A stretch of DNA of 64,000 bases from Candidatus Melainabacteria bacterium 17Bon1m (GTDB taxonomy: Bacteria; Cyanobacteriota; Vampirovibrionia; Obscuribacterales; Obscuribacteraceae), in assembly GCA_032128875.1 (NCBI GenBank), contig JAVLKG010000003.1, positions 129,008 to 193,007 of the forward strand. Reading direction: 5' to 3'. The notes beneath the pieces were generated by a model. That model saw only the letters and a program-made list of their open reading frames with translations, ran no database searches and was not told the origin of the DNA. The position numbers were made by a program, and so were the translations under genes. Shown one piece after another: positions 1 to 64,000 of the stretch (position 1 is its first letter; each line of letters begins with the position of its first letter).

Positions 1-2
1 CT

Positions 3-548
3 GTGTGTTTTTTTAGCTCGGAAGATGATGGGTATGTCGTTGCTTCTCCCCTGTTTGAAAATGTGATTGGGGTTGGTGATACTCCGGAGGACGCAAGGAA
101 AACATACAACGAACTTTTAGACATAGGTTATAGGGAGCTTGAACGAGACAATGTTGTGGGCTACAAGCGGGGACGACCAGCAAAGGGCAATGTGAATTTG
201 CATTGCCAGGTGAAGCCAGACACCCACAGCGAAATAGCAAGGTTGACTGAAAAGCTAGGCGGCATTAGTCAAGGCGAAGTGATCGAGTTTTTGCTCTTCT
301 TCTACAACAACATTTCTGGTGAGGTTGTGGAGAAAGCGCTATCTACAAAGGTCGCAGTTCTGGGAGACAGAGTTGATCTTTTAGAGTCAGTAGTCAGCGA
401 GTTGAAAGCCACTTATAGCAGTGTGACTAATGGCAAAACTGGAGTTGTGGGTGACCGTAATCTTATTAGTGAAGAGAACAACAGAAAAGTGAAGGCGAAA
501 GGAGCTCAGGTTCGTGTTACAAAAAAACGACCTGCAATTCAGAAGTGA
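3..548 (+). CDS. HicB-like antitoxin with C-terminal ribbon-helix-helix-like region (5' end may lie outside the window)
   Basis: N-terminal 'FSSEDDGYVVASPLFENVIGVGDTPEDA' fits the HicB fold pattern; 'RGRPAKGNVNLHCQVKPDTHSEIARL...SQGEVIEFLL' is RHH-like. Confidence 0.6.
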   Translation: MCFFSSEDDGYVVASPLFENVIGVGDTPEDARKTYNELLDIGYRELERDNVVGYKRGRPAKGNVNLHCQVKPDTHSEIARLTEKLGGISQGEVIEFLLFFYNNISGEVVEKALSTKVAVLGDRVDLLESVVSELKATYSSVTNGKTGVVGDRNLISEENNRKVKAKGAQVRVTKKRPAIQK

Positions 549-583
549 CGTTCAGCTTCGTATGGTGTGTGCCTGTACCGCGA

Positions 584-2014
584 TCACATAAGTATGCCCT
601 GGAACGGAGCAGCAGCCATTCTCAAAAGCACGTTTGTTGTTGACGCTTGCAGCGATTCACGTGCGTGCTCAGGGTGTTCTGCTCGATAGGATGCGAATCC
701 GCGATCCATGAAGCGCACGTCTTCCGGATCATCACCTTGCGTTCCTGTGCCGCCGTAGCCCAAGAAGCCAGGGTGACCCCAGCGCGGATCGGGACTGTAT
801 TGGAAACGACCGGCTTGCTCGCGCAGGTATTGTTCGCTAAATCCTGATGCACGTCCGAGATAGCCGTATTGCCAGTTCCCGTAGGCTTCGTATTCCATAT
901 TGGTCACATTGTTGCCTTGTCCGGTGGTCTTCGGATCCCAGTCTCCACCATCGAATAGGCTTCTCATCTGTAGAGAAACAGCGGCGCTGCCGGCAACTGG
1001 GGCGAATTCCGTTTGGGTTCTAAAGCTCGCTGCGCGATCCAGATTTCTCTGCATGTCCAGGTTCGCTGGAACTTCGCTAATCATTTGCGTTCTCAAAGCC
1101 GCTCTGACTTGGTCAGAACTTGCATCAAGTCGATTGCCGGCTGCGTCGGTTACAACGCGCGAGTCTGCTGTTTTTCCTGATGTCACTGTCATACCGTTGT
1201 TAAGCTCGCGTCGAGCGAATTGGGGTGAGTCCGGCTGGTCATAATTGTTGACGAGGACATTGCCACTTCTGTCCGCATTGACCGTATAATTGCGACCAAG
1301 CTCTCGGCCATTGCGATCTACAGCGGAGTAAAGGGGCTTGCCGTCGCTGTTGCGTTGATTGTTGAAGGAGTAGGTAACGCCGGAGCCATCGGTGTAACTG
1401 CGCACCATTGCACCGTTCTCATTGCGTTCCAATATTAGGTTCCGGCTTCGGCCTCCGCGATCTTCGATGGAAATGTTTTCTAAGTTTCCCTCAATTCGGC
1501 GAGTAGTCTTGCCGCCATTAACTGCTGCATAATCAGTGGTTTCAGTGCCATCTGCAGTTGTGGTTCGCACTATGCCGGTCTCACGATCCTTCATGCGGAC
1601 AGCGCCATTTTGGTCGAATCGAAGCATTACCCCTTCAGTCTGTGCGGGGTTTCTCGCATTGGAATAGTGGTCGCCACGGCGAGTGTATTCATTTCCATTG
1701 ATGTCGACAAAGCGAGTTATGTCATTGCCGCTGCGCTCTATCGTCGGTCTCGCTATTCTGTCATGAGACTGAAATCTTTCAAGAAGAAATGTTTGGGCGA
1801 TTCGACTTTCTTGTAAGAGCGAGTCGAAAAGCTCAAAACGAGGCAAATGTTGCGCGCTTAGGTTTGCCTCGCGTATTTCGGTGTTCCGCAGCAAGCTGTT
1901 GTGCGAGCTCGTCGCCTGGGCAAGCTCCTGCCACCAGGCATTGGTGTTGTCGTCGCGGGAATTATCGGGACGAACACTTTCGTGCCGCTCGCGTTGGGAG
2001 TCTCTTTCAACCAT
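584..2014 (-). CDS. Polymorphic toxin with C-terminal Ntox44 (bacterial toxin 44) domain
   Basis: C-terminal WDPK (DxK), YGNWQYG (GNxxxG) and DDPED (DxxxD) motifs characteristic of Ntox44; beta-rich repetitive middle region. Confidence 0.75.
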   Translation of the reverse strand: MVERDSQRERHESVRPDNSRDDNTNAWWQELAQATSSHNSLLRNTEIREANLSAQHLPRFELFDSLLQESRIAQTFLLERFQSHDRIARPTIERSGNDITRFVDINGNEYTRRGDHYSNARNPAQTEGVMLRFDQNGAVRMKDRETGIVRTTTADGTETTDYAAVNGGKTTRRIEGNLENISIEDRGGRSRNLILERNENGAMVRSYTDGSGVTYSFNNQRNSDGKPLYSAVDRNGRELGRNYTVNADRSGNVLVNNYDQPDSPQFARRELNNGMTVTSGKTADSRVVTDAAGNRLDASSDQVRAALRTQMISEVPANLDMQRNLDRAASFRTQTEFAPVAGSAAVSLQMRSLFDGGDWDPKTTGQGNNVTNMEYEAYGNWQYGYLGRASGFSEQYLREQAGRFQYSPDPRWGHPGFLGYGGTGTQGDDPEDVRFMDRGFASYRAEHPEHARESLQASTTNVLLRMAAAPFQGILM

Positions 2015-2153
2015 TTTGGTAAGTTTCGAACGAGTAGGAGCGATGGAAATTGCCTACATCGTATGGAACAAGTTGGAAATATTGCGGGAGAACGTCTTCA
2101 CAGCGGTCGACGCCATGCGTCGACCCTACAGGAGCTTAGCGGCAGAACAGTAC

Positions 2154-3026
2154 TTAGCGTTTAATTACTTCGACCGAGCACTCGGAGCGTTCGGCAATTG
2201 CTTCGGATACGCTGCCGATGAGCATTCTGTCCACCCAGCCTTTGCCTTTGCAGCCGCTTACGATAAGGTCTGCGTTGAATTTCTTTGCGCCGTCAACGAC
2301 AACATCACGCGGATCGCCTTGCAAGATTTCAAACTCAACCGAGGCTTTAGGTAGTTTCGTCCGGAGCAGCTCGCAGACTTGCTTTAAGTGCACTTCGGCG
2401 TCGGCGATTTGCTTGTTTCTGAACGTCTCCAGCGCCTGTATTTCGTGCGTGTCTTGCGCTTCGTTCATGTATTCTGCAAGGCTGGGAATGGCTGTTGTGC
2501 ACTTAATGTGCGTCCCTTCTTTCCATGGACGCGAGCCGATTCTCTCGACGACGTGGTCGGAAAATGGGGAATCGTCGAGGGCGAGATAAACCCTTGTTTC
2601 TCCTTCCTTTGCTTGCTTGTTATTTCTCACGACTCTGACCGAGCAAGTTGCTGTGACAACCAGTGAATGTGAAACTGAGCCCATCATCACCTTCTTGATG
2701 CCTCTCAGTCCACGGGAGCCGACGATGAGCAAGTCTGCCGGCCAGCGTTCGGCATATTGCAGAATTTCTGATTTCGGGTTGCCCTGGCTTACTGTGCCGA
2801 TGATGTGCGCGCCTTGCGGCATTTTTTCTTTTAAAATTCCCACTGCATGGTCGACTACTGTTTGCGCCGAAGCAAGCATTCTTTGCACCGTAGGCGGTGG
2901 CGAAAACGAAGTGTCTACTACGCTGAGAATCTGAAAGGACGCATTGTCAGGCCAGGGTGAGCGAAGTGTTTCATTTATCGCGGCTTCGGAATGTTCGGAC
3001 CCATCACAGGCGAGCAGGATTTTCAT
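2154..3026 (-). CDS. Universal stress protein, two tandem USP domains
   Basis: 'MKILLACDGSEHS', 'ADLLIVGSRG...MGSVSHSLV', second 'ADLIVSGCKG...IGSVSEAIA'. Confidence 0.93.
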   Translation of the reverse strand: MKILLACDGSEHSEAAINETLRSPWPDNASFQILSVVDTSFSPPPTVQRMLASAQTVVDHAVGILKEKMPQGAHIIGTVSQGNPKSEILQYAERWPADLLIVGSRGLRGIKKVMMGSVSHSLVVTATCSVRVVRNNKQAKEGETRVYLALDDSPFSDHVVERIGSRPWKEGTHIKCTTAIPSLAEYMNEAQDTHEIQALETFRNKQIADAEVHLKQVCELLRTKLPKASVEFEILQGDPRDVVVDGAKKFNADLIVSGCKGKGWVDRMLIGSVSEAIAERSECSVEVIKR

Positions 3027-3112
3027 TTCAAACCTCGATGAAGTTGCGGATCAGAACCATTAGGTCGGCGAAAATGGAAGTTGTAAGGGCGTTTTCGAAC
3101 TGCGGTGCGCAG

Positions 3113-4768
3113 CTATGTGGTTTGCGGCTGTGGTGCTGGTGTCATTCTGTACATCAGCGCTGTCGCGTCCGGACCGCAGCTCTTGAATTGTTCCAGCCCC
3201 TCAATCTCGAAAACCTTACCTGCGCGCTGCATGTCATCTCTGATTGTTGCCAGGTAGAGCCTGGTGGAGTGGTCTATTAATCCCAGCGAGGGCATGCAAT
3301 GCACAACGACCCTTTTCACGTGCTCTGGAATTGTATCGAGAATGGTGCGGGCTTTTAAAGAGTTGAAACAATGAAAAGTGTCTCCGACGTAGACGTCCAT
3401 GACATCGCCTTCGATTTCGGTTTTTTGAATCGGAGAACGCGCCAGCGCGCCCATACTTAAGCCTGCCTTTTTGGCGTAATACAGAAGGACAAATGCTTCG
3501 AGGAGCATTCCTGCGCTAATGCCGAGCATGAGGTCTGAGATTAGCGTCACGAAGATGGTGACTGAGAAAATCGCCAGGTCGGCTCCGCCCAGCTTGATCA
3601 TGCTGCGCCATTTGTGGACGCCTGCCAGTTTGTAGCCAATATGCATGAGAACGGCGGCGAGTGCAGCAACCGGAATCATGCGGATAATGTTGCCTGCAAA
3701 CAGGAGAAAACCGATGAGAAATAGAGCGTTGTAGAAGTTGACCCAAGCGGTTCTGCCGCCGGAAACAATGCAGGTAGTGCTTTTGATTATGCCGGGGATG
3801 ATAGTGAGGCCCCCGACCAGGCTGGAGCAAATGTTGGAGACGCCCATGGCAAATAGGGTTCTGTCCGGATCGGACTTTCGGTGAAAAGGATCGATTCGAT
3901 CTACAGCTTGCACGGTCGCCAACGATTCTGTGCCGTCGACAAATGTGAGCATGAAAATGAAGAGGATGACTTGAGGCAGCATGGGCAGCGCTTTTAATAA
4001 GTCCTGAAAGTCGGGGAAGGCAAAACCATGCTCGATCAAATTGTCAGGGATCTTGACGAGAAATTGCGGCTCCAAGTGATAGAGATGCCCTAAAACTGCA
4101 CCTACTGCTACAACCGTGAGCTGCGGCGGAATGTACTTGAGTGGTCCGCGCCTTAATGAAGTTAGTTGGAAAAGCAAGAGTAGGCAAATTACGCCAATTG
4201 AGAATACGCTCGGATTGAGGTGATTGGCGATTTCAGCTGGTGTTTCGAAAATTACTGGAAAGAAGTCGTGTGCGAGGAATTTGCTGCCGACGAAGTTTGG
4301 GATTTGTTTGGAAAACAATAGAAAGCCGATCGCGGCGAGCATTCCGTGAATCGCAGCCATTGGGAACATGCGGCTGAACTTGGCTGCTTTTAGCCAGGTC
4401 AAAATTATCTGAGTAACGCCAGCAAGCATGATTACACAAAGCACGACATGGTAGCCGCGCTCCATGTCACCTTTGCCAAGGTCAGTGATCGCTGTGAAAA
4501 GGACAGGCGCAAGACCTGCGGCGGGACCGCAGATAGAGACGTAGGAGCCGCCCAGGAATGGAAAGATGAGCCCGGCGATGATTTCTGAGGTAAGCCCGCA
4601 AATTGGCGGTGCTCCGGAGGCGAGGGCGATGCCGAGTGAGAGCGGCACGCTGACGAGGGCGACGACGAGCGCGGCCAGAACGTCATGCCGCCAATGCTTC
4701 AAGCCCGCCAAGCCGTTTTGTGGTGGCGCCTGATAAAGCGGCGGCCGCACTTTACTTGCTGTTTCCAT
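3113..4768 (-). CDS. SulP/SLC26 family anion (sulfate/bicarbonate) transporter with STAS-like C-terminus
   Basis: 'DVLAALVVALVSVPLSLGIALASGAPP', 'GPAAGL', multiple TM helices, C-terminal soluble domain. Confidence 0.92.
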   Translation of the reverse strand: METASKVRPPLYQAPPQNGLAGLKHWRHDVLAALVVALVSVPLSLGIALASGAPPICGLTSEIIAGLIFPFLGGSYVSICGPAAGLAPVLFTAITDLGKGDMERGYHVVLCVIMLAGVTQIILTWLKAAKFSRMFPMAAIHGMLAAIGFLLFSKQIPNFVGSKFLAHDFFPVIFETPAEIANHLNPSVFSIGVICLLLLFQLTSLRRGPLKYIPPQLTVVAVGAVLGHLYHLEPQFLVKIPDNLIEHGFAFPDFQDLLKALPMLPQVILFIFMLTFVDGTESLATVQAVDRIDPFHRKSDPDRTLFAMGVSNICSSLVGGLTIIPGIIKSTTCIVSGGRTAWVNFYNALFLIGFLLFAGNIIRMIPVAALAAVLMHIGYKLAGVHKWRSMIKLGGADLAIFSVTIFVTLISDLMLGISAGMLLEAFVLLYYAKKAGLSMGALARSPIQKTEIEGDVMDVYVGDTFHCFNSLKARTILDTIPEHVKRVVVHCMPSLGLIDHSTRLYLATIRDDMQRAGKVFEIEGLEQFKSCGPDATALMYRMTPAPQPQTT

Positions 4769-4974
4769 GAATAGTCTTCCCGGGGTGCTTTAGAACGTGC
4801 ATTAATTTGTGCCAGACGTGCATTGGTACGGACGAATGAGGCTAATGTCCTCGTCCAATCTTGGCGGCTATGAAGTTCGTTTCGGAGATTCGGTCTATCC
4901 TGAAACCAGCCAGGGCCTAAGGAGATGCTAGCAATCAGATGTGATCGCCCGGTGATCGGTTCATCAAGACGATA

Positions 4975-5658
4975 TCAATTTTCCGGGCTTGTGTTGAGTC
5001 GATAGCCTTGTCCATGGACATTGACTATGATTTCCGGCTCGTTTTCGTCGTGCAACTTCTTCCTGAGCGTTTTAATATGAGCGCGAACAGTATCCTCCGA
5101 GGCATCCGGGGAGTCCGTCCACAGAGTGCGTAGTTGATCGAGAGAGAAAATGCGTTCGGGGTTCTTCAAAAACATCGTAAGCAAGCCGATTTCCTTTTTG
5201 CTTAGCTTCACTTCGCTGCCGGATTTCTTCACAGTGAGAGTGGCAGGATCAAACTCGATATTCGCGCAACGGAGTACTTTCTCTGTCGTCGGCTTGGCTG
5301 CTCGGCGCAGTAGAGCTCGGACTCGCGCCAATAGTTCGCGTGTGAAAAATGGCTTGCCTAGATAGTCGTCGGCTCCGGCATCCAGTCCGGTGTGAATGTC
5401 CTCTGATTTTGTTTTCCCTGTGAGCATTAGCACTAGTGCTGTCCCGCCCGCTTTTCGATATTCTTTGCAGATTTCCACTCCAGGCATGGATGGCAACATC
5501 CAGTCGCAAATGATCAAATCGTATGAGTAGGAAAGCATGCGGTGCAGCCCGTCTTTCCCGTCGTGCGCCTCTTCCGTCGTATGATTTTCGGAACGCAGCG
5601 CTTGTGAGACCAGTTTGCAATGGTCTTCATCGTCTTCAATGATTAGAATCTTTGCCAT
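4975..5658 (-). CDS. OmpR/PhoB-family response regulator
   Basis: REC domain (IEDD, DWMLP, GADDYLGKPF) plus winged helix (VRAHIKTLRKKL, VHGQGYR). Confidence 0.95.
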   Translation of the reverse strand: MAKILIIEDDEDHCKLVSQALRSENHTTEEAHDGKDGLHRMLSYSYDLIICDWMLPSMPGVEICKEYRKAGGTALVLMLTGKTKSEDIHTGLDAGADDYLGKPFFTRELLARVRALLRRAAKPTTEKVLRCANIEFDPATLTVKKSGSEVKLSKKEIGLLTMFLKNPERIFSLDQLRTLWTDSPDASEDTVRAHIKTLRKKLHDENEPEIIVNVHGQGYRLNTSPEN

Positions 5659-5676
5659 GGGATTAGTTCGCTACAA

Positions 5677-6351
5677 TCAGCCTGTAAACCTGTATCCGAA
5701 GCCATGCACATTTTGAATCAGTGACTCTTCCTCGGGACTGTCGAGTTTTCTGCGCAGGTTTTTTATGTGAGTTCGAACGGTGTCCGGCGCAGCTTCTTCT
5801 TCTGCTACCCATACGTGATTCAGCAAATCATCGAGGCTGAAGACGCGATCTTTGTTGCGCATGAAAAATTCCAGCAGGGCAAATTCTTTTACTGTTAGTT
5901 CAATTGCTGCACCATATTTGGTGACCGAACGTTTTCCTTCGTCGAGTACAAGACCCTTGGTTTTCATAACCTGAGCTTGCAAAGGTCTTTGTGCTCGCCC
6001 GACAAGCGATCGGACTCTCAATGTTAGCTCTTTCAAGTGAAAGGGTTTCGTCAAATAGTCGTCTGCCCCGGAATCAAGCCCCTGGACTTTCTCTGCGGGC
6101 AATGAGCGGCCCGTCAACATGAGGATGGCGGCATTTTCGCCTGATTGTCTTAGCTCTGTGCAAAAGTCGACACCAGTGCCGTCGGGAAGGCCCCAATCCA
6201 GTACGATAAGGTCGAATTTTCTATCTTTCAGAGACCGACGCGCGTCGGCGATAGTTGAGCAACTTGTGACTTCGTGTCCCTCGTGCTCAATGGCTCGCTG
6301 AATCTCGGATAGTAACGTTTCGTCGTCTTCTACAAGCAATATGTTAGGCAT
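5677..6351 (-). CDS. OmpR/PhoB-family response regulator
   Basis: VEDD, DWGLPD, GADDYLTKPF, VRTHIKNLRRKL, VHGFGYR. Confidence 0.95.
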   Translation of the reverse strand: MPNILLVEDDETLLSEIQRAIEHEGHEVTSCSTIADARRSLKDRKFDLIVLDWGLPDGTGVDFCTELRQSGENAAILMLTGRSLPAEKVQGLDSGADDYLTKPFHLKELTLRVRSLVGRAQRPLQAQVMKTKGLVLDEGKRSVTKYGAAIELTVKEFALLEFFMRNKDRVFSLDDLLNHVWVAEEEAAPDTVRTHIKNLRRKLDSPEEESLIQNVHGFGYRFTG

Positions 6352-6428
6352 GGCTCGGTGTTTAAGATTTCGGCAATTTGCCTATTCTCGCACACCTGCC
6401 ATGCCCTCCATTTTCTCCCCAAAGCTTG

Positions 6429-6920
6429 TTAATAATTGAAAGTCTTCGCCAGCGAGTTCCAGGCGCGGTCGTACCAGTGTTCTTCTTGTTCTTGCTGGGC
6501 TACGTACGCGGCTTTCTTCTGGGCGACTTTGTCCTCAAATGCCTCATCTTGCTGGACTCCGAAATCCAGTACTCCATCTTCCTTGTCATGGGCTTTGGCT
6601 GCAGCTAGTTTCGCATCGATAACTGCTTGCTCTTCCTTCTTTTGAATGATTGCCTGTTCTTCCTTTTTCGCGATTATCGCTTGTTCTTCCTTTTGTTGAA
6701 CTATGGCAGCGGCCTGTTTTTCTTTGACTGCTGACCCGGCAAGAAGGTGACCTTCTTCATCGGTGAGCTGCATGGTGCCGAGTTGTTGACTTGCTGTATC
6801 AGTCGCATTCATTTTTTTCAGGTAGACGGCTCTAGACTCTTCCGGAGTCATTGCGCTGAAATTTGCAGAATCTTCTTTTGCTAGAACATTTTTCTTTTCA
6901 ATAATTTCGAGATTGTTCAT
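6429..6920 (-). CDS. Hypothetical protein with (K/Q)KEEQA(I/V)I repeats
   Basis: ATG at 6920 preceded by AGGAG; three to four 9-aa repeats; lies between kinase and regulators on the same strand. Confidence 0.7.
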   Translation of the reverse strand: MNNLEIIEKKNVLAKEDSANFSAMTPEESRAVYLKKMNATDTASQQLGTMQLTDEEGHLLAGSAVKEKQAAAIVQQKEEQAIIAKKEEQAIIQKKEEQAVIDAKLAAAKAHDKEDGVLDFGVQQDEAFEDKVAQKKAAYVAQQEQEEHWYDRAWNSLAKTFNY

Positions 6921-7026
6921 GAAGGCTCCTTCTGCCAAGCAACGCAATAAGCAGGCTGAATGCTCATTGCATTGCCGACAGTTAGTAAATTGGAAGGGGG
7001 CGGGTGGGTTGCCTTGTGCTTACAAA

Positions 7027-8571
7027 TTACGCAGAGTTTGGGAAATTTTCCGGGAGTGTCTCTGGGTTGGTTGTCTGTGTATTTTTCTCGCCTTGCCTGG
7101 GAATCCAAAACCAAAACTTGCTGCCCTTTCCGGTTTCGCTTTCGACTCCAATTCGTCCACCGTGCGCCTCTACAAAGACCTTGGCGATGGAGAGCCCGAG
7201 CCCTGAACCTTTCTTCTTTCGGGAGTCATCCTTTTCCACCTGGTGAAAGCGATCGAAGATTTTCTTTCTTTGTTCTTTCGGCACGCCGCGCCCTTCATCT
7301 ATTACTTCAAAATCGACTTTATGTCCTTCGGGTTTTGCAACTATAGTTATCGTGCTGTCTGCCGGTGAAAATTTGATGGCGTTAGTCACCAGGTTGGTGA
7401 TCACCCGCAAAATCCTGATGCGGTCCCCGTACACCTTATCTGCCGAACACTCGATCTTGATTTCGATTCCGGCTCGATCTGCCATTGCTTCCACGACATC
7501 GGCGACCTCGTCCAGCATGTCACGAATGTCAAACTCTTCCATTTGCAGCTTGATGCCCTGACTTTCTGCTGTTTCAAGATCGAGCAAATCAGTAATTAGA
7601 TTCATCAACATATTAATGCTGCGTTCTGCACTGTTTAGCGTGGGCATTGCTTCGTCCGGAAGTTCGCATACGATGCCGGATGCTAATGAATCGATGGCCA
7701 GCACGAGTGAGGAAAGAGGTGTGCGCATGTCGTGCGTAATCATATGGAAAAAATCTTGCTTCAACTGTTGCAGCTTTTCCTTTTCGACTTCTGCACCTTC
7801 GACGTACTCAGCCATTTCGTGGAAGATTCGGTCGAGCTGCGCGAGTTCGTCATTGCGCGACGTTGGAGGCAGGAGCGGTTCTTTGCGTGCGAAACGCAAA
7901 GTGTTTTCCATTAGATGGCTGATGCCGCTGTGTATGCCGCGAATGAAGTAGGTAAAAAGCAATGCGGCCAAGAGAATGCTGATGATGACGCCTGATATGG
8001 TCACGATCATGATCATATTGCGCGCTTCGCTAATTGCTTGTTTTTCTTGCTCTGCGCGCCGTTGCCAGGGTTCTCTGAATGCAACCATGTCGTCGCCCAG
8101 ATATTTGATCATCATTTGTAAGTGGTGAAACTGCACAAGATTGCCGCGCAGACCAGCGATGCCACCTTCAGATAGCGTGGGGTTTTCAAAGTTTTGGCAG
8201 AGGTTGAGTAGAGCATTGGCGCGTGTGCGCATGCGAAGCAGTTTTGGAAGATGCGAGGGATCGTCTTTCTCTAGAAGCTTGGCTAGCGCGTGGTGTTCTA
8301 CGTCTATTTTGCTGATGTGAAATCTGGTGTGCAGATCTTTGTTAGGAAAAACTCTCGTTCCGAAATAACCAACGGTTAGATCCATCACTGCAAGCCACAT
8401 TTCATTGGTGTGCATGATGATTTCATTGGTGTGAATTTGCGTTTGCAGCTTCTTTTCGTAGTCTTGTTGCAAGACGAAAAGAGTGCCTGCGAAGGCGAGT
8501 TCAAACAAGAGCGGCACAGAAATCAGAATGAGACCGCTAGAAAAAATTGTTGGTCTCAAGCTCAATTTCAT
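7027..8571 (-). CDS. Membrane sensor histidine kinase (2 TM, HAMP, HisKA, HATPase)
   Basis: H-box 'THDMRTPL', N-box 'NLVTNAIKF', 'DEGRG', 'GSGLGL'. Confidence 0.95.
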   Translation of the reverse strand: MKLSLRPTIFSSGLILISVPLLFELAFAGTLFVLQQDYEKKLQTQIHTNEIIMHTNEMWLAVMDLTVGYFGTRVFPNKDLHTRFHISKIDVEHHALAKLLEKDDPSHLPKLLRMRTRANALLNLCQNFENPTLSEGGIAGLRGNLVQFHHLQMMIKYLGDDMVAFREPWQRRAEQEKQAISEARNMIMIVTISGVIISILLAALLFTYFIRGIHSGISHLMENTLRFARKEPLLPPTSRNDELAQLDRIFHEMAEYVEGAEVEKEKLQQLKQDFFHMITHDMRTPLSSLVLAIDSLASGIVCELPDEAMPTLNSAERSINMLMNLITDLLDLETAESQGIKLQMEEFDIRDMLDEVADVVEAMADRAGIEIKIECSADKVYGDRIRILRVITNLVTNAIKFSPADSTITIVAKPEGHKVDFEVIDEGRGVPKEQRKKIFDRFHQVEKDDSRKKKGSGLGLSIAKVFVEAHGGRIGVESETGKGSKFWFWIPRQGEKNTQTTNPETLPENFPNSA

Positions 8572-8603
8572 GTTGAGTAAAAATCCGGTGGTTGCCGCGT
8601 TGG

Positions 8604-8638
8604 GAATTCTTTTGAATTTTGTTGAATTGGTCTGAATT
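8604..8638. promoter_or_regulatory. Four GAATT direct repeats with exact 10-bp period upstream of the kinase
   Basis: GAATT at 8604, 8614, 8624, 8634. Confidence 0.4.
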
Positions 8639-8827
8639 CGTTAGAGCTTGTTTCGATGCTTTTGGTTTTGCTACTGTCGAACTGTTTCTAATCCTTTTGT
8701 CCTTTTGCGATTTTAGCTCAGCTTGCTAATGCTTTCGGCTCTGAGCAATTGAACTTTTTTTCCGCGGTTAACGTCTAAAAATAATGGATATAAGTTTTGG
8801 TAGGACGTTTTCCCTCGAGGGCAGTTT

Positions 8828-9256
8828 ATGAAGGCACAAAAGTTGTCCGTGCTATGTGCGGTCTCGTCTGCACTTTTGATTCTGGTAGAGGCGATGGCGT
8901 TTGGCGGAGCCGGAGCGGCATATGCGCAGAACGCGCCGCAGCCGATGGCTGGCAATGCAGCTGGTAATTCATCTGCCTATGGAGACCTGGGCACTAGAAG
9001 AGGTGGGCGCAAGAGGCACCGCAAACATCGCAGAGGGCATCACCGCGGGCGGCATCAAGGGCGGGGGCACCGTAGAGGCGCACAGGACGGCGCTTGGCAG
9101 AATCACAACCCGTGGGGCAATTCTCAGGGCGGTATGGGCGCAGGGCAAGGACAGGGAAGACGTCATCGTCGGCACCGCGGCGGCCGCAGGCGGCAAGCGA
9201 TGCAGATGAATGGCGGGGGGCAAAACATTCAGCCTGGAGGACAGTTTGGCCGGTAA
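8828..9256 (+). CDS. Secreted Gly/Arg/His-rich low-complexity protein
   Basis: Signal-peptide-like N-terminus; RHRKHRRGHHRGRH tracts. Confidence 0.7.
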   Translation: MKAQKLSVLCAVSSALLILVEAMAFGGAGAAYAQNAPQPMAGNAAGNSSAYGDLGTRRGGRKRHRKHRRGHHRGRHQGRGHRRGAQDGAWQNHNPWGNSQGGMGAGQGQGRRHRRHRGGRRRQAMQMNGGGQNIQPGGQFGR

Positions 9257-9280
9257 GTTTGCTGGCGAAGCGCTAAACTC

Positions 9281-10201
9281 TTGCGTCATATGGGCATCTC
9301 AAAAATCGATTTAAAGATACGACCGGTGCGTTCTGGCTTCAGTCTTGCCATGGCAGTCTGCGTGTTGCTGCCTGCGCTAGTGCAATCGCAGCCTGTTTCG
9401 TGGCCGAAAAAAGACTCTCCATTTGCCCCCAGGCAGATGCCTGGCGCGCCATATGGCACACCTAGAGAGGAAGAGGATGTAGCGGAGCCTTCTTTGGATA
9501 CGCCGGCTCCCGGCAAGCCCTTTTTCGAGAAGCCTGCGCGTGCACCTTCTTCGACTATAAAGCTTCAGGCGGGCATTTCCCACAGTGAAGCGCTTGCTCC
9601 TGTCCCTCGCGCTCAGCGCCCAGGTAAAGTCTTCCGGGCAGAGGCGTCCCATGCTCCTGCGATGCAGCGAGTCAAACGCTTCAAAATACCCGATTGGATG
9701 GCAGGTGTCTGGCAGCGGTCTGATGCAAGAGAACTTTCCAGAATTGAGCTTCCCAGCGGCAAGAAGCTGCCACCTGTAGGCACTCAAGTCGCTCGCGTGA
9801 GAGATGTTTTTGGTAGCTATCGTGATGCAAACGGTCAGGTGTGGCAAATCTTCAATCCGTTGAAAGCTGCCGGGCAGGTCGACCGTGGTGTTTCGATGGA
9901 TTATCATCGAGTCCATGGTTACGACCTGGTAATCACCGGGCCAAGAAGTGTAGTCGTTGAAGTCCAGGCGACTCACACCATGGTGAGCAAGGCAAATCGC
10001 CGCATTGCAAAGGTTTATCAGGACGAAGAACTGAATAAGTACACGCTTCTTCCTGATGGCAGGCTGTTGACTGATAGTTCTGTCAAAGCTTTTGACATGA
10101 ATGGAAAGCCCTTTTTGCTTACTAGAACCACATCTTCGGAAATTCGAGTGCCGCCAAAGAATTGGCCGCCGCGCCTAAATAGCGCGTCGCCAAGCCATTA
10201 G
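9281..10201 (+). CDS. Hypothetical exported protein
   Basis: 306-aa ORF; hydrophobic N-terminal segment, Pro-rich linker, beta-rich C-terminal domain. Confidence 0.7.
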   Translation: MRHMGISKIDLKIRPVRSGFSLAMAVCVLLPALVQSQPVSWPKKDSPFAPRQMPGAPYGTPREEEDVAEPSLDTPAPGKPFFEKPARAPSSTIKLQAGISHSEALAPVPRAQRPGKVFRAEASHAPAMQRVKRFKIPDWMAGVWQRSDARELSRIELPSGKKLPPVGTQVARVRDVFGSYRDANGQVWQIFNPLKAAGQVDRGVSMDYHRVHGYDLVITGPRSVVVEVQATHTMVSKANRRIAKVYQDEELNKYTLLPDGRLLTDSSVKAFDMNGKPFLLTRTTSSEIRVPPKNWPPRLNSASPSH

Positions 10202-10396
10202 CACTTAACAAAACTGCCCAAAAGCCAAATTTGTTTGCCCTTAAAGAATAAGGATCACCCGTAAGGGGTAATAATAGAAATGAAGCTGCTCGTCCCTCGA
10301 GTGTCTGTTCACGCGCCTGCCATCCCGGAACGTGATGAAACCAAGACCGCAAACTGTGCAGACTGACCGGAATCTCTTATAGGAAAGATCCTGACC

Positions 10397-13300
10397 GTGG
10401 ACTTTTTCAAATCCAAACAAACCCTTCACCGTTATCCGACAGACTTCCTCATTGGCGATTTGCTAGTGAAGGCTGGAGTTATCAGCCAGAGCAAGCTCGA
10501 TGAAGCGATAAAGCTCTCAGGTGCCAAGCACTTGCAACTCGGTCAGATGTTGATTATGAGCGGTGCCATCAATGCCGCGCAGCTGCAGGCTGCTGTCGAT
10601 GCACAATCGCTGGTCAGAGATCGCACTATCGACCTCAATGAAGCACTCAAGGTTTTAAAACAAGCTTGCAAATCTGGGCAATCGATCGCTGATGTAATTT
10701 CCTCTGGGTCCACCAGAGCGGCATCCGGACCCACTAACAAGCTTGGCGAAGTGCTGCTGGAAGCCGGACTGATTAACTCCGATCAATTCTCGAAAGCAAT
10801 GCAGCGCAGCCTGGCAACGGGCTTACCGCTCGGTCGTATTCTGGTTCTCAATAATACTTTGGCAGATGCGATCCTCAGCATGGCACTTGATTTGCAAGTG
10901 CGCGTGCGCGACGACATGCTTACTCGCGAGGAGGCGCTCGACGCTTTACGCAGTGCCGCTGGTATCGAAGGCGATGAAATGCCCGATCCCAATCGTGTTG
11001 CCCAGGCTCAAGCAGCTTTGAAGGCTCCTCGCAAACACGGGGTGCGCATCGGTGAAATGTTTGTTCGCGCTGGATTGCTCACCGAAACAGACGTTATGAA
11101 TGCCTTGGAAACAGGTCTGGCTACCGATCAACTTATTGGACAAGTTTTGGTCGGGCAAGGATTTATTACTGACCAAATTCTCGAAGCCGCCCTCGGGCTG
11201 CAGAAGATGGTCGATGGCAACCATGTGGACGTGGATAAAGCAATTGATACGCTTTCTATGATCCAAAGCCAGGGGATTACGTACGACGAAGCAGTCGAGT
11301 CCTTGCAAATTGAGGAAACACCGACCACAGAAACGATCAGTTTCGATCACATGCTGGTGCTTGCTCGTGTGATGACTGAAAACGAGATCCATGAAGCCGT
11401 TGCGCATGCCATGGAAGATCCGAAGATTGTCGGTCAGATTTTGCTTATGACGGGTCACCTCGAAAAGAGCACTGTTAAAGCTGCACTGAGAGCACATTTC
11501 CTATTGCAGAAAGGCGTAATTTCGCAGGACGACGCCGTCGTTGGATTGGACTACACAATGCATAGCTCCAACAAGCTGTCTTTTGATGGTGCGCTTCAGG
11601 AGCTGGGTTGGGACATCTCGACCCTGCCGAAGGATGAGGTCGATCCAGAAACTCGCGCGATGGAAGAAGCGCGTAAAGATTTTGGTGTCTCTAGTGATGA
11701 TGAACTTACCAAATTCGTCGATAGAGCCAAGCCGGATTCTTCATCAGATACCGGGGAGTCCGAACCCGTTGTAGCCCCGGAAAAGGTAGAAGAGAAAGAA
11801 GAATTTTCGCATGCGACCGCAGACGAGCTACAGGTAATTTCCGGGACATACCAGAAAGTGGAAGGTTCGGCGGAAGTCACCGGCCAAGCCGAAGAAGACA
11901 GTTGGGATGTGCCGGACGATGAAGCTATCAATAAGACAGAACAGACTGAGGAAGCACCCAAACGTTCGCTTTCCGGATTGCTGTCTCATGAGGATCTAAA
12001 ACCGTTAGATGCTGATGAAGTGATTAAGGCTCAAACCAAATCTGATTCCGCTCCACCCAAGCTAGGTGGTAAGTTTGCTAATTTGCTGGGAGGGGACGAA
12101 CCTCCAGCGAAAAAACCTGGTTCTGCTGCCGATAAGGAAAAGGCTGAAGCCGAAAAAGCGAAGGCTGAGAAGGAAGTGTCCGATAAAGCCGCTTCTGACC
12201 GTGCTGCAGCAGAAGCGCTTGCAGAAGAAATTCGCGCTGCTGAAAAGGCGGCTTCCGATAAGAGAGCGGCGGAAAAAGCTGCTGCCGATAAGGCTGCGGA
12301 AGAGAAAGCTGCTGCTGAGGAAAAAGCAGCAGCCGAAAAGGCTGCTGCAGAGAAGCTCGCTGCCGAGAAAGCCGCAGAGGAAAAGGCTGCGGCAGAGAAG
12401 CTCGCTGCCGAGAAAGCCGCAGAGGAAAAGGCTGCGGCAGAGAAGCTTGCTGCCGAGAAAGCTGCAGAAGAAAAGGCAGCCGCCGAAAAGGCTGCGGCGG
12501 AGAAGGCAGCCGCAGAAAAAGCTGCTGCCGAAAAAGCTGCCGCGGAAAAAGCTGCCGCAGAAAAAGCAGCTGCATCAACTCCTACCCCCGTGTCAGCTCC
12601 GGCAGCCGGCGGACTTAAGAAGGTGGGGGCGTTCCAAAGTCTTTTGTCCGAAGAACCTGCAAAGAAAGCAGATTCGCCTGCCGCTGCACCCGCCACTCCA
12701 GTTGCATCACCTGCGCCCTCACCGGCTGCGACCACAGGTGCTCCCGTCGCTGCTCCTATAGCAGCGTCCGCCGCACCCTCTGCGATACCTTCAGGAGCCG
12801 CAACCCCGGCAACGCCGAATGTCGCAGCAGCACTATCTGCTTTGACAAGAGCGCATCCACCCACTTCGGGTGCACATCCTCAACAAACCATTGCGCCTGC
12901 AGCAGCTGCATCACCTGCGGTGGCGCGCCCGGCAGCTCCGGCTGGCGCTCCAGCATCAGGCGCCACCCTTGCTCAACCCCCAGCTCGTCCGGGAATTCCT
13001 GCACCGGTTGCAGCTCCAGGTCTCGCCAAAACTCCAGCCCCAATAGCAGCACCTGGTGCTGTACGTCCTCCGGCGCAACCGGCTCCCGGCGTAGCTACCG
13101 CACCCGCAGCACATTCCGGTGGAGCAAATGGTAGCGGGCAACCGCCTGCGACACCTCGTGTGACACCACCCAACGGGGCGTCACAAACTGCGGCTCCGGC
13201 TGCAGCGATAGCACCACCGCCCGCCGCAGCTACGGGGCAAACCACCGCAGTTAAATCGGAAGATGATGTGAAAGGCGCGCTAAGTGGAGCTTATGCAAGA

Positions 13301-13783
13301 CTTGCCGAGAGCTATTACGACCAGGGCAACTATGCAGAAGCTCTTGGTTTGTACGAGAAAATTCTCGCCGTGCGCGAGCAGGAATTGGGTGAGAGCGATC
13401 CGGAATTGATTTCCGATCTCGCCAATGTCGTGCGTGTGCTGTGCGTGCAAAACCGCTTCGACAGTGCCGAAAGCTACGTTCGACGCATTATCGGGATTCT
13501 CGAGATGACTCAACCGGACGACGTGCAAAAACTTGCGGATGCTCTGAACACACTGGCTCAAATCTACTTCCAGCAAGACAAGTTTGATCAATGTCTGCCG
13601 GTTTTGGATCGTTCAGTCAAGCTCAAGCAGCAAGTTCTTGGCGAAGATCACGTCGACATGGCTGATTGCTACCGCGACTACTCACGTTTGTTGAGAAAAC
13701 TCAATCGTAAGGAAGAAGCAGAGCAGTATTACAGCAAAGCCAAAACGATCTTGGGCAAGGCTCCAAAGCAAGCTGTGGTGTAG
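10397..13783 (+). CDS. Multi-MshEN-like domain protein with EKAAA helical rod, Pro/Ala linker and C-terminal TPRs
   Basis: Repeats such as '[21 protein letters not shown]...[24 protein letters not shown]'; TPR '[22 protein letters not shown]'. Confidence 0.85.
12240..12575 (+). repeat. Coding tandem repeat ([10 protein letters not shown]) including a perfect 45-bp duplication
   Basis: gcagagaagctcgctgccgagaaagccgcagaggaaaaggctgcg at 12347-12391 and 12392-12436, then a degenerate third copy. Confidence 0.9.
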
Positions 13784-13790
13784 CTTTTGC

Positions 13791-14369
13791 TTAGAAGTTG
13801 CCGTTAGCGAGCATTCGTGCAATTTGCTTGGGGTTCATCTTCTTCGGTTTTTTGCCGAAATTTTGGCCATAAAAATAGTTGGGATTATTTCCCCAACCAT
13901 TGTTAAAGCCTGAATTTAGAGCTGCATTCAAATTGCGATTCCAATTATTGCCATTCCAATTGCAATTTTGATTGTTGTTCCAACCATTGTTCCAACCGTT
14001 ATTCCAGTTGGCATTCCAATTGTTGTTGCAGCCATTATTCCAGCCAGCGTTCAAATTGTTGTTCCAGTTATTGTTCCAATTGTTTCCCCAGTTATTTCCG
14101 GGCCCACAATTGTTCCAGCCACTATTCCAACGGTTGTTGCGGCGGTGGTTCCAGTTTTGGTTGCCGTTTCGGCCGCAGTTATTGTTCCAATTCCAGTTTC
14201 CGTTCCGGCGACCGTTATACCAACCACGGTGGTTTCCGTTATTGCCTCGGTTTCCATTGCATCCTGAGTTTCCATGGCCACCCCATCCGTGATGACCCTT
14301 AGCTTCAGCGGCTTGTCCAGCAAATGCCAGTGAGATTACTGCCGCGAGCAAGATTGAAGAAACCTTCAT
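13791..14369 (-). CDS. Secreted Asn/Trp/Gly-rich low-complexity protein
   Basis: ATG at 14369 with AGGAG RBS; signal peptide MKVSSILLAAVISLAFAGQAAEA; repeated GWNN/NWNN. Confidence 0.8.
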   Translation of the reverse strand: MKVSSILLAAVISLAFAGQAAEAKGHHGWGGHGNSGCNGNRGNNGNHRGWYNGRRNGNWNWNNNCGRNGNQNWNHRRNNRWNSGWNNCGPGNNWGNNWNNNWNNNLNAGWNNGCNNNWNANWNNGWNNGWNNNQNCNWNGNNWNRNLNAALNSGFNNGWGNNPNYFYGQNFGKKPKKMNPKQIARMLANGNF

Positions 14370-14468
14370 AATGAGCTCCTCATATTTCGCGTGACAAAAC
14401 CAAGCGACGACTATCCAAAAATTATGTTCCGGCCACAAGATCACTTGAGGACCATCGCTGAAAACGTA

Positions 14469-14508
14469 AGGCTGCAGACAGTTCCAGCCCCCTGGAAGTC
14501 TGCAGCCT
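14469..14508. terminator. Intergenic hairpin between the two N/W-rich genes
   Basis: aggctgcagac...gtctgcagcct inverted repeat. Confidence 0.5.
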
Positions 14509-14551
14509 ATTATCAGCTGATTGATTTGATTGACTTGATTTTGATGGCTGA

Positions 14552-14839
14552 TTAATACCAGCGCGAATTCATCTGCCTATTTATTCTCTTACGGTCTTGT
14601 CTGTCAAAACGACCGTTACCGTTCGTATCCCAACGATTGTTCCAGGCGTGATATCTATGGTTGTTACGCCAGCCGTAGTGATTACCCCTGTTCCAGCGAT
14701 TCCAGTTGTTGTTGTTGTTATGCCAGCCATAATGTCCATGGTGGTGTCGCCAACCATCGTGATCTCGCGCTTCTGCAGCTTGTCCAGCCAAGGCGAAAGT
14801 CATGACAGCAGCGAGAAAAATTGATGCAATTTTCATCAT
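14552..14839 (-). CDS. Secreted His/Asn/Trp-rich small protein with an EF-hand-like loop; paralog of the neighbour
   Basis: Signal peptide MKIASIFLAAVMTFALAGQAAEA; 'DTNGNGRFDRQD' loop. Confidence 0.8.
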   Translation of the reverse strand: MMKIASIFLAAVMTFALAGQAAEARDHDGWRHHHGHYGWHNNNNNWNRWNRGNHYGWRNNHRYHAWNNRWDTNGNGRFDRQDRKRINRQMNSRWY

Positions 14840-15234
14840 CTAACCCTCGTATTTCTGTCTGCATGTTCAGACCGCGCGACGTCTTCTGAGTTCCCAGAAT
14901 GCTTTTGTTATCGAACATTTAGCGGAAACAGAGTTCTTTACATAAGTGCTGTTCGCGTTTGCGATCGATTTTTCTAGTGCTCGGTATTATTGTTTGGAGT
15001 TGTGGTTGAAGTTGTTTTGAGCGTTGCTATATCTTCCGATCATTTTGATTGAACAAATTCAAACGAGCGACGGATAATAAAATTTGTGGTTTTGGATTTT
15101 TTAGCCGCCACTGGCTGTGGTGGCATGATTTTCTGCGATCATATGATTGACGAAACGTCGGGAACATAGGTTAATGCCTTTGTGTCGTAGGGTTCATACG
15201 TTTTTTGTGCGGTTTGAGATTGAGGGAGGTTGTC

Positions 15235-15723
15235 ATGATAAATTTGGTGTCGCAAAAGAAGGCACTGTCTGTGGTGGCGTTGACCGGCATAGTATTTGCA
15301 ATCGTCCCTGTGGCTCCTGCGCTGGCGGATACGACTCTGCAAGGCAGTACTTCGAAGAGTAAGTATCAACAAACGACCGGCTTGAAGGGCTACTTTCAAC
15401 GCCATCCCAAGGTGAAGAGTGCAACAGTAGGTGCGGGTGTAGGAGCCGGTGTAGGTGCAGTCACTGGGCTTATCTCCGGTAAAGGTACTATGCGCGGCGC
15501 AGCAATCGGTGCTGGCACCGGTGTTGGTGTCGGATTGGTGAGAAGCACGCGTTCACTCGACAACCATCCTGTTGTTAAAGACACGGCTACGGGCACATTG
15601 CTTGGGGCAGGATTAGGACTGGCAGCCAGTCGCGGACATGGCAAAGGCAAGAAGATTGCCGCTGCCACCGCAGTTGGTGCCGCGCTTGGTTTGGGCACAG
15701 GGCTGCTCAAAGATAAGTTCTAA
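15235..15723 (+). CDS. Exported glycine-zipper protein
   Basis: GGGAGG RBS, signal peptide, two GxxxG zipper blocks. Confidence 0.8.
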   Translation: MINLVSQKKALSVVALTGIVFAIVPVAPALADTTLQGSTSKSKYQQTTGLKGYFQRHPKVKSATVGAGVGAGVGAVTGLISGKGTMRGAAIGAGTGVGVGLVRSTRSLDNHPVVKDTATGTLLGAGLGLAASRGHGKGKKIAAATAVGAALGLGTGLLKDKF

Positions 15724-15751
15724 ATTGCAACTGCAAAGAGAACAATCGTTG

Positions 15752-15777
15752 AAGGGCGGGTAACACCGCCCTTTTAT
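15752..15777 (+). terminator. Rho-independent terminator between convergent genes
   Basis: aagggcgg-loop-ccgccctt followed by a T-rich tail. Confidence 0.7.
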
Positions 15778-17625
15778 TTATTCAGTTATCTTCAAATCTT
15801 TGAGCGAACCCATGCCCTGGGTGGCTTTGAGACCTTGCTCAGCACCGCCCTGAGGCGTTTGGGCGATTTGTTGAGGTACTTGATGCGATGAGGCTTCGAC
15901 TGCTTCAGGCGTTTGTGGTGCAGTTGGTTTCGCGTGAGCCATCTTGTCACCAGCGGGCTGACTGTGGTGTTGAGGACTGTGGTGAGCGGTTTGAGCGTGA
16001 TGCGCAGGTCCGTGATGTGCCGGACTATGATGAGTCGGACTGTGATGCGCCGTGGTGTGATTTCCGCCAGCATGATGCGCAGCTGGATTTGCGCCATTCG
16101 CATGTGAGGCATCAGCAAGAGTAGAGTGACTTTCGCCGCCAGGCATGCTGAATTTCTGCCCGGGGTGAATCATGCTGGGATTGTCGCCGATCACACTGGC
16201 ATTGCGATCATATAAATGATGCCAATTTTGACCACCGCCCAAATGATCTTTGGAAATGTTCCAGAGGTTGTCGCCTGGCTTGACTGTGTAATCGGCATTA
16301 GCGGTGATCTGACTGTGATCACCAAGGTTGAGTTGATCGCCAGGATGAATAAGGTTAGGATTCGAGCCAACAACGTCGTGATTCATTTTATAGATGTCAG
16401 GCCATTTCGTGCCGTCGCCCATATGGCTCTTAGCGATGTCCCACAGGTTGTCGCCCGGTTTGACAGTATAGGGAGCAGCTTCAGCAGGGTTTTGAGCAAC
16501 TTGCTGACCAGCCGCCGCGTCACCTTGCTGTTGGAGTACTGACTGCTGATCTCCTGCTTGTGGTTGTACGGTTGTTTCTGTGCGCGGCAATTCCATCTGC
16601 TGACCGACCGAGGGCTGTTGTTGATAAGCAGGTTGCTGTGGCATCTGAGCCTGTGGAATATTTTGTCCGCCACCTTGCATGGTGCCTAGTTGAGGTCTGA
16701 ATGCGCCACCGCCGTTGTCGAACGCAATTTGCTGACCTTGAACAAAATTATCGCCACCGCCGATCATCTCGTGCGGATTGCTGAGTCTAGGATCCATGGA
16801 TTGGTACATTGGCTGACCGAAATCGGCATGACCACCGACGTTCAGGTCTGTTTGTGCCATGTCACCGAAGTCCGGGAATTGCGACATAGTATTGTTGCTG
16901 GTTGAAGCCAGCGTGTCGAAACCTGTGAACTGACCGGTCATCTGCCCAGCCATATTCGTGCCCATGGTGTTCAATCCCATTGCGCCGAATTGCTGCCCAA
17001 GAGTGGCGAAAATCGGTGCGTTGGAAGGAAGCATTGAAAGACTCATCGGCATGTGCTCGCCGATGCGACCCAGTGATGAAGCCAATCCAGCGTTGGCATG
17101 ATTCAACCAATCGGCGAAATTGAAAGCACCGATGAAGTCCTGCAATGGCATGAATAGCGCGCCCAGAGCTTCGAAGAAGGAGTTAAGCAGACCAATATGA
17201 CCTGGCATCCGCATGATCAGCTGGATAATCGGCGATATTGGTTCGGCCCCAGGTGTAAGTGCCGCAAGCGCTGCATCGGCACCAGGAGCAAATGCTGCAG
17301 CTTCGGCTCCCGTAGGCACAATTTGCAGTTGAGCCATAGGAGCTGCATCAAAAGACAAACTCTGCGCACTATTGAAGGCGAGTTCGCCACCGGTATTAAA
17401 GTTGATAGCTTGGTTGGAAAAACTCAGAGAATCGCCGCCGAAAGTCTGAAGATCAGGCAAGCCGGCATTACCATTGGGCGCGAAAAACTGATGCGCCGCT
17501 CGGACATCGAGAGGTTGGGAAAGACTTTGGTTGACGTTTTGGAAAACTTCACGGCCGGAAAATTGTCCGGCTTTCATGCCTTCACTAAGTCCGTCTCCAA
17601 AATTTGGAATATCAGGTGCAGCCAC
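15778..17625 (-). CDS. Protein with two LysM domains and His-rich tail
   Basis: Two 'YTVKPGDNLW.I.K.H.G.G..W...Y..N...G.NP..IHPG' repeats. Confidence 0.9.
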   Translation of the reverse strand: MAAPDIPNFGDGLSEGMKAGQFSGREVFQNVNQSLSQPLDVRAAHQFFAPNGNAGLPDLQTFGGDSLSFSNQAINFNTGGELAFNSAQSLSFDAAPMAQLQIVPTGAEAAAFAPGADAALAALTPGAEPISPIIQLIMRMPGHIGLLNSFFEALGALFMPLQDFIGAFNFADWLNHANAGLASSLGRIGEHMPMSLSMLPSNAPIFATLGQQFGAMGLNTMGTNMAGQMTGQFTGFDTLASTSNNTMSQFPDFGDMAQTDLNVGGHADFGQPMYQSMDPRLSNPHEMIGGGDNFVQGQQIAFDNGGGAFRPQLGTMQGGGQNIPQAQMPQQPAYQQQPSVGQQMELPRTETTVQPQAGDQQSVLQQQGDAAAGQQVAQNPAEAAPYTVKPGDNLWDIAKSHMGDGTKWPDIYKMNHDVVGSNPNLIHPGDQLNLGDHSQITANADYTVKPGDNLWNISKDHLGGGQNWHHLYDRNASVIGDNPSMIHPGQKFSMPGGESHSTLADASHANGANPAAHHAGGNHTTAHHSPTHHSPAHHGPAHHAQTAHHSPQHHSQPAGDKMAHAKPTAPQTPEAVEASSHQVPQQIAQTPQGGAEQGLKATQGMGSLKDLKITE

Positions 17626-17854
17626 TAGTAAATATTTCTCTGACCCAGCCTAATATTTGTACTTTAGGTACCAGGGGATGTCAAGTTAACAATTTTGTGC
17701 ACTGGCGGGCGTTAGCGGGCACGAAAGTGGCAGTTTTTCGGTGTTTTCCGGAGCGATTTAGGGGGTAGCCCGGAGTAACACCTCGTGACGGGCGTCGCTA
17801 TGGGGACTTTGGCTCGGACTCTAATGCGAGGCAATCCTCAAGTGTCGCCAGGAT

Positions 17855-19333
17855 TCAGATTGCTAGATTATTGGAGAGTGATTTGCTTAAAATTTTAGCC
17901 AAAAAGCCGGCCGCTTCCAATTCCCAGGGTTGCCACGGCAGGGAGATGCCTTTGGCTGTTTCCTTCCACAGTTCAAATGAAGTCCTTGGATAGAGCCGCT
18001 CCCCGTAGGGGCTTTTATTTGACGGCTTAAATGGGTCGCCTGCCCAATTAACAGACTTGGACATTTCTGGCCGGAGCCACATAAGCCAGGACTTATGGTG
18101 ATTTGGAATTTTTGCTGCCAGCAAACCACAAGCATAAGCACCTATGTCGTGACCATAGCGAGCGGGCAAGTCATCGCAAGCAAAGACTTCTTCATTGGGT
18201 CCGCATTCCAGCCATTCAATCAGTGATTGCAATGTTGGATTATCCGGCGTCGCATTTTTCCTCAGAATAGTTCCGTCGGTAATAAATACGTTGCCTGTAC
18301 TCTGAATCAACTCGTCCAGTGAAGGGTGGCTCTGTACCATTGATTTCAGGTCGTGAGAATCAAGGAGATTTGCCGCAATATCTTGAATCGTCGAAAGATA
18401 GCGCAGCTTGATTTCGCTTTCGGCAAGTTTGTGCAGATCGGAAAGTCGATTAGAGCATAACTGCGAAAGAGTTTGATAGAAGCTAAACTCCTGCAATGTA
18501 AAAGTGCGTGCTGACTCATGGTGACACGCAATTAGTCCCCAGAATTTCCCCTTCTCGAAAAGAGAAATCGACATCGATGCACGCACATTCATGTTGCGAA
18601 GATACTGCAAATGAATTGGAGAGACACTGCGCACAAACGAGAAACTCAAGTCGAGCGGCATCATGCCTGGCTCTTCGACAATGCGTGATTGAGTGCCGTC
18701 GACATCTGAAATTACGCGAAATCGATTTCTGATATAAAGCTCGCGCGCTTGCTTTGGAATATCCGTATGAGGAAAGTGCAGTCCTTTATATGAAGGCATA
18801 CTCTCCTTGCGGGATTCGGCGATTACTGCTCCATTCCAATCGCGATCGAATTTATACACTTTTACGCGATCAAACTTCGAAATGTCTCGAACAGTGTCGG
18901 CGATGAGCTGTGCAAGCTGCTGTTCGGAAGTCGTTGCAGAAAGTTTGATTCCAAGGCTGGACAAAGTAGATGTTAGGTCACCGTTTTCGGCGGTACTCGC
19001 TAAAAGATCCAGGTATTGTTCGTCCACACTAGAGTGCCAGAGCGCGTTCACCTTCTTGCCGGATTTTAGTGTCAGAACGATGCTGGGTCGCAAGAGTTCT
19101 GAGCTAGATTTGTCCACCTTGTTTAACTCGTTCACGTTAAAGAAGGTCGAAATTTTTTGTCCGATTATCTCTTGTGCGCCGACGTCGAGGATTTCTCGCA
19201 CGTTCTCGCTAGCGCGAGTAATCTGCCCGTCTTTGCGGTATGCAATCAGTGCGCCGAATTCCTGCACGGAGCCAGGAATATGTATCTGCTCTTGATCGCA
19301 GTTGGTGATGTCTACTTCCGGTTTCTTGGTCAA
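17855..19333 (-). CDS. Bacteriophytochrome photosensory core (PAS-GAF-PHY) without an output domain
   Basis: N-terminal 'NCDQEQIHIPGSVQ' (biliverdin-binding Cys position), 'FPHTDIPKQAR' DIP motif, 'SPIHLQYLRNM', PHY tongue 'WAGDP' and 'PRTSF'. Confidence 0.93.
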   Translation of the reverse strand: MTKKPEVDITNCDQEQIHIPGSVQEFGALIAYRKDGQITRASENVREILDVGAQEIIGQKISTFFNVNELNKVDKSSSELLRPSIVLTLKSGKKVNALWHSSVDEQYLDLLASTAENGDLTSTLSSLGIKLSATTSEQQLAQLIADTVRDISKFDRVKVYKFDRDWNGAVIAESRKESMPSYKGLHFPHTDIPKQARELYIRNRFRVISDVDGTQSRIVEEPGMMPLDLSFSFVRSVSPIHLQYLRNMNVRASMSISLFEKGKFWGLIACHHESARTFTLQEFSFYQTLSQLCSNRLSDLHKLAESEIKLRYLSTIQDIAANLLDSHDLKSMVQSHPSLDELIQSTGNVFITDGTILRKNATPDNPTLQSLIEWLECGPNEEVFACDDLPARYGHDIGAYACGLLAAKIPNHHKSWLMWLRPEMSKSVNWAGDPFKPSNKSPYGERLYPRTSFELWKETAKGISLPWQPWELEAAGFLAKILSKSLSNNLAI

Positions 19334-19398
19334 TGGGATTCCCTCAGTTTAAAGTGAGGATTCGATCTTAGTCTCCGAGGATAGACAAGCCAACACAG

Positions 19399-19449
19399 AC
19401 CAAAAGTTCCTCAGAACCAAAAGTTCCTCAAAACTAAGAGTTTTCCAAA
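19399..19449. repeat. Three tandem 17-bp direct repeats upstream of the phytochrome gene
   Basis: accaaaagttcctcaga / accaaaagttcctcaaa / actaagagttttccaaa. Confidence 0.75.
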
Positions 19450-19471
19450 ACTTAAACTTGCTTTGGTGAAG

Positions 19472-20575
19472 TTACGCTGTAACTGTGTCCCGGACTACAG
19501 GCAAACCGCATTGATTCCATGCAGTCATTCCACCAGAAAGCACAATTACTTTTGAAAAACCTGCTTCAGACATGACTTGGGCTGCGGTTTTTGCGCGACC
19601 ACCCATCTTGCAGATTGAAACGATCTCTTCGTTTTTGTGTTGTGCAATCTCATCAAGTCGATGGGCGATTTCTTTAACGGAAATGTGTTTGATGCCTGGA
19701 AGATGCCCCAACTCTGCGTAGAGCTCTGGTGTTTCTCTAACATCGAGCAAAAATGGTTTCCATCCGGAATCCATTTTCTTCTTCATTTCTTCTGCATCGA
19801 TGTAATGAATTTCCTGACTGGCTGCGCAATCACTCAGCGTACCCATAGCTTCACATGCGGAAACTCCTTGCGGAATGTCTACAGACTTTGGATCGCGAGT
19901 GCAATCGAAATTGGCTTGTAGCACAAGTTTCATCCAGTCAGCAGGCCCGAGATGGAGTTCTTGCAAGAAGTGGACATACTCGTCCTTGGTCTTGGGTTTG
20001 AAAAACGGATTACGCTGCTTTTGCTCACCAAGAGTGGATGGACGCCTGCCGCGATAGTCGTGTCCAGGATAAATAATCAAGCTGTCCGGCATCTTTGAAA
20101 GCTTCATCAGGCTTTCGAAGTGATCCGCCGGATCTCCTCCAGGAAGGTCTGTGCGTCCCGCTCCGCCATCGTCGAGGAAGAGCGTATCGCCAGTCAGGAG
20201 CTTGTCATCCAGCAATATGCAAAGCGAGTCTTCTGTATGACCTGGGGTATGAACAAACTTGAGTTTTACTCCGCCCAGCGAGAGCTCTGAGCCATCTTCT
20301 ACTCGGTCTGTAACATCTTTTGGTTTCGCACTCGTGTGCATAACATAATGGCAGCCGGTTAAATCCATGAGCTTTGGACCGCCCGAAAGGTGGTCGGCGT
20401 GAGCGTGTGTATCGATGACAGCGCTGAGCTTTAGCCCTCGATTTTTCAAGAGAGCTTCGTACCGCTCAGCTTCTTTGAGTGACGGATCGATAATCCAGGC
20501 TTGCTTTTCCGATGCAGAACCGATCAAGTAGGTCATGCAGCCGGTTTGAGTAAGCGGTTCGAAGATAAGATCCAC
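19472..20575 (-). CDS. MBL-fold persulfide dioxygenase (ETHE1-like) fused to rhodanese
   Basis: 'DTHAHADHLSG', 'HTPGHT', 'GDTLF', 'YPGHDY'; rhodanese 'LDVRE...ICKMGGRA...LSGGMTAW'; GTG at 20575 with AAGGAG RBS. Confidence 0.9.
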   Translation of the reverse strand: MDLIFEPLTQTGCMTYLIGSASEKQAWIIDPSLKEAERYEALLKNRGLKLSAVIDTHAHADHLSGGPKLMDLTGCHYVMHTSAKPKDVTDRVEDGSELSLGGVKLKFVHTPGHTEDSLCILLDDKLLTGDTLFLDDGGAGRTDLPGGDPADHFESLMKLSKMPDSLIIYPGHDYRGRRPSTLGEQKQRNPFFKPKTKDEYVHFLQELHLGPADWMKLVLQANFDCTRDPKSVDIPQGVSACEAMGTLSDCAASQEIHYIDAEEMKKKMDSGWKPFLLDVRETPELYAELGHLPGIKHISVKEIAHRLDEIAQHKNEEIVSICKMGGRAKTAAQVMSEAGFSKVIVLSGGMTAWNQCGLPVVRDTVTA

Positions 20576-20850
20576 TGTCTTGCTCCTTATTAGTCTAAGA
20601 ACATTATTCAATAAAAACCCCCTTTAATTGTGAGTTTTAGTTGATGAATAGGCGTTCCCGCTAAAACCCCGATTAAATTTCAGGCTTTTCCCTGGGATCC
20701 GTTCAGCGCCTTTCATGTTACGCCGGCGCGCACTTCTCAGTACTTTGTTAGCAGGTGCTCCAGCATCGACGCGCAATTCCCGAAGCGTCGAGCGGCGGCT
20801 GCGGTATACGTTCGGAGCGCGACAGCGCCCTAAGAGATAGGAACGGAATT

Positions 20851-22533
20851 ATGAAAACATTCAACTTTGCCAGCGCGAACAAAGGTGAGTTGGAGCCCTC
20901 GGTAGCCGGTGCGCTGTCGTTGGTTCCTGGTCTCGGCCAGTTCTACAATGGCGACCGCCTGAAAGGATGGCTATTCTTGGAAGTCGGTGCCATCAACTTT
21001 GTAATTCTTCTGGGCATTTTGTGCGCCGATTCCATAAGTAATGGGATTGTGCAGTTTGCCAACTCTCATCATTTCATTGCAAATGTTTCGCTGGTAAAGC
21101 AGCTTGGGAGTTTCAAATTGGGACATCCTGGAGCGACTCTACTTTTCGCTCTCTGTCTTGCTTTCATCGCTTACTCTGTTCGTGACGCCTATGACAGAGC
21201 GTTGAACATCAAAAATCGAGAGATTTATCAAGGACATTTTTTGGAGCTTTCGGAAGCTACAAGCGGATCATATTTGGCTCACTTTGCGCTGATGGGCGCT
21301 TTGCTGCTTCTCTCGGTTTTTCTTTTGATTCCAGCCCCGACCCGTCAACAGGTGACAGAAATAGAGTTCGTTTCACAACCGCAGAAGGAGCGCATCAAGC
21401 CACCTCAGACCAATAGAGTGGATGTGCACAGCAGTCGAGCTGAAGGCGTGCACAAGCCGAAAGAACAAGTTCGTACCAGTCAAGCTCAGCGAGCACCATC
21501 AAAACCGGCGGCGTCGCAGTCGCAACAACAGCAGACGCAAGCAGCAAAGCCGCAACCGAAGCCAGAACTTAAAACTCAATCGCAGGATGCTCCGAAACCA
21601 CAGCCGGTGAAATCACATGAAGCACCGAAGCCACCTGCGCCAACAACAGCGCCACTGCCAACGGTGCGTCCGCCAGCTCCTGTAGCAGCGCAACCGGCGC
21701 CGACCCCACCGATGCCGGCGCGTCCGATGCCCCTTGCGCCTGCTCCGCCTGCGCCAGCACCGTTGGCTGCGAATCCAAAGCCGATTGGAGCTAGCGCGCC
21801 TGCTCCGTTGTTAGCGTTCAACAAAACCGGCATTGCGAACGCGCAAATACCATCGATTGCAACGTCACCAATTGGTTTGGGTAGCTTTGGCAAGCCCAAC
21901 AGTCAGGGTTGGATGAGCGGTAAGAGTCCTAACGTAGTCAAAGCAGGCGGCGCACCATCCGCACCGGCAGTCGACTCGAGCAGTTTCGTCGGTACTGGTG
22001 ATGGACATAGCAAGCCGACACTTGCTGATACTTCCTCAAACAGAACAGGAAATGGAAAGGCGCATTCGATAGGAGATGCTCCTAAGCCGATTGCAGCAAG
22101 AACTGGTCCCGCTCCCGGAGACAGGTTGGTAGTGTCGCCTACAATAACCAGCCCAATAGGTGAGCCTAGAAGAGGAAATCCAGATCCAGGCACCACCGGA
22201 AAAGGTGATCCACGAGTAGCGACAACCGAACACCCAAATCCAGATTTCACCGAATACATGCTTTCACTGCAACGCCGCATCCGCAAAGCCTGGGCACCTC
22301 CGCGGCAACCCAGATCGAAGAGTACTGTCGCCGTGTTCACGATCGGAACTAATGGAGAACTTCTAGGTTTGCGATTACAGCGTTCTTCCGGAGACAGCAC
22401 CATGGACCAAGCTGCCCTGCAGTCGATTCGAAACTCTGCGCCATTTAGGCACCTTCCGCAGTATTCACCGGACTCGATTGATGTTCAGTTTACGTTTGAC
22501 TATAACGTGTTTAACAGTGGAAGTTCGTTCTAG
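20851..22533 (+). CDS. TonB/TolA-like energy-transducer protein with N-terminal TM domain
   Basis: N-terminal 'LSLVPGLGQFYNG' TM module, Pro-rich stalk, TonB_C-like 'LQRRIRKAW...FTIGTNG...SSGD...DQAAL...APF'. Confidence 0.85.
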   Translation: MKTFNFASANKGELEPSVAGALSLVPGLGQFYNGDRLKGWLFLEVGAINFVILLGILCADSISNGIVQFANSHHFIANVSLVKQLGSFKLGHPGATLLFALCLAFIAYSVRDAYDRALNIKNREIYQGHFLELSEATSGSYLAHFALMGALLLLSVFLLIPAPTRQQVTEIEFVSQPQKERIKPPQTNRVDVHSSRAEGVHKPKEQVRTSQAQRAPSKPAASQSQQQQTQAAKPQPKPELKTQSQDAPKPQPVKSHEAPKPPAPTTAPLPTVRPPAPVAAQPAPTPPMPARPMPLAPAPPAPAPLAANPKPIGASAPAPLLAFNKTGIANAQIPSIATSPIGLGSFGKPNSQGWMSGKSPNVVKAGGAPSAPAVDSSSFVGTGDGHSKPTLADTSSNRTGNGKAHSIGDAPKPIAARTGPAPGDRLVVSPTITSPIGEPRRGNPDPGTTGKGDPRVATTEHPNPDFTEYMLSLQRRIRKAWAPPRQPRSKSTVAVFTIGTNGELLGLRLQRSSGDSTMDQAALQSIRNSAPFRHLPQYSPDSIDVQFTFDYNVFNSGSSF

Positions 22534-22557
22534 GCACCATATGTAGTGCTTTAAGTT

Positions 22558-22592
22558 CAATGGCGGCAGATTTCTGTCGCCATTGTCATTTT
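22558..22592 (+). terminator. Rho-independent terminator
   Basis: caatggcggcag...ctgtcgccattg hairpin followed by a T-tract. Confidence 0.65.
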
Positions 22593-23059
22593 TGAAAGGT
22601 TGTGGACATCATCTTCTTGCTGAATAGCAATGTTTGAAAGCTTTCACGCGCTGATTTCTGTTTCATTTGCCAGGTATCACGCGGCATTCCAAGAGATGTT
22701 TTGAAGAAATTGCACTTTCGTATATGCGTTGATACATAAAATCAGCAAAAAAAATCATTTGAGAAGTTAAGCGTCTGGAAAGTCTTACTGGCTGGCGCAT
22801 TGTGGATTCTTGACTTGATGTATTTTAGTTCCAGTTAACGAAACATTCTCCCGCGGGCGGGTGTCGATGAGTGTGTTAGCCCTGAAGTCGATATCCAGTA
22901 TATGTATTCGAGAGATGGTCATGACAAATCGAGATTGTGTCTCCTACTGAATTAGTGCATAATCTTGCCATCGCCGTAATCGGATTTTTACTTTCATGAG
23001 TCATTAAGGCTTCTGCCAGGCTACTTAGAACAGCGCGGCCCTGCTGAGGAATTTCGAAA

Positions 23060-23452
23060 TTGATGACATTAAAGACTAGAGCCAGACCAAGCATGGAGCT
23101 CGGCGTCCGGTATTACGATAACTCTCCGACTTCAGGCACCATTGCTGGTGGCGATAAGAGCATGCTCAGTGAGCACGGTATCCGTGAGCGTCATCGTACC
23201 TATAAGGACAACATGATGTATTCGCATCCCGAATACACCGGTGTGCGCTTTATGCGAAAGGCGCCGCTAATGCTCGAAGCCAAGGTTTCTGGTCGCACGA
23301 CAATTACAAAGCTGCGTAAGAAACAAACACGCTTCCACTTCTGGAAAAACTTTTTCTCGATCTTCAATCTGTTGAACGGTTTCAATGCAATGGTTTTGCG
23401 CATCAATCCGTTTGCCACATACCATGCGGCTGTCCGTTGGAGCCCGCGCTAA
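23060..23452 (+). CDS. Hypothetical protein (start uncertain, possibly 23092)
   Basis: 130-aa ORF filling the gap, same strand as neighbours. Confidence 0.5.
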   Translation: MMTLKTRARPSMELGVRYYDNSPTSGTIAGGDKSMLSEHGIRERHRTYKDNMMYSHPEYTGVRFMRKAPLMLEAKVSGRTTITKLRKKQTRFHFWKNFFSIFNLLNGFNAMVLRINPFATYHAAVRWSPR

Positions 23453-23533
23453 TTTAGCCGGTAATTCATAAGTTCTGTTATCGAAGCATCTATATTCGAT
23501 TAGTTTTTTACTGAAACAGTTACGGTTTCAAGA

Positions 23534-24151
23534 ATGCGCACTCGAAATTACATAGTCTGTTTTGTGGCTGCGGCAATTGCCTCCGGTGGCGCATCTCTGT
23601 TGTACTGCGCTATCGGTCAACCAAGTGTTGAGAAATCCTCAAATGTTGCAGAGGTTGAAACCACGACTCCGAGTGTATTTGCTCGCGGCGGAAACGAGAA
23701 AATTCTGTCCGCTGCGAATTCTGCAGTTGGGAAAAGGATGTGGTCAGGGTTTGGACTTCCGAACGGCAAACTCGGTTGTGCTGCGGCTCTCAGTAATGTC
23801 TTGAAGAACGCTGGGTATCCAGTGGCGAAGTCTGCTGCCGTGGTAGTGGTTAGACGGCAGCTTCTGAAGAGTCCGCTCAAAGTTAGTGAAGTAGCGCTGA
23901 AACACTCGAAAGAGCTTGGTGTTGACCCCAAGATATTCAGCGGGGTTTCTCAACCAGGCGATTTGATTTTTGGGTACATGTCGTTGCCGAATAAGCCGAA
24001 CATGGGTGCGGATGCTCACTGTGGTGTAGTTGGCGAAAACGGATATGTGTATGCCAATGACTGGAATGATGGAATATGGAAACGCGCCAAGCCTGATCAA
24101 TTCTTTGGTTTTTATCCACACATCTATGTGATTCGAATTGCAGACAAATGA
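23534..24151 (+). CDS. Exported NlpC/P60-CHAP-like cysteine hydrolase
   Basis: N-terminal hydrophobic helix; 'GCAAALS', 'PGDLIFG', 'AHCGVV', 'YAND' fit a Cys-His-polar triad layout. Confidence 0.6.
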   Translation: MRTRNYIVCFVAAAIASGGASLLYCAIGQPSVEKSSNVAEVETTTPSVFARGGNEKILSAANSAVGKRMWSGFGLPNGKLGCAAALSNVLKNAGYPVAKSAAVVVVRRQLLKSPLKVSEVALKHSKELGVDPKIFSGVSQPGDLIFGYMSLPNKPNMGADAHCGVVGENGYVYANDWNDGIWKRAKPDQFFGFYPHIYVIRIADK

Positions 24152-24273
24152 GGTTGAGTTAGCTAAGAACCTCCGTCAGCGCATGAAAGCGCCAGCGCAT
24201 AAGATGTTTTGGAAGAAAGGACCCCGAATCACTTCGGAGCCCTTTCTCTTTCGTCTCAAGCAAGGTAGTAGGC

Positions 24274-24612
24274 TTATAGGAGCCTGATGTTGACGTCTCT
24301 GATGTCCAATCTAACTTGTTGTAATTCCCAAGCTTTGGCATCGATTTTGCGGCAAACTTCATTCATTTGCGCTGGAGCATCAGAATCGTTTCTGCGTCTG
24401 ATGTCTTCTTTCTTTCTCAAGAGATCGTCAGTGTCTCTCATCAAGTAAAACTCACGTGTTTGCAGAGCTGATCTGCGTTTTTGCAGTTGGTCGATAACTC
24501 CCGGATCAGAGATCATCGCTTGAGCGGGTTGGCAATTGAGCGCAACCATGGGGAGTGTGAGGAATGCAACCAGTGCAAGAAGAATCTGTTTCTTTGTGTT
24601 TTTGTTTTTCAT
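24274..24612 (-). CDS. Small secreted coiled-coil protein
   Basis: GGAGG RBS, ATG at 24612, signal peptide ending AQA. Confidence 0.7.
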   Translation of the reverse strand: MKNKNTKKQILLALVAFLTLPMVALNCQPAQAMISDPGVIDQLQKRRSALQTREFYLMRDTDDLLRKKEDIRRRNDSDAPAQMNEVCRKIDAKAWELQQVRLDIRDVNIRLL

Positions 24613-24844
24613 AACTACCTGCCTCCTTCCAGGATGACCACAGAATACCGGCTGGAATGGACTTGTAGAAGAGCCACTTTTATGATTTGATACTAGTCCA
24701 CTTGGAATGATTCTAAGCTGGAGAGCGATCGTCCAATAAATCTGAAACGCGGCATCGGTGTGCGATGAGGGATTTGTGCTGAAGCATTGCAAGCTGCCTG
24801 AAAGTGATCAATTACTCAGAATTTAGGTTGAAAAGAGGCCGGTT

Positions 24845-26449
24845 GTGGACTTCCTTATACATGTAGATCAATCGTCAGGGGTTGCACTCCATCGTCAGAT
24901 TTATGACTCGATAAGGGGTGCGATTCTCTCCGGTCGTTTGCGTTCTGGCGAAAAGCTGCCGTCCACACGCGCACTATCACAAACATTGGGCATCGCCAGA
25001 GCGACCGTCACAATGAGTTTCGACAGCCTTTTGAGTGAGGGCTACATAGAAGCCAGCGTCGGGGCTGGAACATTCGTGTCGCGTGCGCTGCCGGAAGAAT
25101 TGATGCGCCCTGCGGCTCCTCTAGTCGATCCCGCGACATTGGAGGCGTCCACGCCCAAAGTGAAGGCACGCGTTCGCGGCAGGAAGCGCAAAGATGGAGG
25201 CGAATCAGGTTCTACAGGTTCTTCCTCCTCTTCTTCTGAGTCTCAGAGCGCGGCAGACGCAGACAAAGTGCAGGGTTATAGATTGTCCTGGTATGCGACT
25301 GCGTTGCGATCGAGGCAGTGGTTGAACTTCTCTGCGGAAGAACCAGAGGTGCAGCTTTCCTTCGGAAGGCCTGCTATGACGGAGTTTCCGATGCGTGTGT
25401 GGAACCAATTGTTGTTACAACATGCGCGCAAACGCAATCTAGGTTTGCTCGATTCACCTGCCAATGCTGCTGGTTTTATGCCATTGAGAGAACAGCTTGC
25501 TGCATATCTTTCTCGAGTGCGAGCGGTTGCATGTACTCCCGAACAAGTGATCATCGTCAACGGTTCGCAGCAGGGGATCGACCTTGTCGCACGTGTTTTG
25601 ATAGATCGCGGCGACGATGTTTGTATCGAAGATCCTGGATACATCGGCGCGCAGAAGTCGTTTGAGGCGATGGGTGCAAACGTTTTGCCTATCCCTGTCG
25701 ATAAGCAAGGTATCTCGGTTGATGTCCTGAAAGAACACGAAAAAGCGAAGCCTGGTTTTAGTCCGCAGTTGGTGTATGTGACGCCCTCGCACCAGTCACC
25801 GACGGGCGTTGTATTGTCGGTACCGCGTCGCCTTGAGTTGATTTCTTGGGCTCGGCGTGTCGGCGCATATATTGTCGAAGACGATTATGACAGTGAATAC
25901 CGCTACAAGGGGCGCCCCATTCCAGCGCTCGCAGGGCTCGATCATGCGGGCACTGTTATCTATATAGGAACATTGTCCAAAGTTCTCTTTCCATCTTTGC
26001 GGCTTGGATATTTGGTTGTTCCGCTCGACCTGGCGGAAGTTTTCACTCGTGCAAAATGGCTTACTGACCGCCATTCTCCTTTGTTGGAACAGCAAGTGTT
26101 GGCGGACTTTATTCGTCTTGGCCATTTGGAAAGACACGTTCGAAAAATGCGAAACCTCTATGAGCAGAAGCGCAAGCTCGTCATTGAGGCGCTCAAGACT
26201 CATTTCAAGGGTTCTGCAACTGTTCTCGGCGATGCCGCTGGCATCAATGTTGTGGTGCGTATTCCTTCCGAATTGAATGACGAGGAAATCGTTTCGCGCG
26301 CCAAAGCAGCTGGCATTGGTATTTCAAGCACGGCGCACTGTTATTTGGGAGAGCTGACGCGCGGCGAGTTTCAGATCAACTATGCTCATTTGAATGAGGA
26401 AGCAATAGAGGACATTGTCGAAGCACTCGCCCGCATTGCTGCCCGATAA
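24845..26449 (+). CDS. MocR/GabR-family PLP-dependent transcription regulator
   Basis: GntR HTH 'LPSTRALSQTLGIARATV' plus aminotransferase domain 'YVTPSHQSPTG', 'EDDYDSEY', 'GTLSKVLFPSLRLGY'. Confidence 0.95.
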   Translation: MDFLIHVDQSSGVALHRQIYDSIRGAILSGRLRSGEKLPSTRALSQTLGIARATVTMSFDSLLSEGYIEASVGAGTFVSRALPEELMRPAAPLVDPATLEASTPKVKARVRGRKRKDGGESGSTGSSSSSSESQSAADADKVQGYRLSWYATALRSRQWLNFSAEEPEVQLSFGRPAMTEFPMRVWNQLLLQHARKRNLGLLDSPANAAGFMPLREQLAAYLSRVRAVACTPEQVIIVNGSQQGIDLVARVLIDRGDDVCIEDPGYIGAQKSFEAMGANVLPIPVDKQGISVDVLKEHEKAKPGFSPQLVYVTPSHQSPTGVVLSVPRRLELISWARRVGAYIVEDDYDSEYRYKGRPIPALAGLDHAGTVIYIGTLSKVLFPSLRLGYLVVPLDLAEVFTRAKWLTDRHSPLLEQQVLADFIRLGHLERHVRKMRNLYEQKRKLVIEALKTHFKGSATVLGDAAGINVVVRIPSELNDEEIVSRAKAAGIGISSTAHCYLGELTRGEFQINYAHLNEEAIEDIVEALARIAAR

Positions 26450-26510
26450 TTAAAATGTCCATGTCCGAAAATGGCGAGTCATTGGAGTTGGGATCCGTTA
26501 AGATTCAGGC

Positions 26511-27998
26511 ATGACATTGAATCGAGACAGCTGCTATGAGGTTCTTCGCGCGCGAGATCCGCGGTTTGACGGGGTTTTCTTTGTAGCGGTGAAGTCTACC
26601 AAGATTTATTGCAGAACCGTATGTACGGCAAAAACGCCGATGCTGAAGAATGTCACGTTCTATTCAACCGCTGCTGCTGCGGAAGATGGCGGGTATCGTC
26701 CGTGCTTGCGCTGCCGCCCCGAATTGGCTCCGGGCAATGCGTCGGTTGACGCGGTCAGTCGATTGGCTGCAATTGCACTTAACAGAATCGAAGACGGTGC
26801 GCTGTCGGAGTTTGGTGTGGATGAGTTGGCGCTTGAGATGGGCATTAGCGGACGTCATTTGCGCAGAGTCATCGAATCGGAATTCGGGGTTTCTCCGATT
26901 CAATTGGCGCAGACGCAAAGGCTGTTGCTCGCCAAACGATTGTTGACCGACACAAACTTGCCAGTAACGGAAATTGCGTTCGCGAGTGGTTTTTCCAGCG
27001 TTCGACGGTTCAATTCGCTGTTTCAAGAACGCTACAAGCTAAACCCAACGCAACTGAGAAAGCGTAGAAGTGCGCAAGATGCGCCGTTCTTGACGTGTGA
27101 AGTGAGCTACCGACCACCATTTGATTTTGAGGGATTGTTGGCGTTTCTTTCTTATCGTGCCTGTCCTGGAGTTGAGCTCGTGCAGGATGGCGCGTACATT
27201 CGCACTGCCTCATTCGGGAAGCATTCCGGGTGGTTGGCCGTACGGCAAAATGCGCAGAAAAACACTTTATCGATTCAACTCGCCAACTCGCTCGCACCAG
27301 TTTTGCTGAGCGTCGTTGCACGATGTAAGCGTTTGATGGACACTCAAGCAGACCCCTCAATCATTGCAGCGACGCTGGGCGAGCTTTCAAAGGGGCGTGA
27401 GGGAGTTCGCGTGCCTGGTGCGTTTTATGGCTTTGAGGTTGCACTCAGAGCCATTCTGGGGCAACAGGTGAGCGTGAAAGCGGCAAGTACTCTGCATGGA
27501 CGGATTGTCCAAAAGTTCGGCGTTGCAATTGAAACACCTTTCCCTGAATTAAACAGACTCGCTCCATCGGCTGAAACGCTGGCAGCGCTGGAGCCCGAGG
27601 ATTTAAGCGGCATGGGGATTACAGGCGCGCGCATTAATTCGATAATCGCGATTTCTCAGGCTGTTGCAAGTGGTGCTCTTTCACTAGAACCGGGGCAAGA
27701 TGTGGAACAGACGTCAAACAAGATCAAGGCTTTGCCTGGCTTCGGCGAGTGGACGGCTCAATATATAGCGATGCGCGCACTCGCATGGCCGGATGCTTTC
27801 CTTCATTCTGATCTCGGAATCAAGAAAGCGCTCAATATGACTAAGGATAAGGAAATTTTGCAGCATGCGGAGCGTTGGTCTCCGTGGCGTTCATACGCGG
27901 GTATGCATCTGTGGCGCTCGTTGGAAGCCAAGGCATTGGATGCGAAACCGTCAATTTTGAGTTCTCCGAAAAGGAAAGTGGCGAGGGCAAAGGCATGA
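26511..27998 (+). CDS. alkA: Ada-type regulator / DNA-3-methyladenine glycosylase II fusion
   Basis: Ada Zn site 'YCRTVC...RPCLRCRPE', AraC HTH, AlkA 'RAILGQQVS', HhH 'LPGFGEWTA', 'WSPWRSY'. Confidence 0.93.
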   Translation: MTLNRDSCYEVLRARDPRFDGVFFVAVKSTKIYCRTVCTAKTPMLKNVTFYSTAAAAEDGGYRPCLRCRPELAPGNASVDAVSRLAAIALNRIEDGALSEFGVDELALEMGISGRHLRRVIESEFGVSPIQLAQTQRLLLAKRLLTDTNLPVTEIAFASGFSSVRRFNSLFQERYKLNPTQLRKRRSAQDAPFLTCEVSYRPPFDFEGLLAFLSYRACPGVELVQDGAYIRTASFGKHSGWLAVRQNAQKNTLSIQLANSLAPVLLSVVARCKRLMDTQADPSIIAATLGELSKGREGVRVPGAFYGFEVALRAILGQQVSVKAASTLHGRIVQKFGVAIETPFPELNRLAPSAETLAALEPEDLSGMGITGARINSIIAISQAVASGALSLEPGQDVEQTSNKIKALPGFGEWTAQYIAMRALAWPDAFLHSDLGIKKALNMTKDKEILQHAERWSPWRSYAGMHLWRSLEAKALDAKPSILSSPKRKVARAKA

Positions 27999-28501
27999 CA
28001 GTTTTCTACACAGTTATCGACAGCCCTATCGGGCAGATTACGCTAACTTCAGTTGGAGTTTCGCTCGCAGGTCTGTACATGGAATCGCATAAGGGCATGC
28101 CAACCGTTGACGAATCCTGGGTTCGCGATGATAGTGTGAAACCGTTCGCACTTGTCAGAGAAGAGTTGGCTGCGTACTTTGATGGCAAGCTTGAGCGTTT
28201 CACTATTCCGTTGAAACCGATTGGCACAGAGTTTCAACTCAAAGTTTGGAACGAATTGGTGAACATTCCCTTTGGTCAAACAATTTCTTATGGAGAACTC
28301 GCACGACGTGTCGGCAATCCCAAAGCGAGTCGTGCTGTGGGTTTGGCAAATGGACAAAATCCGATTTCAATTATTGTTCCTTGCCACCGAGTCATTGGCG
28401 TGAATGGCAAGCTCACCGGATATGGTGGCGGGCTTCCACGGAAAGAGTTTTTGCTTCAACATGAAGGCGCAGCGCCAGCCAAGCAGCTGACGTTCGTATA
28501 G
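27995..28501 (+). CDS. ogt: Methylated-DNA-protein-cysteine S-methyltransferase
   Basis: 'PCHRV' active site, 'RAVG', 'GYGGG'; ATGA overlap with alkA. Confidence 0.95.
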   Translation: MTVFYTVIDSPIGQITLTSVGVSLAGLYMESHKGMPTVDESWVRDDSVKPFALVREELAAYFDGKLERFTIPLKPIGTEFQLKVWNELVNIPFGQTISYGELARRVGNPKASRAVGLANGQNPISIIVPCHRVIGVNGKLTGYGGGLPRKEFLLQHEGAAPAKQLTFV

Positions 28502-28558
28502 CGCTGGAAGTGAGCTTCCTTTTACAGGTCTAAGGATGGCATATCTAGTGCTATGAAA

Positions 28559-28581
28559 GGGCGCGTGCAACGCGCCCCCAC
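28559..28581 (-). repeat. REP-like palindrome (GTRG type)
   Basis: Reverse complement gtgggggcgcgttgcacgcgccc; similar to the element at 50373-50397. Confidence 0.6.
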
Positions 28582-28583
28582 GC

Positions 28584-30200
28584 TTATTGAGCCAGGACTT
28601 CGAAAGTCACGTCGCTGAAATTGTTTTGGAACTGTTGCAGCGATATTCTCGTTGTGCCGCTTGTTGAGTCGTTGTTTGCGCCCCAGGGGTTGCGCACAGT
28701 GACCATGCCGCCGCCTTGTCCGTCAGGCTCGAAGTTTGTGATGCTGTATGCGTGGCGCGTTGGATAGCCGTCAGTCGACGTGCTCGAGAATAATCTAGGG
28801 TTGATGCCGGTTGTTACTGTTGCGCGTGAATCCGAGTTTAGCGCGCGCTCTAGACGGCTTGCTAATTCGCTATCCGAAGAGCTTACTGTCTCAGTGCTTC
28901 TGCCTGTCAGAAGTTCTGTCGCCCATGATGTTTGACCGCCTGCTCCTGCGTATTCTGTGGGTGTGTTTCCGCCACTTTCCATCGCGACTCTCGCCCGACG
29001 GAACATATTGGCGTGTTCACTCTGATACTGTCCAAACGCTCTTTCAAGTATTCCAGCCCATGTACCGTATTTGTGTCCGCCGTTGTATAGTCCGCGCTCG
29101 GCGTCAGTTGGTGCATTGATAGTAACTGGGTTGGCTGTATCGCCCGGGAAAGTGACGGTGTAAGTGCCGTTGCCGTTGTCGTGAATCATGTCACGAATGG
29201 CTTGTGGATTCGATGCTGCAAGTGATGAAACAGCAGCCAGATAGTAGCAATCACCAATCGTTCCTTGCACAACTGCATCTGGTGTGATGCTGAGAAGTGG
29301 ATCGTCAGGAGTGGCGAAGAGATTTGAATTCAGTTGATTTAGCTGACCTTCTCTCGTCCGGCTCGTGGTGTTTGACACCATAGTCTCTGTCTGTCCTGGG
29401 ATAGATTGGTAAGTTTGATTCAAATACTCTGCAACGTCGGTGGTGCTGATGCTGCTTTCGAAACCCCACTCATCGTTGCTCGCGCCGATTATATTGTCGA
29501 AGCTGTCGCTCACGCGCTGCAGGTGTGCGCGGTCGGTCTCGGAAATACTAGTACTTTGACGAGCGGCATCGAGCTCAGTGCGGGCGATATAGCCGTCATG
29601 GTCGGTGTCAAATCTATTGAAATTGGCTTCGCCTCTAAGTACTTCCATGGCGGGTGTAAGCGTGTCGCGCGCTGCAGTTTGCCGACCGAAGGCCTGTATA
29701 TCTCCGCGTGTTACACCGTCATCGTCGAGGGTGGAATATTCGTCGCGAGACAGTAACTGCATTGTGTTTCGACTGCTATACAGCGCTGCTACTGTTTGTG
29801 CGTCTTGATCTCTGAAGTCTCTATTTTGCACGGCAGCAGAGAGTTCGTCGGCACCCAACCACTGATCGTGATTAGTATCGATCCTGTCGAAAAGCGCCTC
29901 AGCGCGTTGCGCAAATTGGGCGTTGGTGAGCGTTGCGCTGGGTACCGGAGTGTTGGTTTGCTCGGCGCGCATTGCATTTCTTTCAGCAGCATCTTCGTCG
30001 AACAGCTCGAGACCGCCCAGCAGTGCCGTTGTGCCAGCGTCTTCGCGACTGTTCTTGTTGCGCGTGCGAGTGAGATTTGTCATCTCCTCGCTGCTGACGT
30101 CATTGCTCATTGCCGAGCTGGCGTCGTTCTTTCTCTCGCTTTTTTCGGCTGATCTTTCTGCGTTTTCGGTACGTGTTTGATTATTTCTATCGGAAGGCAT
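28584..30200 (-). CDS. EF-hand-containing calpain-like cysteine protease (peptidase C2)
   Basis: 'QGTIGDCYYLAA', 'HAYSI', 'RNPWG' triad; EF-hands 'DTNHDQWLGADE', 'DTDHDGYIARTE'. Confidence 0.9.
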   Translation of the reverse strand: MPSDRNNQTRTENAERSAEKSERKNDASSAMSNDVSSEEMTNLTRTRNKNSREDAGTTALLGGLELFDEDAAERNAMRAEQTNTPVPSATLTNAQFAQRAEALFDRIDTNHDQWLGADELSAAVQNRDFRDQDAQTVAALYSSRNTMQLLSRDEYSTLDDDGVTRGDIQAFGRQTAARDTLTPAMEVLRGEANFNRFDTDHDGYIARTELDAARQSTSISETDRAHLQRVSDSFDNIIGASNDEWGFESSISTTDVAEYLNQTYQSIPGQTETMVSNTTSRTREGQLNQLNSNLFATPDDPLLSITPDAVVQGTIGDCYYLAAVSSLAASNPQAIRDMIHDNGNGTYTVTFPGDTANPVTINAPTDAERGLYNGGHKYGTWAGILERAFGQYQSEHANMFRRARVAMESGGNTPTEYAGAGGQTSWATELLTGRSTETVSSSDSELASRLERALNSDSRATVTTGINPRLFSSTSTDGYPTRHAYSITNFEPDGQGGGMVTVRNPWGANNDSTSGTTRISLQQFQNNFSDVTFEVLAQ

Positions 30201-31023
30201 GGGAGCACTCCTTGCCGACGCAACGCTATGCCGATTGCACTGTGTGCATGGACAAACTGCGCTGATGTCTGGCTAGTAACTGGGGTGGGTTCGAGGGGAA
30301 AAGGGTAAGGGGGACCGGGGAATCCGGGAAACCTGGAAAGGTGGGTGCTAACAATATAGGTGCGCATTGGGAAAATTTTCGGGAGCCGGCCCAGTTGGGC
30401 TCCGGCATTGCGTTGCAGGCAAGAGAGCATGCACACTCACCGACTAATGCTTACAGATTGGCTGAGAAAGCGGAATCTGCGGCTGCTCCCGTACTCTTGG
30501 TTAGCCGCTTAGCGAAATCAGAGGGTAATTGATCAAACGCCACCAAGAAATCAATTGCGCTTCGCAATCGATGAATTTTGGACGCCTTTGGTAAATTTAC
30601 GAAGGGTGTTGCAACAAAATTGCAAACAAAGAGCCGGAACATCTAGGTACGGCTTTTGTGCCGTCACATATTTCGAAATACCAGAGCAGAGGAAACATCA
30701 TCATGGGTTGAGGCGTCCCGTCACCAGGCCGCAGGCGGCCTGATTGTCTACCGGAGGTAGACAACGGCAATCGTAGAGACAATAGTCACATCATTCCTGG
30801 TCAGGGAGATCGTTACCCGCAGCCAGGGCGTGATCCAAACAACCCTTATGTCAATCCAGGTTTTGAGATTGTCGACAGCGGCCGCACGATTACTCCCAAA
30901 GATAATCAATGGCAGAAAGGCGGTGAGAAAGCAGACTTCGACGCGGCGGTTAAGCGCGTCACTAATTGGGATGCAGACAACTTCCAAGGCGCCTATGATG
31001 CTGCGGCTAAGAACGGCACGGGT

Positions 31024-32511
31024 GTGACTTTTGTTGTCGGTTCGCTGACCAAAAAGGACACGCAAGATACGCTTAAAAACCTAGAAGCGCTCAAAGCGAA
31101 AAATCCCGATATGCAGATCGTTTTCTTTGATACGGACAAGATCAAAGACGATCCTAAGTATCAAGGTCTGCGCGACTGGGTTCAGAAGAACACAAACAAT
31201 GACGACCTCGCCTTCATGGCGCAATACAGCGTGCGCCCGGGCGAGGGCGGTAAGCCTGTGGGAGACAAGCTCATCAGCACGCACTGGGGCAGTGATACAA
31301 CCACCCTGGACGAACAACAGAAGTACGGCAAGATGTACACGGAGAAGTTTAAAGGGCAGTTCAAAATTCCAGAGGGGCAGCCTGAAGTTACGCCGCAAGT
31401 AAAGCCGTCTGATAAACCGGCGGTTCCGCAAAACCCGCAGCAAGCAGCGATTGCCGAAGCCGATAAGATAAATCAGCAGGCAGTTTCCACTGATCTGGAT
31501 AAGGTCAACGCTGCGATTGCAGAGGCTCAGAAGGCTGGAGAGGCTGGTGCAAAACAGCTTCCAGAGCTGTTTGCGCAACAGAAGAAACTGCAGGCAATGC
31601 GTGAAGCACCGGCACGAACGAGAAAAGAGTATGCACAAAAACTGTATGCAGATGCGGTTGCACTGAACGGAAAAACTGATAAACAGTCGCTAGAACAGCA
31701 AGAAACGAATGTGCTGGAGGCCCACAGGCAGATCAACGACGCCAATGCGAAAGTGCCTGGTTATTTCGCTACAGATGCAGCGAAGCAAGAGCTGAAGGCA
31801 ATGGGGTACAGCGATAAGGCGATTGAAAACCTAGGCAAGGCGCCTGCCACTGGTGACAAGAGCAAGTATTGGCTTAGCGATAATCAGTATGGAGTTCCTG
31901 AGGCCGAGAAGCAAAAGATGTACGATGCCGGTGATAGCGCTGCATTGGAAGCTGCGACGAGAGAAGCGATTGAAGCTGCGATTGCTGATGCCAAAGCCAA
32001 AGGTGTTCCGCTGGTCGTCAAATATGGCTTGCAAGGCTGCCCGCCCTGCATCGCGATGGACAAGCAAGCAATGGGTCCCACTTCTAAGGACCTTAATGGA
32101 AAGGCGGTTGTCGCTAATGTTGACGGACCCGCCGCGGAAATGGTCTTGCGCGAGCACGGCTATCAGCTTAAGGCGCCGAATGGCTTCCCGTTTGTAGACG
32201 GGTTTGACGTAAGCGCCTCAGGCAATTTGACTCGTGGGCAGAACGGTCATTTGGAAGGAAAGCAGCTTACGGTTACGACTCCACAAGGACTCGATGCTTC
32301 GCCGACCAAGACGAGCATTCCACAAATGGTTGAAGGTTTGCGCGCAGAGCGTGCTGCTCGCATTGAGAGAGAAAAGCAAGCCAGCGAGCAAGCCGCTAAA
32401 CAAGCGCAGGACGCTCAGAAGCTTGTCGAAGCTGAGACGATGAGAAAGATCAATGAAATGATGCGCATCAACCCTTATCAATTCTCGGGTGACGGCGCGG
32501 CCAAGAAGTGA
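31024..32511 (+). CDS. Thioredoxin-like protein (CPPC); reading frame extends upstream to 30712 and appears frameshifted
   Basis: 'PLVVKYGLQGCPPC...VVANVD...GFP'; the frame is stop-free from 30712 with no ATG/GTG/TTG before 31024. Confidence 0.75.
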   Translation: MTFVVGSLTKKDTQDTLKNLEALKAKNPDMQIVFFDTDKIKDDPKYQGLRDWVQKNTNNDDLAFMAQYSVRPGEGGKPVGDKLISTHWGSDTTTLDEQQKYGKMYTEKFKGQFKIPEGQPEVTPQVKPSDKPAVPQNPQQAAIAEADKINQQAVSTDLDKVNAAIAEAQKAGEAGAKQLPELFAQQKKLQAMREAPARTRKEYAQKLYADAVALNGKTDKQSLEQQETNVLEAHRQINDANAKVPGYFATDAAKQELKAMGYSDKAIENLGKAPATGDKSKYWLSDNQYGVPEAEKQKMYDAGDSAALEAATREAIEAAIADAKAKGVPLVVKYGLQGCPPCIAMDKQAMGPTSKDLNGKAVVANVDGPAAEMVLREHGYQLKAPNGFPFVDGFDVSASGNLTRGQNGHLEGKQLTVTTPQGLDASPTKTSIPQMVEGLRAERAARIEREKQASEQAAKQAQDAQKLVEAETMRKINEMMRINPYQFSGDGAAKK

Positions 32512-32522
32512 GCAGGTTTTTG

Positions 32523-32753
32523 TTAGTCGGCGACTTCTTCCAATTCCAGCATTTGTCTGGCGATTGATTTGGAGTTTTTCGCGGTCATTGAACAATATGT
32601 GAATATGCCAAACAAAATGAAGGCGACACTAGCAAACAGCAGGGTGAATTCCGCTGCGTCTGCTGTTGGATGGTCCCACGGAGTGATATGCGATGCAATC
32701 ATCGCTAGGACGATTCCCGTGAGGATAGGAATAACGGCTTTTTCTTCATTCAT
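32523..32753 (-). CDS. Small two-TM membrane protein
   Basis: Two hydrophobic helices in 76 aa. Confidence 0.55.
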   Translation of the reverse strand: MNEEKAVIPILTGIVLAMIASHITPWDHPTADAAEFTLLFASVAFILFGIFTYCSMTAKNSKSIARQMLELEEVAD

Positions 32754-33410
32754 GCGGTCTTTCCCCAGCTGACCAGTGGGTGGTCAACTTTATGCGGCAA
32801 GTTGTCTGGAGGATTGAATGCGCCCAAAAATACGCACGCAGAGTTGCCACCTCTGCTCGCACTGAGCGCGGGAGAAATTTGGCGAAGGAGTTTCCCTTAT
32901 ATGCCGAGTATAGTCTTCGAAAATGCAATGTCAATATGACGGATTTAATAAAAGGAAAGCCTGAAGACCTCACAGAGTTTGCGTTTCACTTTCAATTTCG
33001 CCCCTTACCTTGCAAAACTTGCAACGCCAATAGTGGGGTTTTCCGCACAAAGCTTTCGTAGTTCGAGACACACAGCGCGTTTTGCCCGAGCGAACCTTTC
33101 GCCTGAAAGCTTTCATCGGCATTTGAATTTCGATTTCGCTGCGCGCGGATCTTAGGTGTTTTTCTTGGTAGATATTCTCTAAGCTTTTTAGAATGATTCT
33201 CGCGGGAAATTTCCGAACTCAAATCTTGGTGCACCATATATGGTTGCGCGTGGTGATTGCTTGGTTCGAAGTTGTCTCTTCTTGTAAATTCGATACTACC
33301 TTTGGTAGTGTTCGCGCAGCGTTTATCCGCCGTTAAATGGGGGCATTTGAATTAGGAGCCGTGATGGCTCTTTGTTTTGGTTCAGATGCTGCAAATGAGG
33401 TGAGAACGCA

Positions 33411-34355
33411 ATGACGACGGTCAAAGAAGGCACTAAATATAGGTTGGTGACCCGAAGCGACTTCGATGGACTGGTATGTGCCGTTCTGTTGAAGCATCTG
33501 GATATGATTGACGACATCAAATTCGTCCATCCTAAGGATATGCAGGACGGGAAGGTCGATATTACGTCTCGCGACATTACGACTAACTTGCCTTACGTTG
33601 ATGGCGTACATTTGTCGTTCGATCACCACTTGAGCGAAACCATCCGCAACAAAGATCAAAAAGACAACCACATAATTGATCCTGACGCGATGTCTGCTGC
33701 GCGTGTCGTGTACGACCATTTTGGCGGTGCAAAAACATTCCCGGCGCGTTGGAACGACATGATGAAGGAGGTGGACAAGGCTGATGCCGCGCAGTTCACC
33801 AAGGACGAGATTCTCAATCCCAAAGGATGGGTGTTGCTGAACTATTTGATGGACCCGCGGACTGGCTTAGGTCGCTTCCGCGAATTCCGAATTTCGAACT
33901 ATAACTTGATGATGGATCTGATTGATTACTGCAAGGATCACGACATTGACGACATCATGAAAATGCCTGATGTAGTCGAGCGCGTCGAGCTCTACAACGA
34001 GCAAGCAGAGAAATTCAAAGAGCAAGTCAAACGTGTAGCGAAGATCCACAAGAATTTGATTGTGCTGCACCTGAAGGGTGAAGACCCTATTCATGCGGGA
34101 AATCGCTTCATGATTTACGCGATGTATCCGGACATCAATATCTCCATCCACGAGATGTGGGGGCTGAAGCAGCAGAATACAGTCTTTGCGATTGGGCATT
34201 CGATCGTAAACCGCACCTCGAAAACCAATGTGGGAGAGCTTTGCCTCAAGTACAACGGGGGCGGTCACGAGAAGGCCGGCACATGCCAGATCGAAAACGA
34301 AAAGGCTGAAGGCGTGCTGAAGGAGCTGATCGACAAGATTACTGCTGACGGTTAA
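33411..34355 (+). CDS. DHH-family phosphoesterase (nanoRNase / exopolyphosphatase-like)
   Basis: 'RSDFDGLVC', 'FDHH', C-terminal 'GGGH'; GAGG RBS. Confidence 0.9.
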   Translation: MTTVKEGTKYRLVTRSDFDGLVCAVLLKHLDMIDDIKFVHPKDMQDGKVDITSRDITTNLPYVDGVHLSFDHHLSETIRNKDQKDNHIIDPDAMSAARVVYDHFGGAKTFPARWNDMMKEVDKADAAQFTKDEILNPKGWVLLNYLMDPRTGLGRFREFRISNYNLMMDLIDYCKDHDIDDIMKMPDVVERVELYNEQAEKFKEQVKRVAKIHKNLIVLHLKGEDPIHAGNRFMIYAMYPDINISIHEMWGLKQQNTVFAIGHSIVNRTSKTNVGELCLKYNGGGHEKAGTCQIENEKAEGVLKELIDKITADG

Positions 34356-34408
34356 TGCCGGTTCTTGTTCTGTCTGAAAGAACTTTTGAAAGAACCTTCT
34401 AGAAATTG

Positions 34409-34446
34409 AAAACTCGCGTTCTATGCCAGAACGCGAGTTTTGTTTT
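34409..34446. terminator. Bidirectional Rho-independent terminator
   Basis: aaaactcgcgttct-atgcc-agaacgcgagtttt between convergent genes. Confidence 0.8.
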
Positions 34447-34463
34447 ATTGCGATTGTGGTGGT

Positions 34464-35174
34464 CTAGAACCGGCGCCCAGGCAACCCAATGCCAGGAAGA
34501 CCGATGCCACCCATGCCAGGGACGCCCATGTTAATTCCGGGCGCATACATGCCCGGCACACCGTAACCGTAGTTTGGAACCAAACCAGGTGTGCCGATGA
34601 AGCCGTTGTTCAAGGGTACTGCTGGGTTAATTATCACCGAACTATTGGGCATTCCATTGAGAGGTGTGTACGTGCTCGTGTTGTATCCGTAAGTGGTCGG
34701 GTACATGGGATATCCACCACCGAGCGAGATTCCACCAGCTCTGCCGAGATTGATATTGATGCCACCCGGCGCGCCGTAGGGCACCACGCCTGGTGCAAAG
34801 TATGGATTGACTCCGCCCATATAAGGCTGAGCAAAACCAGGATAATATGCGCCTGGCTGAACCACATACTCGTTGGAAATTTCCAGTTGTGATCCTTGAG
34901 TCATTACCGGCGTGTCACTTTTTAAGGGCACGATACGCCCATCTTCAGTCAATGGCACGCCTACATTGGCAGCTTGCCCAGGCGTTATCTTTGGTTGGCG
35001 CTTTGGCTGCTTGGGGGTGGTTTCTTCCATAAACCAGTCATCGTCGTCCCCATCCAACGTCTTTAAGGGAGACTTGAAAGGCGGCGGGTCGCTTTGCGCG
35101 TAGACCGGCGGCAGCGCAATAAGTGCTGCGGTTACCGCGAGGAGCAGTTTGGTTTGCATATTAAATGTTTTCAT
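34464..35174 (-). CDS. Secreted Pro/Gly/Tyr-rich hypothetical protein
   Basis: Signal peptide; low-complexity C-terminus. Confidence 0.7.
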   Translation of the reverse strand: MKTFNMQTKLLLAVTAALIALPPVYAQSDPPPFKSPLKTLDGDDDDWFMEETTPKQPKRQPKITPGQAANVGVPLTEDGRIVPLKSDTPVMTQGSQLEISNEYVVQPGAYYPGFAQPYMGGVNPYFAPGVVPYGAPGGININLGRAGGISLGGGYPMYPTTYGYNTSTYTPLNGMPNSSVIINPAVPLNNGFIGTPGLVPNYGYGVPGMYAPGINMGVPGMGGIGLPGIGLPGRRF

Positions 35175-35411
35175 AATTCCACTCTACCATTCAAGTGTCT
35201 AACCGGTATGAGGTGGGGCTGCATTCCCTTTCTACCCGAGACCAACAGGAAGTTAGGAGTTTTCGTAACAGTTGTTAAGTGGGTGCATAGGGTCCAGCAC
35301 AGTGCCGGGGCTGTATCCGAGTCTGTGCGCTACAGTTACGAAACTGTTCGTATCTGGCTTCTGCACCAGCGCCTACCGTTCCATAATCCGAGGAATCGGA
35401 TGGTTGGAACG

Positions 35412-37628
35412 ATGCGTAAAAATCAAATTTTCGTTTTATGCGCTCTGGCTGCACTCTTTGTTATGCGTGTGGCGGGGCAATTCGCTGTGGCCTTTTTTCA
35501 CGTAGGATTTTTGCCACCTATGGAAGCATGGATGTCCGGCGTAATGCCCTATCCATGGTTGTTAGGAGCGCAGATTGCCATTATTTTTTTGATGGCGAAA
35601 GTTTGCCTTGACTTGCAGCGAGGCAACGGTTTCTTCGCCCGCAGAGGCGGGCGTTTTGGCAGATTTTTACTTGAGGGCGGCGCACTTTATCTGCTGGTAA
35701 TGAGCTTGCGCTACGTAATACATATGGCACTTTATCCACATGAGCGCTGGCTCGGCGGAGCAATACCAATCTTCTTTCATGTCGTATTGGCTGGTTTTGT
35801 CCTGGTATGGGGCAGTTTTCATTTACAGGCTGTCCGGAAAAAAGTTGGTAATCGCTGGACTGCGCGAGTATTTCGTGTGTTTGCCGTGCTCGGAATACTC
35901 ATGTGGGTTGCCTATCTGTTGGCACCGTATGTAATGGCACAACAATTTCATTTGCGCCCTGCCGTCTATGCCGTAAAGATTGAGCGTGATGTTCAAGTGC
36001 CTGTAGCCGCGGGCGTGATGTTGGTCGCAGACATCTATCATCCGATGGGCTTGGAGCGAAGCCCGACCGTGCTAGTGCGCATTCCCTATACAAAAACCCC
36101 CACCAACATGCTGACTGCCAATATTATTGGGCGTCTTTGGGCCGAGCGAGGTTATACGGCGGTTGTGCAATGTACGCGAGGCAGGGGCGGCTCCGGAGGA
36201 GAATATTATCCGCTCAGCAATGACCGAGAGGACGGAATCAAGACACTGCAATGGTTGTCGAAACAGTCATGGTATGACGGACATATTGCTGGCTGGGGCG
36301 GTTCGTCGTTTGGCATCAGCCAGTGGGCTATTGCAGACCGGTCTGCGCCAGGATTTTCCGCGATGCACATTTATGAAGCGAGCACAGATATCTATAGGAT
36401 GTTCCATCCAGGTGGGGCATTTTCACTTTATAGTGCGCTTGCTTGGACTGTAACGTGCCATGGGAAAACGGATTTGCCACAGTGGCCGAAGCCGGAGAAG
36501 ATTGCCGAAGGCGCTGATGTTTTCCCGCTAATTGATGCAGATTGCAATTCCACAGGAATGGAAGTGAACTTCTTCAATGATTGGGTCAGTCACTCGGAGC
36601 GTGATCTTTACTGGCAGAACATTGATGGTACTGAACGTACAAAGTCTCTCAAAGCTCCAGTTTTGCTAATGGCAGGTTGGTGTGATGCTTTCCTGCCGAC
36701 CCAGTTGGAGGATTATCTGAAAGTCAAGGCCGAAGCAGAACCGGATATCGCGCGACGAACAAAACTCGTGATTGGTCCTTGGATTCATGGAGATGAGTTT
36801 GTTCTGCCAGACGGAACCAAGCCTTCGTTATTTCGTGCAGCAACTCTGGCATTGAGTCTTGATTGGTTTGACCATATTGTTTTGGGTAGGCCACTTCCAG
36901 CCCAGACAGGTTGCTTAAACCTGCATCAACCTCGCGACTTGTGTCGATGCAATGTGCCGCATTTGTCTTCTGCTCCTATTCAAATTTTTATTATGGGTAA
37001 GAACTTTTGGCGTTCAGAAAATGAGTGGCCGCTGGCGCGGACGCAATTTACGAGTCTGTATTTGAACCGTGACAAACTGAGCTTTTCTAAGCCTGTCGAC
37101 AGACAAAAGCCTGATAGGTTTGTTTATGATCCAAGGGTCCCTGTGCCCACCGCAGGTGGTGCCATGATTGGAAAGGTTCCAGCGATGATAAAGCAGAGGG
37201 CCGCACAGTCTCGCCCTGATGTCCTGTGTTTCACGACTGATCTTCTCAAGCATGATGTTGAGTTGACCGGTCCGGTGAAAGCGGAGCTGTTTGTTTCGAG
37301 TGACGCGCCGTGCACCGATTTTACGGCGAAATTGGTTGACATTCATCCTGATGGAACAGCATACAACGTGTGTGACGGAATTCTTCGCCGCCGTTTTTCA
37401 GGCTCTAAGGTTCAGAAAATTGAAATTGAATTGTGGCCTACAAGCATGGTGTTCTTCAAAAATCACAAAATCAGATTGGATGTGAGCAGCAGCAATTTTC
37501 CTCGCTACGACCGTAATCCAAATACTGGCAGACCAAGCGCATTTGAAACAAATCCTCGCATTGCGATTCAGAAAGTTTTTCATGACAGCGATTTCCCTTC
37601 GCGGTTAATCGTGCCGGTGATTCCATGA
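35412..37628 (+). CDS. CocE/NonD-family hydrolase with N-terminal membrane domain
   Basis: 'RIPY', 'RGRGGSGG', nucleophile 'GGSSFG', 'GWCD', 'GPWIH', 'SSSNFPRYDRN'; start placed at ATG 35412. Confidence 0.9.
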   Translation: MRKNQIFVLCALAALFVMRVAGQFAVAFFHVGFLPPMEAWMSGVMPYPWLLGAQIAIIFLMAKVCLDLQRGNGFFARRGGRFGRFLLEGGALYLLVMSLRYVIHMALYPHERWLGGAIPIFFHVVLAGFVLVWGSFHLQAVRKKVGNRWTARVFRVFAVLGILMWVAYLLAPYVMAQQFHLRPAVYAVKIERDVQVPVAAGVMLVADIYHPMGLERSPTVLVRIPYTKTPTNMLTANIIGRLWAERGYTAVVQCTRGRGGSGGEYYPLSNDREDGIKTLQWLSKQSWYDGHIAGWGGSSFGISQWAIADRSAPGFSAMHIYEASTDIYRMFHPGGAFSLYSALAWTVTCHGKTDLPQWPKPEKIAEGADVFPLIDADCNSTGMEVNFFNDWVSHSERDLYWQNIDGTERTKSLKAPVLLMAGWCDAFLPTQLEDYLKVKAEAEPDIARRTKLVIGPWIHGDEFVLPDGTKPSLFRAATLALSLDWFDHIVLGRPLPAQTGCLNLHQPRDLCRCNVPHLSSAPIQIFIMGKNFWRSENEWPLARTQFTSLYLNRDKLSFSKPVDRQKPDRFVYDPRVPVPTAGGAMIGKVPAMIKQRAAQSRPDVLCFTTDLLKHDVELTGPVKAELFVSSDAPCTDFTAKLVDIHPDGTAYNVCDGILRRRFSGSKVQKIEIELWPTSMVFFKNHKIRLDVSSSNFPRYDRNPNTGRPSAFETNPRIAIQKVFHDSDFPSRLIVPVIP

Positions 37629-37886
37629 ACGGAACACCTGGTGGAGATTTCGGGTGTCCGTGAAGACGAAAAGGCGAGGGGGCGACTGGCTGATTTGGGC
37701 TACTTGATCTCCTTATTAGATAAACCTTCTCTCTTATTCAATCTATGCGGGGGTTTTTGGCCGCATACTGTGCTCCGTAATCGCGCTCAGGCGCATGGGT
37801 GCCCGTTATCCCCCGGTGGGGGATAGCTGCTTAAAGGTCTGGATCAAAACGATAACCGTTTTCATTTTCGTGTTAACCTTGAAATC

Positions 37887-39125
37887 ATGGACAGCCAGGT
37901 AAAACCAGTTTTCGCCCCAAATAGCATTTATTTGGACTACGCCGCGACCACCGCAGTGGATCGGCGCGTGCTCGACGCGATGTACGGCATCATGGCTCAG
38001 GGGCACACCGGCAATGCGCATGCACGCCATCATGTTTATGGTGCGGCGGCTCACCGCAGTGTTGAAGCTGCCCGACAGCAGGTCGCGGACGCTATTGGAG
38101 CGGATTCTGCCGAAATATTCTTTACTTCGGGCGCGACCGAGGCGAACAATCTCGCCATCAAGGGAATAGCGGCGCATCTCAAGGCCGAAGGGCGCATGCA
38201 CCTGGTCACCTCGGCAGTCGAGCATGCCAGCGTTTTGGAACCTTTGCGTGAGTTGGAAGCTCAGGGATTCGAACTGACTGTTCTCGGCGTGAAACCATGC
38301 GGCATGATTGAAGCCGACATGATTGAGCGCGCAATAAGACCTGATACCGGGTTGGTTTGCGTTCAGGCAGTCAATAACGAAGTCGGCGTAATTCAGCCGA
38401 TTAAAGAGATTGCAGTGATGTTGAAGGGTAGAGGAATACTCTTCCATTGCGATGCAGCGCAAGCGCTCGGCAAGACGAATTTCAAAGTCGACAGCAGCGC
38501 ATGCGCTGCGCAAACAGGGAGCCGCATGCGGCTCTCCTACGACAATGAGAGCACTGGTCCGGATTTCGTCAGTCTCTCTTCGCATAAAGTCTACGGTCCT
38601 CAAGGCATCGGTGCGCTTTATGTGCGAGCCGAAAAGAAGCACCTGCTTACTGCGGTAAGCCGCGGTGGCGGGCAGGAAGGTGGGCTGAGATCTGGAACAT
38701 TGCCGACTGCGCTTTGTGTTGGATTCGGCAAGGCGTGTTCTTTGCTCGAAGACGACACTCGGCATGTTCGTAGTTTGCGCTGGGCGTTTCTGAATCGATT
38801 GAGTTGGCTAAAACCCACAGTCTATGGTCATTCGCATTCTGATTGGAATGTGCCCGGTATACTCTGCGTTCGTTTTACAGGCATTGAAACCGAAACCCTC
38901 ATCATGGCATTGCCTGATCTCGCCTTCGGTATTGGAGCCGCATGCAGCAGCGGCGGTGCAAAATTGTCGCACGTCGTACGCGCCACCACCGGTAGTGATG
39001 AAGCTGCCCGCGAGAGTATGCGCATATCGTTTGGTCGTTTTACTACACATCAAGAAGTCCTCAGGGCTGCCGATTTGATAATCGAGGCAGTCGAAGAAAT
39101 TAGAGAAGTTCAGGGAGTTGCATAG
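37887..39125 (+). CDS. IscS/NifS-type cysteine desulfurase
   Basis: 'YLDYAATT', 'FTSGATEANN', 'DAAQ', 'SSHKVYGP' (PLP Lys), 'GAACSS' (catalytic Cys). Confidence 0.93.
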   Translation: MDSQVKPVFAPNSIYLDYAATTAVDRRVLDAMYGIMAQGHTGNAHARHHVYGAAAHRSVEAARQQVADAIGADSAEIFFTSGATEANNLAIKGIAAHLKAEGRMHLVTSAVEHASVLEPLRELEAQGFELTVLGVKPCGMIEADMIERAIRPDTGLVCVQAVNNEVGVIQPIKEIAVMLKGRGILFHCDAAQALGKTNFKVDSSACAAQTGSRMRLSYDNESTGPDFVSLSSHKVYGPQGIGALYVRAEKKHLLTAVSRGGGQEGGLRSGTLPTALCVGFGKACSLLEDDTRHVRSLRWAFLNRLSWLKPTVYGHSHSDWNVPGILCVRFTGIETETLIMALPDLAFGIGAACSSGGAKLSHVVRATTGSDEAARESMRISFGRFTTHQEVLRAADLIIEAVEEIREVQGVA

Positions 39126-40130
39126 ATGAAAATCGCGTTTGTAGGTAAGGGTGGATCGGGCAAAAGTACGCTCTCATCGCTGTTTATTCGCTATTTGCAA
39201 AACGTACGCAAACGCAACGTACTGGCAATCGATGCTGACTTAAACATGAACCTCGCCGGACTTCTTGGTGTGAAAGTCGATGAAAAGACGCTCATGGCGC
39301 GCCCTGAAGTAGCTGAGTCCATTCGCAATTTTCTTAAAGGCGGCAACAAACGGGTGCCGGACGTTTCGAAGTTTTTGCCGACAACTCCTCCGGGGGCTGG
39401 CTCAAACCTTGTTTGCTCTGCGCAAGAGCCTGGTCTTCAGCCTTTCTGTGTGAATGTTTCTCAATCACCGATAGTGAATTTGTTGACTGTCGGCTCTTAT
39501 GACAAAGATGGGATAGGGCAAACTTGCTACCACTCGCATCTCTTCGTCGCTGAGAATATCCTCTCGCATACGGTCACTTCGCCCGACTTCACTATCGTCT
39601 GCGATATGGTCGCCGGCACCGACGCATTTGCTTACTCCATGCATTTGCAATTCGATGCGATTGTTTTGATCGCTGAGCCCACACCGGAATCTACTGAAGT
39701 CTGCAAGTTGTATATGGACCTGGCTCGCCAATGCGGCGTTGATGAGCTGATTCATCTGGTTGGCAATAAGATCGAAGATGCTGACGATATCGAATTCATC
39801 AGCAAGACTGTGGATAAGAAGTTGCTCGTGTCCGTGCCGGCGATGCCTAAGCTGAAGAAAGCACGCCAGAGAGGAGAAATCGTTGGCGGTGAGTTGCTCG
39901 ACCCAACGCTAACGCAGGTGATGCGCATCATTGAGAACGAAGCTCAATTGCCGTCTATCAGCCCGGCGCAAAGGCTGGAGATGCTTCACAAACTTCATTT
40001 GAAATTGAACGATAAGCAATGGGTGCAACTCGGTTATGGCGACGTTGCAGATCAAATTGATCCCGATTTTCAATACCTTCCTCGGCACGCAGGAGTTGCT
40101 GCAGTCGGTTCTATAGGTAAATTAAGATGA
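39126..40130 (+). CDS. CooC/AcsF-like P-loop ATPase
   Basis: 'MKIAFVGKGGSGKST', 'AIDAD', 'DMVAG', 'GNKI'; 'TCYHSH' at the usual CxC site. Confidence 0.85.
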   Translation: MKIAFVGKGGSGKSTLSSLFIRYLQNVRKRNVLAIDADLNMNLAGLLGVKVDEKTLMARPEVAESIRNFLKGGNKRVPDVSKFLPTTPPGAGSNLVCSAQEPGLQPFCVNVSQSPIVNLLTVGSYDKDGIGQTCYHSHLFVAENILSHTVTSPDFTIVCDMVAGTDAFAYSMHLQFDAIVLIAEPTPESTEVCKLYMDLARQCGVDELIHLVGNKIEDADDIEFISKTVDKKLLVSVPAMPKLKKARQRGEIVGGELLDPTLTQVMRIIENEAQLPSISPAQRLEMLHKLHLKLNDKQWVQLGYGDVADQIDPDFQYLPRHAGVAAVGSIGKLR

Positions 40131-41743
40131 GCACGATTGAAGCACGAGAAGACAAGGCAGCTACCAAAAGAGCGGATCAGTGTTTGGCTGATGATTTGTT
40201 GTCCGCAGATAATTGCCGGCTGGAAGCCGGCGCTCTGTCCGCTGGCGCAAGTGGCGCTGCGGCCAATTCAGCAATCGATCGGGCGCGACCAAGGGTCAGA
40301 CCGGCCATGCACCCGGCTATTGCGCGTTTTCTCCAAAATGAAAAATTGGTCTTCTCTTTAGTTGATGGACTTGGATCACCGCTCAATGTGCTCTTTCCCA
40401 GGCATATCGAAGAGACGATTGGACGCTTCGAGCAGGTGTATAAAGATCGCCAAATGCAAGGCACGATTTACTACACATCGAAGCCAAACAAATCACTCGC
40501 ATTGAAAAAACAAGCTTCGACGACTGCCGTCGGATTGGATGTTTCTTCCGAAGGTGAGCTGAAGAGTGCGCTGGCTAGCGGCTTTCACCCGGAGCGAATC
40601 GAAGCGACTGGGCCAAAAAATATCGACTACCTTAGTCTTGCTATTCAGCAAAACGTTCTTATCAATGTGGATAATTTCACCGAGCTCAAGCAGATTGCGC
40701 AGATGAGCAGGTATTCTCCGCGCGGAAAGAAGGCGCGGGTCTTGGTGCGTCTTGATGGTTTTGAGCCCGGTCGCGTGAAGTTTACCGCTCAAGACAGCGC
40801 TTTCGGCACGCCGGTTAAGGATGCTCCAGCGATCATCGATTTCCTCCTTGAGCACAAGGACTGCATCGACTTCCATGGTTTCTCATTTCACTTCAATGCC
40901 GGTGATTACATACGGCGCCCACCAGCGATTGAAGAATGTTTGCAGCTCACTTTCCGCTGCCTGGAGTTAGGTTTAAACCCCCGCGCTATCGACATTGGCG
41001 GCGGCTATCGAATTCGCTACGCTGCCGATCAAGATGAGTGGAATACATATGTCGAAGAATTGAAAGCATCGGTTCTGGGCAATCGCGAATCGTTGACCTG
41101 GAATGATTCCGGTCTCGGATATCATCGCGAAGACGGCGTGTTGAAGGGCGCTCCCAACTTTATGGAGCACTACCATAAGAATGACGGGCACGAAGATTTT
41201 GCGTCTGTCATTGATACTCCGCTACCTGCGTTTGATGGATATTCCACGGCAAGAATTGTTTCCGACAATATGTTCGAGCTGCATATCGAGCCGGGTCGAG
41301 CGTTGTTGGATCAGTGCGGTATCACACTGGCGCACGTCAATTTCGATAAGACTTCTATTCTCGGTGAGCAGTTGTCCGTGCTCGATATGAATCGCACCAA
41401 CTTGAATTCAACGCAATTGAAATTAATGACCGATCCGATCGTCATTTATCGAAACACCGATAGAAAGCCAGCTGACAGAGGTGTTATGTATGTCGGAAAT
41501 TTGTGTTTGACGCACGACATGATTCAATATCACAAGACTTTCCCTGATGCGGTTCCGCAAACTGGGGATTTAGTCGCTTTTATAAACACCGCTGCATATC
41601 AAATGGATTTTGCCGAGACGCATGTTCTTGAGCAGTCGATTGCGAAGAAGGTTGCGGTCATTGAGAGTGAAGAAGGCGTATTCCGCTGGTTCCTCGATGA
41701 GCTGTACAACCCAATGGCTATTGCCGAGGGAGTCAAACCATGA
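40127..41743 (+). CDS. Fold-III PLP-dependent decarboxylase (DAP/Orn decarboxylase-like, Y4yA type)
   Basis: 'YYTSKPN' PLP Lys, 'DVSSEGE', 'DIGGG', 'EPGR', 'GNLC', 'AAYQ'. Confidence 0.88.
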   Translation: MSTIEAREDKAATKRADQCLADDLLSADNCRLEAGALSAGASGAAANSAIDRARPRVRPAMHPAIARFLQNEKLVFSLVDGLGSPLNVLFPRHIEETIGRFEQVYKDRQMQGTIYYTSKPNKSLALKKQASTTAVGLDVSSEGELKSALASGFHPERIEATGPKNIDYLSLAIQQNVLINVDNFTELKQIAQMSRYSPRGKKARVLVRLDGFEPGRVKFTAQDSAFGTPVKDAPAIIDFLLEHKDCIDFHGFSFHFNAGDYIRRPPAIEECLQLTFRCLELGLNPRAIDIGGGYRIRYAADQDEWNTYVEELKASVLGNRESLTWNDSGLGYHREDGVLKGAPNFMEHYHKNDGHEDFASVIDTPLPAFDGYSTARIVSDNMFELHIEPGRALLDQCGITLAHVNFDKTSILGEQLSVLDMNRTNLNSTQLKLMTDPIVIYRNTDRKPADRGVMYVGNLCLTHDMIQYHKTFPDAVPQTGDLVAFINTAAYQMDFAETHVLEQSIAKKVAVIESEEGVFRWFLDELYNPMAIAEGVKP

Positions 41744-43062
41744 AGTACGATCACATAACTGAATTGATTGGCAACACGCCGTTGCTGAAAATTCCGGCGC
41801 ATGTTCATGGTTTGAAGAACATCGATCTTTACGCGAAGTTGGAGATGATGAACCCTTTTGGTTCGGTCAAAGACCGCATCGCCTGGGGCATTATCAAGGA
41901 TGACATCGACGAGATTCAAGCCAAAGGCAAAACGATTTACGAAAATTCCAGCGGCAACACTGCAAAGGCATTGCAGGTAATCGCTAATATGCACGGCGTG
42001 AAGACGCGTTTGATCACGTATCTTGCCAAGGTTGATGGCGTAAAAGACATCGTTCGAATGCTTGGCGCGGACATCGAAGAGGTGCTTGGCGGCAGCGAAT
42101 GCTTCGATCCGAACGATCCAAATGATCCGCAATTTCTCATTGCCAAAATGGTCAAAGATGACCCGGAGAAAAACTATTTCCCGTCGCAATTCACTAATCC
42201 GAAAAATCCGGATGTGCATTACAAGACGACGGGCAAAGAAATCGTCGATGATTTGAAGGAGGTCGACTTCTTCTTTGGTGGTCTAGGAACCAGCGGTTCA
42301 ACACTTGGTGCTGCTCGCCGGATTCGCGATGAAGGAAATCCGGATCTCGTCTCTGTAGGCGTTTGTGCTAGCAAGAACGATTTCATTCCCGGCATTCGCA
42401 GCCTGGATCAGATGTGGGAATCCGGACTGTTCGTCAAAGAAAACTATAGCGACTTTGTGTATGTCGATTCTGGTGAGTCGGTTGACGCGATGATGGATTT
42501 GATCCGAGGCGCCGGTTTGCTTTGCGGGCCAACGAGCGGAGCCAGCTATCTGGGCGCTTTGCGCTACCTTCGGAAAATTGACGGACAACTGACCAAGAAG
42601 AAAAATGCAGTCTTTATCGCTTGCGATCGCGTCGAGTGGTATACCGACTACATTCGTGAGCGCCGTCCGCAATTGTTCGGACTGAAGATGAAGCCCGGCT
42701 CTCTGCGCGCCTTTGAGTTTGATCCCAGCGGTAGCAAAGAAAGATTCACCATTAAAGTGGACAAGGCTCAAACTTGGATCGATGACGAGAATCCCCTTAT
42801 CATCGATGTTCGTGGCAACCTTGCTTACAAAATGACGACTATTCCTAACGCGATCAACATTCCGTGGGAATTGTTTGAAACCATGATCGATGGTGCCGAT
42901 CCGTTTCCAAAAGATCGTCCGCTGTTGCTGGTATGTCCGGTCGGAGAGAAAACTGCGCGCTATGCTGCGTACCTGCAAACTCGCGGGTACCGGTCGTTTA
43001 GCCTTGACGGGGGCATACTCGAGTGGCGTAATGCAAGCTGCCGCTTGGTGAAAGTTTCGTAG
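41740..43062 (+). CDS. Cysteine-synthase-like PLP enzyme fused to C-terminal rhodanese
   Basis: 'IGNTPL', 'NPFGSVKDR', 'SSGNT', 'GLGTSGS'; rhodanese 'IDVR...IPNAINIP...VCPVG...LDGG'. Confidence 0.9.
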   Translation: MKYDHITELIGNTPLLKIPAHVHGLKNIDLYAKLEMMNPFGSVKDRIAWGIIKDDIDEIQAKGKTIYENSSGNTAKALQVIANMHGVKTRLITYLAKVDGVKDIVRMLGADIEEVLGGSECFDPNDPNDPQFLIAKMVKDDPEKNYFPSQFTNPKNPDVHYKTTGKEIVDDLKEVDFFFGGLGTSGSTLGAARRIRDEGNPDLVSVGVCASKNDFIPGIRSLDQMWESGLFVKENYSDFVYVDSGESVDAMMDLIRGAGLLCGPTSGASYLGALRYLRKIDGQLTKKKNAVFIACDRVEWYTDYIRERRPQLFGLKMKPGSLRAFEFDPSGSKERFTIKVDKAQTWIDDENPLIIDVRGNLAYKMTTIPNAINIPWELFETMIDGADPFPKDRPLLLVCPVGEKTARYAAYLQTRGYRSFSLDGGILEWRNASCRLVKVS

Positions 43063-43295
43063 CGAACTGAAACCAAATAGGCAAGCCGCCCGCGCTCTCA
43101 GTAATGCGATAACGTGTAGTAAACTGTTGTGGTACTTACTAAGGTTTTAATCGAAAGAAACACTTGACTGGGTTGTCAGAAGAAGATCTGAGATCATTTT
43201 TCAGTCAAGAGGAAGCCTAACCTAAAGACAAGCGTTTACAGTAAGTACTTTCGAGTAGATAGGAGACGGGGCGTCTCTCAAAGGGTGTATTTAGA

Positions 43296-44363
43296 ATGAA
43301 AAAGTTAGCCGTTACTATGCAAATGTCGCTCGGGCTGCTCGCCGGGACATTGATGTCACTTGCCACGCTCACCGGATGCGGACAGGCGACTGCTCCTCAG
43401 CAGGCGGTTTCCGCAGGTTGGGGCTACATAGACACCACTGGTAACGTGGCAATCCCACCGCAATTCGAGGCTGCGATGCCTTTCTCGCAAGATAGAGCGG
43501 GAGTACTCAAGGGCGGACGCTGGGGCTTTATTGACAAGAAAGGCACGTTCGTCATCCCCGCACAGTACAACACGGTCGAGTCCTTCTCTGAGGGGCGCGC
43601 AGCAGTACAGGTCGGGGACAAATGGGGCTTTATCGATTTGAACGGACGTATGGCGGTGCAACCAAATTGGGAAAACACCCAGCCATTCTCGGACGGCTGC
43701 GCACCTGTTCGCTACAACAAGCAATGGGGCTACGTCGGTAAAGAAGGCGAGACCATCATGCCTGCCAATGCCATGAATGTAAAGCCGATGACCGAAGGTC
43801 GCGGCGCCGTTCAGATGATGTATGACGCAAAGTGGAATCCGTGGGGCTTCGTCAACGACAAAGGTGAAGTCGTTATCAAGCAACAGTACGCCAGCGTTGT
43901 TCCGTTTAAAAACGGCGTTGCCGAAGTCAAAGATGAGAAGGGTAAGACTGGTCTGCTCGACCGCGACGGCGTCATCATCTACAAGGATGAAACCGAGTTG
44001 CCGTCACTCTTTCACGATGGTTTGGCAATTACGTCTAACAGAGGCAAGCAAGGATTTGCTGATTCTAAGGGCAACATCGTTATCCCGACCGAGTACGACC
44101 AGGTTGAGAATTTCACTGAAGGCATAGCAATGGTCCGCCAGGACCTGCGTTGGGGCTACGTCAACAACAAAGGCGAAATTGTCGCGAAGATGCAGTACGA
44201 CAAAGCAACGCCCTTCAAAGAAGGTTTGGCGGCTGTGAAGCTGGCCGGCGGGCGTTGGGGCTATCTCAATAGCAAAGGTAAGTTGGCGATTGAGCCGATC
44301 TACGACGAAGCCCAGCCTTTCTCTGAAGGGTTGGCAGCCGTAAAGCAAGAGCAAGCCAAGTAA
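43296..44363 (+). CDS. WG-repeat lipoprotein
   Basis: Lipobox-like LTGC; repeated 'WG(F/Y)I...G...I...Y....FSEG.A.V'. Confidence 0.9.
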   Translation: MKKLAVTMQMSLGLLAGTLMSLATLTGCGQATAPQQAVSAGWGYIDTTGNVAIPPQFEAAMPFSQDRAGVLKGGRWGFIDKKGTFVIPAQYNTVESFSEGRAAVQVGDKWGFIDLNGRMAVQPNWENTQPFSDGCAPVRYNKQWGYVGKEGETIMPANAMNVKPMTEGRGAVQMMYDAKWNPWGFVNDKGEVVIKQQYASVVPFKNGVAEVKDEKGKTGLLDRDGVIIYKDETELPSLFHDGLAITSNRGKQGFADSKGNIVIPTEYDQVENFTEGIAMVRQDLRWGYVNNKGEIVAKMQYDKATPFKEGLAAVKLAGGRWGYLNSKGKLAIEPIYDEAQPFSEGLAAVKQEQAK

Positions 44364-44404
44364 CACACTGATCTGGCTAATCCAGTTGTTCGCAAACAAC
44401 ATTT

Positions 44405-44436
44405 CAAGCCCGGCAATTTCGATTTTGCCGGGCTTG
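44405..44436. terminator. Hairpin downstream of the WG-repeat gene
   Basis: caagcccggcaa...ttgccgggcttg. Confidence 0.55.
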
Positions 44437-44539
44437 TCGCTTAAATACGGTCATCCTCGGGTTATCATATCCAGAAGATATGTGCGTCGCCTCTGGGGCT
44501 TGGCGGCGAGGGTGGTCGGTATTTTGGCAGGGGAGCTGA

Positions 44540-46000
44540 ATGCGAGACTTTGTCCTTTTGTACGTCAATGGCGTCGAACACCAGGTAAGCGGCGATGATG
44601 CGTTTTTGTCGCTGTCCGATTACTTGCGCTACTCACTGAATAAGTGCGGTACAAAAGTTGTTTGTGCAGAAGGGGATTGTGGCGCTTGCACAGTATTCCT
44701 GGGGCGTCTGAACGCGGCGAAGAATGGCATTGAGTACATCCCGGTCAACGCGTGCATCCAATACATGTATCAGTTGGATTGCACTCACATCGTCACAGTT
44801 GAAGGGCTAAAAGTCGACGGAGACCTCAACAGAATTCAGCAGTCGATGGTTGATTGTCACGGCGCACAGTGCGGTTATTGCACGCCCGGCTTTATCGTGG
44901 CTATGTGCTCGCTGTTCGAACAGTGCGATAAGAGCCAGAAGTCTTGCAATGTCACAAGGCAGGAAGTGAGTGATGCGCTCACAGGCAATCTCTGCCGTTG
45001 TACTGGATATGAGGCGATCATCAAAGCTGCGATGAGCGTCGATGAAAAAGAGTACAAACGTTTGGAGAATTTGTATCCCCCGCAGCCACTTCTGAGTGCG
45101 TTCAAAAAGCACCATGATGAGCCTGTCTTAGTGAAAGGCGAAGACGCAGAGTTTTTCAAGCCCACCGATGTTAAATCAGCGGTCGAGTATAAAAGCAAGC
45201 ATGCTGGTGTTGTCATCGTATCTGGTGGCACTGATGTGTGTGTCAATTTGAATAAGGGTCGCATCGAACCGAAGAACATAATGGTTCTCACCCATGTTGC
45301 TGGGCTGGATGACCTTGAGATAAACGGTAATACCGTCGTGGTTGGTGCGCGAGTTTCGCTGCGCAAACTGGAAGAGTTTTTCCAAAAGTCGCTGCCTGAG
45401 TTTCACCATATTTTGTGGGTCTTTGGTTCTCCCCAAATTCGATATGCCGGGACATTAGCCGGCAACATCGCTAACGGCTCTCCCATTGCTGATTCGCTGC
45501 CCTTCTTGTTTGTCTCCGGCGCGGAAGTTGAAGTGGCCGGGCTGAAAGGCGAGCGTCGTATCAAGGTCAATCAGCTCTATAGTGGTTACCGCAAAATGGT
45601 TTTGACTGACGACGAAGTCATCGTCAAGATTCACATCCCGATGCCGTCCAAATCAGCAAAGCTGAAGCTGTACAAAGTTTCAAAACGTGAGCATTTGGAT
45701 ATTTCCAGCTTCACTGCTGCAATTAGTTTGGAACGCAATGGCGACAAAATTTCCAATGCGCAAGTTGCATATGGTGGTGTTGCTGCGGTTGTTTTGAAAC
45801 TGGCGAAGACCGAAGAATTCCTCAACGGCAAGCCCTTCTCGCTGGAAACATTCCGCGAGGCCGGTGAAATTGCGATGAAAGAGATTACGCCGATTAGCGA
45901 TGTCCGCGGCTCGAAAGACTATCGGTTGCAGCTTGCAGCAAACATCATGGAAAAGTTTTACTTCGAAACCGCTGACGCGAAGGAGCTAGTATGTCCGTAG
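44540..46000 (+). CDS. xdhA: Xanthine dehydrogenase small subunit (2Fe-2S + FAD)
   Basis: 'GTKVVCAEGDCGAC', 'QCGYCTPG', 'GNLCRCTGY', 'SGGTD', 'GNIANGSPIAD'. Confidence 0.95.
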   Translation: MRDFVLLYVNGVEHQVSGDDAFLSLSDYLRYSLNKCGTKVVCAEGDCGACTVFLGRLNAAKNGIEYIPVNACIQYMYQLDCTHIVTVEGLKVDGDLNRIQQSMVDCHGAQCGYCTPGFIVAMCSLFEQCDKSQKSCNVTRQEVSDALTGNLCRCTGYEAIIKAAMSVDEKEYKRLENLYPPQPLLSAFKKHHDEPVLVKGEDAEFFKPTDVKSAVEYKSKHAGVVIVSGGTDVCVNLNKGRIEPKNIMVLTHVAGLDDLEINGNTVVVGARVSLRKLEEFFQKSLPEFHHILWVFGSPQIRYAGTLAGNIANGSPIADSLPFLFVSGAEVEVAGLKGERRIKVNQLYSGYRKMVLTDDEVIVKIHIPMPSKSAKLKLYKVSKREHLDISSFTAAISLERNGDKISNAQVAYGGVAAVVLKLAKTEEFLNGKPFSLETFREAGEIAMKEITPISDVRGSKDYRLQLAANIMEKFYFETADAKELVCP

Positions 46001-48348
46001 TCGGAAAAGACATGCCGCACGATTCAGCCGTTGGACACGTTAGCGGAGAGTCGATTTATATCGACGACATGCCGTCTGCGAAGAATGAATTGCTCGTTGA
46101 CTTCGTTGGCAGCCCGGTTGCATACGGGCACATCAGGTCGGTCGATTACAGCGAAGCGCTGAAAATCAAAGGCGTTGTCGCTTGCTACACATATAAAGAT
46201 CTGCCGGGCATCAATAAATTCGGTCCGATTATTCAAGACGAAGTCTTGCTCTGCGAAGACCATTCTTCTTTCATCGGAGAACCGATTGTTGTAATTGCCG
46301 CCGAGACCCGCAAAGCCTTGGCGAAGGCAAAGAAAGCCGTTAAGCTCGTTGTTGAAGAACTGGAGCCGGCTTTGAGCATTGATGCTGCGATAAAGAAGCA
46401 AGATTTTCTGGATAAAACATATCGAATCGCGCGCGGTGATGCCGAACGTGTTTTGAAAGAAGCCAAGCATAAGCTGGAAGGAACTTGCATCATCGGCGGT
46501 CAAGAGCACTTCTATCTTGAATCGCAAGCGGCGCTCGTAGTGCCGGGTGAGTACGATCAGTTGGTTGTTCATTCCTCCACGCAACACCCAAGTGAAATTC
46601 AACAGGTGCTGGCGAAAGTTTTGGGGCTGCAACAAAACCAAGTTGTCGTAGTTACCAAACGCATGGGCGGCGGCTTCGGCGGAAAAGAATCGCAAGCCAC
46701 GCACCCAGCTGGAATGGCGGCACTTGTGGCTTTGAAGACGAAGCGCCCAGCACGTATTATCTACACCAAAGATGACGACATGAAATTCACAGGCAAGCGT
46801 CATCCATTTCAAAACAACTTCCAAGTCGCCTTTGACGACAATGGTCGAATACTCGCGCTGAAAGCTCATCTCTATGCCGACGGCGGGGCTGCCGCTGATC
46901 TTTCGACGGCTGTGCTCGGGCGCGCCATCACTCACATCGACAATGCGTACTACATCGAAAACGCTGATGTCGTCGGGCAAATCTGCAAGACGAATTATCC
47001 TCCAACCACTGCTTTCCGCGGGTTTGGTGGACCACAAGGCGTGGCGACGATCGAAAGCATTGTTCAAGACATCGCTGCCTATCTGAAGAAAGATCCGCTC
47101 GACGTGCGCCTGGCGAATTTATATGGAATAACCGAGCGCAACACGACTCACTATGGTCAATTGTTGAAGCACAACACGCTGCCGCAGTTGTTTGACGAAA
47201 TAGTGGAGAGCTCTGACTACAGAAGTCGTCGCAAGCTCGTCGATAAGTTTAATTCCGAGTCGAGAACACATCTGAAGGGGCTCGCGCTCACGCCCGTTAA
47301 ATTCGGCATTTCGTTTACCAATACAATGCTCAACCAAGCCAATGCCCTGGTGAACATCTACCTCGACGGCACTATTCAGGTTTCTACCGGTGCAACCGAA
47401 ATGGGTCAGGGCGTTAACACAAACATCAAAATGCTGGTCGCGGACGAGTTTTCCATCGACCCGAAGAGCGTTATTGTGATGACGACTTCCACGGAGAAGA
47501 ACAACAATACGTCAGCGACAGCGGCATCATCAGCGACAGATTTGAATGGAAGCGCGGCGGTAAACGCCTGCCAGAAGATCAAAAAATCTATGGCGGAAGT
47601 TGCTGCGCGACACTTTGATCGTGTGGAAACCGGCATCGGCGCATTCCCTGACAGAATAGTTTTTGCCGACGGACACATCTATGACGAGCGCAGACCGCAC
47701 AACAAATTGAAGTGGCAAGAGCTTGTCGCCATGTCGTATCGCGAGCGCGTCAGCCTAGGCGAGCGTGGATACTACGCGACGCAAGGTATTGGCTTTGATT
47801 GGAGTAAAGGGCAAGGCTCGCCCTTTTTGTACTTTACGTGCGGTTGCTGTGTTGCCGAAGTCATCATCGATCGATTCACCGGTCAAATGAAAGTTGAACG
47901 CGTAGACATCCTGATGGATATCGGCAAGTCAATCAATCCCGGCATCAATCGTGGACAGGTGGTTGGCGGATTTGTTCAAGGAATGGGTTGGGTAACCAAC
48001 GAAGAGCTGAAGTATTCGGATAAAGGTGCGCTGCTTTCCTACTCGCCTACGACGTACAAGATTCCGAACATCCAAGACGTTCCGGCAGATTTGCATTGCA
48101 ATTTCATCGACAATCCAAACAACACGGTCAATGTGCGTGGCAGCAAAGCCGTTGGTGAACCGCCGCTGCTCTTGGGTCTTGCCGTATGGGCTGCGGTGAA
48201 AGATGCACTTGCCTATGCCGCAAAAGGACAAGTTCCGAAATTGAATTTGCCTGCAACTGGCGAAGAAATTTTGATGCGTTTAACTGAACTCAAAAAGACA
48301 ACGCTGTCCGTGAAGAGCAAAGGCAAAGAGCCCGCGAAGATCAGCTAG
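45991..48348 (+). CDS. xdhB: Xanthine dehydrogenase molybdopterin-binding subunit
   Basis: 'QEHFYLE', 'RMGGGFGGKES', 'AFRGFGGPQG', 'SKAVGEPP'. Confidence 0.96.
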   Translation: MSVVGKDMPHDSAVGHVSGESIYIDDMPSAKNELLVDFVGSPVAYGHIRSVDYSEALKIKGVVACYTYKDLPGINKFGPIIQDEVLLCEDHSSFIGEPIVVIAAETRKALAKAKKAVKLVVEELEPALSIDAAIKKQDFLDKTYRIARGDAERVLKEAKHKLEGTCIIGGQEHFYLESQAALVVPGEYDQLVVHSSTQHPSEIQQVLAKVLGLQQNQVVVVTKRMGGGFGGKESQATHPAGMAALVALKTKRPARIIYTKDDDMKFTGKRHPFQNNFQVAFDDNGRILALKAHLYADGGAAADLSTAVLGRAITHIDNAYYIENADVVGQICKTNYPPTTAFRGFGGPQGVATIESIVQDIAAYLKKDPLDVRLANLYGITERNTTHYGQLLKHNTLPQLFDEIVESSDYRSRRKLVDKFNSESRTHLKGLALTPVKFGISFTNTMLNQANALVNIYLDGTIQVSTGATEMGQGVNTNIKMLVADEFSIDPKSVIVMTTSTEKNNNTSATAASSATDLNGSAAVNACQKIKKSMAEVAARHFDRVETGIGAFPDRIVFADGHIYDERRPHNKLKWQELVAMSYRERVSLGERGYYATQGIGFDWSKGQGSPFLYFTCGCCVAEVIIDRFTGQMKVERVDILMDIGKSINPGINRGQVVGGFVQGMGWVTNEELKYSDKGALLSYSPTTYKIPNIQDVPADLHCNFIDNPNNTVNVRGSKAVGEPPLLLGLAVWAAVKDALAYAAKGQVPKLNLPATGEEILMRLTELKKTTLSVKSKGKEPAKIS

Positions 48349-48353
48349 TGCCC

Positions 48354-48376
48354 GGAGCGCCGGCTTCCAGCCTGCA
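48354..48376 (+). repeat. REP-like palindrome
   Basis: ggagcgccggcttccagcctgca; 21/22 identical to the reverse complement of 40214-40235. Confidence 0.65.
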
Positions 48377-48401
48377 TCGGAAATTGTTTTTGTGATAGTT
48401 T

Positions 48402-49466
48402 CTATCTAAGGGCATGTTTCTCGAAAAAGTTCCAAATTGCGACGTTGCCATTGAAGTCGCGACATACCGGTCCAATGATTGTTTTTGGAAGATACTGCTG
48501 ACCATCGGGCCACGTATGCCCGCCGCCTTTGATTTCATAGAGTACTACTTCGTTGAGGCTGTCCGGCGCTCCGTATTGCTCAACGAAGACGCGCGAATTA
48601 TCGCTCGGGTCTGTGTCTGGTAATTCAGAGCAATTTGGTCGAGCGTTGTTTTTATTTTTTGCCAGCCAGAATTCGAGCGCTTGCCTTCCAGGAATCACTT
48701 CGCCTCTGCCTTTGCGTAAGACCTTGCCGCCGACTTTGCCGCCTTCCCACGGAACAAGTGTATCGTTGGTGCCCAACAGCATCATGATGGGCACTGGTGC
48801 AACATTGAGATCAAGGAATGTTTTAGAAACTGACGCCGCCACACTTGCGACTGCTGCAATTTTGCCCGGTAGTTTGATCGCTAGATATTGGCTGAAGAAG
48901 CCACCGTTTGATATGCCTGTTGCGTAAACGCGCTTTGGATCGATGAGTTTTTGTGCGTTCAGATCATCAATGAGTTTTGAAATGAAACCGACGTCATCGT
49001 AGCTTGTCTTCGACAAATCAGGTCGTCCGTCGTTCCAATGTTTGTCGATGGCATCTGGATAGACGACGATAAAACCCTTCTCGTCAGCCAGCTTCGCGAG
49101 CCCGCCTGCGCACCTGTCGGTACCTTCAGCATTGCCTCCGCCGCCGTGGAACGCTAACACAAGCGGCGCAGGCAACGATGCTGTATCAGGTTGGTAAATG
49201 TAGTAACGTCGTTTGACGCCGTCGATTGTCAATTCCCGAAGCATTGGTTTTCCAGCGCCTGACCAACCCCTTTCGATGTTCGGGCGCCGCATCATTGCGA
49301 AATTGCGAGCGTTGCCGTTCTGCGCCTGCCCCTGGCGAAACCCTAGTCCGCGCCCGAAGCGAGCTCCATAAGGGCTTTCTTGAGCTTGTACGAAGGGCGC
49401 CAGGGCAAGGCAAGCAAACACGGCTGGAGTCACTGACAATAACGCTCGCCTTGCCCATATACTCAT
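48402..49466 (-). CDS. Secreted LpqC/PHB-depolymerase-family esterase
   Basis: 'LAFHGGGG', 'DDVGFI', 'GISNGG' nucleophile, 'GGGHTWP'. Confidence 0.88.
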   Translation of the reverse strand: MSIWARRALLSVTPAVFACLALAPFVQAQESPYGARFGRGLGFRQGQAQNGNARNFAMMRRPNIERGWSGAGKPMLRELTIDGVKRRYYIYQPDTASLPAPLVLAFHGGGGNAEGTDRCAGGLAKLADEKGFIVVYPDAIDKHWNDGRPDLSKTSYDDVGFISKLIDDLNAQKLIDPKRVYATGISNGGFFSQYLAIKLPGKIAAVASVAASVSKTFLDLNVAPVPIMMLLGTNDTLVPWEGGKVGGKVLRKGRGEVIPGRQALEFWLAKNKNNARPNCSELPDTDPSDNSRVFVEQYGAPDSLNEVVLYEIKGGGHTWPDGQQYLPKTIIGPVCRDFNGNVAIWNFFEKHALR

Positions 49467-49634
49467 TTGGTCATCAACCTCGAGTCCGCCCTCGTACAGA
49501 GTCCAATACCCGCCGTGCATGGAAAAGTTTCGCTTAGTTCTTTGATGGGGTAAAAATGGAACTGTGAGGTTAATGTAGGGATTGCTGAATCTCTTCTTTG
49601 CCGCCGCACGGAGCAGCTCAGCCAGGATTTACTG

Positions 49635-50351
49635 ATGTTTAGACAACCGCCCAATTTGCCTACCATCGAAGATTGGCTCGCGCTCAAGGATTGGTCACGG
49701 ACTCCGTACTGGACTGAAGGAACCCACAATGAGTATTTCTGGGTTCGATGTGAAGGTGCCAGCTTTGGAGATGCGCTTTCTACAACTCTATTTATGCCGA
49801 GCGAGTTTCGAGTACAGGTTATTTATTGGGGGTCTGACGGTGGTGCACCTGATTTTTACAGATGTGAACCAGGTTGGAAAATCATTGGAGACTACGCTTT
49901 GGGTCCACCTTTAAGGCATCTGCCTGAGATGCAGTTTGGTACACCTAGTGCCGCGATGTTGATCCCTGGCACTGTAACTGAGTCTGAGCTCGAAGAATTT
50001 CTGGATGGTTTTGAACTGGCTCAGCTTTATTTTGAGGAAACAGAAGAATTTTGGACAATAGTTGATCATTTAAAGCCGATCGCATTCTTTTCGGACCGAG
50101 AGGAAGGAATTTTTCTTGCACAAGGGCGAGAGCTCTACGAGTTAGGCTTTAACGAAAGTGTGATCGCAGAGATTACCAATCGCTTTCGTACAAGCGAGCA
50201 AAGGCAGCGAGAGTCCATTTGGAACACTCTTGGTCCAGAGTCTGGCCCTGAGAAGTGCATCGAACCTGGTTGTGAGCATCTAAGAATTCAACTAGCTGTG
50301 AGGTGTTTACTACACCAACTCAATGGTTGTTGGAAGACACAAGAGTATTAA
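49635..50351 (+). CDS. Hypothetical protein with C-terminal Cys/His cluster
   Basis: 238-aa ORF; C-terminal 'CIEPGC...RCLLH'. Confidence 0.65.
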   Translation: MFRQPPNLPTIEDWLALKDWSRTPYWTEGTHNEYFWVRCEGASFGDALSTTLFMPSEFRVQVIYWGSDGGAPDFYRCEPGWKIIGDYALGPPLRHLPEMQFGTPSAAMLIPGTVTESELEEFLDGFELAQLYFEETEEFWTIVDHLKPIAFFSDREEGIFLAQGRELYELGFNESVIAEITNRFRTSEQRQRESIWNTLGPESGPEKCIEPGCEHLRIQLAVRCLLHQLNGCWKTQEY

Positions 50352-50372
50352 AACGACCACAAGAATAAAACC

Positions 50373-50468
50373 GGGCGATGCATGGCATCGCCCCTACGCT
50401 TCGCTGTACGTAACTGCGTCCCCGCCCGGAAGCAGATTCCAGAAGCCGGCGAGCCGCCGGCGCTCCCA
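50373..50468. repeat. Pair of REP-like palindromes
   Basis: gggcgatgcatggcatcgcccctac (GTAG type on - strand) at 50373-50397 and gccggcgagccgccggcgctccca at 50445-50468. Confidence 0.65.
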
Positions 50469-50470
50469 GG

Positions 50471-52192
50471 TTAAGCGGCGCCGGTGGCGGGAAGCGTATA
50501 GCGCTTTTCGATGGCGGCGCAGATCAAATTGCGCGTCTCTTTTGCGCCGATGTTTTTATTCGATTCAATCATTTGTGTTTCTTGCGAAAGTTCATCGTCT
50601 TTGATGAATTCCTTGAACCACTTCGAATAGTCGTGATTGCGCAGATGGAAATTCCATGTGTCGTCGTCCACACCTTGTGCGATTTGATTGAACAGCACAA
50701 GGTTTTGCACGCGTAGATTGAGTTTGTTTCCTGGTCCGCGGAAGTAAAAGCTTCTCTCTTCCGGCAGCTGACCTTCAGCATATTTGCGACGGTGACGAAC
50801 TTTCTCAATTTCGGAGCGTTCAAGCTTGAGCAGTTCAACCTGTTTTGACTTCTTGGTGAACCAACCGAAGCCGTAACCTTGCTCCAAGTCCTTTTGCTTC
50901 GGCATTTTTGGTGCATCGATACCGGCACTTTTGGCGAACTTCTTGATTTTTTCTTGCGCGTTTTCGCCAATGGTGAGCAGAAGATCGATGGATGAATACA
51001 CTTCCGGTGCAATGAGTTCTGGATGGACTGTAATCATCAAAATTGAACGCAAGTTTTCTGGCGCAAAGCGCGACATCTTTTTCCACTCTACGGGGAACAT
51101 GTGGTGCGCTTCGTCTACGACCGTCCAGTGTGGTCTTCCATGCAGTGTGCGAAGTTCTTGCAGCCGAGGAAGAAGGTTGGTGAAAAACTCCGGACGATCC
51201 TCCAACGGAATTCCGAGAAGGTTGACGATCACACTTTTGGTCGGATCCGCCAACAGTTGGAGAACTTCGTCGATGGTGGGGGCGCGCTCGGTGTCCCCGA
51301 TAACGACCGCGTTGTGGAAACTTTCGTAGTCACCTTCCGGATCTATCAAGCAAAATTGGTATTCGCTGTGGCACAGCTGATCGAGAATTCCCAGGGTCGT
51401 TGTCGATTTGCCTGCGCCAGAGCTGCCGCAAATCAGGATGCCCGTGTTATATGGATCGATCATCTCTTTCTCTGAATCTTCGCGAGTTCCTGCAGAAATG
51501 AAGTGGCGCTTCGGTGAAAAGTCGATCATGTCGTCTTCGATAAGCATCTCGATGAGTTCTTCAACACCCGCTCCACGCTTGGCATTCGTCACGAAATCTG
51601 CGCGCTCTTTTAGCGCTGGCAGCGCGTTGCCAACTGCAACAGAAAATTCACTGGAAGTGAGAAAAGCGTGATCGTTCTCAGCGTCGCCTACTGCGACAAC
51701 GTTGTGTGGTGAGAGTTGCAAATGCTTGAGTGCAGCAGCTAGGCCACTTGCTTTGTTAACACCTGGCGGCAAAATCATTACCGCGCCCTTGTTGAAGATA
51801 ATTTGCGATTCCAGACCAAGTTCTTTGATGCACTGGAGTACCAGCCCGTCATGCGGAACCCAGGTGGCAAGAATGCCTTTGCCAACCGATAGAGGTTCTA
51901 CCTCATGCTTCTTCAAATCATCAATTAATGCTTGCGGCGGCGGCTCGCAAAGCAGTTCTTCGTGCTTAGTGGAAGGAATGACCAAGAGTGCTCCGTTTTC
52001 TGCAACGACTGCGTCAAACATCTCCCACTCAGGAAAATGCTCGATGAGACTTGGCATTTCGCGTCCAGTTACGAGAATCAGCTTGCGCCCCGATGCTTTC
52101 AACCGTTGCAGAGCTTCCACTGTCGACTCATCTACTGTTCCATCACCCGCTATCGTGCCATCGTAATCCGTTGCCAGTGCCAGATACCGCAT
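50471..52192 (-). CDS. HAD-IIB hydrolase fused to a HerA/DUF87-like P-loop ATPase
   Basis: 'DYDGT', 'VTGR', 'GDAEND'; Walker A 'GSSGAGKS', 'IDPEGDY', Walker B 'VVDEAH'. Confidence 0.88.
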   Translation of the reverse strand: MRYLALATDYDGTIAGDGTVDESTVEALQRLKASGRKLILVTGREMPSLIEHFPEWEMFDAVVAENGALLVIPSTKHEELLCEPPPQALIDDLKKHEVEPLSVGKGILATWVPHDGLVLQCIKELGLESQIIFNKGAVMILPPGVNKASGLAAALKHLQLSPHNVVAVGDAENDHAFLTSSEFSVAVGNALPALKERADFVTNAKRGAGVEELIEMLIEDDMIDFSPKRHFISAGTREDSEKEMIDPYNTGILICGSSGAGKSTTTLGILDQLCHSEYQFCLIDPEGDYESFHNAVVIGDTERAPTIDEVLQLLADPTKSVIVNLLGIPLEDRPEFFTNLLPRLQELRTLHGRPHWTVVDEAHHMFPVEWKKMSRFAPENLRSILMITVHPELIAPEVYSSIDLLLTIGENAQEKIKKFAKSAGIDAPKMPKQKDLEQGYGFGWFTKKSKQVELLKLERSEIEKVRHRRKYAEGQLPEERSFYFRGPGNKLNLRVQNLVLFNQIAQGVDDDTWNFHLRNHDYSKWFKEFIKDDELSQETQMIESNKNIGAKETRNLICAAIEKRYTLPATGAA

Positions 52193-52328
52193 GAGAAACT
52201 CCTGCTGAGGGGATGGACTAATTCTCGGTCTATGAAAAACCTGCCGTGCAAGTCAGGCTCTGTGTTATAGAGCGAACGGATATCCTGAAAGTTCCGGCTC
52301 AATAATTTTTGAAACTGCTATAGAAATG

Positions 52329-52358
52329 CAGAAAGCTCCGCAATTGCGGAGCCTTCTG
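52329..52358. terminator. Intergenic hairpin, probable terminator of the 52460-53119 gene
   Basis: cagaaagctccgc-aatt-gcggagccttctg. Confidence 0.55.
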
Positions 52359-52459
52359 TGCCCGTGGAGGGGCATATTTATTGGATGCCTGTGGATTCCG
52401 AGAGGCCGGGATTCGCTTTAGGTTACCGGTTTCTGGATTCCGTGGCTGCCAACCTTTCG

Positions 52460-53119
52460 CTACTTCGCTGCGCTATCGAGGTCAGAACCGATCTTGTCGA
52501 ATTCGCTGTAAAGGGTGCGACCTTCTTTAAGATCGAGATTGCCGTCAGCGCGCATTCCTGCTTCTTGAGTTGCAATCAAGTCCATACGGCTGCGTAGATT
52601 GTTTGCAGTCGAGGCGGAAATTTTGTTTTCCAAATACAACTTGTTGATCTTACCTTCGAGATCCCAACGACGTTTTGCTACGTCATCCAACTCAACTACC
52701 TTACCTTCAACGATCGTGAAGTGTGAACCTTCAACGATTGGAACGAAAACCGGCTTCTTCAACACGATGTTGAATCTGTCGCCGAGGGTATCAATATCGC
52801 GTGCCAGAATAACAACTTTGCTGCTGGCTGCAACGCCCGTCAATGCTTTTGCTGCTGCTTCTTCGGCTGCGATTCTATCGAGTTCTGCCTTCAACAGATT
52901 CTTTTCTGCTTCAGCCAAAAGGTTCTGTGCCAACGCGTCAGCGTAGAGCTTGTTCAACTCTTCACGACGAGTTGTAATTGTTCCGAACAACATACCAGGG
53001 TCAGTGGTAGTGATAGTTCGCGTGACTACAACGCTGTCTTGCGCAAATGCACCAGTGCCCAGGCACATGGTCAACGCTACAGCCGCGATGCCTAAGGTTG
53101 CCGCAATTGAAATTCTCAT
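52460..53119 (-). CDS. Secreted helical hypothetical protein with internal duplication
   Basis: Signal peptide ending AFA; two similar helical repeats. Confidence 0.75.
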   Translation of the reverse strand: MRISIAATLGIAAVALTMCLGTGAFAQDSVVVTRTITTTDPGMLFGTITTRREELNKLYADALAQNLLAEAEKNLLKAELDRIAAEEAAAKALTGVAASSKVVILARDIDTLGDRFNIVLKKPVFVPIVEGSHFTIVEGKVVELDDVAKRRWDLEGKINKLYLENKISASTANNLRSRMDLIATQEAGMRADGNLDLKEGRTLYSEFDKIGSDLDSAAK

Positions 53120-53284
53120 TTGTTTTCTCCGTATTTAGTGGAGATGCTACCCGGCCCACGAGCCCGGCACATCTATAGATGCCGGGTGGACGGGGTACCC
53201 CTCGATTAGTTCCTGACGTTACGAAAGGAAGTTACATTAAATTCGGAGGCTGTAAAGTGGGTGGGCTTTTGGGCGAAACGCCCA

Positions 53285-53761
53285 TCACTTGGATGGGCTT
53301 TGCTTGACGGCTTGGAACTCGGCGAGTTTGGCGGCGATATCAGCTCGACTGATGGTCGAGTCGTAACCCGATTCTTCATCCTTTGCCTCAATAAGGTTCG
53401 CTCCACCGTCATAGTTGTCGAGCAAAAATCGGATGAAAGCTTTGTCCAATTGTTTATCGTTTTCGCCAAAAGTAAGATCGCGATTTACCGACCTGAGCTC
53501 GCTGCGCAAATCTTCGCGACTGAGATCGGCGCCAAGCTGATCCGCATAAACAAGCGACAGCTCTGGCAACTGGTTGGTCTCTCGCAGCTTTTGCGTGAGC
53601 TGCAACATGTAGTCTTTCGCCTGTTCAGAACTCATTGCACTGGTGTCCGCTTTCGCGTCATTGCGCAACGATTCCAGCGCCGTTTTCTGCTCTTCGCTCG
53701 CCTGAGTGATTTCCGCGTTAGGGCAAACGTTGTCTGCTATTTCAATGTGGGAATTTGTCAT
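53285..53761 (-). CDS. Hypothetical protein
   Basis: GGAG RBS; 158 aa; EF-hand-like 'LSREDL'/'ISRADI' ends. Confidence 0.7.
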   Translation of the reverse strand: MTNSHIEIADNVCPNAEITQASEEQKTALESLRNDAKADTSAMSSEQAKDYMLQLTQKLRETNQLPELSLVYADQLGADLSREDLRSELRSVNRDLTFGENDKQLDKAFIRFLLDNYDGGANLIEAKDEESGYDSTISRADIAAKLAEFQAVKQSPSK

Positions 53762-53847
53762 TTTTGGTCAACTCCATTGAGAAACGGTTGTTGACCCAGC
53801 CACCGTCACCATAGCCCAACCTAAGTGGCACGAACGTGGCAACGCAG

Positions 53848-55488
53848 TTAGTACTTGCTCATGTAATTCCGAGTAGCTTGGAATTTTGCAACTGAAGTTG
53901 TCGAAAGCTTCTGTTCGTTTTCCGCATGCTGCTGCTCGGTCGCCGCGAACTGCTGTTCAAGCGCATCTTCTTCGGTTGTGTAAACGATTGAGGGCGTTGG
54001 TGCGAGCAAGAGAGTATTGATATGCGCGCTCGCCTCGTTGAGTTTTTCTTTTAACTCGCTTGACGGTGCTGACAGTGCACGAGCGTATGCGTTGCGCTTT
54101 TCATTGCGCTGATCGATGCTGTAATTGAGGCACAGCTGCCAGAAAAAACGTGCGGCGGGAAACGCGATCAAGAAAGTTGCGTAAGCAAGCATGAAAATCG
54201 ACATGTGATGGAACGGTACGAGAATTTTTGTGCTGGCCGAAGCGGTGTAGAACCAGAAGCTGCCGATGAAATTTAAAAGCGCGATGGACGCCATCTTCAC
54301 TGAGGAGTCAGTGCCTTGAAGCGAAAACTGCCAACGGCGCTCGGCCAAATATCGCGAAAGATGGTTTTGAGTGTTCGCCGCAGGACCAGCCCAAGACTGA
54401 TCTGCCTGGCGTTTTAAATGGCTGCGATACAAGTCTCTAAGCTGATCTCCACCACCCATATTCTGATGTGGTTTCAAACTCAATTGTTGGGTGGCGAGAT
54501 TATCTTCGCGGACGAATGAAGGGAAAACGTACAGAATGTTGCCCTTGTCCGTCACTTCTGGTGAGCCGTTGAAATGCACGAGAATGGGTAACATCCAGTC
54601 TTCCGTTCCGCTGTCGTCGCCTGCATATGGTGCGATTTGTTCTGCCACCACAACGCCATGACTGCGTTTTATCACTAGACCTATTTGATGCCAAAAGCGC
54701 TCTTTTAAATCGGCGTTGGGATGCCCGTCTCCGAAGAGATATGAGAAGCAGTTGGTTACGAAGTCGCCGTTCTGCCCGCTGTCGCTGCGCGTCGATTGAC
54801 CGTTGGTGAGCGGCCTTGCTGCATTTGCTTGCGGCGAGTAATAGTAGTCGTATGAATATCCGTACGAATGGTAGTAGCACGGGTCAGACCAGTAATAGCC
54901 CCAGTCCAACAGTCGAATCATGTCGTAGGCGAAGTAATCGAAGTGGAAGTGTCCGAAATCGATGTTGGAGAGTCCAGAGAATAAATCGCCGCCACCCACG
55001 TCTCCGATGTCGAGACTTGGACCGTCGCCGTCGAAGATTGATGCGATTGCCGCAAAAATGCCGATGACGATGGCAATTATCGAGCCGATGAGCAAGATGC
55101 CGAACATCGCGCGAAAGAGAAAGTTGGCTAATAGCAAGACGATTTTTATCGCCGCTACCGTCAAGCCAATCGCAAGGCGCACCAACAGACGGAGCACGCG
55201 TAGGAAGAAATTGCCATTTGCAGTGAAGAGTTGTTTGGTGACGTCGTATATGTATGCGCGCTCGAAGCCTGGCGCGAATTCATAGAGCAATGCGCCTGCG
55301 GAATCCACCTTAAGGTGAGCGGAAGTTTCTGCGGCAATGATGTTCAGCTGTTGAGTTGCTGTTGCGATTGGGAGGCTTGTAGAGAGCGCTACGTTTTCCG
55401 GGGTGACCTTGAAGCGCAGCGTGTTGATTGCTTCAAGTACCTGGGTCTTTTCCTTGCTGTGAAACGGTTTTAGGATTTCGGCTAACAT
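53848..55488 (-). CDS. Membrane protein resembling the cyanobacterial/plastid At5g03900 family
   Basis: 'FSYLFGDGHPNADL', 'VVAEQIAPY', 'MLPILVHFNGSPEV...GNILYVFP' match my recollection of that family. Confidence 0.7.
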   Translation of the reverse strand: MLAEILKPFHSKEKTQVLEAINTLRFKVTPENVALSTSLPIATATQQLNIIAAETSAHLKVDSAGALLYEFAPGFERAYIYDVTKQLFTANGNFFLRVLRLLVRLAIGLTVAAIKIVLLLANFLFRAMFGILLIGSIIAIVIGIFAAIASIFDGDGPSLDIGDVGGGDLFSGLSNIDFGHFHFDYFAYDMIRLLDWGYYWSDPCYYHSYGYSYDYYYSPQANAARPLTNGQSTRSDSGQNGDFVTNCFSYLFGDGHPNADLKERFWHQIGLVIKRSHGVVVAEQIAPYAGDDSGTEDWMLPILVHFNGSPEVTDKGNILYVFPSFVREDNLATQQLSLKPHQNMGGGDQLRDLYRSHLKRQADQSWAGPAANTQNHLSRYLAERRWQFSLQGTDSSVKMASIALLNFIGSFWFYTASASTKILVPFHHMSIFMLAYATFLIAFPAARFFWQLCLNYSIDQRNEKRNAYARALSAPSSELKEKLNEASAHINTLLLAPTPSIVYTTEEDALEQQFAATEQQHAENEQKLSTTSVAKFQATRNYMSKY

Positions 55489-55545
55489 CGCATTTCTTTC
55501 CTATGATGCAAGAAACTGGCGAACGCTTACGTGGTTTCGCCTTGA

Positions 55546-55779
55546 ATGTTTGTTGTGCTGACGAGAGAGGGTTCCGCGGTCAATACCGCTGGATTAAATC
55601 AATTGACGCAGGGCTTGGCTTATTTCGGCATATTGTGCGTTGTTTTGTTCGTTTTCGATGTTCCGAGTATAAGCGACCTGTTGGCAACCTTTCGCTTTTG
55701 TTATCATTGCTTCACAATTATCAAAGAACGCACCCAGTTGCCCTTCTCCGGCTTGGATGCGTTAGGTGTAGGCTATTAG
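55546..55779 (+). CDS. Possible small membrane protein
   Basis: 77-aa ORF with a hydrophobic stretch. Confidence 0.3.
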   Translation: MFVVLTREGSAVNTAGLNQLTQGLAYFGILCVVLFVFDVPSISDLLATFRFCYHCFTIIKERTQLPFSGLDALGVGY

Positions 55780-55819
55780 CGCTGTTGCGCCGTGCTCGCT
55801 CAGTTTGGCGATTGCATTT

Positions 55820-56122
55820 TTAATTCGGCGGGTGGAATGCGATGTTCGATTGTAGGTAAGCCGCTTCCCGGCTAAAGCGTCTTTCGAGCGTCTGGAAATT
55901 TGGCGTCACAACGCATTCTGGCAGGCTTACAGACGCATCAATTGGCAGATCGGCGTACAACACATCTTCCTCGACGCCGACTTCAACCAACCATTGAGCA
56001 AGGTCTTCAAACTCATCGTCCCTGGCGGCTAACATTGGATAACCCGGGGCGACGAACGACGCGCAGAAGTAGCCGTCGGACTCGAACACCTTCAGTTTTC
56101 CGGGGATCAATGTTGATTGCAT
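55820..56122 (-). CDS. Hypothetical protein
   Basis: GAGG RBS, acidic 100-aa ORF. Confidence 0.6.
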   Translation of the reverse strand: MQSTLIPGKLKVFESDGYFCASFVAPGYPMLAARDDEFEDLAQWLVEVGVEEDVLYADLPIDASVSLPECVVTPNFQTLERRFSREAAYLQSNIAFHPPN

Positions 56123-56306
56123 GTTTTCCTCTTTCTATTTTTATGAGCGCAAACACTATAGGTGTATTGCTCTCCTAGAAAAACATTCCTTAAGACCCTC
56201 GTCAATTGGGCTGACTGGATATGCGAGGCGTATGCTTTGGGGCGGGCAAATTTGCGTATTCCCAATGTGCGTGGCAGGATGGTATTTCTGGTTGTGAGCT
56301 TTTCAC

Positions 56307-56609
56307 ATGAATGCAGAAGTCGCTGCTGACGCAGCAATATTCCGGACGATTTTGATGTTTGTCGTTTGTGGTGCAGTTTTGTATCCGGCGTACTGTTTTT
56401 TCAAAAAGTTTCGCGAATTGCTCGGTAGACTCGACCTGCGTCCTCACCAACAAGATGAAGCGAGAGTTCTGAATCTAATTAGCGTGTCTGTGGAGCATGG
56501 ACTTCGGGCTATTTGGATATCGTGGTTAGTTATTGTTGGCACCTTTTTGCTTTTCCTTTTCGGACTGTCTCTTTATCGGTATTTCCACACTGTAGTCAGA
56601 TTGTTTTGA
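56307..56609 (+). CDS. Two-TM membrane protein
   Basis: Two hydrophobic helices. Confidence 0.55.
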   Translation: MNAEVAADAAIFRTILMFVVCGAVLYPAYCFFKKFRELLGRLDLRPHQQDEARVLNLISVSVEHGLRAIWISWLVIVGTFLLFLFGLSLYRYFHTVVRLF

Positions 56610-56657
56610 GCAACAGTTCGTGCACAGAATCGCGCCGAAACGCGTATAGTAGTTTGA

Positions 56658-57677
56658 ATGAATTCGATCAAGGAAAAACTTGCAGGCATGCGGTGGCTTT
56701 TCATAAAGCCCGGCAAGTTTTTTGATGATGTAGCCCGCAACGGAAGTTATTGGGACGGCTTGGTTTTCATGGCTTTTCTTGCGCTCGTAGTTGGATATGG
56801 CGCTGTATTCGGCGACCCTACGCTTTCAGCGGACATGGTGCTCGCTGATGGTGCGAAAGTCGCGATGGTGCTATTCGTGGTTCTACTGGTCGTTACGGCT
56901 GTCTGGGGGCTGTTCTCCGCGCTTATTGGCATGAAGATGCGCCCTCGCATCGCCGTCGCGCTGACCTTTAAGGAGGCGGTTCAACGTTGCCTCCGCATGG
57001 TTTGTTTTGCATTGGCTCCGATTACACTCCTATTTTTTCACGGGCAGTTGTTAATAGGCTTAGCCCTTGTAGGCGTACTTGTTTTAGCGGTGATTGGTGT
57101 GTCGAAGGCGCTCTCAATCAAAATTATTCCTGCGCTTATCGTGCAGGCGCTGGTGTGTGGAAGCATTGTGGGTGGCGCCGCCCTTGCAGTTGACTCCTTC
57201 TTCAAAGATCCGGAATTCCAGGCGCGTCGCAGTCGCTCTTATCCAGCGAAGAAGCTGATTGGAAAGCCCGCTCCTGACATTTTGATATCGCCGACGGGTG
57301 GTGTGCCCATTCATTTGTCAGAGTTGAAAGGGAAAGTCGTCATCATCGACTTCTGGGCAACCTGGTGTCCTCCTTGCCGTTTTGGACTTCCGATGGTGAG
57401 CGAGGTGGCGTCTAAGTATAAAGACAAAGGCGTAGTGTTTTACGCAATTGGTGATGGCAGCATCAATCAGGAAAAGCTTTATTTGGAACAGCGAAAGATC
57501 GATGCGATTCCCGCCAGCTCAAACGCTGAAGCTTTTGAAGCATTCATGGTCCAGGCGATCCCTGAAACTATCGTCATAGACAAGGAAGGCGTCGTCAAGT
57601 CGGTGCACATAGGGCTTTCGCAAAATGAGAAAGAAGAGCTGACAAGCGAAATTGAAGCAGCTCTTAATGGCAAATAA
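56658..57677 (+). CDS. Yip1-like membrane domain fused to TlpA/ResA-type thiol-disulfide oxidoreductase
   Basis: N-terminal 'FIKPGKFF' plus ~5 TM; 'IDFWATWCPPCR', 'AIPETIVIDKEG'. Confidence 0.85.
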   Translation: MNSIKEKLAGMRWLFIKPGKFFDDVARNGSYWDGLVFMAFLALVVGYGAVFGDPTLSADMVLADGAKVAMVLFVVLLVVTAVWGLFSALIGMKMRPRIAVALTFKEAVQRCLRMVCFALAPITLLFFHGQLLIGLALVGVLVLAVIGVSKALSIKIIPALIVQALVCGSIVGGAALAVDSFFKDPEFQARRSRSYPAKKLIGKPAPDILISPTGGVPIHLSELKGKVVIIDFWATWCPPCRFGLPMVSEVASKYKDKGVVFYAIGDGSINQEKLYLEQRKIDAIPASSNAEAFEAFMVQAIPETIVIDKEGVVKSVHIGLSQNEKEELTSEIEAALNGK

Positions 57678-57783
57678 GACACCTGCAGCGGCAGCTTGAA
57701 GCGTTTTTTGCAGCGAACCGAGCGAGTGGTGTCTTCGCATTCCACATGAGTCATAATATGCATAACCTCATGGGATAAAACAC

Positions 57784-58647
57784 GTGATTACCTTCTACGA
57801 GCGCATGAGTGACTTAATTGCCACGGGCACACCATTTGTGTGCGCGACGATTGTTGACACGCAAGGCAGCGTGCCTGCTGATATCGGTGCCAAGATGCTT
57901 GTTACAGCGGATGGCGCTCATTTTGGAACGGTTGGCGGCGGAAAAATCGAAGCTCGCGTTATCCAAGAATCCAAAGAGATGTTGAAGTCTGCAGGTCTGG
58001 CTGGAACATCCGGCAAGGAAGATTCAACTGCGAAGTTTTTCGAGTGGAGTCTGAACAGAGATATTGGAATGACCTGCGGCGGGTCAATGCGCGTGTATCT
58101 TGAAGCTTTCAATCATCGCGCCTGGAATATCACCGTATTTGGTGCTGGACATGTGGCGAATGCACTGATTAGTTTGTTGGAAAAACTGGACTGCAGAATC
58201 ACTTGCATTGACTCGCGCGTAGAGTGGCTCGACAAGCTGCCCGACTCGCCCAAGCTACGCCGCGTTTTGCTATCCGAAATGAAAGAGTTTGTCGCAGAAA
58301 TTCCAAACGATTCCTTTGTCCTGCTTATGACAATGGGTCATAGTTCTGACAAACCCATCTTGTTGGAAATTTTGAGTCGCTGGGAAGAAGTGAAGTTTCC
58401 GTACCTGGGCGTCATCGGTAGTGACGCTAAGGCTGCACGTATTCGAAAGGATATTGCAGAAGCTGGTCTACCTGCCGAACTTTCAAAAGTTTTCTTCTGC
58501 CCGATCGGCTTGCCGCTGGGTTCAAATCATCCACAGGAAATCGCGGTCAGCGTGGCAGCTCAGCTGTTGCAAGTTCGAGATACGTCTGTTACAGCTGGTG
58601 CGCCGCAATCAGCCGTTTCACCTGATGCAGCAAGCGTTGCAGATTAA
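57784..58647 (+). CDS. xdhC: Xanthine dehydrogenase accessory protein
   Basis: 'GTVGGG', 'GMTCGG', 'FGAGHVA', 'YLGVIGS', 'CPIG...PQEIAVS'. Confidence 0.93.
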   Translation: MITFYERMSDLIATGTPFVCATIVDTQGSVPADIGAKMLVTADGAHFGTVGGGKIEARVIQESKEMLKSAGLAGTSGKEDSTAKFFEWSLNRDIGMTCGGSMRVYLEAFNHRAWNITVFGAGHVANALISLLEKLDCRITCIDSRVEWLDKLPDSPKLRRVLLSEMKEFVAEIPNDSFVLLMTMGHSSDKPILLEILSRWEEVKFPYLGVIGSDAKAARIRKDIAEAGLPAELSKVFFCPIGLPLGSNHPQEIAVSVAAQLLQVRDTSVTAGAPQSAVSPDAASVAD

Positions 58648-58703
58648 GCACGCTCTCCAGCTACGGAAGTGCAGAAATCTTATTTTGAACGCACAAATTG
58701 CTC

Positions 58704-60830
58704 TTACTTATTGCCAGTGCCAAAGTGATCTTCGCCATCCGGCAAAATCCGGGTGAGATTGTTGTGAGTCGGTAGACCAATGTATTCCCATTGAAACGGC
58801 AGCAGAACTGATGGATCATATGTCAACTTGTTTCGATACCAGATATCGATTTTGGGATTGGCTTTCTTCAACTCCGCTGAGAATGCGTTGACGTCCTTTG
58901 TCGGCCATGTCGCCGGCACGATTTCGAGTATTCGTAGGTTTTTCAATTTAACCAATGACTTAATGCATTTCGGGGTGACGTGCGATTGGCTGAGATCAAG
59001 CCATTCTAAAGTTTGCATATTCTCTAGATGTTTGACCCCTTCATCCGTAATCAAGTTGTTTGCCAGGTTTAGTACTCTGATTGTTTTGCTTTTACCAATC
59101 AGCTTGAGGTCGCTATCACCCATTGCGTTGGTAGCAAGCACGAGCTCTTGTAGGTTTTTAAATTTCGGAATTAGTTTAAGAACATGCTCCGGCGCGTTTA
59201 GGTGGCTGATGTCCAAAAACTGAAGATTGAGGATCTCTTTGTATTTCGCTAATTGAGCGCAATCAACATCGCACGTCGAGAGATTCAGAAAAATCAAGTT
59301 GGGAAGATGCGGGAGAATTTCCAGATCTTTGTCACCAAATGTGGTGCCAGATACATTGAGGCAGCGCAGGCTGGTAAACTCTTGGAACTTAGAGTAAATT
59401 GAGGAATTCCCCGCGCTGCCCTTGTAGTCCAATACGACTAAATCATCCGGTCGAAATCGAGTTAGCAGGCTCGGATCTTTATCCACTTCATCGTCTAACA
59501 TCAAACCGACATCGTCGGCCATGCCCAACTTGATTTGCCCACTGGCAGTTTTGAACCTATTGTTTCTCAAGATTATCGTGCCGACCGAGAAGTCCGGAAA
59601 GCTAAAAACCTTCAAACGCCCCTCGATTTGCGACCAGTACTGCGGGTATGCACCAGCGGTTTTTGGTGGAGGCGGAGGCTCTGGTGTTGTGTTTTTGAAA
59701 AACATTGACGAGCTTGCTACACCAAGACCGTAGATCAGAGCGCCAAAGGCAGCCATCTTGAGCACGTTGCCCATTCCATTTGTCTGAGCCGACTCAATCT
59801 TTTTAGTTTGAATGGTCCGTTCACGAATGTCGGATGCTTTGTATTTTCCGCTTGCGGTAATGTTTTGATTGCTGCCGCCGTCTTTCATGTCTCGCTCTAG
59901 CGCAATCAAGTCGGTCGCCAATTGGTGCGCTGATTGGTAGCGTTTTTCGGGATCTTTCTGTAACAGCAATTCGATAATAAGTTCGAGCGCTGGCGGATAG
60001 TTTCCACCCATCGATGCTTCCTTCAGCGACATTTGTTTTTCGCCTTGATGTTTCATCATTGTGGATAACGCCGTTTCGCCCATGAATGGTGGCGCGCCGG
60101 TCAACGTTTCATACATGACGCAACCCAAGGAATAGAGGTCGCTGCGATGATCGACCGGCAAACCCATACACTGCTCAGGGCTCATGTAGAAAGGGCTTCC
60201 GAAGATTTCTCCAGTTTTCGTAAGCGTCTGTTGATTGAATTCATCGACGCCGGTCAACTTAGCAATACCGAAGTCCACGACCTTGACGCTTTCGCGCTCG
60301 TACTCCCCCTTGGGTGGCACGATCATAATGTTGCTAGGTTTCAAATCCCGGTGAACAATGCGCTGCGTGTGGGCGCAGTCAATGGCAAATGCGACCTGGA
60401 TAAACAGTGCGATGGCGCGCTCTGTAGGTAAGTGGCCGAGCCTTTTGATCTCGTCCGCCAGCGTTTGCCCTTCAATGAGTTCCATAAGGAAAAAGGGTTG
60501 TCCTTTTTCAAGCAATCCGAATTCAAAGACTTTGAGCAAATTCGGATGGTCTAGCAGTTGAGCCGCTTTTGCTTCATTTTGAAAGCGCTTCCAGCTTGCA
60601 TCTGCGGCTTCCTGAGATTTGTTGAGGCATTTGAATGCAAACTGCTTTTCCAGCAAAAGGTGATCCACCCGATAGACGCTGCCCATCCCGCCCGCGCCGA
60701 GCAGTTCGATCACTCTAAATTTGTCGAGGAGAATCGTGCCAGGTGCAATGGTCGCATTGACTGCACCCGAAAGCACCTGTGTGCTTTCGCTGTCATGCAA
60801 GTTGTTCTGATATGAATTCTCCATGTGCAT
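58704..60830 (-). CDS. Hanks-type Ser/Thr kinase with TM segment and C-terminal LRRs
   Basis: 'GAGGMG', 'HRDLKPSN', 'DFG', 'YMSPE'; LxxLxLx repeats. Confidence 0.95.
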   Translation of the reverse strand: MHMENSYQNNLHDSESTQVLSGAVNATIAPGTILLDKFRVIELLGAGGMGSVYRVDHLLLEKQFAFKCLNKSQEAADASWKRFQNEAKAAQLLDHPNLLKVFEFGLLEKGQPFFLMELIEGQTLADEIKRLGHLPTERAIALFIQVAFAIDCAHTQRIVHRDLKPSNIMIVPPKGEYERESVKVVDFGIAKLTGVDEFNQQTLTKTGEIFGSPFYMSPEQCMGLPVDHRSDLYSLGCVMYETLTGAPPFMGETALSTMMKHQGEKQMSLKEASMGGNYPPALELIIELLLQKDPEKRYQSAHQLATDLIALERDMKDGGSNQNITASGKYKASDIRERTIQTKKIESAQTNGMGNVLKMAAFGALIYGLGVASSSMFFKNTTPEPPPPPKTAGAYPQYWSQIEGRLKVFSFPDFSVGTIILRNNRFKTASGQIKLGMADDVGLMLDDEVDKDPSLLTRFRPDDLVVLDYKGSAGNSSIYSKFQEFTSLRCLNVSGTTFGDKDLEILPHLPNLIFLNLSTCDVDCAQLAKYKEILNLQFLDISHLNAPEHVLKLIPKFKNLQELVLATNAMGDSDLKLIGKSKTIRVLNLANNLITDEGVKHLENMQTLEWLDLSQSHVTPKCIKSLVKLKNLRILEIVPATWPTKDVNAFSAELKKANPKIDIWYRNKLTYDPSVLLPFQWEYIGLPTHNNLTRILPDGEDHFGTGNK

Positions 60831-60909
60831 AGCTTAACCGATCGGCAAAGGCCCGCAGCCGTCGCTTTGCAAGCCCGGGGCGCTTGCGGTGGTTGGTTTT
60901 CGAGGTTGG

Positions 60910-61629
60910 TTACCGGGAGGTGTGCAGTTTGACTTTCGCGCTTTTGCTGGCGACAAGACCATTTACCCAATCTCCCAGCTCGCCGCCGGATTTCCAAATC
61001 AAGTGCGGGCAGTCGTCGTCGAGCCTGTAGACCGTGTACATGTGGTAATCGGTGTCGTCGAGTTTTTCATGCAAGAATGCGATTTCCAGTTTGCCGTCTT
61101 TGTCAGCGTCGATTGCGACTGGTTGTTCTTTTGGCAATGCGGTCAAAGGATCAACCAATTTAACGTATTCATAAGGCGGCGTGATCTCGGTGAGAACAAC
61201 CTTTCCGCCCTTCGAGAATTGAGTTGCCGCGATCCACTTGTCGAAAATCCAGCCTGTGCGCAGAGCGTATTTGCCGACCTTGCTTTCCTTCCACTTCAGT
61301 GAATTTAGAAACGGCTTGTCACGCTCAGTGACCTGCTGTATGGTCCAAGACTTGCTGGTGCTGCCGGTATTTGCGGAGTCTTTGGTTGGCGAATTCCACT
61401 GCATGTCTTTTACTTTCTCGCGGTCTCTAGCCATGTTCATCACATGTTGGGAGAAGCCTTTGTCAGGCTCTGCGAGTGCTGGGATTGAGCGACTAGATGC
61501 GAACACAGCGCAAAATGCCAAGGCAACGCCACAACGGAACACAGGGCACGCTGCCAAAGCAGTGCCGAAAAGCTGCGCTTTATGCGCTCTACGCCCTCTT
61601 TCTGGCGTTTTGGCGAATTTGAACTTCAT
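60910..61629 (-). CDS. Hypothetical exported protein
   Basis: Hydrophobic N-terminal segment; 'DADKDGKLEI' loop. Confidence 0.65.
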   Translation of the reverse strand: MKFKFAKTPERGRRAHKAQLFGTALAACPVFRCGVALAFCAVFASSRSIPALAEPDKGFSQHVMNMARDREKVKDMQWNSPTKDSANTGSTSKSWTIQQVTERDKPFLNSLKWKESKVGKYALRTGWIFDKWIAATQFSKGGKVVLTEITPPYEYVKLVDPLTALPKEQPVAIDADKDGKLEIAFLHEKLDDTDYHMYTVYRLDDDCPHLIWKSGGELGDWVNGLVASKSAKVKLHTSR

Positions 61630-61821
61630 ACACTAACCTTACCCACTGGCCTGGCGAGGCAAAAGGGTGAAAACCCTGGGCTGTTCGCGTCAGGGCGAAG
61701 GGCTTCGGCCGGCTTGCATCGAAAGCAGGTCTTATCTGTAACATCTTTCTTGACGAATACTAGACGACCGGTCTAATATTGGTTAGGGTAGAATGGTCGG
61801 ACCAATGGAGGAGGAGACGTC

Positions 61822-62820
61822 ATGGCAACCGGAGTTAAGACAAAAGTCCAAGGGATAAGGATTTCGAAGACTGGTGAGGCAGACGTCCTCAAATTGGAAG
61901 ACTATGAGTTGCCGGCGCCTGGACCAGGCGAGGCGCTGATAAGGCTTCATGCGGCGGGGCTTAATTTCCTCGACATCTACCAGCGCCGTGGCAGTCTCGG
62001 GTACAGCCTGCCGTTGCCCTACACGCCAGGGCATGAAGGTGCAGGTGTTGTAGAGCAAGTTGGGGAAGGGGTCACTGTTGTAAAACCGGGCGACAGGGTC
62101 GCTTACACGAGCGTTTTAGGTTCGTATTCGCAGGCTATTATTGCTCCAGCCGACAAGCTCGTCATTCTTCCATCCGAATTGAGTTTTGAACAAGGTGCCG
62201 CGTTTCCCCTTCAGGGCATGACCGCCCATTATTTGCTGCATGAATATCACCAGATCAAGAAGGGCGACACTGTGTTGATCCACGCTGCAGCCGGTGGCAT
62301 GGGGTTGCTTTTGGTTCAGTGGGCGAAACATTTGGGTGCTGAAGTTTTTGGCACAGTGTCCAATGAAGAGAAGGCAAAACGCGCTAAGGAAGCCGGTGCC
62401 GATCATGTAATCAATTACACTGAAAAGGATTTCGTCGCGGAAATAAAACGCCTTACAAATGATAAGGGGGTCGATTTCATTATTGACGGAGTCGGCAAAG
62501 ATACATTTGCGAAAAACCTTCAAGCAGTGGCTACACGCGGGCATGTTGTCATATTCGGTGCGGCTAGTGGTGTGGCTGATCCGGTAGTTCCTAATGCGTT
62601 GATGTCGCGTGCTATCACCATATCCGGTGGCAGTCTGTATAACTTTTTGCGCGACCGCGACGAACTTTTGAAGAGAGCGAATGATGTTCTTGCCGGCATC
62701 AAAGAAGGTTGGCTGAAACTGACAATTGATCACGTTTTGCCACTCGGCGAGGCTGCCAAAGCACATGCGCTTTTGGAAGACCGAAAGACGATCGGTAAGG
62801 TCGTTTTGAAGTGCAACTAG
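61822..62820 (+). CDS. qor: NADPH:quinone oxidoreductase (MDR family)
   Basis: 'GLNFLD...G', 'PGHEGAG', 'HAAAGGMG', 'DGVG', 'GKVVL'; GGAGG RBS. Confidence 0.9.
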   Translation: MATGVKTKVQGIRISKTGEADVLKLEDYELPAPGPGEALIRLHAAGLNFLDIYQRRGSLGYSLPLPYTPGHEGAGVVEQVGEGVTVVKPGDRVAYTSVLGSYSQAIIAPADKLVILPSELSFEQGAAFPLQGMTAHYLLHEYHQIKKGDTVLIHAAAGGMGLLLVQWAKHLGAEVFGTVSNEEKAKRAKEAGADHVINYTEKDFVAEIKRLTNDKGVDFIIDGVGKDTFAKNLQAVATRGHVVIFGAASGVADPVVPNALMSRAITISGGSLYNFLRDRDELLKRANDVLAGIKEGWLKLTIDHVLPLGEAAKAHALLEDRKTIGKVVLKCN

Positions 62821-63789
62821 TTATTGTTGGTTCTGCTTCGTTTGAGCCAACTTGTAATTGACTTCGCGAACGTAGCCTTGGCCGGGCGCGCTGTCCATCA
62901 TGTTTAGAACGGCTGCCATCTTGGACATATCCGACAAGATGCGACGTTCTTTCACGCCTGTAGTATTTTGATTGATTGCCACGACGAGGTCGCAAGACTG
63001 CAATAACGTGTCAACCGAAAACTGATTTACGGCTGCGTATCCTTTCAAAACAACGGAAGCCTTGCGGCGGCCGATGCCGTCTCTAGGACGCAAATCGCTG
63101 CGCTTCAAAGTTCTCTCTGACGCAACTAATTCGAAACCTGGCTTCAAGGCAACAACTTTTGCGTCGTTACCTGTAAATGGCCCGCCTTCCAGCTTAATAC
63201 GTACATTGTTGCCGAGCCCATCGATGTTCATGACGCGAACAACTCCATCGGTGTTCTTGATCACCGCGTCACCATTGGCGGTGATTGCAATTTTGCCGAG
63301 ATCGGTTTTCACAAAAGCAGCTGTCGATGGTTTTCTCACGCTTACCAGCACCGCGCCGACTTTGAGTTCTACGGCAATGGGCGACGGGCGCGAATATGTT
63401 GTGTTTTGCTCCGCTCGAACTAAAACCCATTCGCCTTTGTCCTTGTTGTTTTCTTCCTTTGGAAAATCATTCATCTTCAATGGAATGAGACCGGACATCG
63501 CAGAAGGAATCTGGAGTGACGGCGAGTTGTACGCTGCACCTAGTGCCGGTCCGGGATTAGTTACATCGGTCGGAACGAAAATAGGCACACCGTCGCGATT
63601 TGGCGTGTTTACGATGGGGGGAATAATCAGCTTCGGCGGTTCTTGCTGAGGCGGAATATAGACAGGAGGCTGGACGCGCGGGCGGTCGTCGGGATCTCTT
63701 TGCGCAAAAGCGTTTGGCGATGCCATCGTCGCGATAGCAAGTGCGGTTGTTGCCAGAAAAACTATTTGTTTATTCCGAGTAGTCATCAA
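62821..63789 (-). CDS. Secreted hypothetical protein, FecR-like beta region
   Basis: Signal peptide ending AFA; Pro-rich linker; beta-rich domain. Confidence 0.7.
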   Translation of the reverse strand: MMTTRNKQIVFLATTALAIATMASPNAFAQRDPDDRPRVQPPVYIPPQQEPPKLIIPPIVNTPNRDGVPIFVPTDVTNPGPALGAAYNSPSLQIPSAMSGLIPLKMNDFPKEENNKDKGEWVLVRAEQNTTYSRPSPIAVELKVGAVLVSVRKPSTAAFVKTDLGKIAITANGDAVIKNTDGVVRVMNIDGLGNNVRIKLEGGPFTGNDAKVVALKPGFELVASERTLKRSDLRPRDGIGRRKASVVLKGYAAVNQFSVDTLLQSCDLVVAINQNTTGVKERRILSDMSKMAAVLNMMDSAPGQGYVREVNYKLAQTKQNQQ

Positions 63790-63831
63790 TAGTCGATCTC
63801 AAAATCAAAAACGAAGAGAGGGGTTTTCGAA

Positions 63832-63999
63832 CTACATCGAAACCAATGTCGGGTTGTAGGTCGTCACCATTTGGTGAACAAGCCTGAACACGTCGTGACT
63901 ATCGCTTGTGCGACCTTGCTCTTCGTAGCACCCTGCAAGCTTGACCAGGATGTTGCTCGCGTGCGGGTGATTGGGACCATATTCGTCCGACACCGCCGA
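63832..63999 (-). CDS. C-terminal fragment of a TPR-like protein running off the window
   Basis: Own translation: SAVSDEYGPNHPHASNILVKLAGCYEEQGR...LVSM*. Confidence 0.65.
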   Translation of the reverse strand, partial: SAVSDEYGPNHPHASNILVKLAGCYEEQGRTSDSHDVFRLVHQMVTTYNPTLVSM

Positions 64000-64000
64000 G

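Follow-up and report, generated by a model that had tools for sequence, protein, structure and literature searches.

Four genes in the genome of Candidatus Melainabacteria bacterium 17Bon1m, a non-photosynthetic relative of cyanobacteria (Obscuribacterales), raise the question of what a cysteine desulfurase, a P-loop ATPase, a decarboxylase-like enzyme, and a cysteine synthase-rhodanese fusion might make together. They lie at 37887-43062, all on the + strand, in the window, the 64,000-nt stretch of DNA that was analysed (GCA_032128875.1, contig JAVLKG010000003.1, 129,008-193,007, forward strand). In the ORF list of the window, each gene adjoins the next or shares 4 nt with it. The desulfurase/ATPase junction reads gcaTAGATGaaa (TAG at 39123-39125, ATG at 39126), the ATPase/decarboxylase junction agATGAgc (ATG at 40127, TGA ending at 40130), and the decarboxylase/fusion junction ccATGAag (ATG at 41740, TGA ending at 41743). 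A sequence-only reading of this DNA had described an abutting and overlapping four-gene set with the motifs GAACSS in the desulfurase and VCPVG in the fusion; the ORFs and the three junctions bear out this layout, and both motifs were found in the translations. Our best explanation, to which we assign a probability of about one half, is that all four belong to a single operon, which is induced by scarcity of a metal, most likely zinc, and makes a small sulfur- and nitrogen-containing metal ligand through a persulfide relay. The features of the locus are collected in Table 1.

Table 1. Genes and upstream elements of the locus, with positions in the window
Feature	Position	Strand	Basis or remark
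GC-rich hairpin TATCCCCC-GGT-GGGGGATA, 5' of the palindrome	37807..37825	+	Read from sequence; kept in close relatives L002-L008
Candidate Fur-family (Zur-type) operator, 19-nt imperfect palindrome AACGATAACCGTTTTCATT	37848..37866		20 nt before first ATG
IscS/NifS-like class V cysteine desulfurase (P0001), 412 aa, extra dedicated copy	37887..39125	+	Pfam Aminotran_5, 1e-65
CooC/MinD-class P-loop ATPase, 334 aa	39126..40130	+	Pfam CbiA, 1.3e-9; weak NifH-type match
LysA/SbnH-like fold-III PLP decarboxylase-like enzyme, 538 aa, N-terminal extension	40127..41743	+	Pfam Orn_Arg_deC_N, 1.2e-24
CysK/CysM/SbnA-like PLP beta-replacement domain with C-terminal single-domain rhodanese (P0004), 440 aa	41740..43062	+	Pfam PALP, 7e-48; Rhodanese, 7e-13

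The hairpin may terminate the gene before it or belong to a promoter. An Rfam search across 37500-43400 returned zero families at E<=1, while the promoter and terminator scan gave nothing beyond shuffle expectation and predicted no + strand promoter near the palindrome. RNA-labelled runs (X2-X4) were considered as a record of operon transcription and set aside. Their 10-16 kb contigs have flat depth and also cover the neighbouring genes, so they attest to the presence of the stretch and to neither expression nor operon structure.

The window was compared with 80 further loci, giving 81 places in at least three phyla (Obscuribacterales, Micavibrio, Bdellovibrionota, Actinobacteria), with neighbours taken within 9 kb. 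The decarboxylase adjoins the fusion at all 81 (79 full ORFs and two clipped by contig ends) and lies directly 5' of it wherever upstream DNA is present. A collection with one genome per species contains the pair in at least 555 stretches. A desulfurase is linked to the pair in 62 of the 81 and the ATPase in 41. The sequence-only reading had named co-conservation as a check on the gene set, and these counts answer it in the affirmative. The 19 places where the desulfurase is missing within 9 kb, and the 40 where the ATPase is (among them L006, which is a close relative, and every one of the 26 actinobacterial loci), count against our best explanation. An ATP-grasp protein was considered as an actinobacterial stand-in for the ATPase and dropped, because it was found at only six loci.

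All four proteins come from large housekeeping superfamilies, and the set could reflect ordinary metabolism: a spare cysteine synthase, a DAP decarboxylase, and an Fe-S desulfurase as chance neighbours, plus an unrelated MinD/ParA-type ATPase. Yet all four fall far under the cut-offs of the curated housekeeping families. The desulfurase scores 384 and 378 bits with the IscS models (cut-offs 548 and 643), and the decarboxylase 123.7 bits with lysA (297.9). The fusion reaches 150.1 bits with cysKM (344), 144.7 with cysM (394), 123.9 with cysK (351), and 141 with the SbnA family (350). A canonical LysA (429.8 bits) is encoded on another contig and two CysK/M genes above cut-off lie elsewhere in the genome, so the operon copies are not the housekeeping ones. 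Ordinary CysK and LysA enzymes, named by the sequence-only reading as an outcome that would overturn its proposal, are thus not what the operon appears to encode. The gene order with its 4-nt overlaps is also conserved across phyla, and a conserved candidate metal-regulator operator lies upstream. Ordinary metabolism is already disfavoured, and we regard it as highly improbable.

The desulfurase and the decarboxylase keep their catalytic residues. In the alignment of module-linked desulfurases, PLP Lys234 (SSHK) and Cys353 in the GAACSS persulfide loop are retained in 62/62. The genome holds four more class-V desulfurase-like matches away from the operon. The decarboxylase, aligned to 2p3e, has all the hallmarks of a fold-III PLP decarboxylase (PLP Lys, GGG, EPGR, and a C-terminal Cys); 99% of 79 sequences have Lys119 and Cys460, and IGGG and EPGR are retained as well. 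Among the ten annotated neighbours that were scanned, neither a NifU/IscU/Suf scaffold nor SbnB was found, in line with the earlier reading. Two other leads were rejected. The desulfurase might have served downstream xanthine-dehydrogenase-like genes by sulfurating a Mo cofactor, but that synteny is confined to 7-8 close relatives and the module occurs without those genes. The papers that mention the Y4yA family, an Atlas lead, deal with symbiosis plasmids of rhizobia and offered no functional clue.

The case for metal control starts from the palindrome. L002, L005, and L008 share it letter for letter, and L004 differs by one base. L003, L006, L007, and L011 carry variants, the last of which forms a perfect 8-3-8 palindrome. 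The site in the window agrees with Zur-box patterns given in PMC5472717 and PMC6103462, with one mismatch to the core TGaNAANNNTTNtCA of the former; that core is actinobacterial and also fits classic Fur boxes, which together with the mismatch leaves room for iron or another metal. Of the 80 regions upstream of the module, 30 contain Zur-type boxes; the background per 451 bp is 0.061 and 0.008 matches. Proteobacterial relatives bear clear E. coli-type Zur motifs, and in L016 this motif stands before the operon with zero mismatches (0.07 expected). Within its own genome the palindrome has 11 sites with at most three mismatches; 39 control palindromes averaged 2.5 sites, and one of them reached 10. 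These sites precede an operon of a tonB-like gene and a FUR gene, a TonB-dependent receptor, two MerC-like proteins, of which one ends in a Cys/His-rich tail, and a ZitB-like CDF exporter.

A FUR-family gene lies within 9 kb of the module in 24 of the 81 places and abuts the fusion in Micavibrio L013 and L016. When 28 module-linked FURs were queried, 20 had a match, and for 17 of these the best one was the FUR paralogue of the tonB-like operon. The Micavibrio regulators fit the Zur model best (102 bits). The candidate regulator of this genome fits a Bacillus-type Fur model best (96.7 bits; Zur model 44); all its scores lie under the NCBIfam cut-offs, which give it no name, and this counts against our best explanation. 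No member of the ZnuA family was found in the genome, and cobW/COG0523-type matches are weak only, the best at 67 bits. The palindrome is a candidate Zur-type operator. The earlier suggestion that the product might be a metal ligand thus gains a possible operator and a regulon context; for the chemistry of that product it stays a proposal.

The fusion protein is the chemical centre of the module. All 81 sequences retain K44, C121, and the rhodanese C399; K44 and the loop S70-S71-G72-N73-T74 (SGNT) are invariant. In the CysK family, the SGNT loop binds the substrate carboxylate. The rhodanese Cys sits in a typical sulfurtransferase loop, and this loop aligns to single-domain rhodaneses. In a Foldseek search with the P0004 model, the top match was AMA synthetase (8h4h/8h4q), which covers both domains over 476-485 columns (E 5e-26, 21% identity) with a large rmsd of 21 A because the domain orientation differs. 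According to PMC12751119, AMA synthase of Aspergillus oryzae produces the zinc chelator aspergillomarasmine A from O-phosphoserine (OPS). Like it, Fda4 of Fusarium poae combines a PLP enzyme with a rhodanese-like domain; the two use OPS with L-Ala or L-Asp and form C-N bonds. The likeness extends from the domain order (CysK-like PLP domain first, rhodanese-type domain second) to metal-chelating or Dap-containing products made or fed from OPS. That the top structural match makes a zinc chelator, and that Zur-controlled metallophore clusters such as that for EDDS exist, counts for the metal-ligand reading. The same paper gives the fungal enzymes amino-acid nucleophiles and no partner desulfurase, decarboxylase, or ATPase. 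C-N chemistry of this kind, with no need of a desulfurase, counts against our best explanation.

These relatives open a second reading, with the same regulation and purpose and a different chemistry. The fusion would join O-phosphoserine to an amino acid or amine through a C-N bond, and the decarboxylase would yield an ethylenediamine-type unit, as with SbnH and as proposed for EDDS. The product would be a sulfur-free aminopolycarboxylate or polyamine chelator, leaving the rhodanese and desulfurase a regulatory, structural, or side role. Besides the fungal precedent, it is favoured by the SbnA-family score of the fusion, which is near the 145-150 bits of the CysM models, by SbnH being a siderophore-pathway decarboxylase, and by the modules that have no desulfurase nearby. 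A FAD amine oxidase 3' of the module in 17 of the 81 places, together with GNAT and MFS genes, also recalls fda3, fda5, and fda2. Against it stand the invariant rhodanese Cys in its sulfurtransferase loop, the linked desulfurase with its invariant Lys and Cys, the lack of an SbnB-like gene in the window, and the finding that the P0004 rhodanese region has no sequence match to the AMA synthase chains at E<=1. We consider sulfur-free chemistry unlikely. The same evidence splits the earlier claim of a sulfur relay from desulfurase to rhodanese: the conserved catalytic residues on both sides speak for it, but the nearest two-domain relatives make C-N rather than C-S bonds.

Three bacterial systems allow a closer comparison. 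The structure of CysM with CysO from Mycobacterium tuberculosis (3DWG) is among the top fold matches of the P0004 model. In that system, CysM, of the CysK family, obtains sulfur from a thiocarboxylate on a carrier protein and not from free sulfide; here the carrier would be the persulfide of the fused rhodanese instead of a ubiquitin-like thiocarboxylate. SbnA and SbnH of the staphyloferrin B pathway (Staphylococcus aureus) likewise pair a CysK-like beta-replacement enzyme with a decarboxylase of LysA type, in a metallophore pathway under metal control; the rhodanese fusion, desulfurase, and CooC-class ATPase are extras of the present module. Staphyloferrin B also differs in its SbnB-type dehydrogenase, which has no counterpart in the window, and in its NIS synthetase: as had been read from the sequence, neither IucA/IucC nor Prismane/CODH was found in the whole genome (93% complete). 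The Zur-controlled EDDS cluster of Amycolatopsis japonicum would offer the same pairing under metal control. Its aes genes reportedly include a CysK-like beta-replacement enzyme and a LysA-like decarboxylase.

The ATPase carries a deviant Walker A, GKGGSGKST, at residues 7-15, which matches the MinD/CooC-class pattern KGGxGK[ST]; G7, K8, G9, G10, G12, K13, and T15 do not vary across 20 sequences. Its sole PDB sequence match is CooC1 (3kje, E 5.8e-6), which also leads the fold search (E 1.7e-9, TMq 0.55, 18% identity), where MinD, NifH, and ATPase-type HypB rank next. With CooC1 of Carboxydothermus hydrogenoformans (3KJE), the nickel-insertion ATPase of CO dehydrogenase, it shares the deviant Walker A and a conserved Cys at the metal-motif position. 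The metal motif of CooC1 is C-x-C, and its aligned residues read 'cyc', whereas here C134-Y-H136 takes that place, with C134 and H136 kept in 41/41 sequences, H148 in 98%, and H291 in 95%. The protein is also ~80 residues longer than CooC1, with a helical C-terminal part. No Prismane (PF03063) match for a CO dehydrogenase client was found in the genome (93% complete) or among the neighbours. The label 'CooC-like' given by the sequence-only reading holds for the class and fails for the metal motif, and the role in nickel handling that it implies stays conjectural. We propose that the ATPase is an accessory rather than a core enzyme.

An ATPase of the metal-insertion and assembly class (CooC, HypB, NifH) with invariant Cys and His residues would also suit a system that stays inside the cell. 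In this third reading, a cytoplasmic low-molecular-weight thiol or persulfide would buffer or mobilise zinc, or the ATPase would act as a metallochaperone for an enzyme or other client under starvation, and no metallophore would be secreted. The weak cobW/COG0523-type matches of the genome agree with it, and so does the window operon, which has no exporter or dedicated importer gene; this last point also counts against our best explanation. However, MFS or ABC transporters adjoin the module at other loci, half of the loci do without the ATPase, and in this genome the same palindrome precedes genes for TonB and a TonB-dependent receptor, as would suit import of a complex from outside. We judge a purely intracellular role to be quite unlikely.

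Under our preferred reading, metal starvation would switch on the following route to a ligand that may be secreted. The dedicated IscS-like desulfurase would take sulfur off L-cysteine as a persulfide, which would then move to C399 of the rhodanese. The CysK/SbnA-like PLP domain, which is part of the same polypeptide, would form aminoacrylate from O-phospho- or O-acetylserine, and the delivered sulfur would attack it, possibly twice, by analogy with the iterative AMA synthase, to give a cysteine-persulfide or a lanthionine-like amino acid. The LysA/SbnH-like decarboxylase would remove a carboxylate, leaving an aminoethyl-thio (cysteamine- or thialysine-like) unit. Finally, the Cys-x-His ATPase may handle the metal, either by loading or unloading the ligand or by serving a client protein. 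Putting cysteine sulfur into a cysteine-like product seems wasteful, except where that product is a persulfide or thioether or is built on a non-cysteine scaffold, and this counts against the scheme.

A more specific form of this proposal is possible, though on balance doubtful. The module would be a thiol or thioether zincophore pathway of an undescribed class, running from a persulfide relay through an AMA-synthase-like PLP enzyme to LysA-like finishing, with the ATPase as a new kind of zinc metallochaperone. Together with the TonB-dependent receptor and the His/Cys-rich MerC-like proteins, it would provide the main high-affinity zinc route where ZnuA is missing and COG0523 is weak. Literature searches, which covered full texts without supplements and journals outside subscription, found no published description of the module. 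To our knowledge, few pathways to zinc-scavenging small molecules have been described (the opine-type staphylopine and pseudopaline, EDDS, coelibactin, and the fungal marasmines). Relatives of AMA are of interest as metallo-beta-lactamase inhibitors. The module spans predatory bacteria, non-photosynthetic cyanobacterial relatives, and actinomycetes. If its product is indeed a sulfur-bearing metal ligand, it would represent a new chemotype and a new use of a persulfide relay, possibly along with a new metallochaperone class, and would explain how organisms without ZnuABC obtain their zinc.

The four products of the module, P0001 to P0004 in gene order, were assigned to families with Pfam and NCBIfam profiles, and all four ORFs run in the same direction in the window. 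The gene junctions claimed from the sequence alone were borne out, with TAG followed by ATG at 39125/39126 and ATGA overlaps at 40127-40130 and 41740-41743, as were the claimed motifs GAACSS and VCPVG, both of which were found in the module proteins. The module is a real, conserved, and uncharacterised operon, with gene identity, residue conservation, linkage, and operator context all directly observed. No published description of it was found in the main texts of openly available papers.

Coordinates of the module, of neighbouring features, and of features at compared loci (window positions unless a locus or contig is named)
Feature	Position	Strand	Description
Candidate operator	37848-37866		19-nt imperfect palindrome, 20 nt ahead of the first ATG
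Desulfurase P0001	37887-39125	+	Class V, IscS/NifS-like; Pfam Aminotran_5 1e-65; IscS models 384 and 378 bits, below cut-offs
ATPase P0002	39126-40130	+	CbiA/MinD-class P-loop; Pfam CbiA 1.3e-9
Decarboxylase P0003	40127-41743	+	Fold-III; Pfam Orn_Arg_deC_N 1.2e-24; lysA 123.7 bits against a cut-off of 297.9
Fusion P0004	41740-43062	+	PALP with C-terminal rhodanese; cysKM 150, cysM 145, SbnA family 141 bits, all far below cut-offs
EF-hand/calpain-type gene	28584-30200	-	538 aa; EF-hand motifs and calpain-family cysteine protease domain (Peptidase_C2 1.6e-14)
WG-repeat gene	43296-44363	+	355 aa; seven WG-containing beta repeats (PF14903, 1.5e-87)
Xanthine-dehydrogenase-type pair	44540-48348	+	Fused 2Fe-2S/FAD subunit and molybdopterin subunit; overlap 45991-46000
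33-nt inverted repeat	40214-40246 and 48344-48376		82% complementary; 22-nt exact core, a small GC hairpin; arms in the decarboxylase gene's N-terminal extension and at the end of the xdhB-like gene
Module of L006	L006 2427-6550		Desulfurase, 24-nt gap, decarboxylase, fusion; no ATPase gene
~376-aa protein of L013	L013 5153-6238		No Pfam or NCBIfam family
Palindrome islands, own genome (L081-L083)	C2:814006-818853 and C17:20170-39070		Repeated palindrome copies

The sequence-only reading had named ordinary CysK and LysA enzymes as its alternative. This is disfavoured by a canonical LysA (429.8 bits) and two CysK/M genes above the cut-off, all on other contigs of the organism's own genome (7.55 Mb, 93% complete), and by the scores of P0003 and P0004, which lie far below the cut-offs. 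Four more class-V desulfurase-like matches were found on other contigs, and the module itself is present as a single copy. Judged by sequence comparison, the module enzymes are not housekeeping copies.

A one-genome-per-species scan returned at least 555 stretches encoding the fusion, the best 80 of which form our locus set; counts out of 81 include the window. These best 80 loci span Obscuribacterales, Micavibrio and other alphaproteobacteria, Bdellovibrionota, and actinobacteria. Very close relatives of the fusion protein (75-95% identical) are in Obscuribacterales/Melainabacteria and Micavibrio, and loci in Streptomyces, Nocardia, Hoyosella, and Actinokineospora carry it at 45-47% identity. 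Hoyosella altamirensis DSM 45258 and Streptomyces bikiniensis NRRL B-1049 (loci L053 and L077) are examples of cultured, non-pathogenic carriers. In the family to which the window's organism belongs, the fusion is encoded by 19 of 24 further genomes; in the same order or class but outside that family, 16 genomes were compared and none had it. At 79/81 loci the fusion gene directly follows the decarboxylase gene, which a contig end truncates at the other two. A class V desulfurase is linked to the module at 62/81; window-type loci have it upstream, and actinobacterial loci and a second type of Obscuribacterales locus have it downstream. The CooC-like ATPase is linked at 41/81 and at none of the 26 actinobacterial loci, in agreement with an HMM check. 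L006, a close relative with a 93% identical fusion, has lost the ATPase gene naturally, which shows that the three-enzyme core can be kept without the ATPase.

Accessory genes vary, and comprise an FAD amine oxidase (17), GNAT (15), methyltransferase (15), BT1/MFS (11), and an Asp/Asn-hydroxylase-like gene (9); Streptomyces loci have an ATP-grasp gene (6) and an Opp-type ABC transporter near the module. Two proteins without a family were also observed beside it. One, of ~376 aa, is conserved in nine Micavibrio/alphaproteobacterial loci, with its gene some 3.6-6.1 kb (median 4.6 kb) ahead of the fusion gene, and a different one of 514 aa accompanies the module in 14 Obscuribacterales-type loci.

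Catalytic residues were strongly retained. PLP Lys44, Cys121, and rhodanese Cys399 are invariant in 81 fusion sequences, as are the PLP lysine and persulfide cysteine in 62 desulfurases, and across 79 decarboxylases PLP Lys119 and Cys460 are retained in 99%, along with the EPGR and IGGG motifs. The rhodanese region of P0004 aligns with single-domain sulfurtransferases with its cysteine in register. P0001 has what we take to be an insertion of ~20 residues relative to the IscS pattern, just before the PLP lysine (residues ~199-226, window 38480-38570); this stretch is not conserved in module-linked homologues.

For the ATPase, the only PDB sequence match was CooC1 (3kje, E 5.8e-6), which was also the top fold match of a confident predicted model (pLDDT 89; E 1.7e-9, TMq 0.55, 18% identity), followed by MinD, NifH, ParA, and ATPase-type HypB. 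Across 41 sequences, C134-Y-H136 is invariant, with H148 at 98% and H291 at 95%. By fold and class P0002 is CooC-like, but neither its motif nor its client context is that of a CooC, because this Cys-Tyr-His replaces the Cys-x-Cys of CooC1 in the alignment and the own genome, at 93% completeness, has no member of the Prismane/CODH family.

For the predicted model of the fusion enzyme (pLDDT 80), the best structural match spans both domains and is aspergillomarasmine A synthetase from fungi (8H4H/8H4Q), at E 5e-26 and 21% identity, followed by CBS, SbnA, and CysM. According to PMC12751119, AMA synthase condenses O-phosphoserine with L-Asp, and the same substrate is joined to L-Ala by Fda4, a PLP enzyme that carries a rhodanese-like domain, after which the FAD enzyme Fda3 releases L-Dap. 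The chemistry of these characterised two-domain relatives is therefore C-N bond formation, and that P0004 may do likewise is the chief alternative to the sulfur reading. For the sulfur route, which we infer as a whole, the desulfurase would form a persulfide and hand it to rhodanese Cys399. The persulfide would then attack an aminoacrylate generated by the fused PLP domain from O-phospho- or O-acetylserine, and the decarboxylase would trim the product to an aminoethyl-thio ligand, with the ATPase handling metal. Speculatively, an intermediate of the lanthionine type, a thia-analogue of diaminopimelate, would suit a LysA-derived decarboxylase.

The palindrome ahead of the operon is identical in L002, L005, and L008, one base off in L004, and a perfect 8-3-8 in L011. 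It differs by one mismatch from the actinobacterial Zur box taaTGaNAANNNTTNtCANta, as given in PMC5472717. At Micavibrio L016, the stretch just before the operon matches the E. coli Zur motif TRWNAYRWTATAWYRTNWCA of PMC6103462 without a single mismatch (chance expectation 0.07). Among the 80 loci with upstream DNA, 23 match the actinobacterial core with at most one mismatch, a core that also fits classic Fur boxes, and seven match the E. coli motif with at most two. Zur-type boxes of one or the other pattern occur at 30/80 loci in all; per 451 bp, the background is 0.061 and 0.008 matches. The own genome has 11 palindrome sites at up to three mismatches (39 control palindromes: mean 2.5, maximum 10). 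Besides the window's own, these cluster before a tonB-like and FUR-family operon, a TonB-dependent receptor, two membrane proteins of MerC type (the N-terminus of one is rich in Cys/His), and a ZitB-like CDF transporter. One island holds tonB-like and FUR genes, the receptor, which has a CarboxypepD_reg domain, and the MerC-like protein with the Cys/His-rich N-terminus; the other holds the ZitB-like CDF, the second MerC-like protein, and several proteins without a family.

A FUR-family gene lies within 9 kb of the module at 24/81 loci; in Micavibrio L013 and L016 it is directly adjacent to the fusion gene. Of four FUR paralogues in the own genome, only the tonB-operon one gives any match to the Zur model (44 bits); two look Fur-like and one Irr/PerR-like. 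Among 28 module-linked FURs queried from elsewhere, 17 of the 20 giving a match had this palindrome-linked paralogue as their best. Zur is clearly the best match for the Micavibrio module regulators (102 bits). At six loci (L035, L036, L044, L048, L049, L050), a FUR-family gene and then a second CooC-like ATPase paralogue were observed ~3 kb downstream of the module, spaced -26 to +50 nt apart in this second Obscuribacterales-type layout. No ZnuA-family protein (PF01297) was found in the 93% complete own genome and cobW/COG0523-type matches were weak; the organism may lack the standard proteins for zinc import and chaperoning. Zinc is our best guess for the metal, as a candidate assignment for the window's lineage.

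Other features of the window were also noted. The pairing of EF-hand motifs with a calpain-family domain is unusual for bacteria. The WG-repeat gene has a 27-nt DNA repeat register in six copies and is conserved beside the module in close relatives only. The xanthine-dehydrogenase-type pair is suggestively close to the desulfurase, and was set aside as this proximity is conserved in just 7-8 close relatives.

The module shares metal-regulated logic with SbnA/SbnH but is without SbnB and NIS synthetases, and it resembles both the marasmine route of fungi and the EDDS cluster under Zur control. What it has beyond all three is a sulfur relay and an ATPase of the CooC class. The operon's purpose is most likely a metal-starvation ligand; its parts are ordinary, and their combination is new.
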